Source: an uncultured cyanobacterium | GTDB lineage: Bacteria > Cyanobacteriota > Cyanobacteriia > Cyanobacteriales > CAWUOF01 | Length of the DNA: 64,000 nt | NCBI GenBank assembly: GCA_963744145.1 | Contig: CAVUSO010000001.1 | Coordinates: 7,488,001-7,552,000 of the forward strand | Direction: 5' to 3' | Shown: positions 1 through 64,000 of the stretch, one piece after another | How the letters are laid out: every line of letters starts with the position of its first letter | How positions within the stretch are numbered: position 1 is the stretch's first letter | The notes under the pieces: model-generated | The model's input: only the letters and a program-made list of their open reading frames with translations | Database searches by the model: none | Told to the model about the DNA's origin: nothing | Position numbers and translations under genes: made by a program

Positions 1-161
1 ACTACATCTAGGAGAATGGCATCAAACCTTTTTTGGTCAAGCATGGCTTTTGCTGCTTCTGCTGTTGTCACCGTGGTGATGTTGAAACCCGCTTTCTGGA
101 GAGAGGTTGAAAAAAACTGGGCTTCAGTCATCGTATCTTCTACGACTAAAATAGTCGCCAT
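1..161 (-). CDS. CheY-like single-domain response regulator (PilH/PixH type); 3' part runs off the window
   Basis: Manual translation from ATG at 161: MATILVVEDTMTEAQFFSTSLQKAGFNITTVTTAEAAKAMLDQKRFDAILLDV. Receiver motifs ILVVED and ILLD; follows patA-like genes as in cyanobacterial tax clusters. Confidence 0.85.
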   Translation of the reverse strand, partial: MATILVVEDTMTEAQFFSTSLQKAGFNITTVTTAEAAKAMLDQKRFDAILLDV

Positions 162-320
162 ATAGTATTGGGGTACTTTTTCTAACAGGACTTAATTAAG
201 TATAACTAAAAAATTCTCATTTGTATATGGCTTCTATCTGATGATTTTTCAGATAAAAGCTACTTCCATTAATATTAAGAAATTATCGCTTTTTTTGCCA
301 AGATTAAGTATAATAGCGGA

Positions 321-1541
321 TCAAACCGTTAAATACTTTTGAATCATTTGCAGTACTTTCTCGGATTCAGGTGGTTTACTTAAAAAATCTGAGGCTCCGG
401 TAAGTTTGGCCCTGGTGCGATCGACAATTCCATCCCTACTGGTTAGTATGATAATCGGAGTCTGCCCAAAGGTTGGTGTTTTTCGTAAAAAATTACACAG
501 AGAATAACCATTAGTATCGGGCATTACTACATCTAGGAAAATTAAGTCCGGTTTCTCTTTGACTAAAGTAGACATCTGGGTAAGTGGCTCGGTAATCTTT
601 AAGAGCCGATATCCCGCAGGAAGCAGAATTTTTTCTAAGCTTTGGGCAACCACTGGACTGTCATCGATACAAGCAATTAAAGGTTTAGGAATATGGCTCG
701 GATTGACAGAAGTGGCTGTTGGTGCTATTGGTGCTGGTAAATCAGCTACTTCTCGCAGTTCGATCGCTCCCTTTTCCACGAAGGGTATTAAAGCATTAGT
801 GACCGCAATTAGCGATCGCTGCATCTGACGCGCAATATCCCAAAGAGTATTATTACCACTCAGATATTGCATGAAACCAGTTTGACTAGATTGATATTGT
901 TTTAAAGTTGGTGCCAAGTGAGGATAAATATGTGATAACCCTTTTTCTTGCCATTGTTGCCACAGTTTAACTGCTTGTTGCCAACCTTGTTCTATTTCTA
1001 AAGGAGATAGCGTCAGATTAAACGGAGTTTCGCTCAAGGGTGTAAGTCGAGCAATCCAATGACTATGCAGATTTTTCTGACTGGTGATATTAAAAAAAAC
1101 TTCTTGTGTATTAGTCCGAATAATGGCTTTACTTAGATGTAAGCTCAATAACTTTTGATTAATTGCTTCATATAGGAGTTGATATTCCCAAAGTTGATCT
1201 TTAATGGCAAAAGGAAGGTTAAGAAGTGTTTGCAGTCCCTTCTTGTCTTTTTCTTTCTGGTGCATTAACAAAGAACCAGAACTCTCGTCAATTCTGTCTA
1301 AGTTAGAATTGCAGATTTGGAGAGTTCTGTACCAACGTCTTACCCGATGTTTAGAGTCGGTAGCATATACTAAACGTCCGGAAAAAAAATAAAGTTCCCA
1401 TTGACGGGAGCTAGTAAAACTATCATTGTTCAGCGAATCATTGCTAGTTAAGGATAATTCTCCAGTTGCTTTACTTTGGCTGATTTCAGCAAGTTTAGGT
1501 AAAATTCCTGTTAATTCACTTATAGCAGTAGGTGCTAACAT
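321..1541 (-). CDS. PatA-family response regulator (N-terminal PATAN/DUF4388 domain + C-terminal receiver)
   Basis: N-terminal ATGEL...W.LYFFSGRLVYA...HRVRRW motif; C-terminal IACIDDS, IFLDVVMP, GASDFLSKP receiver. Confidence 0.9.
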   Translation of the reverse strand: MLAPTAISELTGILPKLAEISQSKATGELSLTSNDSLNNDSFTSSRQWELYFFSGRLVYATDSKHRVRRWYRTLQICNSNLDRIDESSGSLLMHQKEKDKKGLQTLLNLPFAIKDQLWEYQLLYEAINQKLLSLHLSKAIIRTNTQEVFFNITSQKNLHSHWIARLTPLSETPFNLTLSPLEIEQGWQQAVKLWQQWQEKGLSHIYPHLAPTLKQYQSSQTGFMQYLSGNNTLWDIARQMQRSLIAVTNALIPFVEKGAIELREVADLPAPIAPTATSVNPSHIPKPLIACIDDSPVVAQSLEKILLPAGYRLLKITEPLTQMSTLVKEKPDLIFLDVVMPDTNGYSLCNFLRKTPTFGQTPIIILTSRDGIVDRTRAKLTGASDFLSKPPESEKVLQMIQKYLTV

Positions 1542-2018
1542 TGATATCCTCCCCTTCCGGTAATTGCTATACTTTTATCCAATATAACAAGTTTTTTGGG
1601 GGATAATTGTGATTTGTCTCACATTATTAGTTAGCTAAACCGCTTAATTTTTTAGCCTAAAATTCCCTTGATTAATGTTGTTAAACTCAATCACTTAGTT
1701 GAATGGTAATATTTGTTACTAATCGCTAGTTTAAATTAATTTGCCTAGCTTTTTCAATCGCTGATGTAATTAAATTTTGGATTTTAATCGTCAATTAGGA
1801 TCCAATCTTTTAATTGGTTAACCTAATTATTTAATAAGTTGGTTGATGGCTAATTAAAAGTATAAAAATAACAAATAATTTGCTATGTTCGATTTTCTGA
1901 TTTGCCCAAATAGGACATAGTTGGGAGTTATCAAGCGCGATCGGGAAAATCTTTTTGAACAAAAAAATCCCCAACAAAAATCAGGTAATCAAAAAATTAC
2001 CGATTGATAAGTTTTAAT

Positions 2019-3218
2019 CTAGTCAGCAAAAACTAAGCTATTATGCCAATTGGGCATAGATTCATCTGAGATAACTCGAGAAGAATTAACTGGTAAATAT
2101 TTAGCGATTACCTGTAAAACCTTCTGTGCTTCGGGTGGTTTTCCTAAAAAATCGGAAGCTCCAACCAGTTTAGCTCTCGTCCGGTCAAAAATTCCATCCT
2201 GACTGGTGAGAATGACAATAGGTGTTTTGGCAAATACAGGGGTTTTTCGCAAAAAGCTACAAAGGGAATAACCACTGGTATCTGGCATGATTAAATCGAG
2301 GAAAATTAACTCTGGTTTTTGTTTGACCAAAATCGACATTTCTCGTAAGGGGTCTTGAATTCTCAACAATCCATAACCTGCTGGTCGGAGGATAATTTCT
2401 AAACGGTGGCTGATTACAGGACTATCATCTATACAAGCAATCAAACCTCTAGAGGAAGCAGAAGATTGGGGGAGAATGGGAGTTGGAGCCACAGGAGCAA
2501 TTAAATCAGGGATCTCCTGGAATTCAATCTTACCTTGTTTAACTAAGGGTAGCAAAAAGCGAGCTGCTTTGGTAATTGAAGTTCTCAGCGCGACAGCCAG
2601 ATCCCAAAGAGTATGTTTACCTGTCAACCATTTGGAAAGCAGGGCTGAATTTTCGGGAGAAGTTTGTGGTAAAGAGTTGGCATTGCGCCAGATTAGTCCT
2701 AAATTAAGGTTAATTTGCCCTAACCCCATTTCTTGCCATTCTTTGGCGATGCTTTGACCGTAAGCATTGAGTTGATCGACTTCTAGTAACGCAATTTGAG
2801 ATGTTGGTGCTTTGTAGGTTTGCCAAACACTCTTACATGGTAATGGATAATTGGCTATTTCTACGAAAACTTCTTGGGCACTGCTTTGAATGACCGCTTT
2901 AGCTTGAGCTAAACTAATTTCCCCTGCGGCGATCGCCTGGGATAGTTGTTGATGTTCCCATAGTTCGTTCCCTTTCATCGCCGTAGAGATTAATTTCTGC
3001 TGGGAAGCGATCGCTGGGCAATGTTGTTTAATGGCCCGCCACCACTGTCGCACGCGGTGTTTTTGACCATAAGCATAAATAATCCGTCCCAGAAAAAAAT
3101 ATAGGTGCCATTGGTAATCGACACTACGGAGAATTAATTCGCCGGTTGCTTGTTTTTGACTGAGTTGAGCTAGCCCGGGATAAATCTTTGTTAATGACGA
3201 AAACTCTGATAGTAGCAT
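2019..3218 (-). CDS. PatA-family response regulator
   Basis: Same PATAN + REC architecture (ATGEL, HRVRQW, IACIDDS, IFLDLIMP, GASDFLGKP). Confidence 0.9.
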   Translation of the reverse strand: MLLSEFSSLTKIYPGLAQLSQKQATGELILRSVDYQWHLYFFLGRIIYAYGQKHRVRQWWRAIKQHCPAIASQQKLISTAMKGNELWEHQQLSQAIAAGEISLAQAKAVIQSSAQEVFVEIANYPLPCKSVWQTYKAPTSQIALLEVDQLNAYGQSIAKEWQEMGLGQINLNLGLIWRNANSLPQTSPENSALLSKWLTGKHTLWDLAVALRTSITKAARFLLPLVKQGKIEFQEIPDLIAPVAPTPILPQSSASSRGLIACIDDSPVISHRLEIILRPAGYGLLRIQDPLREMSILVKQKPELIFLDLIMPDTSGYSLCSFLRKTPVFAKTPIVILTSQDGIFDRTRAKLVGASDFLGKPPEAQKVLQVIAKYLPVNSSRVISDESMPNWHNSLVFAD

Positions 3219-3422
3219 TTCTTTGGGTGGGAATTACCTATATGTCTTAACATATTGTAATATTTTGCTGCTATCTAGGTAAGGGTATTTCCCACATCTT
3301 TTCTATCCGTAAATTTACGGATGAGAAATTATGATCTATCGGTAGTAACAGGGATTTTTTACTCCCAAAAAAAAGCCATGACAGAATTGTCATGCAGAGG
3401 ATCATCTGTAATTTTTACGCAA

Positions 3423-4658
3423 TTACACTGAACGTGCTAAAGTTAAGCTGGTGGGGTGAATCTCAGTCATCTTCTCGGCTGGCTGGTGTTTAACTTCTGG
3501 TTGGAGATATTTGTGAACCATTTGCAAAACTTTTTGCGCTTCTGGTGGTTTACCCAGAAAATCTGAAGCCCCGGTTAACTTAGCTCTGGTGCGATCAACT
3601 ATGCCATCGCGACTGGTCAAGATAATAATGGGGGTTTTTTGGAAGACAGGAGTTTTGCGTAAAAAGGTACAAAGGGCATAACCAGTAGTATTGGGCATAA
3701 TTAAGTCGAGGAAAATTAAATCTGGTTTGTGTTTAACCATTGTCGAAATTTGTCTGAGGGGTTCAGTTATTTTCATCACTCGATATCCAGCTGGGGCGAG
3801 AATTTTCTCTAAAGCCTGAGTGATCACTGGACTATCATCAATACAAGCGATTAATTTTCCAGGAGTAGCAGAATTAACGGTCGTAGCTGGGGGTTTAGGA
3901 GTTGGTAACGCTACATCTCCAACTTCTCTGAGTTCAATTTTGTTACTTTCAATCCAGGGTAGCAACAATCCAGTTAGGGCTGAGACTGGACGCTGGATTT
4001 GCCATGCAATATCCCAAAGCGTATTTTTACCGTTGAGTAACTGGAGTAGACGAATTTTATCTTGCCCAGGTTGAGGTGTTCTTAATACTGGTGCTAACAT
4101 CGGCGAAATATGACTTAAACCAGACTCTTGCCATTCTTGCCATAGCTTTTGTCCTTCTTGGAATACTTCATCTATTTCCTGAGAGGATAGAGGTAGACTT
4201 AAAAATCTTTCTGGACAATGTTGTCCACCAGGAAACCAAGAAATAGTAGATTCTAGTTCTCCATTCACACTAAAAAAGATTTCTTTGGCGCTATTATAGA
4301 TAACTTTTTTCGCTTCTGATACACTAAGTTTATTTTCAATCAATTTTTGATGGAGGATTTGGAATTCCCAAGGTTGAGTAAACCCTTCAGTTTTGGTGGC
4401 AGTTTTAGCTGGTCCGATCTCTCCAGGGTTTTTGAGCATTTCTGCGGCTAAACTTGGACTACCTTGCTGTAAAGCTCTAAACCACCGTCTGATCCGATGT
4501 CTCATCCCCGTAGCATAAAGTAGACGTCCCACAACAAAATAAAGGCTACATTGACGATCCCCAGTAGCAAAATTTAATTCGCCGGTAGCTCGTTGTTGAC
4601 TGATGATCTCGAGCTGCTGCGCTAGTTTAGAATTTTTAGATGATAAATTAGATAGCAT
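3423..4658 (-). CDS. PatA-family response regulator
   Basis: Same PATAN + REC architecture (ATGEL, HRIRRW, IACIDDS, IFLDLIMP). Confidence 0.9.
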   Translation of the reverse strand: MLSNLSSKNSKLAQQLEIISQQRATGELNFATGDRQCSLYFVVGRLLYATGMRHRIRRWFRALQQGSPSLAAEMLKNPGEIGPAKTATKTEGFTQPWEFQILHQKLIENKLSVSEAKKVIYNSAKEIFFSVNGELESTISWFPGGQHCPERFLSLPLSSQEIDEVFQEGQKLWQEWQESGLSHISPMLAPVLRTPQPGQDKIRLLQLLNGKNTLWDIAWQIQRPVSALTGLLLPWIESNKIELREVGDVALPTPKPPATTVNSATPGKLIACIDDSPVITQALEKILAPAGYRVMKITEPLRQISTMVKHKPDLIFLDLIMPNTTGYALCTFLRKTPVFQKTPIIILTSRDGIVDRTRAKLTGASDFLGKPPEAQKVLQMVHKYLQPEVKHQPAEKMTEIHPTSLTLARSV

Positions 4659-4979
4659 TTTTTCCCCAGAAGACTTTTATTAATCTAAACCTAATCATAA
4701 GTCTTGAGTCATAGCTTATTCATCAGTGAATGTACCGAAAGGTTTTTAAATAGTTTTTAAGTTAACCTGCTTCCTGTTTGCCATCAACACCATGACTTGC
4801 CCCCCCTGGGAAAATCGATTCTGACTAATTTTTATTGGTGATGACAAAATAACTTGGGAGTTTAATTAAATCGGTTGTTTTGTCTGTCATATTTTTAATG
4901 CTCCTCCTCAGTTTAATTACTGAAGTTCTCAGTTATCTAGGATTTTGGAGAAAATAAATGTTACCAATTTATCAAAATA

Positions 4980-7133
4980 TCAAGTATTTTTAGTTGCTAA
5001 AGCAAATGCTTCACCTTGATTAGTATAAAAGCGGAGATAGTTCCAGTAATTTTCAAAAACTGCTTTAACATAGTCTTTGGTTTCCGGAAAGGGAATATTT
5101 TCAATAAATTCATCGGGGTCTTTAAACCCATACTTTTGGACCCAATCCGTCACATTGCCCGGGCCCGCATTATAACTAGCGACAGCTAAGAGGGAATTGT
5201 TCTTATATTCATCATGGATATGGTCAAGATACCAAGTGCCGATCGCGATATTATCACTAGGGTGATTGAGTTGATAGGTTTTTAAGGGAATTTTTTCGGC
5301 CACCCAACTCGCCGTTTCGGGCATAACTTGCATTAACCCGGTGGCCCCAACGCTAGATTTGATGCTGGGCATAAATCGTGATTCTTGCCGAATTAAAGCA
5401 TTAACTAGCAAAGGGTTAATGGTGTGCTGTTTAGACCATTTTTCAATCAGGTCGAAATAAGGAAACGGGTAGAGTGCTTGCCAATAGGCAATTTGTTGTC
5501 TAATGGCTAAATATTGCGATCGCTCTTCAGGAGTATCTCGGCGATCCAAACTTGATACCATAAAGATCCCATCTAGGCGATCGCCCACACCGATTCTCAT
5601 TAATCCATCAGTAAATTGTTCAGCAACTGTGGGTTGGATCGGATTTTTAAATTCTACTTGCCACAAAGTCCAAGCATCCTGATCTTGCCCTAATAAATAG
5701 AGTTCTTGCAAAGTAGTTGATCCCGTTAATAAACGAGTCCGCAGGGGTCGCTTTAAGACGGGCATCAATTGATTTATATTATTAAAATCTCCGACTTTTT
5801 TACCTAGCAGTACCGCCGATCGCCACGCATAGTATGATTCTGGGTATTTGCTTAACGTATATTCAAAGGATGTTTTCGCTTCTTGGGAATGCCCCAACTG
5901 GGCTGCCCATTTGCCGACCCAAAAACTTGCTTCTGGGGCTAATTCACTGTTAGGGTTTTCGGCGGTAATTTGTTGCGCCCATTGCCAAGCTCCTTGGAGA
6001 TCACCAAGATTTAAACGTTGTTTAGCAATTTTCCACCGGACTTGAGCGGCTGATTCTGATTGACTATATTGAGTTAGAAGTAACTGTCTGGCTTGATAAG
6101 CTGATTTGGCACTAGACAGACTATCAAGAATATCCGCTTTATTTAAAAGTGCTTCTCCCGCCTGATCGGGGAAATGTTCGATGGCTCGATCCAGATAAAA
6201 AGAGGCATCTTTTGGCTCTGCTAGTTTCGCTAGACGCAGTAGAGCGATCGCCGTTTCTTTCGCATCGGGAAAATCTTTAACCAATTGCCGATAGATGGGT
6301 TTTCCTTCGAGTCCTTTACCATCTAGTTGTAGCCCTCTGGCGGCTCGATAAAGATTACGAGGAGTCGGATTAGCTCTGGCGTAGGCGATCGCCGCTTTAC
6401 CATATAATTGTTTTTCCCAGTAAGCAAAGCCAATCAATTCCCAGTCTTCCGATTTTAATTGGGGTGGCTTCTGGGTGAGGAGTTGCTCCAGAATTGTATT
6501 AATGTCGGTACGATAAAAGCCGTATTTTACCATCAACATCATTAATGGTAATTGTTTCGGGTTTTGTTGTAATTTTAAGCGGACAATTTCCAACGTACTG
6601 GGATGACTGGGAAACTGGGCGATCGCTTGGTCCCAATATTTGGGGTTAGTTTGGCCGAGGGCCAATAAAGCATAGGCCGCCACCGGGTCATTTCCGTAAT
6701 TATTCAGTAATTCCTGCCAAGACGCAATAGTTTTAGTTTTATCACCAATGAGTTCATAAGCTTGGGCTCGTTTGAGCGCCACATAACTGGCTAAGAGGGG
6801 ATATTCTTGTTCTAGTCCTTCTAACCATTGCAGCGCTTTCTTGCCCTGCTTTTGTTCAATCAGATCGCTGGCTAAAATATATCGAGAACGACTCCGATCT
6901 AGAGATTTCGGTCCTTGAGCCAAAGCTTCTAATTGAGCGATTCGGTCTGACGGTGGTAGTTCGACTAACTGAATCAGTGCTGAGTTAGTGAGAGGGGCTT
7001 CTGTTTGCATGAACTTAGGCTGGAGTTGGCTAAGACTTGTTGATTTCATCGCCCAGATGATGGCACCAATCACCAAAGCACTTAACCCAACACCAACCAC
7101 TAGAGAATTTCTAGGTTTCCGTTTTCTCAACAT
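4980..7133 (-). CDS. slt: Soluble lytic murein transglycosylase (TPR-like superhelix + SLT domain)
   Basis: N-terminal TM helix; SLT motifs IRQES, GATGLMQVMP, ASYNAGPG, ETKDYV. Confidence 0.9.
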   Translation of the reverse strand: MLRKRKPRNSLVVGVGLSALVIGAIIWAMKSTSLSQLQPKFMQTEAPLTNSALIQLVELPPSDRIAQLEALAQGPKSLDRSRSRYILASDLIEQKQGKKALQWLEGLEQEYPLLASYVALKRAQAYELIGDKTKTIASWQELLNNYGNDPVAAYALLALGQTNPKYWDQAIAQFPSHPSTLEIVRLKLQQNPKQLPLMMLMVKYGFYRTDINTILEQLLTQKPPQLKSEDWELIGFAYWEKQLYGKAAIAYARANPTPRNLYRAARGLQLDGKGLEGKPIYRQLVKDFPDAKETAIALLRLAKLAEPKDASFYLDRAIEHFPDQAGEALLNKADILDSLSSAKSAYQARQLLLTQYSQSESAAQVRWKIAKQRLNLGDLQGAWQWAQQITAENPNSELAPEASFWVGKWAAQLGHSQEAKTSFEYTLSKYPESYYAWRSAVLLGKKVGDFNNINQLMPVLKRPLRTRLLTGSTTLQELYLLGQDQDAWTLWQVEFKNPIQPTVAEQFTDGLMRIGVGDRLDGIFMVSSLDRRDTPEERSQYLAIRQQIAYWQALYPFPYFDLIEKWSKQHTINPLLVNALIRQESRFMPSIKSSVGATGLMQVMPETASWVAEKIPLKTYQLNHPSDNIAIGTWYLDHIHDEYKNNSLLAVASYNAGPGNVTDWVQKYGFKDPDEFIENIPFPETKDYVKAVFENYWNYLRFYTNQGEAFALATKNT

Positions 7134-7905
7134 TAATCCTCACTGGTTTTTCTAAGTGCGTCTAGTCAGAATCCATTTCAGTAGTTACCCAGCCAAAAAC
7201 AAATTCGTTCGGTGGCCATACTTTCATGAGCAAGTAAGTGTATTCATGATCCAAGCACCTACTCCTGAGAGAAAATTTTTAGTGGTATCCATCTATGGCT
7301 ACATTTAGTTCAAAACTTGTCATCCTATTGCCTAGGAATTTTCCGCACCCTGTGATCCAGTTTTAATCGTTATGTACATAGAAAGCAATTACTATTCTAA
7401 CAGTCCTCCACTTTGAATTACACCGGACATCTTACCAAGTAGTAGTCAAACTTGGTAAATATTTTGTGGATCAAAGATCACTTCTGCAACAATCCGTAAC
7501 TCAATCGAAGGTTGGGACATCCTGACAATTTGCCATGATTAATCGGATTGTTGGCTGAATTGTCACCAAAAGCAGTTATTGTTGATCGGTCAAACTTTGA
7601 TATATGAGATTAGCAGCGAAACGGCTAAATTGGATCAGGAATTTTTTCTTGTCGCTATTTAATTTTTTAAATATGTCACATTAATTGTGCAATTACCACT
7701 GCTAATTAATCTAGTTTTAATCGTGATGATTAATCTAGTTTACTCAAATCAGCAACCAGGTTGATGCCAAGATTAATCTTGCTTTGAGAGACTTAGGTGC
7801 AGTTGTTTGGGAATTAATTGGGGAAAATAGGGGATGGACGGGTTGATCGAGCAGGAATCTGTCAAGATTAGTTAAGAATGAATTAAAATATTTTGAGGCA
7901 AAAAA

Positions 7906-9378
7906 ATGGATGTTCGTGGAACTGATACTCTGTGCTGGGACTGGTCTGGTGATACTCTGGTGATTGGCTTATTTGAGGACATGGAGTTAACGGACGATCT
8001 GGTAGCACTGGATAAAAAGCTCTGCGGAGGATTGACAGAACTGATCAGTGAGACAGAATTTAAAGGAAAAGAAGGTAGTCGTAATATTACGAGAGTGGAT
8101 CGCAATAGCCTGATGCGGAAAATTGCTCTAGTTGGACTCGGTCAGCGAGATGGCGCTAAATTAGACCAGTGGCGCAAAGCAGGAGCGATTTGCGCTCGGT
8201 TAGCAAAAAAAGAAAAAATTAAGACTCTGGGGATACAATTACCAATACATCAGTATGACCCAGCAGTGATTACTCAAGCCATGGTCGAAGGCTTAGAATT
8301 GGCAGTCTATCAAGATTATCGGTTTAAATCTGAATCAGATGATCAAGCTTTGAAACTGGAACAAGTAGATTTATTAGGCTTGGGCGATCAATCAGCAGCG
8401 ATTGATCGCGCTCGTACTATTAATGCTGGAGTGATCCTGGCACGTCAATTGGTGGCAGCCCCAGCTAATCGGGTCACACCAGAAATACTGGCCCAAACTG
8501 CTCTGGCGATCGCGGCTGAATATGGTTTAGCGGTGGAAATTTTGGAGCGAGCTGATTGTGAACAACGGGGAATGGGGGCTTTTTTAGGAGTGGCTCAAGG
8601 TTCGGATCTCCCTCCCAAATTTATCCATCTCACCTATACACCAGCAACTACTCCGAGAAGGAAATTAGCGATTATTGGTAAAGGGATTACCTTTGATTCG
8701 GGAGGACTGAATCTGAAAGTCTCGGGGAGTGGGATTGAATTGATGAAAACTGATATGGCTGGTGCTGCAGCTACTCTGGGTGCAGCGAAAGTAATTGGGC
8801 AGTTAAAACCAGATGTAGAAGTCCATTTTATTAGTGCTGTGACGGAGAATATGATTAGTGGTCGAGCCATTCACCCAGGTGATATCCTCACTGCATCTAA
8901 TGGTAAGACGATTGAAGTGAATAATACTGATGCTGAAGGACGTTTGACTTTGGCTGATGCTTTGGTCTTTGCTGAACAATTGGGAGTAGATGCGATCGTG
9001 GATTTGGCGACTTTAACTGGTGCTTGTGTGATTGCTCTGGGTGATGATATTGCGGGACTATGGAGTTCAAGTGATGCGATCGCCTCGGAATTATTACAAG
9101 CATCGAGCCTAGCTGGAGAAAAATTGTGGCGGATGCCTTTAGAAGAAAAGTATTTTGAGGGGATGAAATCGATCGTCGCTGATATGAAAAATACTGGTCC
9201 GCGTAGTGGTGGAGCGATTTCTGCGGCGATGTTTTTGAAGCAGTTTGTTAAGGATACCAATTGGGCGCATTTAGATATTGCTGGTCCGGCTTGGATAGAT
9301 AAAGAAAATGCTTATGTTAGTGCTGGTGCAACTGGTTTTGGTGTCCGGACTCTGGTGAATTGGGTGGAGCTAACTTGA
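7906..9378 (+). CDS. pepA: Leucyl aminopeptidase (M17)
   Basis: [39 protein letters not shown] motifs. Confidence 0.95.
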
Positions 9379-9509
9379 TCTGATCAGGCTGATGATTCTA
9401 CCAGAACAATTGTTGGACTAGGGCTGTTTCATGCTCGATCCTCACCTGTGATCGACCTAACCCCCCAACCCCCTTCCCTGCGAGGGCAGGGGGAGTAATT
9501 AAGTTAAGT

Positions 9510-11058
9510 GTAGGGGTGAAGCATTCGGGCGACAATTGAACAATCAAACCAGTAATATTATACCCGAATGCTTCGCCCTTCTTCTGTGCCGAGAGTTCCC
9601 AAAAAATTCTGAACTGAATGTATTATATATCTAGTTGATCTGTTGGTTGCATAGATGGCAGGGCAAAGCATTTCGGTCATATTATTCTTCCCTTCGACTA
9701 CGCTCAGGGTAAACGCTTCAGCAATTATTTATGCGCCGAAATGCTTTGCCCCTACGAGGAACTGAACTGGATTGGTATTTAATCAGCGATCGCTTGTAGA
9801 TCAATCGGGTGTAGGGGCGAAGCATTCGGGCGATAATTTACCGCTTAAACCAGCAATATTATATCCGAATGCTTCGCCCCTCTTCTGCGCCGAGCTCCCC
9901 AAAAATTCTTAACTGAATGTATTGTAATATCTAGTTGATCTGTTGGTTGCATAGATGGCAGGGCAAAGCATTTCGGTAATATTATTCTTCCCTTCGACTA
10001 CGCTCAGGGTAAACGCTTCAGCAATCATTTATGCGCCGAAATGCTTTGCCCCTACGAGGAACTGAACTGGATTGGTATTTAATCAGCGATCGCTTGCCGA
10101 TCAATCGGATGTAGGGGCGAAGCATTCGGGCGATAATTTACCGCTTAAACCAGCAATATTATATCCGAATGCTTCGCCCCTCTTCTGCGCCGAGCTCCCC
10201 AAAAATTCTTAACTGAATGTATTGTAATATCTAGTTGATCTGTTGGTTGCATAGATGGCAGGGCAAAGCATTTCGGTAATATTATTCTTCCCTTCGACTA
10301 CGCTCAGGGTAAACGCTTCAGCAATCATTTATGCGCCGAAATGCTTTGCCCCTACGAGGAACTGAACTGGATTGGTATTTAATCAGCGATCGCTTGCCGA
10401 TCAATGGGGTGTAGGGGCGAAGCATTCGGGCGATAATTGAACAATCAAACCAGCAATATTAGATCCGAATGCTTCGCCCTTCTTCTGCGCCGAGCTCCCC
10501 AAAAATTCTGAACTGAATGGATTGTAATATCTAGTTGATCTGTTGGCTACATAGATGGCAGGGCAAAGCATTTCGGTAATATTATTCTTCGTTTCAGCAA
10601 TCATTTATGCGCCGAAATGCTTGCCCCTACGAGGAACTGAACTGGATTGGTATTTAATCAGCGATCGCTTGCCGATCAATGGGGCGTAGGGGCGAAGCAT
10701 TCGGGCGACAATTGAACAATCAAACCAGCAATATTATACCCGAATGCTTCGCCCTTCTTCTGCGCCGAAATCCCCAAAAATTCTTAACTGAATGTATTAT
10801 AATATCTAGTTAATCTGTTGGTTGCATAGATAGCGAGGGCAAAGCATTTCGGTAATATTATTCTTCGCTTCAGCAATTATTTATGCGCCGAAATGCTTTG
10901 CCCCTACAAAGAACTGAACTGGATTGGTATTTAATCAGCGATCGCTTGCCGATCAATCGGGCGTAGGGGCGAAGCATTCGGGCGACAATTGAACAATCAA
11001 ACCAGCAATATTATATCCGAATGCTTCGCCCTTCTTCTGCGCCGAGCTCCCCAAAAAT
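9510..11058. repeat. Tandem array of about 5.3 BIME-like units (275-301 bp) built from GTAG-type REP palindromes
   Basis: Units start with GTAGGGG(C/T)GAAGCATTCGGGCG at 9510, 9811, 10111, 10411, 10686 and 10963. Each full unit has two hairpins (AAGCATTCGG..CCGAATGCTT and AAAGCATTTCGG..CCGAAATGCTT(T)GCCCCTAC) and one HIP1 site. Confidence 0.9.
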
Positions 11059-11162
11059 ATCATAGTTTAAGCAACTAATGAAATGCTGCAAACCTCATTC
11101 CTACGTCATCCAATTTTTCTGAAAAATATTGTTGATCTTTTAAAAAAGCTATATGTTAGAGT

Positions 11163-13907
11163 CTAGAGAAGAGAAAAGAGACAACCACTAGAGTCGGCAC
11201 CACCGGCCCACCACCCATCCCACAACACCCACACACACGGGAGGTGTCCCACCGGAGCCGATATCTTAAAAGTGAGGTCAGAGTAGCTCAACCAGCTTCC
11301 TCCTTTTCTCCAACCGACTTCATTTGCTAGTTTAACATAAGTATCGGAATCATAACTACAATCTAGCTTACCACCCAATTTGAGCCAGATTTTCTTCTGG
11401 ACTGAAAACCCAAATTTGTCATTAGAATGCTTTAACCACAACTGGTCAATGATCCGCAGTTCATTTTTCGGAAAATTACGACAATTATCTTTTGTTAACC
11501 ATTCCTCTTTTTCCCTGTTCATAATTTTTAACATGACTCGACCAGTTTCTTGATCTGCTTCTTTCCATTTTTTGTCTGATAACAATTGATCCAGTTTCCT
11601 CAAATCAGCTCTAGATGTAACTAAATTAACTTGGGGTGGTGGAGAAATTGGGGTAGGGATTTGAGGAGGTTCAACAACTATTTTTGCTTGTTCTTGACGA
11701 ATCCCGTCAATTTTATCGGCAACATCATCCCGCTTTTCAATTATGCTAGTAATCCCAAGACCGATCGCTTGATTATAATCTTGGACAGCCTGTTCATATT
11801 GTGCTAAAGCAGTATTAAGATCGTTTATACTTGAAGCACGGTTACCAAGCTGATTATAAGCATCTCCTCGATACCGAAAAGCCTCGGCATAATTAGGCTG
11901 AAGTTCTAGAGTGCAAGTAAAATCAGGAATAGCTTGATCTGGTTGTTTCAACTTCAGATAGGCTAAACCGCGCTGATAGTGACCCCGAATAGATTGAGCA
12001 TCTAGTTGAATAACTTGATCAAAATCTGTAATTGCTAGATTATATTGGGATGCTTGCATTCTCCTCATCCCTCGCTCAAAACAAGCATCAACTATACTAA
12101 AATGGTCTTCTCCTAAAGCTGTCAAACATTGATTCAGTTGATCCACATACCCCAGGTCAGCAGGAATAACTACAGATGCTATTACTGTTAATAACACTTT
12201 AGTTAATTCCACCTGATTGTTTAAGTTATCTTCCTTCAGTAAAACATCTTCAGGAATCAAGCTAGCATCGCGCAATTCTAGCCAAGATATAAGGGCGTAA
12301 TTAATTTGCCCTCTTGCCCAAAATTTATCATCTAAATGCGTTAAATTTAGGGCAAAATCTAAGGCTAAATTTGGCACCCGATAGGGATTAATCAACTTGA
12401 TAGTTTGATAGATACCGCGATAGATGAAAAAAATGATATTGATGATTTCATTTTTCAAATTAGTATCATCAATTTTTGCTAATAAATCTGGTAAAAGCGT
12501 CGGCAATAGCGGCATAACATCATAATGATAAAGATGATACTGATCTGCTGCTAAACCTGCTAAAATACAATGAACATTACCCAAAAATTCTGCTAATTCT
12601 TGGATATATTCATCTTCATTAACCCGATAATCACGCCGTCTATTTCTACCTTGTTGCTGATCTCTTTTTTCCGCTTCTAAAACCTTTAAATTTTCCTCAT
12701 CATCGCCCCCTTCTTCTGCGATTTCTTTAGGGGTTTTACCTTCATCCATTAGTTGAATTCTAGTTTCTCGCCAAAGACGGGCATTTTCTCGCGCTAATGG
12801 ATAAAGCAGATCTTTCCAGGGAATAGATAGGATTCTTTTGTAGCGATAGTGAATGTCCATACTATCCCAACTGGCGATATAGATATTAATAAAATCCCCA
12901 TCAACCTTCGATTCTAAAATTAGAGTAGGGATCGATTGATGAGTATAGTACAAATTTTCCATCGCTCCTTCAGAATGCAACCTTTTACTATCCCAAACTC
13001 CCCCTAAAAATTTAGTTGGTCTGATGCTACTTTCTACAGGATAATGATGAGAATCTTGCAAAAACTCACGCAATTTATCTGTTAATGCTGTTTCAATTTT
13101 AGCAAGCCCTTGTCCAGCATGAGAAAATTTCTCAAATTCAACTGCGGGAGGTGAAATAATCACTAATAAAGGTACTGGTTTACTAGCATCAAATTTTCTG
13201 TAAATATTGAGAGTGGGAACAGAATTAGAAATCAAGGGATGATTATTGAGAATGCGTTGATATTCCGCTGACATCATCATGTTTTGTAACTGAATAGATG
13301 CCTGAATAAACATCGTTTCGCGGTCATATTTTCTTAAATTCCATTCATGTTCCTGCCGCGCTTGTATTAATTGTTGTTCAAAATCTTGCCTTTGCTGCAA
13401 CCGGATATTTTCCCATTCTTGTCGGAATCTTTCGATTTTCTGTTGATTTTCGTGGCTCAAATTAGCCAATTGAATTGCTTCATCATGCTTGCGTCTTGCT
13501 TCTTCATAAGTAAATTGTTGATTGTCTTTTTGCAAATCATATTGATTTATCCATTGCACTTGTAATTCTTCCATTCTAAATTCTTGCCGCCGAGTTTCCA
13601 TGAGGGCGCTAAATTCGTGGCGGTCTTGCTGTAAATGCCAATCTGCTACTATTCTATTGTTAGTGTTTTGTCGGTTAGATTCGATAGTATCTAAAGTGTT
13701 TTTTCTGGAAACTAATCTTCCTGCTTCCATCTGAAAATTCGCATTAATCTGTTTGTCAGTATTGATAAGGTTAGCGGTAGCTGTGGCAGTTTGGGGCATA
13801 TAAAGCATCATTCCTGTAGCTATACCATTAGCTAAATCTTTTGCTCCATTCCAAATGTTACCAGCAACAGTTGTGATGCTATTCCAACAGTATTTCAGTA
13901 TGTTCAT
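11163..13907 (-). CDS. Coiled-coil / TPR / C-terminal GUN4-like domain protein
   Basis: N-terminal Q/E-rich coiled coil; TPRs (AITDFDQVIQLD, AIPDFTCTLELQP); GUN4 motifs WKEADQET, IDQLW...S.DKFGFSVQKKIW, VGW, AP.GHLP. Confidence 0.85.
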   Translation of the reverse strand: MNILKYCWNSITTVAGNIWNGAKDLANGIATGMMLYMPQTATATANLINTDKQINANFQMEAGRLVSRKNTLDTIESNRQNTNNRIVADWHLQQDRHEFSALMETRRQEFRMEELQVQWINQYDLQKDNQQFTYEEARRKHDEAIQLANLSHENQQKIERFRQEWENIRLQQRQDFEQQLIQARQEHEWNLRKYDRETMFIQASIQLQNMMMSAEYQRILNNHPLISNSVPTLNIYRKFDASKPVPLLVIISPPAVEFEKFSHAGQGLAKIETALTDKLREFLQDSHHYPVESSIRPTKFLGGVWDSKRLHSEGAMENLYYTHQSIPTLILESKVDGDFINIYIASWDSMDIHYRYKRILSIPWKDLLYPLARENARLWRETRIQLMDEGKTPKEIAEEGGDDEENLKVLEAEKRDQQQGRNRRRDYRVNEDEYIQELAEFLGNVHCILAGLAADQYHLYHYDVMPLLPTLLPDLLAKIDDTNLKNEIINIIFFIYRGIYQTIKLINPYRVPNLALDFALNLTHLDDKFWARGQINYALISWLELRDASLIPEDVLLKEDNLNNQVELTKVLLTVIASVVIPADLGYVDQLNQCLTALGEDHFSIVDACFERGMRRMQASQYNLAITDFDQVIQLDAQSIRGHYQRGLAYLKLKQPDQAIPDFTCTLELQPNYAEAFRYRGDAYNQLGNRASSINDLNTALAQYEQAVQDYNQAIGLGITSIIEKRDDVADKIDGIRQEQAKIVVEPPQIPTPISPPPQVNLVTSRADLRKLDQLLSDKKWKEADQETGRVMLKIMNREKEEWLTKDNCRNFPKNELRIIDQLWLKHSNDKFGFSVQKKIWLKLGGKLDCSYDSDTYVKLANEVGWRKGGSWLSYSDLTFKISAPVGHLPCVWVLWDGWWAGGADSSGCLFSLL

Positions 13908-14019
13908 GTTTGGGTTTCCTGCTAATTTATGATGTCTTTTATCAGATTGGGTTGAGTCTGCGTACCTTCCGGACTGCGTTTATGTAATCTTAGACTTTAG
14001 TAAAACAGATTAAAAATTC

Positions 14020-14137
14020 GGCGTTGCTGATTTACGGTATAAATAAATTTGTAGGGGCTTATGGCAATATAGAGGGCGTATGGCCATACGCCCCTACAGA
14101 ATTTTCCAATTATATCATACTCTGATTAAACAACGCC
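14020..14137. mobile_element. Small MITE-like element with imperfect terminal inverted repeats and an internal GTAG REP hairpin
   Basis: GGCGTTGCTGAT...ATTAAACAACGCC ends; internal GTAGGGG...GGCGTATGGCCATACGCCCCTAC; a related copy begins near 36377. Confidence 0.55.
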
Positions 14138-15766
14138 CTAAATTCCTTTTACCTCTGGAGCAGATGAAACCTTATACACCAAAGAAGCTGACATTTGAGA
14201 GTAAGGCTCAAGGTGAAAATTCCAAGTACAAAAACCATTTTCATCAGGCATTATGCCATCAGTCGTTTCCTTTGCAATTACCTCAATTTTAACTTGTTCC
14301 AACTCAGAAATAGGCACCCGTTCAGTAGTTTTAATTACTCTCGATTCTGCTCCAATATTAGACAGGAATAACTTAATTGTCTTAGTGACTAAATTCCATT
14401 TGGTCAGATGATCCTGTTCCTCTTTCTGAGTCTGAGTTCTTTGCACTCGCATTGCTTCATCTGGTCCCCATCCTAAAGTAAATTTCTCTCCAGGAGCAAT
14501 AAATAGTACAGATGTTCGACCGACAAACCCAGATGTCCGTACTAAATCTACGGGTCCTGCTAAAATAGGTAATTTAGCTGTATTTGTCTGTTCGCTCTTG
14601 AGAACTACCTGCAAAGACATTTCTGGCATCCAAATATACTCAATATCTGCTTCTGAATCAAAGGAAAAGATGGGAACGCGATAAGGACGACCATCTGAAG
14701 GAATAGTTGCTTTTCTAGTCGGACGAAGATTACGAACTTCTCCCCCGTCATCAACACCAGGTAAAGTCACTGCTCTGGGATCTCTTGGCACAAAAGGCGC
14801 AAAAGGACTATCAACTGGTACTCCTCGTCCACTTATATTATTAACATCTTGTTCACGTAGTTCAATCTCTATTTTCTTAGATTTTTCTATTACATCTAAT
14901 TCTTCATCTGTCAATAGAGGTGGCTCAGTTCCTAGGGAAGCACGGGCAGTAGAAAATACTAAATCTACATCATGCCAATCTTCCCCTGTGCGTTGCCAAA
15001 CACAGCCATCCGTGCGAAAAGATAGAGTCGGTTTATCTCCTAGCAATAAACGCGCTTGGTGCCAAGGTCGCCAAATTGCATTGGGAACTACATAATCAAA
15101 AATAATTTCGTATTCCCCTGCTTGAGGAATCATTAAATCTGCCTCAATATTGGCAGTGTAGAGCATATCTGGACGGGATAAAGCTTGGGCTTTAGCAACT
15201 AAATTATTAATTTTTTCCTGTAAATCTTCCTGAGTGTGATGATTATTTAAAATTTCAGCACGTAAATCTCGCAACTGTTTAAATAGGGTGGATATTTGTT
15301 CTCGCCAAGTTTTAGGATCTATTTGTCCCCAAACCGCGTCTATGGGTAATTCTTGCAAACTTTTAGCTAAGATATTATTAATTTTATTAATACAGGATTC
15401 CAAGTGTTCACAGTCTTCAGTCAGATGATCAAAAGTTTTAGTAAGAGAATTTATTTCTTCTTCTAGAGCTTTAATTTCATCTGGTTTATCTGCTTCTTTA
15501 ATTAACATTTTACGGCGGACACGAACATCATCAATACGTGCATCAGGATAGTTTTGCGAGAATTCTGCCCGTAGAGATTTATCAGACAGAACTGGTGCAA
15601 CTTGCAATATTTTAATCCGCCAAAACCCTTGATTTAGTTGAGCTTTGCCAATTCGTCTTACTTGGGCACGGTCTTCGAGAAGTGTCACAATTGAAACAGG
15701 TGCATTGAGAGTTAATTCTTGGACGATCGCATTTGATGATTGAATTGATTGCATAAGTGATCTCAT
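14138..15766 (-). CDS. DUF4140/DUF4139 (MuiA-like) family protein
   Basis: APV..VTLLEDRAQVRR N-terminus; VWQRTGEDW..V.LVFSTAR; IPSDGRPYRV. Confidence 0.85.
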   Translation of the reverse strand: MRSLMQSIQSSNAIVQELTLNAPVSIVTLLEDRAQVRRIGKAQLNQGFWRIKILQVAPVLSDKSLRAEFSQNYPDARIDDVRVRRKMLIKEADKPDEIKALEEEINSLTKTFDHLTEDCEHLESCINKINNILAKSLQELPIDAVWGQIDPKTWREQISTLFKQLRDLRAEILNNHHTQEDLQEKINNLVAKAQALSRPDMLYTANIEADLMIPQAGEYEIIFDYVVPNAIWRPWHQARLLLGDKPTLSFRTDGCVWQRTGEDWHDVDLVFSTARASLGTEPPLLTDEELDVIEKSKKIEIELREQDVNNISGRGVPVDSPFAPFVPRDPRAVTLPGVDDGGEVRNLRPTRKATIPSDGRPYRVPIFSFDSEADIEYIWMPEMSLQVVLKSEQTNTAKLPILAGPVDLVRTSGFVGRTSVLFIAPGEKFTLGWGPDEAMRVQRTQTQKEEQDHLTKWNLVTKTIKLFLSNIGAESRVIKTTERVPISELEQVKIEVIAKETTDGIMPDENGFCTWNFHLEPYSQMSASLVYKVSSAPEVKGI

Positions 15767-15830
15767 TAGTTAATTCTTGCACAAGGTTCATTTATAATTG
15801 AATTGATTAAAAACAAAATTAGTAACTGAA

Positions 15831-17993
15831 TTACTCCCTCCGATTTCCTCCAATTACTTCATGATCAACAAAAGTTTTAATCTTATAATCAACTGACAAG
15901 CTTTTTTGTTCTTTAGCAGCTATTTCCAAATGCCAAAGATAACCACCTTTAATTGGTGTCTCACGTTCTTGTTGCTGATATTGTTCCCAAGCTGGAGAGA
16001 CTTGCTCTATTTGTACTTCAACTTTAGCACCTTCTTTGGGAATAGGAAGACGTTCCCGCACTTCAATTTTAGCATTTCTAGAAAGATAATTTATAATTTC
16101 AATTTTGATCTGGTGACGAAATTCATTAAATGCTACAATTGTCTCGCTAGAACGTGCTTCGCTATAGGAAGTATTGCGAACTACTTTAATTGCTTGTTCA
16201 ACTCCTAATCCTAATTCCATCTGTCCTTGAGACGGAACTGTGACAATATTAGTAGACAAAATATATTCACCATCAATATATACATCAGCCGGACCACTTA
16301 ACAATGGTGCTGTGAGAGGATTGCGAAGTTGAGCAATTCGGAAAACATTGGTATCTTCGCGAGGAACTACCACATAGCGCACATCGACATCAGTAGTTTT
16401 GCTAGTTAGTGCAACAGAATGAAATTGACCATCTGAAGGAATATCAATCCTACCATCAGCATTATAGAAATAGTCAAAAGAACCAGAAGCTTCTTCTACT
16501 TCAATTCCACCTGGAGGAAGTGGTAATGAATAACATTCTCTTGCGTTGGATTGAGCTTGTTTCACTACTCTCCAGATATCAAAATTCACCACAACTTGTT
16601 GCTGTTTAAGGGGTTTTAAGTAAGCTTCTCCTTGTGATTCGATCGATAATTTACCGCGTTTAATGACATCATCATATGCTCCAATCCTCATGATACCGTA
16701 GGTAAACCAATTATTTACTAAATCACTATTTGAAAAAATTTTATTTAGTCTACCAGAAGATAAAGAAGAGAATCTCTGCATATCATAAGATTCAGCATGA
16801 ATTTTTTCTATATTTTGGGATGTTTTCCGTTTTTTCTGTGCTTCTTTTCGTGACATCGGCTTCTCCAAATCTTCCCAGTCACTATCGTCCGAAAATTTTA
16901 GAAAATCATCTTGGTTTTCTTGAGGTTTTTCTAGGAAAGATTCTAATTCATCAAACAGTCTAATTTCCTGAGCTTTTTTTTGATAGTTTTGAACTTTTTC
17001 TTCTTTCTTTATGCTTATATAGGGAATGGAAACAGTAGCAGTAGCACTTTCTTTTTGTCTATCAAAATCCTCAAATAAAATCTCCGCCCCCACAGGTGGT
17101 TTACGCCAACCAACTTTTCTGATTTCCTGTTGCGCTTTTCCTAATCGCAAAGATGGTAATTCTGGTATTCCACACCAACGGTTCGGTTTAGCTGTACAGA
17201 GTTCTAATCTGACACTCGACCAATCTTCTCCGGTTCGCTGACAAATTAATGCTCTGACTGCTATTGTGGCTTGATTTTCAGCACTATTCAACCGACAAAC
17301 ATAGGTTGGTATCCACCTTGCACCTGGGACAAAATATTCAATAAATAATTGAATTGTTTGATTTAGATCAGGGGATTCATTTTCATAACTTAAACTAACA
17401 GTTACTGTTTTTCGTAATTCTTCTGGTTTGGCATTTCTCGCAGTCGAAGCGATCGCTTTTTGCTGTTCTAAATCATCTAAATTTTCTTCCGCTTTAGCTA
17501 GCTTTTCTAAATTCTCCCGCTTTTCCTGAATTCTGAGGCGAATTTGTTCATCACTAAAATTAGCTAATGCTAATCTAGCACCCAGGGGTGAAGGAGGTGG
17601 TGCGACACCAATATCGCTGTCTGGACGGGCGGGTACTTCTAATTGATTTAGTACATCAATCTCATGATCAATTAAATCGATAATATCTTCAATTTTTGCT
17701 ACTTCAATCTCCGCTCTACGCAATTCTTCATCAGGAGAATAGTTGGGTGTTTCTCCTACTGGAGGAACCGCTAAACCAATGCGAATATCACTAGCAATAG
17801 GTGCATTTCCTTGCTCACTTTCTACTCTGACTCTGACACTGTTATCATCTAGAGCTAAAGGTAATTCACCTATTTCTACTTGGGTTGGTAATTCTGCTGT
17901 GGTAAGATTTAGTTGAGCAATTCGGGTAATGGTTGCACCAGAAGCATAGATTTTGACCTTATCTATGCGGGAAGGAAGTTTTTGAGTTACCAT
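15831..17993 (-). CDS. DUF4140/DUF4139 (MuiA-like) family protein
   Basis: SRIDKVKIYASGATITR; ICQRTGEDW; IPSDGQFHSV; C-terminal GGNRRE typical of this paired subfamily. Confidence 0.85.
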   Translation of the reverse strand: MVTQKLPSRIDKVKIYASGATITRIAQLNLTTAELPTQVEIGELPLALDDNSVRVRVESEQGNAPIASDIRIGLAVPPVGETPNYSPDEELRRAEIEVAKIEDIIDLIDHEIDVLNQLEVPARPDSDIGVAPPPSPLGARLALANFSDEQIRLRIQEKRENLEKLAKAEENLDDLEQQKAIASTARNAKPEELRKTVTVSLSYENESPDLNQTIQLFIEYFVPGARWIPTYVCRLNSAENQATIAVRALICQRTGEDWSSVRLELCTAKPNRWCGIPELPSLRLGKAQQEIRKVGWRKPPVGAEILFEDFDRQKESATATVSIPYISIKKEEKVQNYQKKAQEIRLFDELESFLEKPQENQDDFLKFSDDSDWEDLEKPMSRKEAQKKRKTSQNIEKIHAESYDMQRFSSLSSGRLNKIFSNSDLVNNWFTYGIMRIGAYDDVIKRGKLSIESQGEAYLKPLKQQQVVVNFDIWRVVKQAQSNARECYSLPLPPGGIEVEEASGSFDYFYNADGRIDIPSDGQFHSVALTSKTTDVDVRYVVVPREDTNVFRIAQLRNPLTAPLLSGPADVYIDGEYILSTNIVTVPSQGQMELGLGVEQAIKVVRNTSYSEARSSETIVAFNEFRHQIKIEIINYLSRNAKIEVRERLPIPKEGAKVEVQIEQVSPAWEQYQQQERETPIKGGYLWHLEIAAKEQKSLSVDYKIKTFVDHEVIGGNRRE

Positions 17994-18013
17994 GATTTGA
18001 TCAGTTCAGTGAT

Positions 18014-19105
18014 TTATTTGCGTTCTGGATGTGCTGCGGCTGGTGTTTCCGCGCCCATCTGATTAATGGTGGCAATGAGTTGGTAAAAACGTCCTAAATC
18101 TCGTTGATTAAAATATAAAACTAATCGGGGTAGTTTGACTGTTTCATCTCCTGCTTCTTGAGGTAGGGCATGGCTTTTTTCAATCCGTCCTTTAACTAAA
18201 ATATCACTAAAATTTTGATTTAATGTTTCTAGATCAGGGTCAGAAAGCTCTGATTGCAGACGAATCACCAGCAAATTTTCCACATAGCGACTCGAATGAT
18301 AAACTCGATAAAATCTTCTAATTACTTCGCAAGCGACATCTAAGTTATCGGTGACTGTATAGAGACTCGAATCCGAGGGACTGATTAAACCAGTTTTAAC
18401 CAGATGTTTTTCAATATAAGCATTCCAGTCTTGCCAATAGTCACCACCTGGTCGATCAATCATGACTAAGGGGACAGGACCAAATTTCCCAGTTTGACTG
18501 AGAGTCATGCACTCAAACGCTTCATCTTGGGTGCCAAAACCACCAGGAAACAGGGCGATCGCATCGCTTTCCCGTAGTAAAAAGAGTTTGCGAGTAAAGA
18601 AATATTTAAAATTAATTAGTTTTGGATCACCAGAAATAAAAGGATTAGATTCCTGTTCAAAGGGTAATTGGATATTTAACCCGAAGGAATTTTTGGCACC
18701 TGCACCTTCATTTCCAGCTTGCATAATTCCACCACCCCCACCAGTCATCACCATAAATCCTTGTTCGACTACTCGACGGGCAAAATCGACGGCAATCAGG
18801 TATTCTGGGGTATCTGGTTGTAAACGAGCAGAGCCAAAGATGGCAATTTTCCGAACATATCGGTATTGATAAAAGACTTGAAAACCCTGCTCCAGATCTT
18901 GGAGGGAGGCACTCAGAATTTTCCAATCTAAACGCTCAATTTCGGCATCAGCCAATCGAGCGATCGTGGCCAGAGAGCGGGCAATCCATTTGCTATGCTT
19001 TAGATGGGGTAGTTGTTCGATTAATTCATTAACAGCTACCGGGATTGGTTCAATCGGATCGAAGGAGGGGGGTAAACTCATGAGTGCTTCCGTCTTTGGC
19101 CGCAC
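18014..19105 (-). CDS. LOG family (TIGR00730-like Rossmann-fold) nucleotide phosphoribohydrolase
   Basis: IFGSAR, TGGGGGIM, YFFTRK, PGGFGTQDE motifs; the true start may be the ATG near 19082. Confidence 0.88.
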   Translation of the reverse strand: MRPKTEALMSLPPSFDPIEPIPVAVNELIEQLPHLKHSKWIARSLATIARLADAEIERLDWKILSASLQDLEQGFQVFYQYRYVRKIAIFGSARLQPDTPEYLIAVDFARRVVEQGFMVMTGGGGGIMQAGNEGAGAKNSFGLNIQLPFEQESNPFISGDPKLINFKYFFTRKLFLLRESDAIALFPGGFGTQDEAFECMTLSQTGKFGPVPLVMIDRPGGDYWQDWNAYIEKHLVKTGLISPSDSSLYTVTDNLDVACEVIRRFYRVYHSSRYVENLLVIRLQSELSDPDLETLNQNFSDILVKGRIEKSHALPQEAGDETVKLPRLVLYFNQRDLGRFYQLIATINQMGAETPAAAHPERK

Positions 19106-19167
19106 TCTGATTTTAGCGATAATCGGAGCGCGATCGATGAATAGAGTAACCTAAATTTTAAGTGATT

Positions 19168-19193
19168 AAAAAGCGCCTTGGATGTCAAGGCGC
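19168..19193 (-). terminator. Intrinsic terminator downstream of trxA
   Basis: Minus strand GCGCCTTG-ACATC-CAAGGCGC-TTTTT. Confidence 0.7.
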
Positions 19194-19285
19194 AATCTTC
19201 ACCCAGATTAATTTTCACTGTCCTGAATGCCGCTAATTAAAATCAATCGGATCAGGATGGAACCTGGGGGCAAAACCAGTAGCAC

Positions 19286-19394
19286 CTAGATTTACTTTCC
19301 TATAGTTGTGGCTAGGGTAGTTTTGGGGACAGTAGCAACAACCAGATCCACCCTTTGACCTCCTTTAAAGATCATCAGGGTGAGAATACTACGG
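19286..19394 (-). pseudogene. Degenerate duplicated 3' end of trxA
   Basis: Translates [34 protein letters not shown]; a diverged copy of trxA 19416-19524 offset by 130 nt. Confidence 0.85.
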
Positions 19395-19739
19395 GTGATG
19401 CTGATCGTGAGGATGATCGACATATTGTTGTATAGTTTTCCTTAGTGTAGTTTTGGGAACAGCACCAACAACCATATCCACTCTTTGACCTCCTTTAAAG
19501 ATCATCAGGGTGGGAATACTACGGATACCGTACTTAGTGGCCACATTGTGGTTTTCATCGGTATTAACTTTAACAACCTTGAGATGATCTTTGTATTCTT
19601 GTGCAATTTCTTCTACCACAGGTGCTACCATCCGGCACGGACCGCACCAAGGAGCCCAAAAATCAACTAATACAGGAATAGCGCTGTGAAGCACTGTTTT
19701 CTCAAATGTATCGTCTGTAACTGCTTCGGCTGATGACAT
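19389..19739 (-). CDS. trxA: Thioredoxin (m-type)
   Basis: WAPWCGPC active site; GIRSIPTL; guaB3-yfr1-trxA synteny. Confidence 0.95.
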
Positions 19740-19851
19740 ACCTGGAAATCCTTGCCTATTTTATCTCATGAGTATAGGGAAATTTTAACATAATTAAAAC
19801 CTGTATTAGTAGCTCTTTAGTTGATCTGTACTAGAGCTAAAAAACTAATTA

Positions 19852-19919
19852 AGAAACCGCCCGAACGTCAAATCGGGCGGAGTGTGGTGTGAGGAGTGAA
19901 CGGAAACATGCGTCTCCGC
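19852..19919 (-). ncRNA. yfr1: Yfr1 cyanobacterial small RNA
   Basis: Minus strand GCGGAGACGCATGTTTCCGT-TCACTCCTCACACCACACT-CCGCCCGA..TCGGGCGG-TTTCTT: two hairpins flanking the conserved ACUCCUCACAC motif, in the canonical guaB-trxA position. Confidence 0.93.
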
Positions 19920-20037
19920 TTTCTCTATTCTGACAGTTCATAGCTGATTTAGCTACAAAATTTTCCGATTATTCAGGACAATTTAAGAATTGAGAGAGCT
20001 GCTTTTGTCCTGCGGTTTTGAGGATAACTAGGTGTCT

Positions 20038-21201
20038 TTACTTACCCATCCCTAATTGTTGAGCTTTCTGATAAACTTTGCCTTCGGTTAATAATGATGG
20101 CGCAATTACGACTTCTACTTGTTGCATTTCTTTGATATTTTTAGCACCAAGAGTACCCATGCTAGTTTTCAAGGCTCCTAAAAGATTGTGAGTGCCATCA
20201 TCAAGTTGGGCAGGGCCACGCAAAATTTGTTCGACTGTGCCAGTGGTGCCAACTTTAATCCGAGTACCGCGAGGTAATACGGGACTAGGTGTGGCCATTC
20301 CCCAATGGTAACCCCGTCCGGGTGCTTCTTTGGCTCGGGCTAAGGGTGAACCAATCATGACCCCATCAGCCCCACAAGCGATCGCTTTACAAATATCACC
20401 ACCAGTAATTAAACCACCATCGGCGATAATCGGGATATATTTTTTGGTTTGATGGTAATATTCGTCACGAGCGGCGGCACAGTCGGCGATCGCTGTAGCT
20501 TGAGGAACTCCAATTCCTAAAACACCACGAGAAGTACAAGCCGCACCTGGACCAATGCCGATTAATACTCCCGCAGCTCCTGTTTGCATCAGGTTAAGTG
20601 CTACTTCGTAGGTGACGCAATTGCCCAAAATTACTGGCATGGGCATTTTTTGGCAAAATTCCCCTAAATCTAAAGGTGCTTGGGATGGACCAGGTAGATA
20701 GGTGGTGGAAACTACTGTGGCTTGAACAAAAAATAAATCGGCACCAGCTCCAGCGATGACCGAACTATATTTAATTGCGGCGGCTGGTGTCGCACTAACT
20801 GCGGCGATCGCACCAGCATTTTTGAGCTGTTGAATCCTTTTTTCTATTAGTTCTGTTTTAATTGGTTCTGCATAGAGTTGCTGCATTAATGCGACAAATT
20901 CGTTAGTGCCAACCGAAGTAATGCGTTCGAGAATCGGTTCGGGATCGGCATAACGGGTTTGAATTCCCTCTAGATTTAGTACACCGAGCGCCCCTAGCTT
21001 AGATAAAAGGGCTGCCATTGGTACATTGATTACTCCATCCATGGCACTAGCAATAATGGGAATTTCCCGTTCAATCCCACCAATTTGCCAGCGAGTGTCT
21101 GCCAAACTTGGATCAAGCGTCCGCTGGCCAGGGACTAGTGCGATTTCATCGATTCCATAAGCTCTACGAGCTGTTTTTCCCCGTCCAATTTGAATGTCCA
21201 C
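20038..21201 (-). CDS. guaB: GuaB3-family IMP dehydrogenase
   Basis: GIGPGAACTSR catalytic loop; IIADGG; MGTLGA; cyanobacterial GuaB3-type N-terminus. Confidence 0.92.
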   Translation of the reverse strand: MDIQIGRGKTARRAYGIDEIALVPGQRTLDPSLADTRWQIGGIEREIPIIASAMDGVINVPMAALLSKLGALGVLNLEGIQTRYADPEPILERITSVGTNEFVALMQQLYAEPIKTELIEKRIQQLKNAGAIAAVSATPAAAIKYSSVIAGAGADLFFVQATVVSTTYLPGPSQAPLDLGEFCQKMPMPVILGNCVTYEVALNLMQTGAAGVLIGIGPGAACTSRGVLGIGVPQATAIADCAAARDEYYHQTKKYIPIIADGGLITGGDICKAIACGADGVMIGSPLARAKEAPGRGYHWGMATPSPVLPRGTRIKVGTTGTVEQILRGPAQLDDGTHNLLGALKTSMGTLGAKNIKEMQQVEVVIAPSLLTEGKVYQKAQQLGMGK

Positions 21202-21343
21202 TCTTACTCGTTCCCAAAACTATTTAAGTAAGCGTATCAAATTATGCAGAAAAATTCCTCGATTCTTGGGTCTTTTGCTCTTTTTTAGCTCTGTTGATCT
21301 AGATAAAATTAAGATTAAACTAAAAACCCGAAATTTTTAATTT

Positions 21344-21706
21344 ATGAAGCTAAAACGACTAGGTCATGTGGCCATTTGTGTCCAGGATATTGACAAAGCT
21401 GTGGCTTTTTATCAAAACTTGGGTATGGAGGTAGCTTGGAAAAATCCAGATTGGGCTTATCTGAAAGCTGGTAATGATGGTTTGGCTCTCTTAAGTCCGA
21501 GTTATAAACAAGCTGAAGCTCATTTTGGGTTTATTTTTAGCGAGCGGGCTGAGTTAGAGACCGCTTATGAACAATTAGCAGCTCAAAATCTTCAGATCAC
21601 CAAGATTCATGAGCATCGGGATGGTACTGCTTCTTTCTATGGGAAAGATCCTGATGGTAATTGGTTTGAATATCTTTATGAACCTGGGACAGTAACAGTT
21701 TCGTAA
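21344..21706 (+). CDS. VOC/glyoxalase family protein
   Basis: LGHVAI.V.D...AVAFY; HFGF; SFYGKDPDGNWFE. Confidence 0.88.
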   Translation: MKLKRLGHVAICVQDIDKAVAFYQNLGMEVAWKNPDWAYLKAGNDGLALLSPSYKQAEAHFGFIFSERAELETAYEQLAAQNLQITKIHEHRDGTASFYGKDPDGNWFEYLYEPGTVTVS

Positions 21707-21754
21707 AAGCTGATCTAGGGTCGAGTTCTAGCAACTAGTTGATGACATTACTAT

Positions 21755-21958
21755 TCAGAATTCATCAGTAACTTCTACTCGACCTTTGACGATCAGACGG
21801 ATTAAACGGTCTAGGGATCTAATTTCTTCTTGACTGGTATACTCATCTAAGATTGCGGCCATGATCCCATATCGATCGGCTTGAGTAACTTTGTGAGTAT
21901 CAGTTACATCTGCGATTAGTTGATTGATCGCACCTGGGAGCAGATTGATTTCAGACAT
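21755..21958 (-). CDS. Small conserved-type cyanobacterial hypothetical protein
   Basis: 67-aa ORF with LLPGAI...T.ADRYG.MAA.L...EE.R..DRL...GR pattern. Confidence 0.7.
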   Translation of the reverse strand: MSEINLLPGAINQLIADVTDTHKVTQADRYGIMAAILDEYTSQEEIRSLDRLIRLIVKGRVEVTDEF

Positions 21959-22454
21959 AATGTTGATCCTTAACTCGACCTATTGATCATCTCTTTTGTT
22001 CCTTAAATATTAAGTGATGGGATTGATTTTTCAATGTGATATCTTCAGGAATTTTTTGTGACCTCTTATTGCTTGATCTGTGATCGCTAAGAAAAACGAT
22101 CGCTAGCGGTGATTTTTCTACGCGATCGCACGATCAGTCTTTTGGGTATAATTGAGATTATCGATATTATTACTTAGAAAATCATAGTTTAAGTAGCGAT
22201 TGATAATTCACCTATTATTTGTACTCGACCTCTGATTTTCCGGGTGAGGGAGATCACCAATTGGGTGATCTGTTGATGTCAACGGGATCACTCCCTAGAT
22301 AAAAATCTATGGAAAATGAATTATTTAATAATTATTCTTATAATAGATGACGCCCCAGATTACTTAGGGGAAAGAATATGGCATAATCGCCATCTTTTTC
22401 TTTAATAAAGTTAAAGGGTAATTTATACAGAAATTACCCCAAACTAAACCCTAG

Positions 22455-22970
22455 TTAATGGTCAACATTAGTTAATGAATTATTGGTTAACAGAGATTTA
22501 TTTCGATTAGCAATATTCCGTTCTGGATCGATACCTTTAAAAGTTGGAGGTATCCAAGCTCGAACTAGCAATAGAATGGCTAAAGTTAACAAAAATCCAC
22601 CTGTTGATAAAATTTGTACCCAAGGAGTTTCTAATACTCCGTGAACAATTACTTCTCGTAAAACCGAAACTATTGAAACTTCTACTGCTACTCCGATCGA
22701 AACCCGCTGTTCTTGCAAATAGATAATTAATAGCCGAAATAATTCCACCAAAATTAATAAAAACAGGATATCTGCTGTGACTTCTTTAAAATTCAAGGGT
22801 GGTAGCAAGGAGAAAAACATTTCTCTTAGTTGTAAGACCATGAAACAGAATAGACCTAGACAGAGGGAAATGACAATTAAGTCTTGGACTGTTTCTAAGC
22901 TCTTGACGACTAAATCGCGATTAAAGCATCTATACCAGGTACTTACAGAACTATTTAAAGGCTTTTCCAT
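22455..22970 (-). CDS. PsiE-like (phosphate-starvation-inducible) membrane protein
   Basis: Four TM segments; DILFLLILVELFRLL and VEVSIVSVLREVI motifs. Confidence 0.8.
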   Translation of the reverse strand: MEKPLNSSVSTWYRCFNRDLVVKSLETVQDLIVISLCLGLFCFMVLQLREMFFSLLPPLNFKEVTADILFLLILVELFRLLIIYLQEQRVSIGVAVEVSIVSVLREVIVHGVLETPWVQILSTGGFLLTLAILLLVRAWIPPTFKGIDPERNIANRNKSLLTNNSLTNVDH

Positions 22971-23164
22971 TGCTAAGTTTCTCCACTTTTCTACGTTGCT
23001 ATTTATGGTAACTTAAGTTTAGTCTATATTTACCAAAATCAATGATTAAATATAATTATGATTATCATTATTAAATGCAAGAATTAAAGTGCAGAGAAAT
23101 TTTTCAGATTAGTTTAAGATCATGAATAACACCAATTTAATGTGAAGTTGCACAGATCTAGAAT

Positions 23165-23299
23165 CCCCCTAAATCCCCCTTAACAAGGGGGACTTTAAAT
23201 TCCGGCTCCCCCTTAACAAGGGGGACTTTAAATTCCGGCTCCCCCTTGTTAAGGGGGTTGGGGGGATTGCTCCCCCTTGTTAAGGGGACTGGGGGGATC
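23165..23299. repeat. Cluster of short palindromic CCCCCTT(AAC/GTT)AAGGGGG repeats
   Basis: Four hairpin copies CCCCCTTAACAAGGGGG / CCCCCTTGTTAAGGGG(G), with tandem duplication of the linker ACTTTAAATTCCGGCT. Confidence 0.8.
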
Positions 23300-23359
23300 A
23301 ATTCTATGCAGATTGATCAAGAATTGGCATCAAGATTTTTTCACTCAATCCTAAAACTT

Positions 23360-23761
23360 ATGGCTGATATTGTTGATATTGCAGTTGGTGCAGGTTCTTT
23401 CCAAACTCTAGTGACAGCAGTCCAAGCTGCTAATTTGGTCGGAGCTCTCAAAAGTGCAGGTCCTTTTACTGTGTTTGCACCAAATGATGATGCTTTTGCT
23501 AAGTTACCACCAGGAACAATTACCACGTTAGTCCAAAATATTCCTCAACTGACTAGGATTCTCAAGTTTCATGTGGTTTCTGGAAAATTTATGCAAGCTG
23601 ATTTGGCAAAATTAGGTTCGGTGACATCTCTTGAAGGTGAATCAATTAAGGTTGATTGTTCCGATGGGTTTGAAGTAAAAAATGCTACTGTGATCGCTCC
23701 GGATATTGAAGCTGATAATGGTGTTATTCATGTGATTGACACGGTTATTTTGATGGGGTAA
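23360..23761 (+). CDS. cupS: Fasciclin-domain protein CupS (NDH-1 CO2-uptake small subunit)
   Basis: Start corrected to MADIVDIAV at 23360, because the track's upstream extension runs through repeats. [14 protein letters not shown] and NGVIHVID fasciclin motifs; adjacent to cupA. Confidence 0.85.
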
Positions 23762-23834
23762 AAAAAAGGGGGGTAAGGATAATTGATTAATTACCCCTTC
23801 CTCCCTAATTACCCGTGTAAACAAAATTGACCTT

Positions 23835-25130
23835 TTATCTGTAATCTTGATTTTGAATATCCCGTAAGCGAGCTTCGGGACGTTTAAAACGATCCATTTG
23901 CATTTCAAAAAAAGCGCGATTAGCTTTTAAATGTTTGGGATTTTGATCCTCTAAAGGATAGAGTAATGCAGCTCTGAGAGCTTGAATCACCGCCGAAGTT
24001 ACATTATACATGGAACGCTGAAAAGTTATCCCTAACTGAATCAGCAGATCATCTTCACCTCGGCAATGTTGACGATAATATTCTAGCAGATAAGGCGGCA
24101 AAAAGTGTAGCATATCTTGCATTAATAATGTTGGGGGAATTCCTGCTGTCCCGACGGGAAAAACATCAGCATAGAGAATTCCATAATGGAAATCTTTTTG
24201 GTGTTCAGGAACTTGTTTAGCTTGAGCATTATAGGATTTTGTCCCTCGGAAAGGAGAAGTCCGATAAAACACAGCTTCTACATAAGGTAATGCTGCTTCA
24301 TATAACCACATAAATCCCTGGGATTTGGGGACGATTTCATACATTTCTCCCCGAATATATACATGATGGTAAATGGGACGTCCAGCGATCGCAAAAATCC
24401 CATTAATTAGGAAATTCATTGCGTCCGGAACACCTTTAAATCCACCTTCATCATAAATATCGGACATTTCAAAGAAAACCGGAGCCATGATTTCCCAGAA
24501 TAATCCCAGATTAGCATAGTAGGACATCTGACGACATTGTTCTAAGAACATATCTGGGAAGAGCAGATATAAACCCAGCATGACTGGATTATATTTGAAA
24601 TAAGCCCGAATCGCGCGATCGGCATTAGCTTTATATTCCGCACTATCTAAATAGTCATTAAAGCGTCCACCCATTCCTTGGTGCCATAACATCGATCGCA
24701 TACATTCTTCCGCGAATTCCATATTAATGCGATCGTGCCAGAGGTGATGAAATAACTTGGGCATTTTCAGAGTTTCACCTTTTTCCATGAACTGTAAAAG
24801 TTCTGGATGGGCTGTACCTGGTCCTCTCCAAATCCGCAGATCTGCATCATCTCCAGCATAATGATTTTCCAAATCTAAATACTCTTGAGGTAAAAAGTAT
24901 TTAAAGAAAGGAAAAGGATCTAAAAAGACTTTTTCGGCAATATAAAGTAAATTGCGCCAATAAAAATCCATTGGTACTGCATAAGCTTTATAAATACCAA
25001 TGATCTGCATGAGGTTTTCTGGAGTGTCTGGTAACATGGAACCACCAGCTTCTAAACGGTGAATTACTTCAGCAAATTCATGTCGAGAAGGGGGTAATTT
25101 GACGCTAGGTTGGGGAGGAGCTTGAATCAT
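23835..25130 (-). CDS. cupA: CO2 hydration protein CupA/ChpY
   Basis: RLEAGGSMLPDTPENL, HHLWHDRINMEFAE; follows ndhF3-ndhD3. Confidence 0.93.
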   Translation of the reverse strand: MIQAPPQPSVKLPPSRHEFAEVIHRLEAGGSMLPDTPENLMQIIGIYKAYAVPMDFYWRNLLYIAEKVFLDPFPFFKYFLPQEYLDLENHYAGDDADLRIWRGPGTAHPELLQFMEKGETLKMPKLFHHLWHDRINMEFAEECMRSMLWHQGMGGRFNDYLDSAEYKANADRAIRAYFKYNPVMLGLYLLFPDMFLEQCRQMSYYANLGLFWEIMAPVFFEMSDIYDEGGFKGVPDAMNFLINGIFAIAGRPIYHHVYIRGEMYEIVPKSQGFMWLYEAALPYVEAVFYRTSPFRGTKSYNAQAKQVPEHQKDFHYGILYADVFPVGTAGIPPTLLMQDMLHFLPPYLLEYYRQHCRGEDDLLIQLGITFQRSMYNVTSAVIQALRAALLYPLEDQNPKHLKANRAFFEMQMDRFKRPEARLRDIQNQDYR

Positions 25131-25139
25131 GATAATTTC

Positions 25140-26651
25140 CTATTTTTGAATCAAAGATTGATCATTAGCTGCTAATTGAGGAGCTGGATAATTGGGGAGA
25201 GTTGCGACAATTTCCGTCGAACTTGCTTCACTCCAACGGACTAACCAAGTTGGTTGGATTCCCAAGAAAAAGATTACTGCTGCTAAAATTAATGCGGTGT
25301 TACGTTCCCAGCTAAAAACTTTAGGATAGTAAGCAGTTTTGTTATCTAATTTGCCAAAACAAGTCCGGTTGAGCAAAATCACAAAGTAAACTGCTGTTAA
25401 TCCGCTGCTTAATACTAACAAAATTGTCGGGATGGGAAAGACAGAGAAACTACCTTGAAAGACTATAAATTCAGAGATAAATCCAACTAATCCGGGAATC
25501 CCAGCACTAGCCATTCCTCCTAGAATTAATAAGGAACTAATTAAAGGTAAACCACGAATCGGACTCATTAAACCGTTGAGTTGATTTAAATCTCGAGTAC
25601 CAACTTTAATTTCAATTACTCCGACTAAGTGAAAGAGAAGTGCTAAAATTAAGCCGTGACTAACCATTTGAGCAACAGCACCAACTAAACTTAAAGATGT
25701 CACCGCTGCACCAGCAACTAAAATATAGCCCATGTGACCGATGGAACTATATGCTACCATGCGTTTAATGTCTTTTTGCGCAATCGCTGCGATCGCACCA
25801 TATAACACACTAACAGTTCCCCAAATTGCCAGAGCGGGAGCTAAATAAGACCAAGTTTCGGGAAATAACCCTAGACAAAAACGTAGTAAACCATAAGTTC
25901 CTAACTTGGCTAAAATTCCACCTAACAGAATTGCTACTGGTGGAGAAGCTTCGACATAAGCATCAGGTAACCAAGTATGGAAAGGTACTAAGGGAGTTTT
26001 AATTCCAAAACCGATTAATAAGGCAATAATGATGATTAGTTGTACTCCGAATGGTAAAACTTGACTTTTGAGGGAAGCGTAATCAAAGTTACTAGAACCA
26101 CTCACAAAAGCTAATCCCAAAAATGCCGCTAAAATTAGAATTCCTGAAACTGCTGTATACAGTAAAAATTTCATTGCTGCATAATCGCGTTTCGGTCCTC
26201 CCCAAATCGCAATGAGCAAATAGAGGGGAATTAATTCCACTTCATAGAATAACACGAACAACAGCGCATTCTGAGCTACAAATGCTCCAGCTATTCCGGA
26301 ATTGACTAACAAAGTCAAAGCGTAGAACAGCCGAGGACGGGATTGATTACAATCGCTGCTATAAATAACAATCCAGGTCAAGAAGCTATTTAAAGCTAGG
26401 AGTGGTAAAGATATTCCATCTATAGCCAAATGATAGTTTAATCCTAATGGTTTGAGCCAAGGTAGAAATTCAGTAAATTGTAACCCAGGGGCGGTAATGT
26501 CAAATTTACCCATTAGGAATATAGTCCAGCCCACAATTATTGTCGCTAAACCTAATCCTACCCAACGAATCCTTTCTACTGAAATATTTTTCGGGATTAA
26601 ACTAATCAGAATCGCTCCGATAATTGGCAATAAAATCAAGGTAGTGAGCAT
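25140..26651 (-). CDS. ndhD3: NDH-1 subunit 4 (NdhD3)
   Basis: NuoM-type membrane protein (PFHTWLPDAY, AYSSIGHMG); operon position. Confidence 0.9.
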   Translation of the reverse strand: MLTTLILLPIIGAILISLIPKNISVERIRWVGLGLATIIVGWTIFLMGKFDITAPGLQFTEFLPWLKPLGLNYHLAIDGISLPLLALNSFLTWIVIYSSDCNQSRPRLFYALTLLVNSGIAGAFVAQNALLFVLFYEVELIPLYLLIAIWGGPKRDYAAMKFLLYTAVSGILILAAFLGLAFVSGSSNFDYASLKSQVLPFGVQLIIIIALLIGFGIKTPLVPFHTWLPDAYVEASPPVAILLGGILAKLGTYGLLRFCLGLFPETWSYLAPALAIWGTVSVLYGAIAAIAQKDIKRMVAYSSIGHMGYILVAGAAVTSLSLVGAVAQMVSHGLILALLFHLVGVIEIKVGTRDLNQLNGLMSPIRGLPLISSLLILGGMASAGIPGLVGFISEFIVFQGSFSVFPIPTILLVLSSGLTAVYFVILLNRTCFGKLDNKTAYYPKVFSWERNTALILAAVIFFLGIQPTWLVRWSEASSTEIVATLPNYPAPQLAANDQSLIQK

Positions 26652-26713
26652 AATTTTCCGGGATGGTTAGTTGTTTCTGTTTGCTTGCTAATCAAGGAAT
26701 TAGCAATTAGTAA

Positions 26714-28576
26714 TTAGGTGGTGCTGATTACACTCAAATGAGATAGAGCTGGCCAACAAACAATGATGCCCAAGAGTGAAATACCAAGCAGAATGGTGAG
26801 TACATAAAATTGGGTTTGACCAGAAGTGTTATATTTTAAACTTTGTCCGCTGAAAACAGTTACTAAGCCGAATAAATTGACAATTCCATCAACAATATAT
26901 TTGTCAATCCAAGCAATGAATTGAGACAGTATATCGATCGCAAAGACAAAACTAATTCGATATAGTTTGGCGGTGTAGAGGTCATAGGAGAGAAAGTCTT
27001 GCAATGATTTTGATGGTAATTGCACAGGAATTGGTAACATTCTCATCAGATAAATAGCAACTCCCACCGCAAAACCTAATCCACTTGATGCTGCTAATGC
27101 GATCGCAATTCCTAAGTTAATTTCTGTCCAGTTTGGTAAGAGTGATAAGCTGGCTAAAACTAAAGGAAAATGCAAGACTATAGACATTAAAACCACTGTT
27201 GGTAAAATCATGGGCCATGCAACTTCAGGCGATCGCATGGTCATTAATTTTGGTTTACCTCCAAAGATTAAACTGAATACACGAGTCAGACTAAATGCAG
27301 TTAAGCTATTGATTAATAGCAAAATTCCCACTAACCAAGGGTAATTATGCCATAAGCTTTCTGCGAGTTTAAGAAATGCCCAAAAACTGCCTAAAGGTGG
27401 TACAGCTAAAATCCCAAAAGCACCGACTATAAATGCGATCGCAGGAATCGGACGACGAGACCATAAACCTCCCAGTTGAGTTAGGTCTTGACTGATGTTA
27501 TTCCACACAATACAACCAACACTCATCACTAATAATCCCATGCCGATCGCATAAGTTAGGACCAGTAATAAAGCTGCTTCTACTTGTTGAGTACCGACTG
27601 CGATAAAGACTAAACCCATGTAAGCACTAACGGAATAGGAAAGCGCACGTTTGACATCAATTTGGGCGATCGCGATCGCACTAGCACCTACTGCTGTTAC
27701 TGCTCCAACAAATACAGTTACCGAGAGAACAAAAGGAGATAAAGCTAATACAGGTGTTAATTTTACTAACACCCAAGCACCAGTTGTTACCACCACGGAA
27801 TTCCGGAGAATGGTACTGGGTAAAGGTCCTTCCATTGCTTCATCTAACCAAAGATGTAAAGGAAATTGAGCGCATTTACCCATTGGTCCAGCAATTAAAG
27901 CTAAACCTACTAAAGCAGCAATTGTCGGATCTAGATTTGCTGTTTGTGCCCATTTTGCTAGTTCAGAAAAATCCCAAGTTCCTGCTAAGGGATAGAGAGC
28001 AAGAACTCCCATCAGTAATACTAAATCCCCGACTCGTTTGGTTAAAAAAGCATCTCTAGCACCTGTAACTACTAAAGGTTGACTAAACCAAAGTCCGACT
28101 AATAGATAAGTACCAAGGGTGAGAATTTCGAGAATGATGTAGCTAAAAAATAGCGAATCACACAGGGATAATCCACACATTCCAGCTTCAAAGATCGCTA
28201 ACATGGAATAAAACCTTGCCCATCCCCAATCCATTTCCATATATGCGATCGCATATACTTGAGCAAGGAGATTAATTCCTGTGACTAATACCGTACCAGC
28301 TACAGTGACGGAAGAGATTTCGATCGGGATGGTTAAATTGAGATTTGCTACTTCTAACCAAGTAAATACTATTTCTTGGGGTGGTTGATTCCAAATTCCT
28401 ATTAGCGCGATCGCACCATGAAGAAAAGCAATTAATGTTGTGATCGCATTGATATAACCTGCTGGTCTTGGTCCAGTATTCCGAATGATCGCTGGAGACC
28501 AAGGTATAGCTAAAATTACACCGATCAGAGGATAGCATGGTACTAACCAGATCGTCTGAAGCAAAATCTGGGTCAT
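26714..28576 (-). CDS. ndhF3: NDH-1 subunit 5 (NdhF3)
   Basis: NuoL-type (KCAQFPLHLWLDEAMEGP); RNTGPRPAGY N-terminus. Confidence 0.9.
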   Translation of the reverse strand: MTQILLQTIWLVPCYPLIGVILAIPWSPAIIRNTGPRPAGYINAITTLIAFLHGAIALIGIWNQPPQEIVFTWLEVANLNLTIPIEISSVTVAGTVLVTGINLLAQVYAIAYMEMDWGWARFYSMLAIFEAGMCGLSLCDSLFFSYIILEILTLGTYLLVGLWFSQPLVVTGARDAFLTKRVGDLVLLMGVLALYPLAGTWDFSELAKWAQTANLDPTIAALVGLALIAGPMGKCAQFPLHLWLDEAMEGPLPSTILRNSVVVTTGAWVLVKLTPVLALSPFVLSVTVFVGAVTAVGASAIAIAQIDVKRALSYSVSAYMGLVFIAVGTQQVEAALLLVLTYAIGMGLLVMSVGCIVWNNISQDLTQLGGLWSRRPIPAIAFIVGAFGILAVPPLGSFWAFLKLAESLWHNYPWLVGILLLINSLTAFSLTRVFSLIFGGKPKLMTMRSPEVAWPMILPTVVLMSIVLHFPLVLASLSLLPNWTEINLGIAIALAASSGLGFAVGVAIYLMRMLPIPVQLPSKSLQDFLSYDLYTAKLYRISFVFAIDILSQFIAWIDKYIVDGIVNLFGLVTVFSGQSLKYNTSGQTQFYVLTILLGISLLGIIVCWPALSHLSVISTT

Positions 28577-28720
28577 GGAAATGATCCTTTAACTTGGTAA
28601 GGGAAATGATTAATTATCTCTTTTTGTGAAATGGCTTTTTGCCTTTCCACCATGGGATTTCGGTTAAATCTAAAAATACTATAAAGTTATCCATTTAGTC
28701 TAGATTAGATATTTAATATA

Positions 28721-28744
28721 TATCATAGATAATCATCTATGATA
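28721..28744. promoter_or_regulatory. Putative CcmR/NdhR (LysR) operator upstream of ndhF3
   Basis: TATCATAGAT-aatc-ATCTATGATA perfect 10-bp inverted repeat containing ATAG-N8-CTAT (28725-28740). Confidence 0.7.
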
Positions 28745-28883
28745 AGTTCAGCTTATAAATACTATTAGTGAAGTCGTAATGGTGACGCGATCGGCATATT
28801 TTACAATATTTAAGCTTAATGTACTTAATTTTTGGTATTTTGAATGGAGCTACTAGATCAAAATTAGACGTAGGAAACAGAAG

Positions 28884-30449
28884 ATGAGCAAAATCTTGAT
28901 AGTCACTACCAGTCATAACCGTTTTGGTAAAGATGATTCTCATCCGACAGGGGTATGGTTCGAGGAATTTGCTGTACCATACATAGAATTTAGTCAGAGT
29001 GGAGTGGAAATAACGATCAGTAGTCCCCAGGGAGGGACAATACCCATTGATCCACGTAGTTTACCCACTCCAGAACAAGAAAAATTATGGCAACCTGCCT
29101 TGATCGCAGCACAACATACGATTAAATTATCAGAAGTACAGTCAACCGATTTTGATGCAATTTTTCTTCCTGGTGGTCATGGTCCGATGTTTGATTTACC
29201 AGATAATTTAGAATTGCAAAAACTGTTAAGGGAGTTTGAGGAACAAGGAAAAATTATTAGTGCTGTATGTCATGGACCAGCTGGATTAGTCGGTGCTACC
29301 TTAGCAGATGGAACTCCTTTAGTCCGGGGCAAAATTGTTACCGCTTATACTAATGTCGAAGAAGTAGCTGCTAAACTTGACCAAGATGTACCTTTTAGTT
29401 TAGAAGATCGCTTACGGGAATTAGGAGCAGAATTTATCGCTCATCCTCCCAAAGCAGATCATGTGGAAAGAGATGGCAAATTAATTACTGGACAAAATCC
29501 AAATTCCAGTGCTAGTATTGCACAATGGGTTTTAGCAACTTTAAATAATAGTTTACCACCGATTTTTGCTAATACTCCAACCGCGATCGCGCCTAGTAAA
29601 ATTATCGCTAATTTTCCCCAGAATACATTCTTAGAAAATATTGCTATTGATGGACAAGGTAATTGTTTCATCACCAGTTACGAAGAAGGAAAAATCTACC
29701 GCGTTACCACTACTGGAGAAGTTAGTGAATTAGCAAGCATCAATGGTCATCCTGCGGGAATACTGATTGATGATCTTGGTAATCTCTTAGTTTCTGGAGT
29801 CAACCAAGAGCAAATTGCCACAATTTTTCAGATCGATCAGACTGGAGTTGTGACCGAAATTATTACTATTCCTGATGCAATTTTCCTGAATGGAATGACT
29901 CGTTTAACTGACCATCGTTATTTAATTGCAGATTCCTATAAAGGGGCAATTTGGGAAATCAATGCGATCGAAAAAACAGCTCGGATTTGGATTCAACACG
30001 AACGTTTAGCTCGCTCTATTGCTAATCATCCTGTTCCGGGTGTAAATGGTTTAAAAATTTACCATCAAACCCTCTACGCTTCCAATACCCAACGTCAACA
30101 TTTAATCCGTATTCCCATTCAGAATGATTATACTCCCCAGTCTCCAGAACTATTCCTGACTAATATCAATTTAGACGATTTTGCTTTTGATGAACAAGGT
30201 AATCTCTACGGAACTACCCATGTTTATAATAGCGTAGTCCGGATCACTACAGATGGGCAGATTAGCACGATCGCGACAGCAGCACAAGGAGTAACAGGAA
30301 GCACAGCTTTAGCATTTGGACGTGAAGAAAGCGATCGTACAGGAGTTTATGTTGTTACTAACGGAGGGATGTCCTTACCTCTACCTACGGGGGTAGAATC
30401 TGCTAAGGTTGTACGTCTAGAAGTTGGGATAGCAGGGTTAATCAAATAG
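28884..30449 (+). CDS. DJ-1/PfpI (Hsp31/glyoxalase III-like) domain fused to an SMP-30/gluconolactonase-like beta-propeller
   Basis: N-terminal TGVWFEEF, FLPGGHGPMFDL, AVCHGPAG, LITGQNP; C-terminal FLENIA, FLNGMT, IADS, VNGLK, LDDFAFD propeller blades. Confidence 0.85.
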   Translation: MSKILIVTTSHNRFGKDDSHPTGVWFEEFAVPYIEFSQSGVEITISSPQGGTIPIDPRSLPTPEQEKLWQPALIAAQHTIKLSEVQSTDFDAIFLPGGHGPMFDLPDNLELQKLLREFEEQGKIISAVCHGPAGLVGATLADGTPLVRGKIVTAYTNVEEVAAKLDQDVPFSLEDRLRELGAEFIAHPPKADHVERDGKLITGQNPNSSASIAQWVLATLNNSLPPIFANTPTAIAPSKIIANFPQNTFLENIAIDGQGNCFITSYEEGKIYRVTTTGEVSELASINGHPAGILIDDLGNLLVSGVNQEQIATIFQIDQTGVVTEIITIPDAIFLNGMTRLTDHRYLIADSYKGAIWEINAIEKTARIWIQHERLARSIANHPVPGVNGLKIYHQTLYASNTQRQHLIRIPIQNDYTPQSPELFLTNINLDDFAFDEQGNLYGTTHVYNSVVRITTDGQISTIATAAQGVTGSTALAFGREESDRTGVYVVTNGGMSLPLPTGVESAKVVRLEVGIAGLIK

Positions 30450-30450
30450 T

Positions 30451-30771
30451 ATGAAGTTCGCGATTCAATGTAAATTAGCACCGGAGTCCCAAGAGAAACG
30501 CATTTCTTTACGACTTGAACATCTACGCTATATTGAAGCTAATCAAAACCGGATTTTCTGTGGTGGTCCAACTATCGATCATCATGGTAATCCCGAAATG
30601 ATGCTCATTATTATTGATACACCTGATCTTGCTTCAGCTGAAGCTTTTATTCAAGCTGAACCTTATCATCAAGCAGGTGTATTTGAACAAGTTAGTGTTC
30701 GTTTATGGAAACAGGTATTACCAGAATCTGAACCAGGAGAACTGCTACATGAAATAAGGAATAGAAATTAA
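30451..30771 (+). CDS. YciI family protein
   Basis: R..HLRY, GGP, AEAFIQAEPY..AGVF; starts just after the upstream stop codon. Confidence 0.85.
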   Translation: MKFAIQCKLAPESQEKRISLRLEHLRYIEANQNRIFCGGPTIDHHGNPEMMLIIIDTPDLASAEAFIQAEPYHQAGVFEQVSVRLWKQVLPESEPGELLHEIRNRN

Positions 30772-30786
30772 ATAATTCCATTAGGC

Positions 30787-30905
30787 TTGCCCTGAGTGTT
30801 CCCTGAGTTTACCCTGAGTTTACCCTGAGCGTAGTCGAAGGGCGTAGTCGAAGCTTGCCCTGAGCGTAGTCGAAGGGGGCGAAGTCGAAGGGCGAAGTCG
30901 AAGGG
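30787..30905. repeat. Degenerate cluster of CCCTGAGCGTAGTCGAAGGG repeats
   Basis: Multiple full and partial copies of CCCTGAG and GTCGAAGGG; the same unit is nested in the large arrays. Confidence 0.8.
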
Positions 30906-30994
30906 TATGTAGTTGCGATGAGAACACTCTGATCACAACTATATACCTAAAGTACCAATTTATGAAACTGGGATAAATCGTGATTCCCTAATCT

Positions 30995-31840
30995 TTAAAC
31001 TGCTACCAACATAGAATTATAGGAGAATAGCTCAAGCAAATCAGCAGTTTCCTTTTCAATTGTGTAAATTTCAGCTTTAGTCAAAACCTGATGGTAGCGG
31101 TTAACTTTTATCGGTGAAATACCTTTACCATGTAAATTGGTCGTCCACCAATAATCCCTTGCTTCTTGGGTTTGGGAAAAGTACATTTGATCAGATACGG
31201 AACCGCTATTTGGATCGAATTTTTCCATAGATAACCCGGTAAAATTCTTAATCTGTTCAATAATCTGATTGCAATTAGTGACTAAACTTTCGTACTTGAT
31301 ATAGCGAGTTTTTTGACAAAATTCTCGACAGTGGTAATTAATTGCTGGTTGGTAAAAAGACTTATAAAACTTCGCTAATTTGGCAATATTGCGATCGCGC
31401 ACCATCTGATAAAACCATTCTGGATGCTCCTGTGGTTTGATTTTATTCCCCACCTCAAGCAAAGAAGCGATTGTATCGCGGGGATCTCGAACCATAATCA
31501 AATATACACTATCTTGAATTAACTCATACAGATCAGGAAAAAACTTGGTTAATTCTGGTGCTTTTAAAACTAGATGTTCCGCAGGTGCATAACGTTGGTG
31601 GGTTTTTTCTAAAAATGCTTGTACCCACGAAGCACTAAAATTTTTTAGATCATCGAAATTATCAAAATAGTCTTTTGCTTCGACTTCAAAGGTAAATTTA
31701 CCTAAATGATAAGTAGAAATTAAAGCGCTAAAATAAAGAGCTTCTCGGATCAGTGGATTGGTTTTCTTGTCACTACAAAGTAAACTTTGTAATAAAGTTG
31801 TTCCCGATCTGGGGCTCCCACCAATGAAAAAATATGTCAT
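30995..31840 (-). CDS. PAPS-dependent sulfotransferase family protein
   Basis: FIGGSPRSGTTLL (5'-PSB loop); MVRDPRDTIAS (3'-PB); IKYESLV. Confidence 0.9.
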   Translation of the reverse strand: MTYFFIGGSPRSGTTLLQSLLCSDKKTNPLIREALYFSALISTYHLGKFTFEVEAKDYFDNFDDLKNFSASWVQAFLEKTHQRYAPAEHLVLKAPELTKFFPDLYELIQDSVYLIMVRDPRDTIASLLEVGNKIKPQEHPEWFYQMVRDRNIAKLAKFYKSFYQPAINYHCREFCQKTRYIKYESLVTNCNQIIEQIKNFTGLSMEKFDPNSGSVSDQMYFSQTQEARDYWWTTNLHGKGISPIKVNRYHQVLTKAEIYTIEKETADLLELFSYNSMLVAV

Positions 31841-32202
31841 AACTTAGGAATCTCCTGTTGATTTCAAAATTAACTACCTCGGGATTACGGAGAATTTTGA
31901 CTGTATCCGGTCTAATTTGATCATTAATTAGCTGTTCAAAAGAACTGCCTAGAATATTTTAAATCATCTTATCTATTTACTAGATAGGGGGTCTAACCCT
32001 TCACTTATTAAATTGTGACAGAATTAACAAAAGTTAGTAAGCAATTACATCATTCCATCAAGATTAATTGCCACCTGAGTTAAACCTGAAGATGGATAAT
32101 GTTCAGGTGCGATTATTTTAACTAAAACATTAAAGTAGCAAAATAAAATAGAACCAAAAGTCACAATTATGAGTATGACAAAAGTCATGTTGGAAATGGG
32201 GG

Positions 32203-33780
32203 TTATAATTCTCCGATCGCTAACATTTGAATCAATCGCGGTATCCCTGGATCAAACCCTGCTAAATCCCAAGACAAGGGATCTGAGGGATCGACCAAAG
32301 TAATCCGATCGGGTGCAAGAGTAATATACACCGCTTTAATATGACGATTTATTTGATCGCGGTATTTTTTCAATGCTTGACTAGGATGGGGATAACCTAC
32401 CCAACTTTCACTATCAGTCCAAAAACAAATCACATCGGCTTTAAAATTATGATCAATCATCCATTCATAAGCAACACTAGCATTCGTACCACCAAAATTT
32501 TGATTGCTCGCTTTAGTCATTGCTGAACTAAAAGAATCCTGGTGAGAAATTTTGAGATTGCGAAACTCAGTAGCAAAACCTCGGATCGCATAATGTTTTT
32601 CAGCTTTTGCGGTTACTAAGGACATAACTGTGGCAATTTCACAACAACTAAGTCCGACGGAAGTCACCAAACTAGACATCGAGCCAGAAACATCGATCGC
32701 GTGCATAAATACTTTTCCAGTTGGTTCGATAATTTCCAAGGACATCTCCACAGCTTTTTCTAGAATCTCCACAATTTTATCAACAGGATGCCAAGTTTTG
32801 TGAGTGCGTCCTAACTTTCCTTGAGACTGGTAAGTTTTCAAAGCTTTCAACACACTAATTGGATGAATATATCCTTTTCGTAAATGATCTTTGTGATTTA
32901 AAATAGCTTCAACTCGGGCTAAATTTTCTAATTCATTTGGTGCTAAAATACCAATTTCTGTTAAAGAACCCAAATTACGCAATAAAGCACCGATCGGCAT
33001 TTCTTGAAATAATAATTGCCATGCTTGTTTATCCATTATCCCAATCGGAGCAGCCATTTCATGGGTTAAATGACCTTGAGCGATCGCGAGATAAGTTTGT
33101 TCAGGATTACGTTTTAGCCATTCATACCACCAAATTTGGGCTAATTCTGGAGCGGGAATTTCTGCTGGTAAATCTTCCCAACCTTTGACTACCCAATTAA
33201 ACAATAGTTGATGAGAAATTGTCGGTGGCTTAACATGAAATAACCGTAACGCATCACGATTAGTAAACCCATGACGTTGCCGATACTTTAATAATTGATA
33301 AGCTAAACTTTTGACATCTGAATTAGTGAGCCAATTTTTCCCAACTGCGCGAATAATTGCCCCAAAACCGCGTAAAGACTTAGTATAACTTAACCATTCA
33401 TAAAAATGACTACCAGTGCGAACAACTTGTGGAAAAATTTCTTGAAACGCTTTTTTTGCTTGGCGTGATTCACCCATTGATAATAAGACTAAAGCAAAAA
33501 TTGGAGCGCTCTGATTAATCGCATTGCCATCACTAGCATAAAGAATTTCATCAGCTACTTGTCGGGGATCAGTCGCGATCGCTTGATTTAAAACTGCGAC
33601 AAAGTCTTCAGTTAATTCAGACTGACCAGCATAATAAGTGCTTTGAGCAGTACCAATTAACAAACAACGTCGCAGCAGTTTCCAAATTCCCGCATTAAAC
33701 ATAAATCCTCCTGAACGTCCACGGATCATCTCCGCTTCGCGTCCAGGAATCGGCTGAATTTGAGGTGTATTGGTCATCAT
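32203..33780 (-). CDS. rsr: Ro60/Rsr ortholog (TROVE + VWA domain RNA-binding protein)
   Basis: LRRCLLIGT, YQLLKYRQRHG...RDALRL.H, MPIGALLRNLG, AIDVSGSM (MIDAS), GGT, WTDSESW. Start reassigned to ATG 33780 because the track's upstream extension lies inside a tRNA-like RNA. Confidence 0.92.
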   Translation of the reverse strand: MMTNTPQIQPIPGREAEMIRGRSGGFMFNAGIWKLLRRCLLIGTAQSTYYAGQSELTEDFVAVLNQAIATDPRQVADEILYASDGNAINQSAPIFALVLLSMGESRQAKKAFQEIFPQVVRTGSHFYEWLSYTKSLRGFGAIIRAVGKNWLTNSDVKSLAYQLLKYRQRHGFTNRDALRLFHVKPPTISHQLLFNWVVKGWEDLPAEIPAPELAQIWWYEWLKRNPEQTYLAIAQGHLTHEMAAPIGIMDKQAWQLLFQEMPIGALLRNLGSLTEIGILAPNELENLARVEAILNHKDHLRKGYIHPISVLKALKTYQSQGKLGRTHKTWHPVDKIVEILEKAVEMSLEIIEPTGKVFMHAIDVSGSMSSLVTSVGLSCCEIATVMSLVTAKAEKHYAIRGFATEFRNLKISHQDSFSSAMTKASNQNFGGTNASVAYEWMIDHNFKADVICFWTDSESWVGYPHPSQALKKYRDQINRHIKAVYITLAPDRITLVDPSDPLSWDLAGFDPGIPRLIQMLAIGEL

Positions 33781-33784
33781 ATTA

Positions 33785-33927
33785 TGGGGTAGCGGGACGG
33801 GATTTGAACCCGTAACTTCCGGAAAATTAGTCAAGGATCAGTCTAAAAGTAGATTGTAATCAATAAACCTCGACTTTTCGGCCCATTGAGGCAAGGTTGG
33901 CACTCTACCAATTGAGTTATCCGCTAC
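33785..33927 (-). ncRNA. tRNA-framed Y-RNA-like RNA 1 (permuted YrlA-like; encoded CCA)
   Basis: Acceptor GTAGCGGA/CCCGCTAC + C + CCA; D arm ACTC-AATTGGTA-GAGT; T arm ACGGG-TTCAAAT-CCCGT; Ro-type helix CTTGCCT-caat-GGGCCGAA; helix AGTCGAGG/CCTTGACT. Confidence 0.8.
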
Positions 33928-33954
33928 AAGAAATTAGGAAACGAGAGGATAGAA

Positions 33955-34083
33955 GGTGACGGAGCAGGATTTGAACCTGCGTCTCCTGCGGGGTAGGCAA
34001 TAACCCTCAATTATTCGGCCCTGACGGACAAGTTGTTAATCAAGGATGTTTTTGGTATCCTGAGCCTCTAGACGATCCGTCAC
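33955..34083 (-). ncRNA. tRNA-framed Y-RNA-like RNA 2 (permuted YrlA-like)
   Basis: Acceptor GTGACGGA/TCCGTCAC; D arm TCGTCTAGAGGCTCAGGATAC; T arm GCAGG-TTCAAAT-CCTGC; helix ATCCTTGATTA/TAATTGAGGGT enclosing CTTGTCC-gtca-GGGCCGAA. Confidence 0.8.
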
Positions 34084-34296
34084 ATCATCAATATTATATT
34101 AGGTCTGGTGGTTTTGATGCTGCCACCCAAGCTAGACCATACATCACTAGCGTGAATATTCCAGGATTACATCGCGATCATCCCCAGACTAGATCGGGTT
34201 TAGTCTAAGTTTCGGTAATTTTACTGTAGACAACATCGATTTTCGATGTTCTACTTGTGTGATAAGGTGGTCAACGAATAGGATGAGAAAAATAAA

Positions 34297-34485
34297 ATGA
34301 ATAAAATAACTAACAACGAAGTTATTGGTGACAGCGAAGTTATTGGTGACAATGAATTTAGTGAACAGATCCGTGAACTAAGTAACGAGGAATTTGATCA
34401 CGAGGTGGTTAAGGAAAATACTGACACTTCTGATTGGAAATTCTCCGGACAAGATTACTTCTGGTTGGCTTTTGGGTGTCATTAA
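34297..34485 (+). CDS. Small acidic hypothetical peptide
   Basis: 62-aa ORF with a purine-rich upstream sequence (AGGATGAG); internal 18-nt duplication (EVIGD x2); acidic body and aromatic C-terminus. Confidence 0.5.
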   Translation: MNKITNNEVIGDSEVIGDNEFSEQIRELSNEEFDHEVVKENTDTSDWKFSGQDYFWLAFGCH

Positions 34486-34597
34486 TTTTTAACAATAATC
34501 AGCAAGCTTGAGCGGTATTTTTACCTTAGATATCAAAATATTTAAAATCATCTTCCAATGCTTTGATCAAGGTTTTGGAGGATATTTACTTAGTTTA

Positions 34598-35878
34598 CTA
34601 TGATTTTACTGGGAATGTAGCCAGAATTTTTTTAGCAAAGATGAAAGCTTGTTCAGTTGTGGAAATTTTACCTTCAATATGTGCTAACTGAATTTGAGTA
34701 AGTAACCAACCAACTTGGGGACCTGGAGGAATTTGTAAAGCTTGGATCAAATCCTTACCATTAAGCAAAGGAATCGGGTGAGCAACTAAATCATCAGGAT
34801 CAAGATAGCGCTGAATTAAAGGTGCGATCGCATCTAGGTCAGCTCCTACAGCTAAAGCTAAAACAACTATAGCCGGAAAACCTTTCTCTAAAGTCCGAAA
34901 GAAAAAAAACTGCTCAGGTAAAGAAAAATCAGCTGCTGTTTGGAGCGATCGCAACTTCGGTAAAAATTGCAGCAGGACATTAACCGCATGAATTTCTGCC
35001 CGACTAGATTTTAACTCCCGCATCAACAACGGATCAAGCTCAGTTTTGGCAATTCCCGGAGATAGTAAACTGGTTAACTTCGCGATCGCTAACCAACTCA
35101 AAGGATACATTCCTCGGACTTGAACCGATAAATCTAATACTAATTGCGGCCAATTTTCTGTTAAAATTACTACTGCACGATCAATTGCAGCTAATTGTAC
35201 TAAACTCTCAGCCGTAATATCTAATTGTAAAGCTGCTGATAATCCCCCATCTTCCCAAGCAAGAGTTAACCATCTTGTCCCCTGGGAATGATTAAGCAAA
35301 TAGCTAATTTCCATCAAAATTCGCTCTTTTGCTACTCTTACCAATAAATCAGCACAATTACGCATTGCTACTCTTGTATCTGTTGCGATCGTCAAACCTA
35401 ATTGAGCAGCTTGTCGATAACCTCGTAGGATTCGTAACGGATCATCCTCCAAATTAGCTTGGGAAATCATCCGAATGATTCTCCGTTCCAAATCAACCTG
35501 ACCTTGAAGTGGGTCAAAAAAAACTCTCTGGTGAGGACTATAGGCGATCGCATTAATGGTATAATCCCGTCGATGCAAGTCTTGCGTTAAAGTAGCACCT
35601 TCCTGTTGAGCAAAATCTGCTGTCCCATGAGCAAATACAACTCGCGCAATTTGTCGCTGGGGATCTAACAAGACAAAACCACCATCACACACTTGAGCAA
35701 TCTTCCGAGCTGTCTTAACCGCATTTACAGGTAAGACAAAATCCAAATCAAAATAATCGGACTTTCGTCCTAGCAAAGCATCTCGGACTGAACCACCAAC
35801 CAAATAAGCAGACTCTGGTAATAAACTTAAACTAAATGGCCAATGTTCAGGAGATAATGCTAGAAAATCACTGTCCAT
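34598..35878 (-). CDS. tRNA nucleotidyltransferase / poly(A) polymerase family (probably CC-adding type)
   Basis: LVGGSVRDALL..DLDF, DL.RRDYTINAIA, EDDPLRILR motifs; short form without DHH/CBS domains. Confidence 0.88.
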   Translation of the reverse strand: MDSDFLALSPEHWPFSLSLLPESAYLVGGSVRDALLGRKSDYFDLDFVLPVNAVKTARKIAQVCDGGFVLLDPQRQIARVVFAHGTADFAQQEGATLTQDLHRRDYTINAIAYSPHQRVFFDPLQGQVDLERRIIRMISQANLEDDPLRILRGYRQAAQLGLTIATDTRVAMRNCADLLVRVAKERILMEISYLLNHSQGTRWLTLAWEDGGLSAALQLDITAESLVQLAAIDRAVVILTENWPQLVLDLSVQVRGMYPLSWLAIAKLTSLLSPGIAKTELDPLLMRELKSSRAEIHAVNVLLQFLPKLRSLQTAADFSLPEQFFFFRTLEKGFPAIVVLALAVGADLDAIAPLIQRYLDPDDLVAHPIPLLNGKDLIQALQIPPGPQVGWLLTQIQLAHIEGKISTTEQAFIFAKKILATFPVKS

Positions 35879-36450
35879 GTCAAGGAAAAATTCATTTTAA
35901 TTCAATCCGGTTCAGTTAACCGTAGGGGCAAAGCATTTCGGCGCATCAATGATGGCTGAAGCGAAGAATAATATGACCGAAATGCTTTGCCCTCACCATC
36001 TATGCAGCCAACAGATCAACTATATATTAAAATACATTCAGTTAAGATTTTTTGGGAACTCACTATCCATGTCAAGGAAAAATTCATTTTAATTCAATCC
36101 GGTTCAGTTAACCGTAGGGGCAAAGCATTTCGGCGCATCAATGATGGCTGAAGCGTTTACCCTGAGCGTAGTCGAAGGGAAGAATAATATGACCGAAATG
36201 CTTTGCCCTCACCATCTATGCAGCCAACAGATCAACTATATATTAAAATACATTCAGTTAAGATTTTTTGGGAACTCTCGGCGAAGAAGGGCGAAGCATT
36301 CGGATCTAATATTACTGGCTTGATTGTTTAATTGTCGCCCGAATGCTTCGCCCCTACGGTTAACTGAACTTTATTGGGCGTTGCTGATTTACGGTATGAA
36401 TAAATAATTTGTAGGGGCGCAAGAGCCATACGCCCCTACGGTTAACTGAA
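35870..36450. repeat. Inverted copies of the BIME-like unit with a local tandem duplication
   Basis: 35870-36060 is repeated at 36061 to about 36277, the second copy carrying an extra TTTACCCTGAGCGTAGTCGAAGGG. REP hairpins follow that match the 9510-11058 family in reverse orientation. Confidence 0.85.
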
Positions 36451-36462
36451 TTGTATTGCATT

Positions 36463-37146
36463 TTAATTTTGTTGATCTGGCACAGTTAAAGTAGGAAATG
36501 GAGCTTGATCTTTAACTTCAATTAAACCTGGACGTAAAGATAAATAAACTAAAGGTCCAAAGAGTGGAATTAATCTGACTCCCCAAAAAATCGGAGCATC
36601 TGACAATCCCCGTCGAGCTAAATCATCTCCTAATAAGCTAGGAAATAATAGAGTAAGTAGCGCAAAATCTAAACCCATGACATGAATAAATCGGTTAGTT
36701 TGCCATTGGTGAATAAAATCTCCCCCATCTCCCTTCACCCCATAAGCAACTAAACTAATTGCGATCGCTGTCAAAATAATTCCTGTCCAGCGAGAATCTA
36801 ATAACTTAATCAACCAATTTTTGGCACCGACAAATTCTGGGTTAGATTGACGTAAAGCTAAATAGGGTAAAACCATAAAAGCTCCTACCGCTAAAGACCC
36901 CAAAACAAAAGGCCAAGCTCTTACTTTTTGTCCTCTACCATCAATTAATAATACACAAGCATAAATCATCGGCCAAACACCCATGATGTTAAATAGGGCG
37001 ACAATTAGAGGATTGATATTTGCTACCTCGCCCATCGCCAAATTTTTAATTAAGGTAATATTATTAGGATCATCCGGAGGAGCCAATAGGAAAGCATATA
37101 GTAAAAAAGCACCCCATAATAACCAAAAACCAATCTTGGGATTCAT
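36463..37146 (-). CDS. Conserved cyanobacterial membrane protein (DUF2834-like)
   Basis: Multiple TM helices; LFNIMGVWP, LPYLALR, FIHVMGLDF, DDLARRG motifs. Confidence 0.7.
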   Translation of the reverse strand: MNPKIGFWLLWGAFLLYAFLLAPPDDPNNITLIKNLAMGEVANINPLIVALFNIMGVWPMIYACVLLIDGRGQKVRAWPFVLGSLAVGAFMVLPYLALRQSNPEFVGAKNWLIKLLDSRWTGIILTAIAISLVAYGVKGDGGDFIHQWQTNRFIHVMGLDFALLTLLFPSLLGDDLARRGLSDAPIFWGVRLIPLFGPLVYLSLRPGLIEVKDQAPFPTLTVPDQQN

Positions 37147-37165
37147 AATTTTAGATTAATAATTG

Positions 37166-38257
37166 CTAACTAAGCGCTTCAGACAGATAATCAGCCGCAG
37201 CTTCGACCACTGCGATCGCATTTTCATAAACCATCCTTGTTGGTCCAAGTACACCCACACTACCCACGGGAACAGAACCTCGTCGATAAGTTGAAGAAAT
37301 AAAGCTACAATTGCGAATTGGTACTAAGGGATTCTCGGAACCAATCCACACATTTACCCGTTTACTGTCGGAAGTAGGTTGACCATCATCAGGACGATCA
37401 AAAAATAATGGTAATAATTGCTCTTGTTCTTCTTCCAACAAGTGCATAATCATCTGGAGCCGATTCAATTCAGAAAATTCTGGTTGTCGCAATACTTCAG
37501 CCACTCCACTAATAAAAATATAGGTAGAAGGGGGTGTTTGGGTGCGACGGTTTAAATCAGCTAATAGTAATTGTAAAGTATCAGCATAACATTCAAATTT
37601 CCGATCTAATTCCGTCCAATCTAGGGTCGCTAACTCAACCAGCGATCGCCCTCTTAACTGACTATTTAAAAAATTCGACAAAATTTGCAATTCCCGATCC
37701 ACCATTTCCAGATCTAGGGTGCCAGAATAGCTTTCTTTTGGTAATTCCATCAAAACCGACTGAGTTTCATAACTATCAGTCACCACAATCAACATTACTC
37801 TCCCAGGATCTATTTGCACCAATTGCACATGACGCAATTTAGTCGTGTTAGTTTGGGGCATAGTAATTAGGGTAATATAACCGCTAATCGTCGCCAGAAT
37901 TTGGGATGCACCACGGAGCAACACTTCCAAACTCTGTTCTTCCCAATTCAAGCGATCGCGCAGCACTCGATCGACTTCACGGGTTAAATTATTAGCTGGT
38001 GCAATTAACTGGTCAACATAAATCCGATAACCAGAATCCGAGGGAATCCGACCAGCAGAAGTATGGGGTTGATAGAGCAATCCAGCTTTTTCTAAAAATC
38101 CCATCGCATTGCGAATAGTTGCAGGACTAACACTCAGATTATATTCCTCTAGCAAAGCTTTAGATCCTACTGGTTCAGCAGTAGCAATATAATGGCGTAC
38201 TGTTGCCCAGAGGATATGTTGTTGTCGTTCTGTTAGATTAATTTTTTTAGACATCAT
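37166..38257 (-). CDS. hrcA: Heat-inducible transcription repressor
   Basis: [47 protein letters not shown]. Confidence 0.95.
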
Positions 38258-38284
38258 TGTAAACAGCCTTGGTGATTAACTCTA

Positions 38285-38647
38285 TTAATATCGAGCTACT
38301 TTCGGATCGACTAGGAGGGAATAAGCATCAATTCCACCAACCACATTTTTGACATTAGTGAAACCTTGATTCTGCAACCACTGACACATTTGAGCAGAAC
38401 GCACCCCATGATGACAAAGTACCAAGGTTTCTGTATGGGGATCAAAACGGGTCTTAATTTGGTCAGACCATTGGGCAAAAGCACTTAAAGACAAAGTTTC
38501 AAACCCTGGTAAAGACGCGATCGCGATTTCCTCTGGTTCCCTGACATCTAATAGCTGTAAACGATCAGCCGGATCTCTTTGTAAATAAGAGGCTAATTCT
38601 TTCACGGTAATTTGAGGAATGGATTGATCAGAAAATTGATTGGTCAT
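38285..38647 (-). CDS. Rhodanese-related sulfurtransferase
   Basis: LLDVREPEE; LCHHGVRS; GGIDAYS. Confidence 0.9.
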   Translation of the reverse strand: MTNQFSDQSIPQITVKELASYLQRDPADRLQLLDVREPEEIAIASLPGFETLSLSAFAQWSDQIKTRFDPHTETLVLCHHGVRSAQMCQWLQNQGFTNVKNVVGGIDAYSLLVDPKVARY

Positions 38648-38700
38648 TGGTTAATATCTAGGTAATTCAATTTTAGGGGCAATAGTTAGACCAGATTTTT

Positions 38701-39819
38701 TTACTGTCCTACTGGAGTCTGTTGATGCACCGGACTATTTTCAGCTAAGGATGGTTGTTCTTGACCTATTTGATTTTCCTGTCGATAGCCAAACAATAGC
38801 CAACAAAAGGCTTGTCCAGCTTGGAGATTGTATGGTTTATCACCACGATGAAACAATTGAATCGCTATCTCCCTATCTTTCAATGCCAAAATTGGTACAG
38901 GAATACCATCATTTAATTCGACCATAGTAGCAGTTAAACCCGGATGAGACTGCAATTTTTTCACTAATTGCACTCGTGGTAATTGAGAAATACCACTAAT
39001 TTGAAAACCTAACTGACAGATAATTGTTTGACCAGGTGTTAAAGTGATCGCATCTAGACGTTTGAGTACCCAAGACATTTTGCCGCGATCGGGCCAGGCT
39101 AGGAAAAACTGGTTAGTCAGCCAGCAGGAGATGGCCATTGACTTCAATCCTTTAGTTGGTAGAGGAAGATGAGGATTAATGTCCTTAATTATTGGTAATC
39201 GGATCAAATGGGGCAAAGGAACCAAAGAAATTTCCTGGGTTGCTGGTACTTCTGCGATCGCATCATCTACAGATACCCCTAATTGTTTGGCTCGATAGGG
39301 CATATTTGCTAGATAATTCATCGCTGTTGGTTCTAGCTGATGATTAGTTGGGAGATCTAGGTTTTCCTCAGTTAGTAAATCTGGGGTGGAAAGCGCCGGT
39401 AAACTTGACTGAGTAGATGGAAACGACTCTTGCCATTCACTTTCGATAAATTCTGAAACTGCGGAAATATGTGCGCGAATCGCTGATGATTTTGCTGGTT
39501 CCGAGTTCTGTCTTAACGGAGAATAACTTAAGGGATGGGCATGATTAGAGACAACAAGATCTTGATCACCATTTTGCTGCTTTCTTCTTTGTTGGATATA
39601 TTGTTGCATCACATCCTGACGGATCTGCATATATTGGCCCCAAAAACCCGGGTGAATCTCATCCATGGTTTGGGTAATCGCCCACAGTTCCAAGGACATG
39701 AGATTATAAAAGGTATCATCGGCTTTTTGAAGAGCTTTGATCCAAGCTTCAATATCTGGGTTTAGCTGTCGCTCAAAATTTTCTTTTCCCTGATCATTTG
39801 GTAATCTGGTCATTGGCAA
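38701..39819 (-). CDS. Hypothetical protein: N-terminal helical domain shared with its neighbour, low-complexity linker, C-terminal dUTPase-like beta domain
   Basis: 372-aa ORF; domain interpretation is by eye (see findings). Confidence 0.7.
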   Translation of the reverse strand: MPMTRLPNDQGKENFERQLNPDIEAWIKALQKADDTFYNLMSLELWAITQTMDEIHPGFWGQYMQIRQDVMQQYIQQRRKQQNGDQDLVVSNHAHPLSYSPLRQNSEPAKSSAIRAHISAVSEFIESEWQESFPSTQSSLPALSTPDLLTEENLDLPTNHQLEPTAMNYLANMPYRAKQLGVSVDDAIAEVPATQEISLVPLPHLIRLPIIKDINPHLPLPTKGLKSMAISCWLTNQFFLAWPDRGKMSWVLKRLDAITLTPGQTIICQLGFQISGISQLPRVQLVKKLQSHPGLTATMVELNDGIPVPILALKDREIAIQLFHRGDKPYNLQAGQAFCWLLFGYRQENQIGQEQPSLAENSPVHQQTPVGQ

Positions 39820-40041
39820 TGCCCCTTCCCATTAGTCTGCTTCTGACTACTTGTTTCATCAAAAATTTATTTAGTTGTTTGAGCTTGCCACTAATTTAAC
39901 TAAAACCTCAATCGGGGTAATACCCCTAACTAAATTTATTTAGGTATGAGCAAAATTGACCAGAGACCTATTGTTGTGCAGTGGATGATATTACTATTAT
40001 TTTAATCGTTCCCCAATTTTGGTTTTTTCATAACATGGCGT

Positions 40042-40338
40042 TTAGTTGGATGAATTGCCATCAGCATCATTATTAGGTGCATCTTCAGTGGTTGTCTTCT
40101 GCTGCATAAACTGCTTTAATGCTTCCCGTCTATTAGCCATGAAACGACTCCAAAAACCAGGAAATAATTGATCCATAGTTTTGGCGATCGACCAAACCTC
40201 AAGCGCCATCATATTATAAAACAAACGATCTGATCGTTGGAGGGCTTTAATCCACTGGTCGATATTCATCGCATTCGGTGGCCCTGGGGAATTGGAGGTT
40301 TTCGAGTAAGGTCGTTGATTTACTTCAGCTTTAGACAT
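40042..40338 (-). CDS. Hypothetical protein, paralog of the N-terminal domain of 38701-39819
   Basis: Shared WIKALQ..D..FYN.M.LE.W.I..TMD...PGFW motif. Confidence 0.75.
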   Translation of the reverse strand: MSKAEVNQRPYSKTSNSPGPPNAMNIDQWIKALQRSDRLFYNMMALEVWSIAKTMDQLFPGFWSRFMANRREALKQFMQQKTTTEDAPNNDADGNSSN

Positions 40339-40504
40339 AAATATCGCCTATCATAAAAATCAAATCTATCTAGACCTGTGGTGCAGGGCAAACCCTGACA
40401 CAATTCAGTCAAACTTTATTACTAATTAGTCTGTGAGAGTCGGAAAGTAGTTTAGGTAATGGCATTATAGTATTTGTGATCGATTAATCCCCAAATAGTT
40501 TCTG

Positions 40505-42196
40505 GTGCTGAGGTTAATGAAGCAACGCTCTTTTTTCTATTTTCTAGCAGCAATTATCATAGTGCTGCTTTTAGTGGGGATAGCCGGTTTTTATTGGTTA
40601 TTCACCAATAGTCCCCTGGGCTTGTCGCGGAGTGGGTCATCTAGTCCTCCTAGTGCTACGATCTTTGTGTCCAAACAAGCCCCAGCGATGGTCTCTTTAC
40701 TGATCGACCCAGAGCGATTGGTTGCATGGCAACAGGTGTTAGTTAGTCCAGAAAACCGAGAAAGATCACATATTCAATTAGATCAGCTAAAACAAAGTTT
40801 ACTAGCTAATACTAATTTAGACTATCAGCGAGATATCCAACCCTGGTTAGGTTCAGAAATTACCTTAGCGGTGACCAATCGTGATTTAGACCGTGACCCC
40901 GAAAATGGTTTCCAACCGGGCTATCTAGCAGTCGTCTCTACCCGTGATTCCTTACGGAGTCTCCAGTTTCTCGAATCTTTTTGGCAAACAAAAACTGTTT
41001 CCGGTCAAGAATTAGCATGGGAAACCTATCAAGGTGTTAAGTTAATTTATACTAAACCAGAATCGGCATTAGCTAGTGCTGTTGTTGGCGATCGCTTTAT
41101 TTTATTCGCTAATCATCCCAAGGTCTTACGTGATGCGATTAATAATGTCCAAGCTGGAGGGTTAAGCTTAAGTAGTGATCCGGCTTATCTCCAAGCCCTC
41201 AAAAACCTGAACCAAAGTAAAATTGGTTTAGTGTTTATTAATCTCTCTAATCTAGCGGATTGGATTGATCACCAGTCAGCTCCGATTACTTCGGATCTAG
41301 AAGCTCCCCAGTTATATGACAGTTTAGCGATCGCGCTGGAATTAGATCAACAGGGAATATTAGCAGAAACAGCTTTAATTGCAGCAGCTCACCACGAAAT
41401 TACCCCAACTTCCCCTGATTTATTAAAGCCAGTCCCAGCGTTACAATATCTACCAGCAAAAACGGCTTTTTCCATTGCTGGTAAAAATTTAGGTCAATTA
41501 TGGTCACAAATTTCCGGGGAAATCACGGCTGATCCTAGTCTAGCACGGTTAATCAATCCACCGCTCGTCACAGCTAAAAATAATTGGCACATTGATTTAC
41601 CCAAGGATATTTTTAACTGGGTCGGGGGAGAATATGTGGTGGGGTTATTACCACGGGTTTCAACCCCAGCGCAAATCCCCAGTTTCGACTGGATTTTTGT
41701 CACCCAAAAACCCGCTGATCTAGCACCAATTAACAGTTTAGATGCGATCGCGGTTGCGGATGGTTTTAGTGTTGGTCCTTTGACTTTGGGTAATCAAGAG
41801 ATTATCACTTGGACAAGACTAACTACAGTTTTTGATCAAGTCCAACAGGGGTTGACCGTGAAAGCTGAAGTTAAAGGTGTCCATACGACGATCGGAGATT
41901 ATGAAATCTTTACCACTTCAGTCCAAGCAATGGCTGATATTTTAGCTGCTCCAGGGACTTCTCTGTTAAATAGTCCCAAATTCCAAGAGACGATCGGTAA
42001 GTTACCTCAGCCCAATGATGGTTATGTTTATGTTGATTGGTCAGCAACTGAGCCAATTTTAGCACAACAATTTCCTGTCATCCGGCTGATTGAACTGGTT
42101 GCTAAACCTTTAATTAGTAACTGGGAATCCTTAAGTATTAGTTCCCAGGGAGCAGAATCTAGTATCCGTCATGCTAGTGCGTTTATTCATTTTTGA
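40505..42196 (+). CDS. DUF3352 domain-containing membrane-anchored protein
   Basis: N-terminal TM; FVSKQAPAMVSLL, YQRDIQPWLGSEITLAV, ILFANHPKVLRDAINN. Confidence 0.8.
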   Translation: MLRLMKQRSFFYFLAAIIIVLLLVGIAGFYWLFTNSPLGLSRSGSSSPPSATIFVSKQAPAMVSLLIDPERLVAWQQVLVSPENRERSHIQLDQLKQSLLANTNLDYQRDIQPWLGSEITLAVTNRDLDRDPENGFQPGYLAVVSTRDSLRSLQFLESFWQTKTVSGQELAWETYQGVKLIYTKPESALASAVVGDRFILFANHPKVLRDAINNVQAGGLSLSSDPAYLQALKNLNQSKIGLVFINLSNLADWIDHQSAPITSDLEAPQLYDSLAIALELDQQGILAETALIAAAHHEITPTSPDLLKPVPALQYLPAKTAFSIAGKNLGQLWSQISGEITADPSLARLINPPLVTAKNNWHIDLPKDIFNWVGGEYVVGLLPRVSTPAQIPSFDWIFVTQKPADLAPINSLDAIAVADGFSVGPLTLGNQEIITWTRLTTVFDQVQQGLTVKAEVKGVHTTIGDYEIFTTSVQAMADILAAPGTSLLNSPKFQETIGKLPQPNDGYVYVDWSATEPILAQQFPVIRLIELVAKPLISNWESLSISSQGAESSIRHASAFIHF

Positions 42197-42359
42197 AGTA
42201 GTGTCAGGTGTCAGAGAAAACCCAACTATTCTCACACCTGGCTCTCTGCTTTAAACGGAGAACTGTGGTTGGACGAAGTTAAGAATTTTTTGATGCAGTA
42301 GGAAATATTGATAATTATAGCTTAATCGTAATCAAAGCGATGTACCTAAAAAAGTGCGT

Positions 42360-42749
42360 TCATTTTCCATTTTCTGGTTGACCAAATAAATGTTCTAATA
42401 TGCGTTGGTTTTCTGTGCGAATCCCTCTAATTTCATTCATAATCACCTCAAAGTTGCGTTGATGTATTTCTACAACTTGCAACAATGAATTGACAGCAGC
42501 ACTCAGTTCAGCTTGGCTTACTTCCTGATTACGTTGATTGATTTCTACAACTTGCATCAATGAATCGATCCTAGTACCGAGTTCTGCAATTGTGGCTGAA
42601 TTGGTTTGAATTTGGGCTGAATTGGTTTGAATTTGAGCTGAATTGGCTTGAATTTGGGCTGAATTGGCTTGAATTTGGGCTGAATTGGCTTGAATTTGGG
42701 CTGAGGTTGCTTCGATCACAGCTTCTATTCTATCTAGTCTTTCTGTCAT
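42360..42749 (-). CDS. Small coiled-coil protein with heptad tandem repeats
   Basis: ERLDRIEA start, repeated AQIQ(A/T)NS, ENQRILEHLF end. Confidence 0.75.
   Translation of the reverse strand: MTERLDRIEAVIEATSAQIQANSAQIQANSAQIQANSAQIQTNSAQIQTNSATIAELGTRIDSLMQVVEINQRNQEVSQAELSAAVNSLLQVVEIHQRNFEVIMNEIRGIRTENQRILEHLFGQPENGK
42594..42704. repeat. 21-bp coding tandem repeat (about 5 copies)
   Basis: GCTGAATTGG(C/T)TTGAATTTG(G/A) units in phase. Confidence 0.9.
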
Positions 42750-42956
42750 CGGAAATATCCTTTTTTACTTATTTTCTTGCCGCTTGACTAATTGTAGCTG
42801 AAAATCCTGGCAGTGATCAGACTTTCCCTCAGCCATACATAAAAAAGAGCGATCGCTGATCTGAAATAAAAGCTGGAGTTGAAGCGATCGGGTTTTTCTC
42901 AACTATCCCAATATACTCAAAGCACAGTTTAACTAAGTTTAGCTAAGTATTTTGGG

Positions 42957-45746
42957 TCAGATATGTGGTTGTACTAAGTTTAAAATTTTTTCATCTTCAA
43001 AAGCTTCAGCTAACTCTAACAGATGATTAACAAAGGGAGTATATTTAGGATCAATTTGTCTTAATCGTTTAACTTCACTTTCGATTACAGAAATATCGCC
43101 AATTTTAGCTGCTGCATAAATTCCATTTAGTTCAAAACTCGGTGGTACAATTAAGGACGCATTAGCCGATGATTCTGAATTTTCTGATTGCTGATCTACA
43201 GCTTGTTCTTCGTAAACCCAATCAATTTTTAGATATTTTTGAATGACGATCAATAATTTTTCAATTTCAACTGGTTTTGGCAAAAAATCATCACATCCAG
43301 CTTCAATACTTTGAGCTTGATCTTCGGGTAAAACACTAGCACTAGACGCAATTACAATCAGATTTTTCCATTCTGGTATTTGTCGGAGTTGACGGGCAAA
43401 TTCAAAGCCATCTAAAATCGGCATTACCAAATCTGTAATAATTAAATTAGGCTGAAACTCTGGGATGATATTTAAAGCTTCTTCACCATGACTAGCTTCA
43501 GCAAAGATAAATCCTAAAGGAGAAAGAACTTGGACTACAACATCTCGATTAACTTCTTTATCATCTACCACTAAAATTTTGCATTGGTTGCCTTTATAAC
43601 CAATAATTCTGCGATTATCATTGATAATAGAGGATGTAGCCCATTCATCGGTATGAAGTAACTCCAGCTCAAACCAAAAGGTGCTACCTTTTCCTGGGGT
43701 ACTATTCACTTGAATCGTACTATTCATCATAGTGATAATTTTTTTAGTGATCGCTAATCCCAATCCCGTTCCTTCAGCTCGACGCAACTTATTACCCACT
43801 TGTTCAAAAGGGAGAAAAATCTTTTCAAGTTGCTCTAGTTTAATTCCCACTCCCGTATCTTTAACTTCAAATCTAACTTTGGATGTGGTGGGAGTTTGGC
43901 TGATTAAATCAATTGTAAAAGTAACGTTACCTCGATCGGTAAATTTGATACTATTACTTAATAGGTTAATCAGAACTTGACGTAAACGTTTATCATCAAT
44001 CCTCACACCCACAGGTAAACGAGAATCCATCAAGTAATAAAAATTAATATTTTTTTGTTCAGCCCGAACCCTGGATATTTCAATAATTGCTGATAAAAAA
44101 GAAGGGAAATGGAAATCTTTCGGATAAAGTTCCATTTTCTGAGCTTCGATTTTGGAAATATCCAGAATATCATTGATCAGATTCAATAAATGAGTACCAC
44201 ATTGGAAAATAGTGCTAATATTCTTGCGATGTACATTCAAGTCAGGAGCTCGTTGTAAAATTTGGGCATAACCCAGAATCCCATTTAGTGGTGTTCTCAA
44301 TTCATGACTCATATTAGCCAAAAATTCGCTTTTTGAATGATTGGCAACTTCAGCTGCTTCTTTAGCTAAATATAAGGATTCATCGGCTTTTTTGCGATCG
44401 CTAATATCTGTAATTACACCATAGAAAATTGTTTCCCCTTTGTCATTAATTACTGGAGTAGCATCACCTTGCCACCAAATTAGTTCTCCATTTAATTTGA
44501 GGATACGTCCTTCATAGTGCCAAGGTTTAAGATTTTCGATCGCCGACTGAAGTGACAGTAAATAGCTTTCTTGATCATCGGGATATAAAGTAGAAATAAA
44601 CTTATTCATGTCTTGGATAATTTCCGACGCACTAATCCCAGTTAGATCAATAATGCGATCGCTAATATAGTCAATTTTCCAAACACCATTTTGACTCGTA
44701 CCTTGATAAATCACACCAGGAATTTGTGCGGCGATCGCCCGAAATCTTTCTTCACTTTTCTGCAAAGATGCAGTCCGTTGTTCGATTTGTTGTTCTAACC
44801 CTTCATTAGCTTTTTTCAGATTAGCCTGAGCTTCTTGATTTTCATGAATAATCGCAGATAAAACTAAAGTGCTAACCGTAATCACCACTACAAAAGATTG
44901 CAATAGTAATAAAGATTCATTCAAATTCGATCGGACAAATGGTCCATATCCTTGAGCTGTACCAACCACAGAGACGATCGATACAAATACAATTAATAAT
45001 GTTACCAGTTGCTGTTCAAACCGAAAAGCTGCCCACATTAACAGCGGAATGAACACATATATAACTGGATACCCATCACCGAACACGATCCGACTGACAA
45101 AAATAGTTAGTGTCACTAATAGAGCGAGTTCAAGCAATTGGTGACGATGCAATTTCGACCAAACCTGATTACCAGCAAATAATAACGGTGTAAATACAAT
45201 AATCCCTGCCATATCTCCTGTCCACCAACTCCACCAAGTTATGGTATAATTATTAACAGCAGTTTCACCATTTAACCACAGAGTTGTTACACCAATAGTT
45301 GCAGATAATGATGGGCTAATCAAAGCACCTAATGCTACAAATTTAAAAAAATCCTGGGCTCTTTTGAGCCAATTAGCTTGACCAATAAACCGCTCAATCA
45401 GAACTGCTCCGAGCAGAGATTCTAAGGTATCAGCGACACCAACACTAGCAGCACTTAAGCAAGTAATCAGTCCGATTTGATCAGTATGAATTACTAGCTG
45501 TTCTAAAAAAGTGCCTAGCCAAATCCCAGGTGCAACACCATATCCTAATAACAAAATCGCTGCCAAATCAATTCCAGCTACGGGCCAAATTGCTGATGCT
45601 GAACCAGACAATGTAGCAACATACAAAGATATTTTACCAATCTGAAAATGAATCAGGGCAATTATGACTATTGCCATGATCTTCAACCGGTTAGAACTAA
45701 GGATAGTGGGATTGATCATCTCTAATTTCCTGGTGATTAAAGCCAA
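42957..45746 (-). CDS. Hybrid sensor histidine kinase (MASE1-PAS-HisKA-HATPase-REC)
   Basis: IWPVAGI/WW.GD MASE1; FLANMSHELRTPLN; GTGLGLAI; ILVVDD..DLVMP. Confidence 0.92.
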   Translation of the reverse strand: MALITRKLEMINPTILSSNRLKIMAIVIIALIHFQIGKISLYVATLSGSASAIWPVAGIDLAAILLLGYGVAPGIWLGTFLEQLVIHTDQIGLITCLSAASVGVADTLESLLGAVLIERFIGQANWLKRAQDFFKFVALGALISPSLSATIGVTTLWLNGETAVNNYTITWWSWWTGDMAGIIVFTPLLFAGNQVWSKLHRHQLLELALLVTLTIFVSRIVFGDGYPVIYVFIPLLMWAAFRFEQQLVTLLIVFVSIVSVVGTAQGYGPFVRSNLNESLLLLQSFVVVITVSTLVLSAIIHENQEAQANLKKANEGLEQQIEQRTASLQKSEERFRAIAAQIPGVIYQGTSQNGVWKIDYISDRIIDLTGISASEIIQDMNKFISTLYPDDQESYLLSLQSAIENLKPWHYEGRILKLNGELIWWQGDATPVINDKGETIFYGVITDISDRKKADESLYLAKEAAEVANHSKSEFLANMSHELRTPLNGILGYAQILQRAPDLNVHRKNISTIFQCGTHLLNLINDILDISKIEAQKMELYPKDFHFPSFLSAIIEISRVRAEQKNINFYYLMDSRLPVGVRIDDKRLRQVLINLLSNSIKFTDRGNVTFTIDLISQTPTTSKVRFEVKDTGVGIKLEQLEKIFLPFEQVGNKLRRAEGTGLGLAITKKIITMMNSTIQVNSTPGKGSTFWFELELLHTDEWATSSIINDNRRIIGYKGNQCKILVVDDKEVNRDVVVQVLSPLGFIFAEASHGEEALNIIPEFQPNLIITDLVMPILDGFEFARQLRQIPEWKNLIVIASSASVLPEDQAQSIEAGCDDFLPKPVEIEKLLIVIQKYLKIDWVYEEQAVDQQSENSESSANASLIVPPSFELNGIYAAAKIGDISVIESEVKRLRQIDPKYTPFVNHLLELAEAFEDEKILNLVQPHI

Positions 45747-45755
45747 TTTTATCGA

Positions 45756-46210
45756 TCATGATTCAGCTCCATATACTTCGAGCAAATTTAATATTTTTTC
45801 ATCCTCAAATTGTTGGGCTAAATTTAATATTTCATCGGCAAAATTAGGATATTTTTTTACCATCCTTAGTAATTGTGAATGGTTATTCTCGACCAGAATT
45901 GGCAATAGAAACGACCTTGATCTACTAAATCTCGCGGATTTAGTAATCCTGATTCGATCGCATTAGTGTTGATAGTAGCTAATTTTTTTGGAATTTCTAG
46001 GTAACTATCTAGGTGCTGATCTATGCGTGATTCTACTTCTTTTTGTAATCTTTTGATCAGATTATTAACGGCTTTCTGTCCGTTGCGAAATGACAGCCAA
46101 CCAACTAAACCCGTAGAGATGAAAACAGGAAAAATAAAGAGTAAAATTAGAATCGTGCGAAGCTGCAAATTTTTGAGGAACTTGTGCCACTGAAAAAGTT
46201 TTCTAATCAT
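45756..46210 (-). pseudogene. Internally deleted Cache-type hybrid histidine kinase remnant
   Basis: N-terminal TM + GLVGWLSFRNGQKAVN (Cache-kinase start), joined out of frame to a tail KKYPNFADEILNLAQQFEDEKILNLLEVYGAES* homologous to the neighbouring kinase's C-terminus. Confidence 0.75.
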
Positions 46211-46291
46211 AAATTTTTACGCTGAGTTAAACTGGATAAAGTTCATAGCTAGTGATGTATGATTAATTAGATTGAACATTTTTCAAGGCAA

Positions 46292-47593
46292 TTAAAAGGT
46301 AATAAAAAATTCTGTCCCTTGCCCGGGGATAGAATTACAACCAAGTTTACCACCATGATTATCTTGAATAATCTGACGGGAAATTGATAACCCTATTCCT
46401 GTTCCCTTACCTACTCCTTTAGTCGTAAATAAATAATCAAATATTTTTTCTTTCACTACTGGGTCAATCCCAATCCCATTATCTTGAATTCTCACAGTCG
46501 CTTTTTTTTCATCTGCTGCATACTCAGTGATAATGGTAATTTGATTGACAAAGCTGTCCGAATTACTCCGTTTCCCGTGAGATTCTTCTAGAGCATCGAT
46601 CGCATTGGCAATTAAATTCATAAATACCTGGTTAATTTGACCGGGATAACAATCTATTTCTGGGAGATTGCCATATTTTTTCACTACTTCGATCGCCGGA
46701 CGTTTGTCACTAGCTTTCAGTCGATGTTTCAGAATTAATAAGGTGCTATCGATTCCTTCATGGATATTAAATCGGACTTTACTACTCACATCTGCCCGAG
46801 AAAAAACTCGCATGGATTGGATAATTTCGGCAATCCGCTTTGTTCCTTCTTTCATAGAATCAATTAATTGCGGAAAATCTTCGATGATATAATTCAGTTC
46901 AATATTGTTAATTTCCTCACTAATTTCCGGAACTGGATCAGGATATTTATCTTGATAAAGTTGGACTAAATTGATCAAATCTTCTGCATATTGAGCCGTA
47001 TGTTGTAAATTGCCGGCCACAAAACCTACCGGATTATTAATTTCATGGGTAATTCCCGCTAAAAGTTGACCTAATGATGACATTTTTTCACTCAGAATGA
47101 GCTGAGATTGAGCTTTTTCTAGTTCAGCTGTTCGTTCTTGAACTTTCTCTTCTAAAGAATTATTTAATTGACTGAGTTCGCGATTTTTTTCGGCTAACTC
47201 TTTGGTTAAAGTCCTAATTTTCAAATGTAAATGAATTCGAGCTAATACTTCTTCCTGTTGAAAAGGTTTAGTAATATAGTCTACTGCCCCTAAAACTAGA
47301 CCTTTGACTTTATTATCTGTATCTGCTAGAGCGGTCATAAAAATAATTGGAATTTCGTGATTCTTAGGATCTTCCTTAATGCGACGACAAGTTTCAAATC
47401 CATCGATCCCGGGCATCATTACATCTAGCAAAATTAGATCAGGAGTAATTTCTGCGAGCTTAGTTAGGGCATTTTCCCCATCTTTGGCAACTAAAACCCT
47501 AAATCCCGATTCTTTGAGAAAATCAAACAGAACTTTTATATTGGTAGGAGTGTCATCGACGATCAGTAGTGTATGTTGTTCAGCGTTTATCAT
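46292..47593 (-). CDS. Response regulator-histidine kinase hybrid (REC-HisKA-HATPase)
   Basis: LIVDD, LLDVMMP; AGITHEINNP; NQVFMNLIANAIDA; GTGIGLSIS. Confidence 0.92.
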   Translation of the reverse strand: MINAEQHTLLIVDDTPTNIKVLFDFLKESGFRVLVAKDGENALTKLAEITPDLILLDVMMPGIDGFETCRRIKEDPKNHEIPIIFMTALADTDNKVKGLVLGAVDYITKPFQQEEVLARIHLHLKIRTLTKELAEKNRELSQLNNSLEEKVQERTAELEKAQSQLILSEKMSSLGQLLAGITHEINNPVGFVAGNLQHTAQYAEDLINLVQLYQDKYPDPVPEISEEINNIELNYIIEDFPQLIDSMKEGTKRIAEIIQSMRVFSRADVSSKVRFNIHEGIDSTLLILKHRLKASDKRPAIEVVKKYGNLPEIDCYPGQINQVFMNLIANAIDALEESHGKRSNSDSFVNQITIITEYAADEKKATVRIQDNGIGIDPVVKEKIFDYLFTTKGVGKGTGIGLSISRQIIQDNHGGKLGCNSIPGQGTEFFITF

Positions 47594-49479
47594 GGCTTTT
47601 TATTGATCATGGGGAAATATTTAGCTAAAAATTGAGTTGCGGCTTCGCTCGATAGGGGATGAGAAAATAAATATCCTTGACCAAATTCACATCCTAATTG
47701 TTTCAGCTTTTCTAGTTGTGCTTGAGTTTCTATTCCCTCCGCTACCGCATCCATTTGTAAATTTTTTGCCAGTGAAATAATGGTCGAAACAATAGGCACA
47801 CCCCCTACTGTAGAGTCTAACATACTAATAAAAGAACGGTCAACTTTTATAGTTTTTACCGGAAATGTGTGGAGACGACTTAAAGAAGAATATCCCGTGC
47901 CAAAGTCATCAATACAAAGTTGGATTCCCAGGGCTTGAATATCTTCTAAAATTTGCATAGTGGTTTTCCCTGTGTCTAAAAAAGCACTTTCAGTAATTTC
48001 TAACTTTAATAATGCCGGAGATAAATTCGTTTGGGAATAAATTAATTTTATTTGTTCGGCGGCATCTTGATGCTGGAGTTGTTGAGCTGAAAAATTAACA
48101 TTCATCACTAAGGGAAAATCAATTCTAAATTGTTTTGTCCATAATTCTAACTGTTGACAAGCTAATTTTAATGCGAATAAATCTATATATTGAATTAATT
48201 CAATCTCTTCAGCGATCGTAATAAATTTTCCTGGTAATAGAAAGCCTCGCTGGGGATGTTGCCAACGAATTAAAGCTTCAAAGCCAATCGGATGTTCAGT
48301 TTTTAGGGAGAAAATCGGTTGGTAATAAAGACAAAACTCTTCTTTTTCTAAACCTTGAATCAATTCAGTTTCTAATTGCATCCGCTCTAAAGCTTGAGAT
48401 TGGATTTCCGGAGTGAGGATAGCATAACAGCCTTTCCCAGCTTTTTTCGCTTGATACATGACTATGTCCGCATCCCTCAAAATTGTAGTTGGTTCTTCAT
48501 AGTCTGTAATCGATTTGATTACCCCAATACTGGCATTAACTACTAGTTGATAATTGCCAATTTTAAATGGTTGTTGCAACTGGGCTAAGATAAAATCAGC
48601 CATCATTTCAATGGTTGTAGTCTGTTGGTCTATTGCTAGTAAAATTAAAAATTCATCACCTCCTAATCGGGCGATTTTTCCTTGGGCACCTATGCAAATT
48701 TGCAGTCGCTCACTTACCCATCTCAGCAGTTGATCCCCGACTAAATGTCCCAAGCGATCGTTGATACTTTTAAATCCATCTAAATCCAAAAATAAAACTG
48801 TATGATTGCGCTCTGGATTATTTTTAGCTGTGCTTAAAATTTCGACTAAATACTCCATCAACCAGGCTCGATTAAATAAACCTGTAAGTAAATCGTGAGA
48901 AGCATCATAGCTCAGTTTTTCTTCTCGAATTTGTAACTCTCTCAACGCATTTTCTAGCTCTTGGGTTCGATAAATGACTCGTTTTTCTAGTTCCTGATTT
49001 AATTTGTGTAAATTAACTTCAGCCGCTTTCCTTGCCGTTATTTCTTGACTTAAATGCAGGTTCTTTTCTTGCAGAGTTACTGTCAAAGAACGTAATCTGA
49101 GGTGTAACCGCACCCGACTTAGTAATTCTTCTTGTTGAATTGGTTTGGTAATATAATCTACAGCTCCTAAAGCCAGACCTTGGACTTTATCTGCCACTTC
49201 TGAGAGAGCTGTCATAAAAATTACCGGAATTTCTTGAGTAGCTGGGTTGTTCTTCAAACGACGACAGACTTCAAATCCGTCAATCACTGGCATCATTATA
49301 TCTAAAAGAATTAAATCCGGAACAACTTTTTCTAACTTTCTCAAAGCATCTTGGCCGTTTGCTGCCACCAAAACTCGGAAATCTGATTCTTTTAAAAAGT
49401 TAAATATAACTCTGAGATTATTTCGATTATCGTCAACAATTAAAATTAGCGATGGGTGGTCGATTTCCATTAACTTCAC
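47590..49479 (-). CDS. REC-GGDEF-EAL c-di-GMP response regulator
   Basis: REC domain; HDLLTGL, RLGGDEF; FEALIRW, DDFGTGYSSL intact; overlaps the next gene by 4 nt. Confidence 0.93.
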   Translation of the reverse strand: MKLMEIDHPSLILIVDDNRNNLRVIFNFLKESDFRVLVAANGQDALRKLEKVVPDLILLDIMMPVIDGFEVCRRLKNNPATQEIPVIFMTALSEVADKVQGLALGAVDYITKPIQQEELLSRVRLHLRLRSLTVTLQEKNLHLSQEITARKAAEVNLHKLNQELEKRVIYRTQELENALRELQIREEKLSYDASHDLLTGLFNRAWLMEYLVEILSTAKNNPERNHTVLFLDLDGFKSINDRLGHLVGDQLLRWVSERLQICIGAQGKIARLGGDEFLILLAIDQQTTTIEMMADFILAQLQQPFKIGNYQLVVNASIGVIKSITDYEEPTTILRDADIVMYQAKKAGKGCYAILTPEIQSQALERMQLETELIQGLEKEEFCLYYQPIFSLKTEHPIGFEALIRWQHPQRGFLLPGKFITIAEEIELIQYIDLFALKLACQQLELWTKQFRIDFPLVMNVNFSAQQLQHQDAAEQIKLIYSQTNLSPALLKLEITESAFLDTGKTTMQILEDIQALGIQLCIDDFGTGYSSLSRLHTFPVKTIKVDRSFISMLDSTVGGVPIVSTIISLAKNLQMDAVAEGIETQAQLEKLKQLGCEFGQGYLFSHPLSSEAATQFLAKYFPMINKKP

Positions 49480-49795
49480 GCTGAAATTTTGCGAAAACTT
49501 TTGGTTACATTTCTCGCCCCTTAACTAAAATCTTAGCTTTTTAAATAAGTTTTAGTTATGAAATTTGTCTGATCACATATATTTAGATAATAACAGTTGC
49601 TCGGCTTCATTGGGGTCATCTGACTAGAGAATTGGTTTTAAGTAATAGTTTAAACTTAACTCTAGCCTTGTCAAGTTAAGAAAAGGTCAAGAACCTAATT
49701 GGGACTAAAGGTTAAACATGGCTTAATTACTAAAGCTGTAATTTGACTAATAGTCAGGTAAATTTGAAAAGGCTAAATTTACCGACATCAAGCTT

Positions 49796-50119
49796 ATGAA
49801 TAGTGGGACAGAGTCGAGAGCAAACAACCTACAGGCTGAAATGAGCCAACTTACGGATCGGATTCGGACTTTAGCTGAAAATTGCCAAGGGAATTCTCTG
49901 GAGATTTTGGCATTGTTGCGACTTTTGGAACAGCAACATCGTCAAATTCGGGAAGGGATGTTTCAAAAATCTTTACCAAATAGTCGTCACCACCTTTATA
50001 CTTTGCTGCGCGATATTGAAGAGGAAGGAGGATGGCCTTATATTGAACGGATGAAGTTGCGATCGCTCCTAGAAAACTTCTTATCAGAATCAAATCATGT
50101 TTCCCATCCGGATGGGTGA
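49796..50119 (+). CDS. Conserved cyanobacterial hypothetical protein
   Basis: LLRLLE..HR.IRE..F..SLP..RH.LY.LLRDIEE.GGWPYIERM motif. Confidence 0.8.
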   Translation: MNSGTESRANNLQAEMSQLTDRIRTLAENCQGNSLEILALLRLLEQQHRQIREGMFQKSLPNSRHHLYTLLRDIEEEGGWPYIERMKLRSLLENFLSESNHVSHPDG

Positions 50120-50301
50120 GCTTTGTGGGTCATAGTCTTGGTCAGGATCATCTCAACTTCCCGATCGGATTGGGATGATGCTGACGTCACTAATTTTCGG
50201 ATTATTTTGGGCGAGAATTTAATCGATAATTCTCCTGAGAATAAAATCCCTTCTCCTATTTTTAGCAACGCCAGTAAACCATTGGATCTTAGACATCATG
50301 G

Positions 50302-51144
50302 CTAAATCGATACAAAATCCTGCTGTTGAACCGCAGAAGTAGGAACATTTTTCAAAATTCCAATTACCCTACCAGTGCTAGTCAGGGTAATCACTGTATC
50401 TGTGGGATTTGCAGGATCATTGCTTGCCTGGATCGATAAACTACTAAAAGCTAGACCACCACTTAAACCGAGGAAATCCTCTGTATGGTTAAAATCAGTA
50501 ATTACCTGAACTGCACCTGGACGGGAATCAAGGACAAAGGTATCAGAACCAGCACCACCAGTCAGAGTATTTGTGCCTAAGTCACCAAAGAGCAGATCAT
50601 TGCCATTACCGCCATTGAGCATATCATCTCCTTGACCACCATGAAGGGTATCATTCCCATCACCACCTAACAAGGTGTCATTCCCTTTACCACCATAGAG
50701 CAAGTCATCCCCTAAATCGCCCGATAAGAGGTCACTACCAGCCCCTCCAAACAAAGTGTCATTACCTTGACCACCAAACAGGCTATTATTCCCTGGACCG
50801 CCGCTATAGAGGATGTCATTGCCTTGGTTACCATAGAGGATGTTATTGCCGGGTCCTCCGAACAAAGTATCATTACCTTGACCACCAAACAGGGTATTAT
50901 TCCCACCACCGCCATAGAGGATGTCATTCCCTTGGTTACCATAGAGGATGTTATCCCCTAAATCTCCGAACAGGATGTCATTACCTAGACCCCCAAACAG
51001 GATGTCATTCCCTTGACCACCATATATAGTGTCATTTCCATCTAACCCATATATGGTGTCATTGCCTTGAAAACCAAGGATTGAATCATCCTGAAGAGTA
51101 CCGTAAAGTAAGTTATTGTTATTATCTCCTAGTATGGTTGCCAT
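50302..51144 (-). CDS. RTX-type (hemolysin-like) calcium-binding protein
   Basis: Many GGxGND nonapeptide repeats; C-terminal DTFVL..ITDF. Confidence 0.92.
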   Translation of the reverse strand: MATILGDNNNNLLYGTLQDDSILGFQGNDTIYGLDGNDTIYGGQGNDILFGGLGNDILFGDLGDNILYGNQGNDILYGGGGNNTLFGGQGNDTLFGGPGNNILYGNQGNDILYSGGPGNNSLFGGQGNDTLFGGAGSDLLSGDLGDDLLYGGKGNDTLLGGDGNDTLHGGQGDDMLNGGNGNDLLFGDLGTNTLTGGAGSDTFVLDSRPGAVQVITDFNHTEDFLGLSGGLAFSSLSIQASNDPANPTDTVITLTSTGRVIGILKNVPTSAVQQQDFVSI

Positions 51145-51350
51145 TTGGGTTTAATTACTCCTTAAAAACAAAAAAATTACCATCATGTTGTTACACTCTA
51201 ATTGACCAAACTTAATCTTAGTCAGACATTGGTGAGTTTTTTCTCAAGTATATATACCTCTAATTTTCATAAAAAAGTCTAATCAATCCCAGCCTAGATC
51301 AAGATAAACTCTCAAACATTGGCTTTACCAATACAAACAAGGCAGATCTT

Positions 51351-52820
51351 ATGTCAGTTCAACTTTCTTTATCTGTGTCTAGTTCCCAGCCCATTAAATT
51401 TGGTACTGATGGCTGGAGAGGTGTAATTGCTGCTGATTTTACCTTTGAGCGCGTAGCTTTAGTAGCGCCTTTAGCTGCTCAGGTTTTAGCAGATATTTAT
51501 GGTAATAATACAAGCAATCGGTCGGTAATAGTTGGTTACGATCGCCGTTTTCTGGCAGAAGATTTTGCTCAGGTTGCAGCCCAATCTCTCAAAAGTGCCG
51601 GATTTAATGTGATTCTTGCCAATACCTATGCACCTACACCAGCTTTTAGTTTAGCTGCTTACCAACAAAAGGCTCTCGGGGCTATTGTCCTGACTGCGAG
51701 TCACAATCCTGCACCCTATTTAGGACTGAAGGTAAAAGGTGCTTTTGGTGGGTCAGTTGCGCCAGAAGTGACGAAACAAATTGAAGCATTACTGAATCAA
51801 CCCCAATCCCCCTCAAGCAATCCTGGTGAAATTACTACTTTTAATCCCTGGCCCAGTTATGCTGAAACACTTCGCGCTCAAGTAGATATATCGGCCATTC
51901 GAGCAGCAATTCTGAGCGGTCAACTTACCTTGTTTGCTGATGTGATGTATGGTGCCGCAGCAGGGGGGTTAGCAGCTATCCTCGGCCCAGATGTGACCGT
52001 ACAGGAAATTAATTATCGTCGCGATCCTCTATTTGGTGGTGTTGCTCCGGAACCTTTACCTCGTTATCTTTCCCATTTGTTTAGACTCATTCGCTCCCAT
52101 CAAATTAATCATCCCACCGGTTTAGCTGTGGGGTTTGTCTTTGATGGTGATAGCGATCGCATTGCTGCTGTCGATGGTCAGGGTAATTTTCTCAGTTCCC
52201 AAATCCTGATCCCGATTTTAATTGAACACCTAGCCAAACGACGGGGTTTGACCGGAGAAATAGTCAAAACTGTCAGTGGTTCCGATTTAATCTCCAAGTT
52301 GGCTCATTTATACCAACTACCCCTCTTTGAAACACCAATTGGTTACAAATATATTGCCGATCGGATGTTAGACACCCAAGTCTTAGTCGGAGGTGAAGAA
52401 TCTGGTGGAATTGGTTATGGAACCCATATTCCCGAACGCGATGCTCTCCTTTCTGCTCTCTATGTGTTAGAAGCTGTCGTCCAATCTGGTCAGGATTTGG
52501 GCAAACTTTATCAACAACTCCAAGCCCAAACAGGCTTTAGTTCTGTTTATGACCGCCTTGATCTACCCTTAGCTAGTATGGATGTACGCGATCGCTTACT
52601 TACCCAATTAAAACAATCACCTCTCACCACAATTATCGGTCAGCCAGTCGTAGATTGTAACCCGATGGATGGTTATAAATTCCGTTTAGCCGATGGGAGT
52701 TGGTTACTTATTCGTTTTAGTGGTACTGAACCAGTTTTACGTCTTTATGCTGAAGCTCCTACTCGCGCACAAGTTGATCTGACCTTAAACTGGGCTAAAG
52801 ATTGGGCAAATAGTTTTTAG
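51351..52820 (+). CDS. Phosphoglucomutase/phosphomannomutase family protein
   Basis: FGTDGWRG, TASHNP, FDGDSDR, GGEESGG, RFSGTEP. Confidence 0.93.
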   Translation: MSVQLSLSVSSSQPIKFGTDGWRGVIAADFTFERVALVAPLAAQVLADIYGNNTSNRSVIVGYDRRFLAEDFAQVAAQSLKSAGFNVILANTYAPTPAFSLAAYQQKALGAIVLTASHNPAPYLGLKVKGAFGGSVAPEVTKQIEALLNQPQSPSSNPGEITTFNPWPSYAETLRAQVDISAIRAAILSGQLTLFADVMYGAAAGGLAAILGPDVTVQEINYRRDPLFGGVAPEPLPRYLSHLFRLIRSHQINHPTGLAVGFVFDGDSDRIAAVDGQGNFLSSQILIPILIEHLAKRRGLTGEIVKTVSGSDLISKLAHLYQLPLFETPIGYKYIADRMLDTQVLVGGEESGGIGYGTHIPERDALLSALYVLEAVVQSGQDLGKLYQQLQAQTGFSSVYDRLDLPLASMDVRDRLLTQLKQSPLTTIIGQPVVDCNPMDGYKFRLADGSWLLIRFSGTEPVLRLYAEAPTRAQVDLTLNWAKDWANSF

Positions 52821-52837
52821 GATGCAAATAATTATTA

Positions 52838-53422
52838 ATGAGCAAGCAAAAATTGTTAGTTGTAGCGACGGGAAATCCCGGTAAAGTCCGGGAAATGCAG
52901 GATTATTTGACAGATTTAGGCTGGGAATTAATCTTAAAACCAGACCATTTAGATATTGCCGAAACCGGAGATACATTTGCAGCTAATGCTTGTCTCAAAG
53001 CTAGGGCGATCGCCCTAGCTACCAACAACTGGGCGATCGCTGATGATTCTGGGTTAGAAGTCGATGCTCTTGGTGGTGCCCCGGGAATTTACTCAGCCCG
53101 TTATGGTCAAACTGACTCAGAACGGATCAATCGCTTACTCCAGGAGTTAGGAAATACTACTAATCGTGGGGCTCAGTTTGTTTGTGTCATCGCGATCGCC
53201 CGTTCCAATGGGGAAATTGCTTGCCAAACCCAAGGTATTTGTCGGGGGGAAATCATCCATGCACCTCGTGGTCACAATGGCTTCGGGTACGATCCCATTT
53301 TTTATGTACCTAGTCAGGGTTTAACTTTTGCCGAAATGACCCCAGAATTAAAGCGATCGCTCAGCCACCGTGGCCAAGCGATCCAAGCATTGCTACCCCA
53401 GATCAGGGCTTTAGTTGAATAG
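52838..53422 (+). CDS. rdgB: Non-canonical purine NTP pyrophosphatase (RdgB/HAM1)
   Basis: ATGNPGK, ADDSGL, PGIYSAR, GFGYDPIF, SHRG. Confidence 0.95.
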   Translation: MSKQKLLVVATGNPGKVREMQDYLTDLGWELILKPDHLDIAETGDTFAANACLKARAIALATNNWAIADDSGLEVDALGGAPGIYSARYGQTDSERINRLLQELGNTTNRGAQFVCVIAIARSNGEIACQTQGICRGEIIHAPRGHNGFGYDPIFYVPSQGLTFAEMTPELKRSLSHRGQAIQALLPQIRALVE

Positions 53423-53570
53423 AAACTCGGTAGATCGGAAATTTAACGATGGTTAACAGCAAATAGCATCAAGGAAACAGCGATTACTAACCTCAATTGA
53501 GCAGTAAAAACAGAGTTTTTTTCAACTTGGCTTTTCACCATCATTTGGGGTTCTTTTGCTATTGACCTGT

Positions 53571-53969
<399 letters not shown>

Positions 53970-53971
53970 TT

Positions 53972-54012
53972 ACTATAGCCGTCAATCTCCAGTATTTTGT
54001 AGCTTTTGATAC
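53972..54012 (-). promoter_or_regulatory. NtcA-activated promoter of glnB
   Basis: Minus strand GTA-TCAAAAGC-TAC (54012-53999), 21 nt, then TATAGT -10 box (53977-53972). Confidence 0.8.
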
Positions 54013-54061
54013 TATTGTTGGCCTAACCGAGGATGGGAATTAACCCGTAGTAATTTGTACA

Positions 54062-54096
54062 AATTGACGATCACTCATCTGAGGTGATCGTCAATT
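54062..54096 (-). terminator. Strong hairpin downstream of desB (terminator or stabiliser)
   Basis: AATTGACGATCAC-N9-GTGATCGTCAATT, a 13-bp inverted repeat. Confidence 0.6.
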
Positions 54097-54140
54097 AGTC
54101 TGCTTGGTAGCTAGTTGTTGCCGTTGATGATCCAGCCTCA

Positions 54141-55214
54141 CTAATTAGCGCGAGCAGATTTGGCTTGATAATAAACTACATCACCGGTATCAGGAACAAA
54201 TTTACAACTATTACGGGAACGCCACAAAGAGTGCAGAATGGATCGGGATGATTTGTGGTAATAATTTCCTAAAATTGGTTTGACTGCTTCGTTAGCAGTT
54301 TGGAGATGATAATGGGGGATAGTGCTGAATATATGGTGAACTACATGGGTGCCAATGTTATGGTGAATATCATTGATCAAACCGTAGTCATGGTCAATGC
54401 TAGAAAGGGCACCTTTGAGAAAATACCAGTTGTCACCACGATACCAAGGAACATCAGGATCAGTGTGGTGTAGGTATGTGACCAAGTCTAGCCACACTAC
54501 AAATACTAGGTAAGGTCCGAGATAGAATTTGACAAAGAACATCCAACCATAGGAGTAGGTTAACCAGCACAAGACACCAACCATCAGTGTCCAGCAAGTG
54601 GTGCTAGTGATTACGTCCCATTTTTCTGTGGGTCGAAATAAAGAACTACTAGGGAGAAAGTGGGAACCTTTTTTGCCTGGGGAACGAACAAATAGATATA
54701 AAGGATAGGCAAGGAGAAATAAATTCTCGCTCAGAAGCTTCATATAACCAGGTGTATGGTTATAACTTGTTTCTGATTTTGGATACCAGCTTTCATCTGT
54801 ATCGATGTTTCCTGTATTCCCATGATGGGTTCTATGACTGATCCGCCAACCGTGGAAAGGAACGAGAATGGGTGAATGGCATAAATGACCAATCAGGTTA
54901 TTTAACCATTTGTGTCGGGAAAAAGAACCATGACCGCAATCATGACCGACCACAAAGAGTGCCCAAAACATTGTTCCCTGCATCAGCCAGAAAATTGGCC
55001 AAAAAAACCAGGAATCTAGATAAGATGCGATCGCATATAGCAAACTGATGATTGTCAGATCCCAAACAAAGTAAAACAGTGATTTCCAGCTAGAAGAGAC
55101 AAAGCAATGTGCGGGAATAGCTGCTTTCAATTCTGCCAGTGTGAAAGGTAGTTCTGAGCAACCAGTCGCTGCTTCTTGTTGAGGATTTTTGTGCGTAACA
55201 AGATTAGATTGCAC
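54141..55214 (-). CDS. desB: Omega-3 (delta-15) fatty acid desaturase
   Basis: His boxes HDCGH, HRTHH, HVVHH; WALFVVGHDCGHGSFS. Confidence 0.92.
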   Translation of the reverse strand: MQSNLVTHKNPQQEAATGCSELPFTLAELKAAIPAHCFVSSSWKSLFYFVWDLTIISLLYAIASYLDSWFFWPIFWLMQGTMFWALFVVGHDCGHGSFSRHKWLNNLIGHLCHSPILVPFHGWRISHRTHHGNTGNIDTDESWYPKSETSYNHTPGYMKLLSENLFLLAYPLYLFVRSPGKKGSHFLPSSSLFRPTEKWDVITSTTCWTLMVGVLCWLTYSYGWMFFVKFYLGPYLVFVVWLDLVTYLHHTDPDVPWYRGDNWYFLKGALSSIDHDYGLINDIHHNIGTHVVHHIFSTIPHYHLQTANEAVKPILGNYYHKSSRSILHSLWRSRNSCKFVPDTGDVVYYQAKSARAN

Positions 55215-55406
55215 GAGATTTCCAATTTACCCCTACTATATACAAGAGGAATTATTGTATAGTTAGGTATTTCTGGCAATAGTGAGTTAAAGGATTTATT
55301 AATCAACCGTCCAATCACTGGGATCGATGATCATAAAATCTCTGATTAAATACGGTTGCTTTTTCCAAGCTAATCTGTTAAAGAGGAAAAATATTGTTGG
55401 CTGATC

Positions 55407-57972
55407 TTAAGTAAATAATGCCCCACCCATTAACTTTTGATAACGTTGTTCTAAGGCAAATTTAAGACTGGGCCATTTGGCTAGAGTTTCATCTTTTTCC
55501 ATTACTTTTTCGGCTGCTTCTCTGGCTAATTCTAAAACAGCTTGATCCGCAACTAAACTAGCTAAAGCAAAATCAGCTAATCCCGATTGACGAGTACCTA
55601 ATACTGCACCAGGACCCCGTAAACGCAGATCCATTTCTGCAATAAAAAAACCATCTTGTGATCCTGCTAATACTTGTAATCTTTCCCGCGCATCTTCTGT
55701 AGATCGAGTATTACTCATTAATAAACAATAAGCGCGATCGCTACCACGACCGACTCTCCCCCGTAATTGGTGCAATTGCGATAAACCAAAACGTTCCGCA
55801 TTTTCAATTAACATGACGCTAGCATTAGGAACATCAACTCCCACTTCGACTACGGTAGTAGAAACTAAAATTTGAGTTTCGTTATCACGAAATTTATTAA
55901 TTGCTTCTTCTTTTTCTGCACTACTCATTCGACCATGCAGTAGACCGACTTTAAAATCATGAAAAACATTTTCTTGCAATTTGTGATATTCTTCAATTGC
56001 CGATCGCAAATCTAATTTTTCTGATTCTTCTACTAAAGGTAATACAATATAAGCTTGTCTGCCACTTGCTACTTCTCTCTGGATTAAGTCATAAGCATCA
56101 GGACGTTCTTTTGAGGATAAAACAGTGGTTTGAATTGCTTGTCTTCCCGGAGGTAATTCATCAAGCTGACTGACATCTAAATCTCCATGTAAGGTGAGTG
56201 CTAAAGTCCGAGGAATGGGAGTAGCTGTCATGGTCAGAACATGGGGAACTCCATTCATTCCTTTTTGTTGTAATTTAGCTCTCTGTGCTACTCCAAATCG
56301 ATGTTGTTCGTCAATTACTGCTAATCCTAATTGGTGAAATTTAACTGGATCTTGAATTAATGCGTGAGTTCCTACTAATACAGGTAATTCACCGGTAGCT
56401 AATTGAGAATTGATTTCTTTACGTTTAGAAGCTTTAGTAGAACCGGTGAGTAATTCGACTGGTAAATGTAATAAATTAAACCAAGAAACCAGTTTCCGAT
56501 AATGTTGTTCGGCTAAAACTTCGGTGGGAGCCATTAGTGCTGCTTGATAACCGCATTCAATTGTAGCTAACATCGCTACTACTGCAACTACTGTTTTTCC
56601 AGCACCGACATCTCCTTGGACTAAACGATTCATTGCTTCTGGTTTTTTTAAATCATTCAGAATATCATTAATTACTCGTTTTTGCGCTCCTGTTAATTCA
56701 AAGGGAAGTAATTGATAAAACTTTTTAATTAATTCACCTTGAGCGGCGATCGCAGCACTTGCTTGAATTTGACGCTGACTAAATTTCCGTTTGAGCATTC
56801 CTAATTGGAGATAAAAAAACTCATCAAAGACTAACCAACGTCTGGCAATACTTAGGGTTTGTTGATCGCTCGGAAAATGAATATTTGCGATCGCATCTTT
56901 TAACTCAACCAACCCATATAAATTTCGTAACCCTGATGGGAGTGGATCTTTAATTTTTTTAGTTGCTGGTAAACACTTAAATACTGCTCGTCGTAATAAA
57001 TTTGCACCTACTCCCTCGGTCAGTGGATATACTGGTGCTACTCGTCCAATAATCATCGAATCAACCTGATCATCTGGACTAGAAAGAACTTCTAATTCTA
57101 ATTTGTCTAAACTCACCCCATATTTACCTTTTTTGACTAACCCCGAAGCTGCTACCATTGCTCCTGGAGGATAAAGTCGTTTTTGCATTTCTTGCCCATC
57201 GAACTGAGTAATTACCCGGAAAAAATCGATTGAGTTTGATTTGTCCAGTGCGATCGCTTAAAACTAGCTCTAAAATATTTAATTTTTTATTTCGCGGACT
57301 ACTAAAACAGGTACAGCGTTTAACTGTACCAACAATTGTGACTGTTTCACCTGGATTTAAGTCACGAATATTGACCTGAGTTTGATGATCAATATGATCT
57401 CTTGGGTAGTAATAAAGTAAATCACCTACTGTATATAACCCTAACTTAGCTAACTGTTCCGCTGCTTTTTTTCCCAGACCAGAAATTTGGTCAATTGATT
57501 GATCCAAAGCATAATTACTGTTAGCTCCATTTTGAGGACTAGCTAGGGAAATTTCCACCTGATAATTTTGCTTTTCCTCCTGAAAATTTTCGATATCTTT
57601 ATAGTTCTGTAATTTTTGCTTTTGTTGTTCTTTTAATCGTTTAATATCTTGGTCTGAATTTTCTTGATCATGCGGTTGACCAATTTCCTTTTTTTTGCAG
57701 GATTGTTGCATCTGGAAAAGGAACCAACGAGTTTGAGCAATCAATTGTTCCCGTTGTTCACCAGTTAATTGGGGATACTCAGCAAACCGATTAGCCATTT
57801 CGTGCCATTGACGAATTTCCGCATTTGATAAACATTGTGGTGGTTGACTGAGACTGATTTGCAAAAACTGATTAAAGATATATTGTTTACCTACTAGGTT
57901 AGTAAACCCATGTTTTGTTTCTGCTAATAGAGCTTTTTCCAATCTCCCCCAGTCTGGTAATTCTTCTGACAC
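55407..57972 (-). pseudogene. recG: ATP-dependent DNA helicase RecG split by a frameshift near 57195 (real lesion or sequence error)
   Basis: 5' ORF 57124-57972 (DLLYYYPRD, wedge start) and 3' ORF 55407-57188 (QGDVGAGKT, DEQH, QLRGRVGRG) overlap in different frames. Confidence 0.85.
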
Positions 57973-58037
57973 TGTTGCTCTCTCTTGTTCAGGTAAAGAT
58001 AGATGACTAAAAAGTTAAATCTATCACCATTATAACC

Positions 58038-59000
58038 TTATTCATCAAACCAGGTAGCACGCCAAGCTGCTTCAGCTTTAGCGATCGCCAGTTCTTTTTC
58101 TTTTTTCTGATATTCCCGTCCGATGCGATGCAATTTGAGGGAAAGATTGCGAATTTGGCTACGCCAGGTAGCGACAGTTGGATCAGCAAACTCAATTTCC
58201 GATAAGCGTAAATGAATCGCCATAATATAAATCGTACCATTAGCAAAATTTGTTGACCCCATCATCTGATCAGGGTCTTCAATATTTTCTGCTTCAATGA
58301 TTAAATTTAACAAATTTGGCGGACCCGGCATTGCTTCTCCATTAGATTCAGCTTTAACCGCGGCTTCTAAAATTTGTCCTGGTAATTTTTTGGGTAAAAT
58401 CCCATTTTGTTGTAGCGCCCGATTAGTACGACGGGATGTAGTTTTAATAATTTGGTTAATCCCATTTTCCAAGTCTTCTTGCCACTGGGCCAAATCTACT
58501 GGTGAGCGCACTTCTGCTAATAAAATTTTCTTTTCCTGTTTGTTTAATAACAAATTCGCAATTTCTGATCCTGGTAAATTTAAAACTGGGGAGTCAGAAT
58601 TGTCTGATTTAATTGTCTCAACTACCTCCTGATTTTTCAATTTTTCTTCTAACTGTCCTAGTTCCCCAGTTTCATGGGTTTCATTACTTAACTCTTCTAG
58701 TTCATCAGTAGAACTTTTTAGCAGCTTCAGCAACTGATTTTCGGCTTGTCGAGCTAGCTGACGAATCGCTTTTTGCAATTCTTGTTTGCCACTAAAAGAT
58801 ATACTCAAAAAACGCTCAGGATAACCTTGAGTACATAAATGATAACTAGCTAAAACTAATTGTTGCCGTACCGCTTGCCCAAAAGCGGTTAAATATTGAA
58901 AGTAGGCTTGGTGAAATTCTTGGGCGATCGCTGTTACGGTATCTTCGAGCGTTTTTATTTCTTGTTCAATTCGTTCGACTATTCGTACCATTCCTTGCAA
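58038..59000 (-). CDS. Conserved cyanobacterial hypothetical protein
   Basis: GQAVRQQLVLASYHLCTQGYPERFL; LRLSEIEFAD; AEAAWRATW. Confidence 0.8.
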   Translation of the reverse strand: MQGMVRIVERIEQEIKTLEDTVTAIAQEFHQAYFQYLTAFGQAVRQQLVLASYHLCTQGYPERFLSISFSGKQELQKAIRQLARQAENQLLKLLKSSTDELEELSNETHETGELGQLEEKLKNQEVVETIKSDNSDSPVLNLPGSEIANLLLNKQEKKILLAEVRSPVDLAQWQEDLENGINQIIKTTSRRTNRALQQNGILPKKLPGQILEAAVKAESNGEAMPGPPNLLNLIIEAENIEDPDQMMGSTNFANGTIYIMAIHLRLSEIEFADPTVATWRSQIRNLSLKLHRIGREYQKKEKELAIAKAEAAWRATWFDE

Positions 59001-59031
59001 TTTTTCTAATTACTGATTTAACTTATCTCTA

Positions 59032-59991
59032 CTAACGCCCAGCATAAGCTGACATTGGTTCTTTAATAAACCGAATATAAAGATGCTTAAAGGTAGAACG
59101 AAGCACTCGAGGTAACCCAAAATCTATGGGCATCAAATTTGTTGGTAATTTCCAATCTGATACTTGTAATTCTGTAGGTGACATTAAAGGAAATTCGATC
59201 GCTTCTAAATTGCTACATAAACCTAATTTTATCGCTGCTGCTACTGTCGGTACTACTTGGGGATCGACTTTAACTATTTCCACTACACTACGATCAAGAG
59301 CAAATACATCTGTAGCTGCGGCTAAAATTCCTAGTTCCCGAGGTTCACCCCCACTCGGACCATTACCTTCGTGACCAATAATCCCGTCGAGAATAGTTAA
59401 ATCTGGATTAATTGTCCGGGCTGTTTCTACTAACATTTGTCCAAATCTAGCTGCATCTTTACCTGCTTCTAAATGCCACCAAGCTTTCATTTTACCAGGT
59501 ACACAACCAAATAAGTTTTTTACTCCCATAGTTAAGGTTAGTTGCATATGGGATTTCAACTTAGGTAAATTAATTACTACATCAGCACCGATCGCTTCTT
59601 TACTTAGTAACAGGTGATTAAATTCCTGACTGACAGTTTGATAACGCTGTCCGTGAAACTCAATAATTGGTAAATTCAATTCTTCTAGTAGGGGTAGATA
59701 ACCATTAGCTGTAGCGACACCTTTGGCACTTCCAAAAGCTGGACTATCTCCCAGAAATGGTTTACCACCAGCATCTAATACCATTTTCGCTACACAGTAA
59801 ACTATTTCTTTCCGGGTGACACATTCTTTGGTCGGACGGGAACCTGTGAGTAAATTCGGTTTGAGTAAAACGCGATCGCCCGGTTTGACAAAATTGCTGA
59901 TCCCCCCTAATGGCTCGAGCAAATTTTCTAAGGATTCTCTTAAGGATTGTGGTTGATAAGATTGAGCGCGAATTAAACTAACACTAGACAT
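59032..59991 (-). CDS. DUF362 domain protein
   Basis: VKPGDRVLLKPNL; INLPKLKSH; TMGVKNLFG; DGIIGHEGNGP. Confidence 0.88.
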   Translation of the reverse strand: MSSVSLIRAQSYQPQSLRESLENLLEPLGGISNFVKPGDRVLLKPNLLTGSRPTKECVTRKEIVYCVAKMVLDAGGKPFLGDSPAFGSAKGVATANGYLPLLEELNLPIIEFHGQRYQTVSQEFNHLLLSKEAIGADVVINLPKLKSHMQLTLTMGVKNLFGCVPGKMKAWWHLEAGKDAARFGQMLVETARTINPDLTILDGIIGHEGNGPSGGEPRELGILAAATDVFALDRSVVEIVKVDPQVVPTVAAAIKLGLCSNLEAIEFPLMSPTELQVSDWKLPTNLMPIDFGLPRVLRSTFKHLYIRFIKEPMSAYAGR

Positions 59992-60048
59992 GATTTTTTC
60001 CCTTGAGTAATTAACTTTTTTGACCCTGGTGAAATTCTTAATTGGATT

Positions 60049-60321
60049 TTAACGTCCTTTCATTAAAGCTGTTACTCGCTGACAATTGGCAAATACTCCT
60101 ACTCCTACCATTTGGTTCATTGCTGGTTTTACCTCAACTTTAATAATTCTGGAAGTACAGATAAAAACTGTTTGGTCAAATAAATGAATGATTAACCAAG
60201 GTCTTTCTAACAACAACTGAATTTGCTGCTGAAATTCTTCTGGAGAAATGGGAATATTAAACCCTTCTGACTGACCATTGTCATAATAAAATATTACTTG
60301 GGTCACATGGTCTGGTTGCAT
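60049..60321 (-). CDS. Small hypothetical protein
   Basis: 90-aa ORF co-oriented with its neighbours, globular composition. Confidence 0.65.
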   Translation of the reverse strand: MQPDHVTQVIFYYDNGQSEGFNIPISPEEFQQQIQLLLERPWLIIHLFDQTVFICTSRIIKVEVKPAMNQMVGVGVFANCQRVTALMKGR

Positions 60322-60528
60322 AAATCAATCCCTGTATAAACCTTCAGATTTTAGTTTACTTGCTCAATGGTATCATAATTACCAAAACTATTTTACCAGA
60401 TTAATCGCTGATTGTTAATAATTATAGTTGCAATTACAATGGGAACATTCTCTAGTATGGCAAAAACCGATTTTTGGAGTGAACACGCCAAAAAAGAGAT
60501 GCTCCCATCGCAATTAGCGACCAATAAT

Positions 60529-61941
60529 TTAATGATTGGACATGTTACTCATTTTCTGCAAATCTAGAACTTTTGCTAATTCCTCAGCACTCATTAGCTG
60601 TTTGTCAAGGACAATTTGCCGTAAAGATTTACCTGTAGCCAAAGATTCTTTGGCCACAGCCGCAGCATTAAGATAACCAATATGGGTATTGAGAGCAGTA
60701 ACTAAAGCTAAACTACCCTCAGCGTATTCAAGACAGCGATCGCGATTAGCTGTAATCCCGACTAAACACTGTTTGGTCAACGCCCCTAAAGCATTACCCA
60801 ATAATTCAATACTATTGATCAGATTATAGGCAATCAGTGGCATCATCACATTTAACTCTAATTGTCCAGCTTGAGCGGCTAGGGCGATCGCTGTATCATA
60901 TCCCATCACCTGAAAACATACCATAGAGGTCATTTCCGCCATCACAGGGTTATATTTTCCGGGCATGATCGATGATCCAGGTTGAACTGGTGGGAGTTGA
61001 ATTTCTTTAAATCCAGTTTTCGGTCCTGAATCCATCAACCGGAGATCATGGGAAATTTTGACACAATCTTGAGCTAAGTTGCGGAGGGAACCAGAGACAT
61101 TGACAAAAAGGGCCATACTCTGCATGGCAGCCATCAAATGTGGGGCTGGTTGGAGGGATTGACCAATCAACTCCGAGAGAATTTCTGCTACTCTTTGGCT
61201 ATATTGGGGATGGGTATTTAATCCAGTTCCTACAGCACTACCTCCCAATCCTAGTAAAGTCAAATCTTGGGCTGCGGTTTGGATGCGGTGATCATGATCC
61301 CGCAAAATTTGCGCCCAAGCACGAAAGGTTTCCCCCAAACGCACAGGGACAGCATCTTGGAGATGGGTTCGACCAGATTTAACAAGATCTTGAAATTCCT
61401 CAGCTTTAGTTTCTAAAACAGCGATCGCCTGAGTTAAAGCTGGGTAAAGAGTATGTGCTAATGCTAATAGTCCACCAATCCGAATTGCTGTGGGAATTAC
61501 ATCATTGGTAGACTGACCATAATTAACATGGTCATTAGGACTAATCCGTTGGTAGTTCCCTTTCTGATCCCCCAAAATTTCTAAAGCCCGATTCGCTAGG
61601 ACTTCATTCACATTCATGTGATGGGAAGTACCCGCTCCCGCTTGATAAATATCGACCACAAATTGATCCCGCAGTTGACCAGCTAGGATTTCGTCGGTAG
61701 CAGTAATGATTGCTTGACTAATCTCCATCGGAATACAACCAAGTTCACCATTAGCGATCGCTGTCGCTTTCTTAATCAGCAAACAAGCATCGACATAAGT
61801 GGGCAAGGGTTTGAGTCCACTGATTGGGAAATTTTCTGTCGCTCTTAAGGTTTGAATGCCATAATAGAGATCTGCCGGGATTTGTCTTTCCCCCATCGAA
61901 TCCCGTTCAATCCGATCAGTCATATTGGGTGTTTCCATCAT
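60529..61941 (-). CDS. Aspartate ammonia-lyase / class II fumarase superfamily enzyme
   Basis: RIERDSMG, GAGTSHHMNVNEV, QSTND, GRTHLQDA, GSSIMPGKYNP. Confidence 0.9.
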   Translation of the reverse strand: MMETPNMTDRIERDSMGERQIPADLYYGIQTLRATENFPISGLKPLPTYVDACLLIKKATAIANGELGCIPMEISQAIITATDEILAGQLRDQFVVDIYQAGAGTSHHMNVNEVLANRALEILGDQKGNYQRISPNDHVNYGQSTNDVIPTAIRIGGLLALAHTLYPALTQAIAVLETKAEEFQDLVKSGRTHLQDAVPVRLGETFRAWAQILRDHDHRIQTAAQDLTLLGLGGSAVGTGLNTHPQYSQRVAEILSELIGQSLQPAPHLMAAMQSMALFVNVSGSLRNLAQDCVKISHDLRLMDSGPKTGFKEIQLPPVQPGSSIMPGKYNPVMAEMTSMVCFQVMGYDTAIALAAQAGQLELNVMMPLIAYNLINSIELLGNALGALTKQCLVGITANRDRCLEYAEGSLALVTALNTHIGYLNAAAVAKESLATGKSLRQIVLDKQLMSAEELAKVLDLQKMSNMSNH

Positions 61942-62058
61942 AATTGTTGTGGGGAATTGTCGGTTTAACCGATTTTACGTCAATTATTTACCTTGAGTAA
62001 TGGGTATACATCATAGACCATGACCGTTAGACACTTGCAACAATAAACCTAGTAACAG

Positions 62059-63576
62059 ATGACTATGAGCGAGCATTCCGATGTTCGTGCTTTGCACCAC
62101 GAGGGAAAAACCCTGCTGAAGTCCGGTAAATATGCTGAAGCAGTTGCTAAGTTTGATCTGGTTTTAGCCAAAGGACCAGATTGGTACGAAGCTTGGTATG
62201 AGCGAGGTAAAGCACTCAGGGCTTTAGGAAAACTCCATGAAGCGATCGCGAGTTATGATCAAGCTTTAGCCCTCCGACCTGATGATTATTGGGCTTGGTA
62301 TAAACGGGGCAATGTTTTTGATCAGTTAAAGTTATTACCAGAAGCGATCGCCAGCTATCAACAAGCACTAAAATTAAGACCAGATGACTATTGGGCTTGG
62401 TATCGTGGTGGAGAAGGGTTACGTCGTTTGGGTCAATATCAAAGTGCGATTGAATATTATGATAAAGCTTTAGAACTCAGACCAGATGATTATTGGGCTT
62501 GGTATCGACGTGGTGATGCTTTACTAGGGCTGGAATCCTATCAGGAAGCTGTGATCTGTTATGATCGATCTCTAAAAATTGAACCCCGTGATTATTGGGC
62601 TTGGTATCATCGTGGTCAAGCTTTATTAAAATTAGGTCAGTATGAAGACGCAGTTTTGAGCTATCAGCGAGCTGTGGATATTGAGCCAAAAGATTATTGG
62701 GCTTGGTATGGAAAAGGGGAAGCTTTATGGGGATTAGGTAAGTATCAACCAGCAGTTTCCTGTTGGAAAAAAGCCACAGAAATAGAACCATTAGCAGGTG
62801 CAGCTTGGTATAAAACTGGTCAAGCACTGAGTGAATTAGGCTGTGATCAAGAAGCAATTGATTGTTTGCAAAAAGCTACAGAAATTTGTCCTGAACTATA
62901 TGAAGCTTGGCATCTTTGTGGGATTACTTGGCGTAATTTGGGTGAGTATGAAAAAGCTTTAGCTAGTTTTGAGCGGGGATTGGAACTTAAACCAGATGAT
63001 GCTCTAGCTTGGTTTAATCGTGGGGAAACATTAGCTAATTTAGAACGCTATCGATTAGCGATCGCGAGTTATGAAAATGCTTTAAAGTTTTTACCTAGTT
63101 ATGCTGAAGCTTGGAACAATCACGGCATTGCGTTGGTAATGTTAGGTCATGAGGAAGCTAGTCTGGCTAGTTTTGAAAATGCGATTCAGTACCGACCAGA
63201 CTATGGTAGAGCTTGGCATAATCATGGGCAAATACTTGGTCAATTAGGATACTATGCAGCAGCGATCGCTAGTTTTGATCAGGCTTTAAAAATTCAGTCA
63301 GATTATCCCCCATCTTGGACTTGGTATCATCGCGCTCAAGCTCTCATGTCGTTAGGTCGTTTGACAGACGCGATCACGAGTTTTGACCAAGTATTAGCTA
63401 TTCATCCCGACGATGCAGCAACTTGGTATGATCAAGCTTGTTGTTATGCGAAACAAAGTAATTTTGAAGCAGCCAAAATTAGTTTACAACAAGCAATTAA
63501 ATTAGCACCAAATTTATATATAGAAAAAGCCAAGTTAGAACCAGATTTTGAGCAAATTCGCACAATAATTATTTGA
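62059..63576 (+). CDS. Tetratricopeptide repeat protein
   Basis: More than a dozen 34-aa TPRs (several DDYWAWY.RG variants); terminal WYDQACCYA. Confidence 0.92.
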   Translation: MTMSEHSDVRALHHEGKTLLKSGKYAEAVAKFDLVLAKGPDWYEAWYERGKALRALGKLHEAIASYDQALALRPDDYWAWYKRGNVFDQLKLLPEAIASYQQALKLRPDDYWAWYRGGEGLRRLGQYQSAIEYYDKALELRPDDYWAWYRRGDALLGLESYQEAVICYDRSLKIEPRDYWAWYHRGQALLKLGQYEDAVLSYQRAVDIEPKDYWAWYGKGEALWGLGKYQPAVSCWKKATEIEPLAGAAWYKTGQALSELGCDQEAIDCLQKATEICPELYEAWHLCGITWRNLGEYEKALASFERGLELKPDDALAWFNRGETLANLERYRLAIASYENALKFLPSYAEAWNNHGIALVMLGHEEASLASFENAIQYRPDYGRAWHNHGQILGQLGYYAAAIASFDQALKIQSDYPPSWTWYHRAQALMSLGRLTDAITSFDQVLAIHPDDAATWYDQACCYAKQSNFEAAKISLQQAIKLAPNLYIEKAKLEPDFEQIRTIII

Positions 63577-63670
63577 GAAAATCAATAATTTTTAGACTGA
63601 TCAGCTATAATCATATTAGCCAACCTATTTAGTCCCTAATTTTCTTGCTAGTTAGCTGATATTTTCGGCC

Positions 63671-64000
63671 ATGTCTGAAAGGGAAGGAGAGCGAGTCATG
63701 GCAAAACGCTTAACAGAATTTTTTGATCCACGAACTTTAGAGATTACTCTCTCTGATATTGCTCAAGGGATGAATCAACCCTTAGAAAAAATCTCTTTTC
63801 CCACCTCAGACTGGAAATGGACGAGTATATTTTTAGTGGTCATTGAAGGTCATGGTGGAGAATTTGTCAGTTATCGGATTTTACAGTCATGGCTAAATCA
63901 AGTAATTCAATTAATTACTAATAGTAATAATTGGCAAGAATTAGAGGAATTATTAGAAGTAACTCTCTTAGAAATCCAAGACTATCCTTATCCAGATAGT
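63671..64000 (+). CDS. Hypothetical protein, truncated by the window end
   Basis: Open frame from ATG 63671 (MSEREGERVMAKRLTEFFDPRTLEITLSDIA...) to the end of the window. Confidence 0.6.
   Translation, partial: MSEREGERVMAKRLTEFFDPRTLEITLSDIAQGMNQPLEKISFPTSDWKWTSIFLVVIEGHGGEFVSYRILQSWLNQVIQLITNSNNWQELEELLEVTLLEIQDYPYPDS

What the first reader, a model, noticed from the sequence alone, without database searches (positions are those of the whole stretch)
32203..34083. Ro60 gene preceded by two tRNA-framed, circularly permuted Y RNAs
Seen: two tandem minus-strand RNAs (33955-34083 and 33785-33927) sit directly 5' of a Ro60/TROVE gene. Each has a tRNA acceptor stem with free ends, a D arm and a canonical T arm (GGTTCAAATCC). 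In place of the anticodon arm is a hairpin, CTTGTCC-gtca-GGGCCGAA or CTTGCCT-caat-GGGCCGAA. This reproduces the Y-RNA Ro-binding helix with its bulged C (GGNCCGA paired to UUGNCC) and is followed by a G(G/T)TTATTG segment like the GGUUAU of vertebrate Y RNAs. Established: in bacterial YrlA RNAs the Ro stem is formed by the RNA's 5' and 3' ends and the tRNA-like acceptor stem is closed by a loop. Inference: here the topology is reversed. The Ro stem is closed by a tetraloop and the acceptor end is open, so these would be tRNA-shaped molecules with a Ro handle instead of an anticodon. They could be matured by RNase P/Z, CCA-tailed, and perhaps charged or delivered to ribosome or decay machinery. 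I cannot confirm from here whether this permuted form has already been described.
Basis: partly seen in the sequence, partly recalled or inferred. Interest (0 to 1): 0.92.

Follow-up and report, generated by a model that had tools for sequence, protein, structure and literature searches.

The report
Unpermuted tRNA-shaped Y RNAs beside Ro60
Two small RNA genes in front of a cyanobacterial Ro60 gene are built like ordinary tRNAs whose anticodon arm is replaced by a Ro60-binding hairpin, a layout that differs from the published reading of cyanobacterial Y RNAs.

Summary
Window 34083-33956 and 33927-33785 (minus strand) are two tRNA-framed units directly 5' of a Ro60 gene (33780-32203). Each has a self-paired acceptor stem, D and T arms, and a bulged-C Ro helix closed by a 4-nt loop. 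They belong to a large cyanobacterial family: 347 model matches in the window plus 80 Ro60 loci.

Five results favour the tRNA frame.
- The acceptor covaries within a unit (8/8 pairs in 204 of 230) but not between neighbours (43 of 132, which is background).
- The Ro helix is capped by GNRA or UUCG tetraloops in 271 of 345 units.
- Some Ro60 loci hold a single unit.
- The first and last units of arrays are complete.
- 130 of 192 distal units encode CCA at the acceptor end.

These loci are not new. Chen et al. 2014 listed cyanobacterial YrlAs and put three in their seed alignment, but read them in the canonical frame (second half of one unit, spacer, first half of the next) with "longer acceptor stems" and undetermined ends.

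So this is a new variant of a known kind, a re-framing of cyanobacterial YrlA. No expression data could be obtained. Charging is untested. This scan had found canonical YrlAs in other phyla, but no look-alike of this unit.

The parts
32203..33780 (-). Ro60/Rsr gene (525 aa). The ATG lies 4 nt after the CCA of unit 2, and there is no recognisable Shine-Dalgarno sequence.
   Evidence: Translation. Pfam vWA_Ro60 1.1e-35 and TROVE 1.9e-14.
33785..33927 (-). Unit 2, a tRNA-framed Y RNA of type B. Order: acceptor, D arm, Ro hairpin, GAGGUUUAUUG...GAUCCUUGA local hairpin, T arm, acceptor, C + CCA.
   Evidence: R1 model 87.6 bits. Rfam tRNA 34.8 bits. Coordinates.
33956..34083 (-). Unit 1, a tRNA-framed Y RNA of type A. 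An AUCCUU/GAGGGU helix encloses the Ro hairpin. 8-bp acceptor; the tail is CUUC, with no CCA.
   Evidence: R1 model 103.5 bits. Coordinates. Aligns along its whole length with units of other cyanobacteria.
34015..34031 (-). Ro-binding hairpin of unit 1: UUGUCC-GUCA-GGGCCGA, with a bulged C.
   Evidence: In the family this helix is 99.3% paired, with compensatory changes in 3 of 6 pairs. The bulged base is C in 273 of 339 units.
33878..33894 (-). Ro-binding hairpin of unit 2: UUGCCU-CAAU-GGGCCGA, with a bulged C.
33964..33980 (-). T arm of unit 1 (GCAGG-UUCAAAU-CCUGC).
   Evidence: The T stem is 99.2% paired in the family.
33797..33813 (-). T arm of unit 2 (ACGGG-UUCAAAU-CCCGU).
33785..33787 (-). 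Genome-encoded CCA after the acceptor stem plus one base (C) of unit 2.
   Evidence: In the family, 130 of 192 distal upstream units carry CCA in this place. Only 5 of 63 tRNA genes of the same genome do.
34093..34098 (-). TATAAT hexamer ending 9 nt before the first G of unit 1; a candidate -10 box.
   Evidence: Read from the sequence. The promoter scan did not list it because no -35 match accompanies it. This is inference only.
34598..35878 (-). tRNA nucleotidyltransferase (CCA-adding / poly(A) polymerase family) gene, same strand, upstream of the units.
   Evidence: Pfam PolyA_pol 6.2e-19, PolyA_pol_RNAbd and tRNA_NucTran2_2. A homologue sits in the same position in 7 of 80 other loci, but elsewhere in 5 of 5 other genomes checked.

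Best explanation
These are the Y RNAs of the cyanobacterial Ro60 (Rsr) particle. They are homologous to the YrlA class but built in the native tRNA order rather than the circularly permuted one.

Each unit is a roughly 125-145 nt RNA. Its own 5' and 3' ends form an (usually 8-bp) acceptor stem. It keeps a tRNA elbow (D and T arms). In place of the anticodon arm it carries the Ro60-binding helix (UUGNCC / GGNCCGA with a bulged C), capped by a tetraloop.

Shown here: the gene anatomy, its conservation, and covariation in the tRNA frame.

Inferred:
- The units are transcribed with, or next to, rsr, often as arrays.
- They are cut out like tRNAs, by RNase P at the G that follows a conserved ...AU leader, with 3' trimming to an NCCA end that is often genome-encoded.
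- They bind Ro60 through the hairpin.
- They present a tRNA-like body with a free acceptor end as the effector or gating module.
For: (1) Family. 347 matches at E<=0.001 in the window plus 80 Ro60 loci. The 300 that are listed all lie on the Ro60 strand.

(2) Covariation. On an alignment fitted to a model without acceptor pairs, the acceptor helix is 99.2% paired and 7 of 8 pairs show compensatory changes. The whole structure is 98.2% paired, against 37-54% when the partners are slid.

(3) Within-unit versus between-unit pairing. Within units, the acceptor is 8/8 in 204 of 230 (mean 7.85). The 3' strand of unit n against the 5' strand of unit n+1 is 8/8 in 43 of 132 (mean 7.05), no better than random pairs (7.12).

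(4) Ro-helix loop. It is 4 nt in 318 of 345 units: GNRA in 234, UUCG in 37.

(5) Single-unit loci. L002 and L006 hold one unit, as does the second Ro60 locus of this same genome.

(6) Array ends are complete. Ro-proximal units are 8/8 in 63 of 64, and first units in 46 of 52.

(7) Encoded CCA. Present in 130 of 192 distal upstream units. Among 221 fully aligned units, 97 are 8 bp + N + CCA and 18 are 8 bp + CCA. Only 5 of 63 tRNA genes of this genome encode CCA.

(8) Elbow covariation. T-loop UC goes with D-loop GG in 197 units (7 without GG). T-loop GC goes with no GG in 17 of 18, and T-loop GA in 17 of 17.

(9) Co-occurrence with Ro60. 13 of 13 Ro60-positive genomes of the class in a 151-genome sample have strong units.

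(10) Precedent. M. smegmatis YrlA is cut by RNase P and CCA-tailed in vivo (PMC4201824, passages).
Against: - There is no RNA-level evidence. No transcript, ends or Ro60 binding were seen.
- ARAGORN calls no tRNA in the window.
- The Ro helix is too conserved to tell within-unit from between-unit pairing (5.88 vs 5.84 of 6).
- The window's own loops (GUCA, CAAU) are not of the stable tetraloop classes.
- Unit 1 and most Ro-proximal units lack CCA (tails CUUC/CUUU in 58 of 62), so some units may stay part of the rsr leader.
- The Rfam YrlA model finds a weak match in the canonical frame across the junction of the two units (23.8 bits).
- The published reading of cyanobacterial YrlAs is the canonical one.
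Confidence: 0.75

Rival explanations
1. Canonical YrlA reading (Chen et al. 2014). The mature RNA would run from the GGNCCGA strand of one unit, through its T arm, a long 'acceptor stem' made of the spacer, and the D arm of the next unit, to that unit's UUGNCC strand. In the window this gives one Y RNA of about 130 nt (about 34021-33889), with its ends in the Ro stem.
For: - Rfam YrlA matches 33983-33902 across the junction (23.8 bits).
- Between-unit pairing of the Ro strands is as good as within-unit pairing.
- The cyanobacterial rows of the YrlA-II seed and Table S1 use this frame.
Against: - The match is far below the gathering score of 69. No YrlA match at E<=0.001 was found in 6 other loci.
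- Between-unit acceptor pairing is at background level.
- GNRA/UUCG caps would have no reason to be conserved if the ends lay there.
- Single-unit loci cannot make such an RNA.
- The outer halves of arrays are intact.
- Several published 'YrlAs' in this frame run into the Ro60 ORF (distances -20 to -42 in Table S1).
Confidence: 0.08
2. The units, or at least the one next to the gene, are cis-acting parts of the rsr mRNA leader rather than free RNAs. They would act as a structured 5' element that binds Ro60 for feedback control, or that sets the mRNA 5' end.
For: - They lie on the same strand directly in front of the gene. In the window the ATG follows unit 2 by 7 nt.
- Ro-proximal units of other loci lack CCA.
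- These proximal units are followed by a Ro-hairpin look-alike that overlaps the Shine-Dalgarno sequence in 73 of 80 loci.
Against: - Distal units up to about 1.4 kb upstream, and units downstream of the gene, have the same build.
- Encoded CCA and complete acceptor stems point to released molecules.
- The two roles do not exclude each other.
Confidence: 0.1
3. The units are decayed tRNA genes or tRNA-derived repeats with no function of their own, which happen to accumulate near rsr.
For: - D arms resemble those of different tRNA species. Unit 1 resembles the tRNA-Glu gene of the same genome.
- Copy number varies from 0 to 7 upstream of the gene.
Against: - Compensatory changes occur in four helices.
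- The Ro motif is invariant.
- They co-occur strictly with Ro60.
- Their orientation is always that of the gene.
Confidence: 0.02

Closest known systems
YrlA (Y RNA-like A; Rfam RF02553), e.g. S. Typhimurium YrlA
   Same: - Encoded next to rsr.
- Has a Ro-binding helix with the GNCGAA-type strand.
- The GGUUAUC-type segment, V hairpin and T arm are alignable with the YrlA-II seed (supplement read).
- Has a tRNA-like elbow.
   Different: - In YrlA the T arm comes before the D arm, the acceptor stem is a closed loop, and the RNA ends form the Ro stem.
- Here the order is D arm, Ro hairpin, T arm. The acceptor is open and the Ro helix is closed by a tetraloop.
- Many units end in NCCA.
- The Rfam model does not reach its threshold.
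Mycobacterium smegmatis YrlA
   Same: A Ro60-bound Y RNA whose acceptor stem is opened by RNase P and receives CCA in vivo (PMC4201824, passages). A free CCA end on a Y RNA therefore has precedent.
   Different: - There the gene is permuted, so cleavage gives a nicked, two-piece RNA.
- Here each unit would be one continuous chain, and the CCA is often encoded.
Cyanobacterial 'YrlA with longer acceptor stem' (Stanieria, Gloeocapsa, Calothrix; Chen et al. 2014 Fig. S1, Suppl. text 2, Table S1)
   Same: The same kind of loci and sequences.
   Different: - They were published in the cross-unit frame, with undetermined ends.
- The evidence here favours the within-unit tRNA frame.
tmRNA tRNA-like domain and viral tRNA-like structures
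   Same: tRNA mimics with a free CCA acceptor end and no decoding anticodon (as described in 10.1101/312249, passages).
   Different: - They are unrelated in sequence. Only the T arm gives weak tmRNA matches.
- They have no Ro-binding helix and no link to rsr.
b7a-tRNA (Burroughs and Aravind 2016)
   Same: [quoted passage not shown] This is known to me only through the Discussion of 10.1101/312249.
   Different: I could not read the paper, so overlap with the family described here cannot be excluded.

Membership tests
YrlA (RF02553) | Encoded adjacent to a Ro60/rsr gene | tested here: met
   Pfam on the neighbouring ORF. Units flank Ro60 in the window and in the 80 related loci, and in 13 of 13 Ro60-positive genomes of the class sampled.
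YrlA (RF02553) | Ro60-binding helix with conserved strand (GNCGAA...) and a bulge | tested here: met
   GGGCCGAA is present in both units. In the family the most common strand is AGGCCGA (183 of 339), and the bulged base is C in 273 of 339. Actual binding cannot be tested with these tools.
YrlA (RF02553) | tRNA-like D and T arms with the elbow nucleotides | tested here: met
   D and T stems are 96.9% and 99.2% paired. D-loop and T-loop covary.
YrlA (RF02553) | Permuted order: Ro stem formed by the RNA ends, T arm 5' of D arm, acceptor stem closed by a loop | tested here: not met
   Within-unit acceptor pairing, a tetraloop-capped Ro helix and single-unit loci.
YrlA (RF02553) | Score at or above Rfam's gathering threshold (69 bits) | tested here: not met
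   No match at gathering threshold. 23.8 bits across the unit junction. No match at E<=0.001 in 6 related loci.
tRNA (RF00005) | Cloverleaf recognised by tRNA models | tested here: inconclusive
   Unit 2 scores 34.8 bits (gathering 29), but only with a 78-nt insertion. Unit 1 is not matched. ARAGORN finds none. Two units of other loci score 44.9 and 36.4 bits.
tRNA (RF00005) | Anticodon stem-loop able to decode | tested here: not met
   The position is taken by the AUCCUU/GAGGGU helix and the Ro hairpin. The extra hairpin of some units has 5-7 nt loops with no conserved anticodon-loop pattern (read).
Metazoan-type Y RNA (Rfam Y_RNA) | Match to the Rfam model; stem formed by the 5' and 3' ends | tested here: not met
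   No Y_RNA match at E<=10 in 33600-34400.

The most novel reading that the evidence does not exclude
Cyanobacterial Ro60 would be served by Y RNAs that are true substrates of the tRNA end-maturation machinery, and perhaps of an aminoacyl-tRNA synthetase. A subset ends G-1:C73 + CCA, which from recall is the histidine identity set. This would tie the Ro60 particle to tRNA or translation quality control. This unpermuted form would also be the ancestor from which all permuted YrlAs arose, by tandem duplication followed by loss of the outer halves.
Probability: 0.15. Interest if true: 0.9.

Novelty: new variant of a known kind. Interest (0 to 1): 0.68.

Why it matters
The papers I could read state that all characterized Y RNAs have a long stem formed by pairing of the 5' and 3' ends (10.1101/312249, passage). 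They also state that YrlAs resemble circularly permuted tRNAs without a free CCA end. If the cyanobacterial units mature in the tRNA frame, they would be the first Y RNAs with the Ro60 site on an internal hairpin and a free, often encoded, NCCA acceptor end.

Three consequences follow.
- The annotation of cyanobacterial YrlAs would need correcting. The published frame misses the first and last half-units and runs into the rsr ORF in some rows.
- The question of what the tRNA-like module of Y RNAs binds becomes testable with tRNA tools such as RNase P, the CCA enzyme, synthetases and EF-Tu.
- It offers a concrete intermediate for the proposed origin of YrlA from dimeric tRNA-like transcripts (a model cited).

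Tried and rejected
- RNA sequencing runs: none was listed for window 33600-34300, so no reads could be laid and expression remains open.
- Rfam at gathering threshold found only Yfr1 elsewhere in the window.
- ARAGORN found no tRNA or tmRNA in the window.
- Within-unit versus between-unit pairing of the Ro helix does not discriminate, because the helix is nearly invariant.
- Promoter and terminator scan: nothing convincing near the units; 5 promoter-like sites against 2.6 expected, and no terminator.
- A dedicated CCA-enzyme paralogue was rejected. This genome has two PolyA_pol-family genes. Orthologues of the window's gene (52-57% identity) lie far from rsr in 5 of 5 other genomes, so it is probably a housekeeping enzyme that is only sometimes a neighbour (7 of 80 loci).
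- A first loose count of CCA at tRNA gene ends (8 of 63) was replaced by a stricter one (5 of 63).
- Papers not held: Sim and Wolin 2018 and Burroughs and Aravind 2016. They may already discuss tRNA-framed RNAs next to rsr.
- Literature searches for cyanobacterial Y RNA work beyond Chen 2014 and Wang 2018 found nothing.
- Earlier notes of this scan hold canonical YrlAs in other phyla, but no look-alike of this unit and nothing on this genome's Ro60.
- One search was a script error, repeated. One search was a trial alignment of no consequence.
- Locus L095 was fetched but not read.
Full report
**What is in the window**

On the minus strand a 525-aa ORF (33780-32203) is a Ro60/Rsr protein: Pfam vWA_Ro60 1.1e-35, TROVE 1.9e-14.

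- Unit 1 (34083-33956) has an 8-bp acceptor stem (GUGACGGA / UCCGUCAC). It has a D arm like that of the genome's tRNA-Glu gene and a T arm, GCAGG-UUCAAAU-CCUGC. Between D and T arms lie the hairpin UUGUCC-GUCA-GGGCCGA with a bulged C, and then GAGGGUUAUUG.
- Unit 2 (33927-33785) has acceptor GUAGCGG / CCGCUAC, D and T arms, and the hairpin UUGCCU-CAAU-GGGCCGA. It ends C + CCA, 4 nt before the Ro60 ATG.

ARAGORN calls nothing in the window. Rfam at gathering threshold finds only Yfr1 elsewhere. With relaxed filters the Rfam tRNA model scores unit 2 at 34.8 bits (gathering 29), with a 78-nt insert.

The YrlA model gives only 23.8 bits (gathering 69). That match spans the T arm of unit 1 and the D arm of unit 2, which is the canonical YrlA order read across the junction. 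So two frames are possible, and the question is which one is real.

**A large conserved family**

The Ro60 protein found 268 relatives in genome contigs; the best 80 loci, all cyanobacterial, were kept with 1.5 kb flanks. T-arm motifs recur upstream of nearly all of them.

I aligned 72 units. RNAalifold recovered the acceptor, D, Ro and T helices: 22 pairs, 17 with compensatory changes. That set had been picked for perfect acceptor pairing, so I built a covariance model with the acceptor columns left unpaired (R1).

R1 finds 347 matches at E<=0.001 in the window plus the 80 loci. The 300 that are listed all lie on the Ro60 strand, and the window units score 103.5 and 87.6 bits. An nhmmer profile gives 345 hits.

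- Units upstream of the gene per locus: 0 in 1 locus, 1 in 4, 2 in 6, 3 in 28, 4 in 26, 5 in 13, 6 in 1, 7 in 1.
- 59 of 80 loci have one further unit just after the stop codon, and 1 locus has two.

**Which frame?**

(a) Covariation. On the 150 best matches aligned to the acceptor-free model, the acceptor helix is 99.2% paired and 7 of 8 pairs show compensatory changes (for example CG 94 / UA 44 and GC 96 / AU 41). The whole structure is 98.2% paired, against 37-54% with slid partners. None of 500 shuffles reach the observed values.

(b) Within units versus between units. Within units the acceptor is 8/8 in 204 of 230 (mean 7.85). The pairing required by the canonical frame (3' strand of unit n with 5' strand of unit n+1) is 8/8 in 43 of 132 (mean 7.05), the same as random unit pairs (7.12).

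(c) The loop on the Ro helix. It is exactly 4 nt in 318 of 345 units, GNRA in 234 and UUCG in 37. That these are the two classic stable tetraloop classes is from recall. Such conservation makes sense only if the loop is part of the mature RNA.

(d) Single-unit loci. L002 and L006 have one unit within 1.5 kb either side of the gene, also with filters off. The second Ro60 gene of this same genome, outside the window, also has a single unit upstream, ending ...UCCACUAC-A-CCA.

(e) Array ends. The outer halves of arrays, which would be orphans in the canonical frame, are intact. Ro-proximal units are 8/8 in 63 of 64, and first units in 46 of 52.

(f) Thermodynamic folds. Minimum-energy folds of single units give the full cloverleaf-like shape.

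The Ro helix itself cannot discriminate: 5.88 versus 5.84 pairs of 6.

**The 3' and 5' ends**

Of 192 distal upstream units, 99 have N + CCA and 31 have CCA directly after the 8-nt 3' strand. Among 221 fully aligned units, 97 are 8 bp + N + CCA (N = A in 90) and 18 are G:C + CCA. In the window's genome only 5 of 63 ARAGORN tRNA genes encode CCA. Ro-proximal units instead end CUUU/CUUC (58 of 62), and downstream units run into U tracts.

The 10 nt before the first acceptor G are conserved (...AAAUUUUYAU|G; U at -1 in 187 of 220, A at -2 in 170 of 220). In one relative the spacers are only 1-4 nt (...CCA-U-G...).

These features fit tRNA-like processing of a polycistronic precursor. That is inference; the RNase P preference for U at -1 is from recall. 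D-loop and T-loop covary, which supports a tRNA elbow.

**Sub-types**

- In type A (unit 1) a helix AUCCUU/GAGGGU (99.2% paired) encloses the Ro hairpin.
- In type B (unit 2, and the unit at the second locus) the AYCCUU strand lies 3' of GAGGGUUAUCG and forms a local hairpin.
- Some units carry an extra hairpin after the D arm.
- The downstream units lack a D arm.

**Distribution**

In a sample of 151 genomes of the phylum, 19 have Ro60. All 13 of those in the same class have strong units, and in most of them the units lie next to the gene. Of the 6 Ro60-positive genomes from elsewhere in the phylum, only 1 has them.

**What is known**

Chen et al. 2014 (PMC4201824; I read passages, the bioinformatics section, Supplementary text 2, part 3 of Table S1 and the legend of Fig. 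S1) defined YrlA. It has the Ro stem formed by the ends, the T arm before the D arm, and a closed acceptor stem-loop. They found few YrlAs in cyanobacteria at first, some with 'a longer acceptor stem'. They then added Calothrix, Stanieria and Gloeocapsa rows to a second seed.

Those rows run from AGGCCGA through the T arm...CCA, a spacer and the next GTGG...D arm to CTTGTCTGAA, which is the cross-unit frame. The ends were 'not experimentally determined'.

Table S1 lists about 30 cyanobacterial rows. Many end about 103-108 nt before the gene, which by my count is inside the Ro hairpin of the proximal unit. Some tile contiguously, and some overlap the ORF.

Wang et al. 2018 (10.1101/312249; passages and Discussion) repeat that cyanobacterial acceptor stems are 'much longer'. 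They call YrlAs circularly permuted tRNAs without a free CCA end, and they cite a model of origin from dimeric tRNA transcripts. M. smegmatis YrlA is cut by RNase P and CCA-tailed.

I found no statement of the tRNA-framed reading in these texts ('permut' occurs 0 times in Chen et al.) or in seven literature searches. Two relevant papers were not held.

**Verdict**

The elements are homologues of YrlA, and the loci were already listed as YrlA. What is new is the frame: an open acceptor, an internal tetraloop-capped Ro site, and frequently encoded CCA. Expression, processing, Ro60 binding and charging remain untested (one search listed no RNA run).

Noticed in passing
L001-L080, about 10-45 nt upstream of the Ro60 ATG (e.g. 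L006:1444-1470); not present in the window: The rsr 5' UTR carries a look-alike of the Ro-binding hairpin, UUUUUGCC(C/U)-GNAA-(G/A)GGC(C/U)GGGAG. Its 3' strand runs into the Shine-Dalgarno sequence. It is present in 73 of 80 loci, and the closing pair covaries (C-G 44, U-A 26, U-G 3). This is a plausible site for feedback control of translation by Ro60.
   Followed up: partly
own genome, G000:C1:5213985-5215731 (minus strand); locus L085: A second Ro60 gene lies outside the window, with a single type-B unit ending A + CCA directly upstream. A weaker hairpin, UUGUCC-UGAC-GGGCUGA, lies in its leader.
   Followed up: partly
window 33778-33788: The Ro60 ATG follows the CCA of unit 2 by 4 nt (CCA-UAAU-AUG), with no Shine-Dalgarno sequence. 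If unit 2 is cut out like a tRNA, the mRNA would be nearly leaderless.
   Followed up: no
window 34598-35878 (-): A tRNA nucleotidyltransferase family gene lies upstream on the same strand. A homologue sits in the same position in 7 of 80 loci (L007, L008, L009, L011, L014, L015, L016) but elsewhere in 5 other genomes.
   Followed up: partly
L001-L080, about 10-250 nt after the Ro60 stop codon (e.g. L027:3079-3229): A distinct unit lies downstream of the gene in 60 of 80 loci (two in one of them). In the 5 I read it has no D arm, a UUCG-type loop on the Ro helix in 3 of them, and a run of U after the acceptor 3' strand in 4. That is, an acceptor/T-arm minihelix plus the Y module.
   Followed up: partly
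window 19855-19919 (-): Yfr1 sRNA, 61.5 bits, full-length match.
   Followed up: no
own genome, G000:C1:5725312-5727612 and 7372835-7374134: Two dense arrays of tRNA genes lie here. Four of the five tRNA genes of this genome that encode CCA are in these arrays.
   Followed up: no
L094:320-720 (G162:C213): Three units stand head to tail with spacers of only 4 and 1 nt (...GACAU|G and ...CCA-U|G), then the Ro60 leader.
   Followed up: partly
units of L021, L027, L029, L030, L042, L051 and others: The T loop UGAAAAU always goes with a D loop lacking GG (17 of 17), and T loop UGCAAAU goes with AG in place of GG (17 of 18). This looks like covariation of the 18:55 and 19:56 elbow contacts. Related units share these states, so the number of independent events is unknown.
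   Followed up: partly
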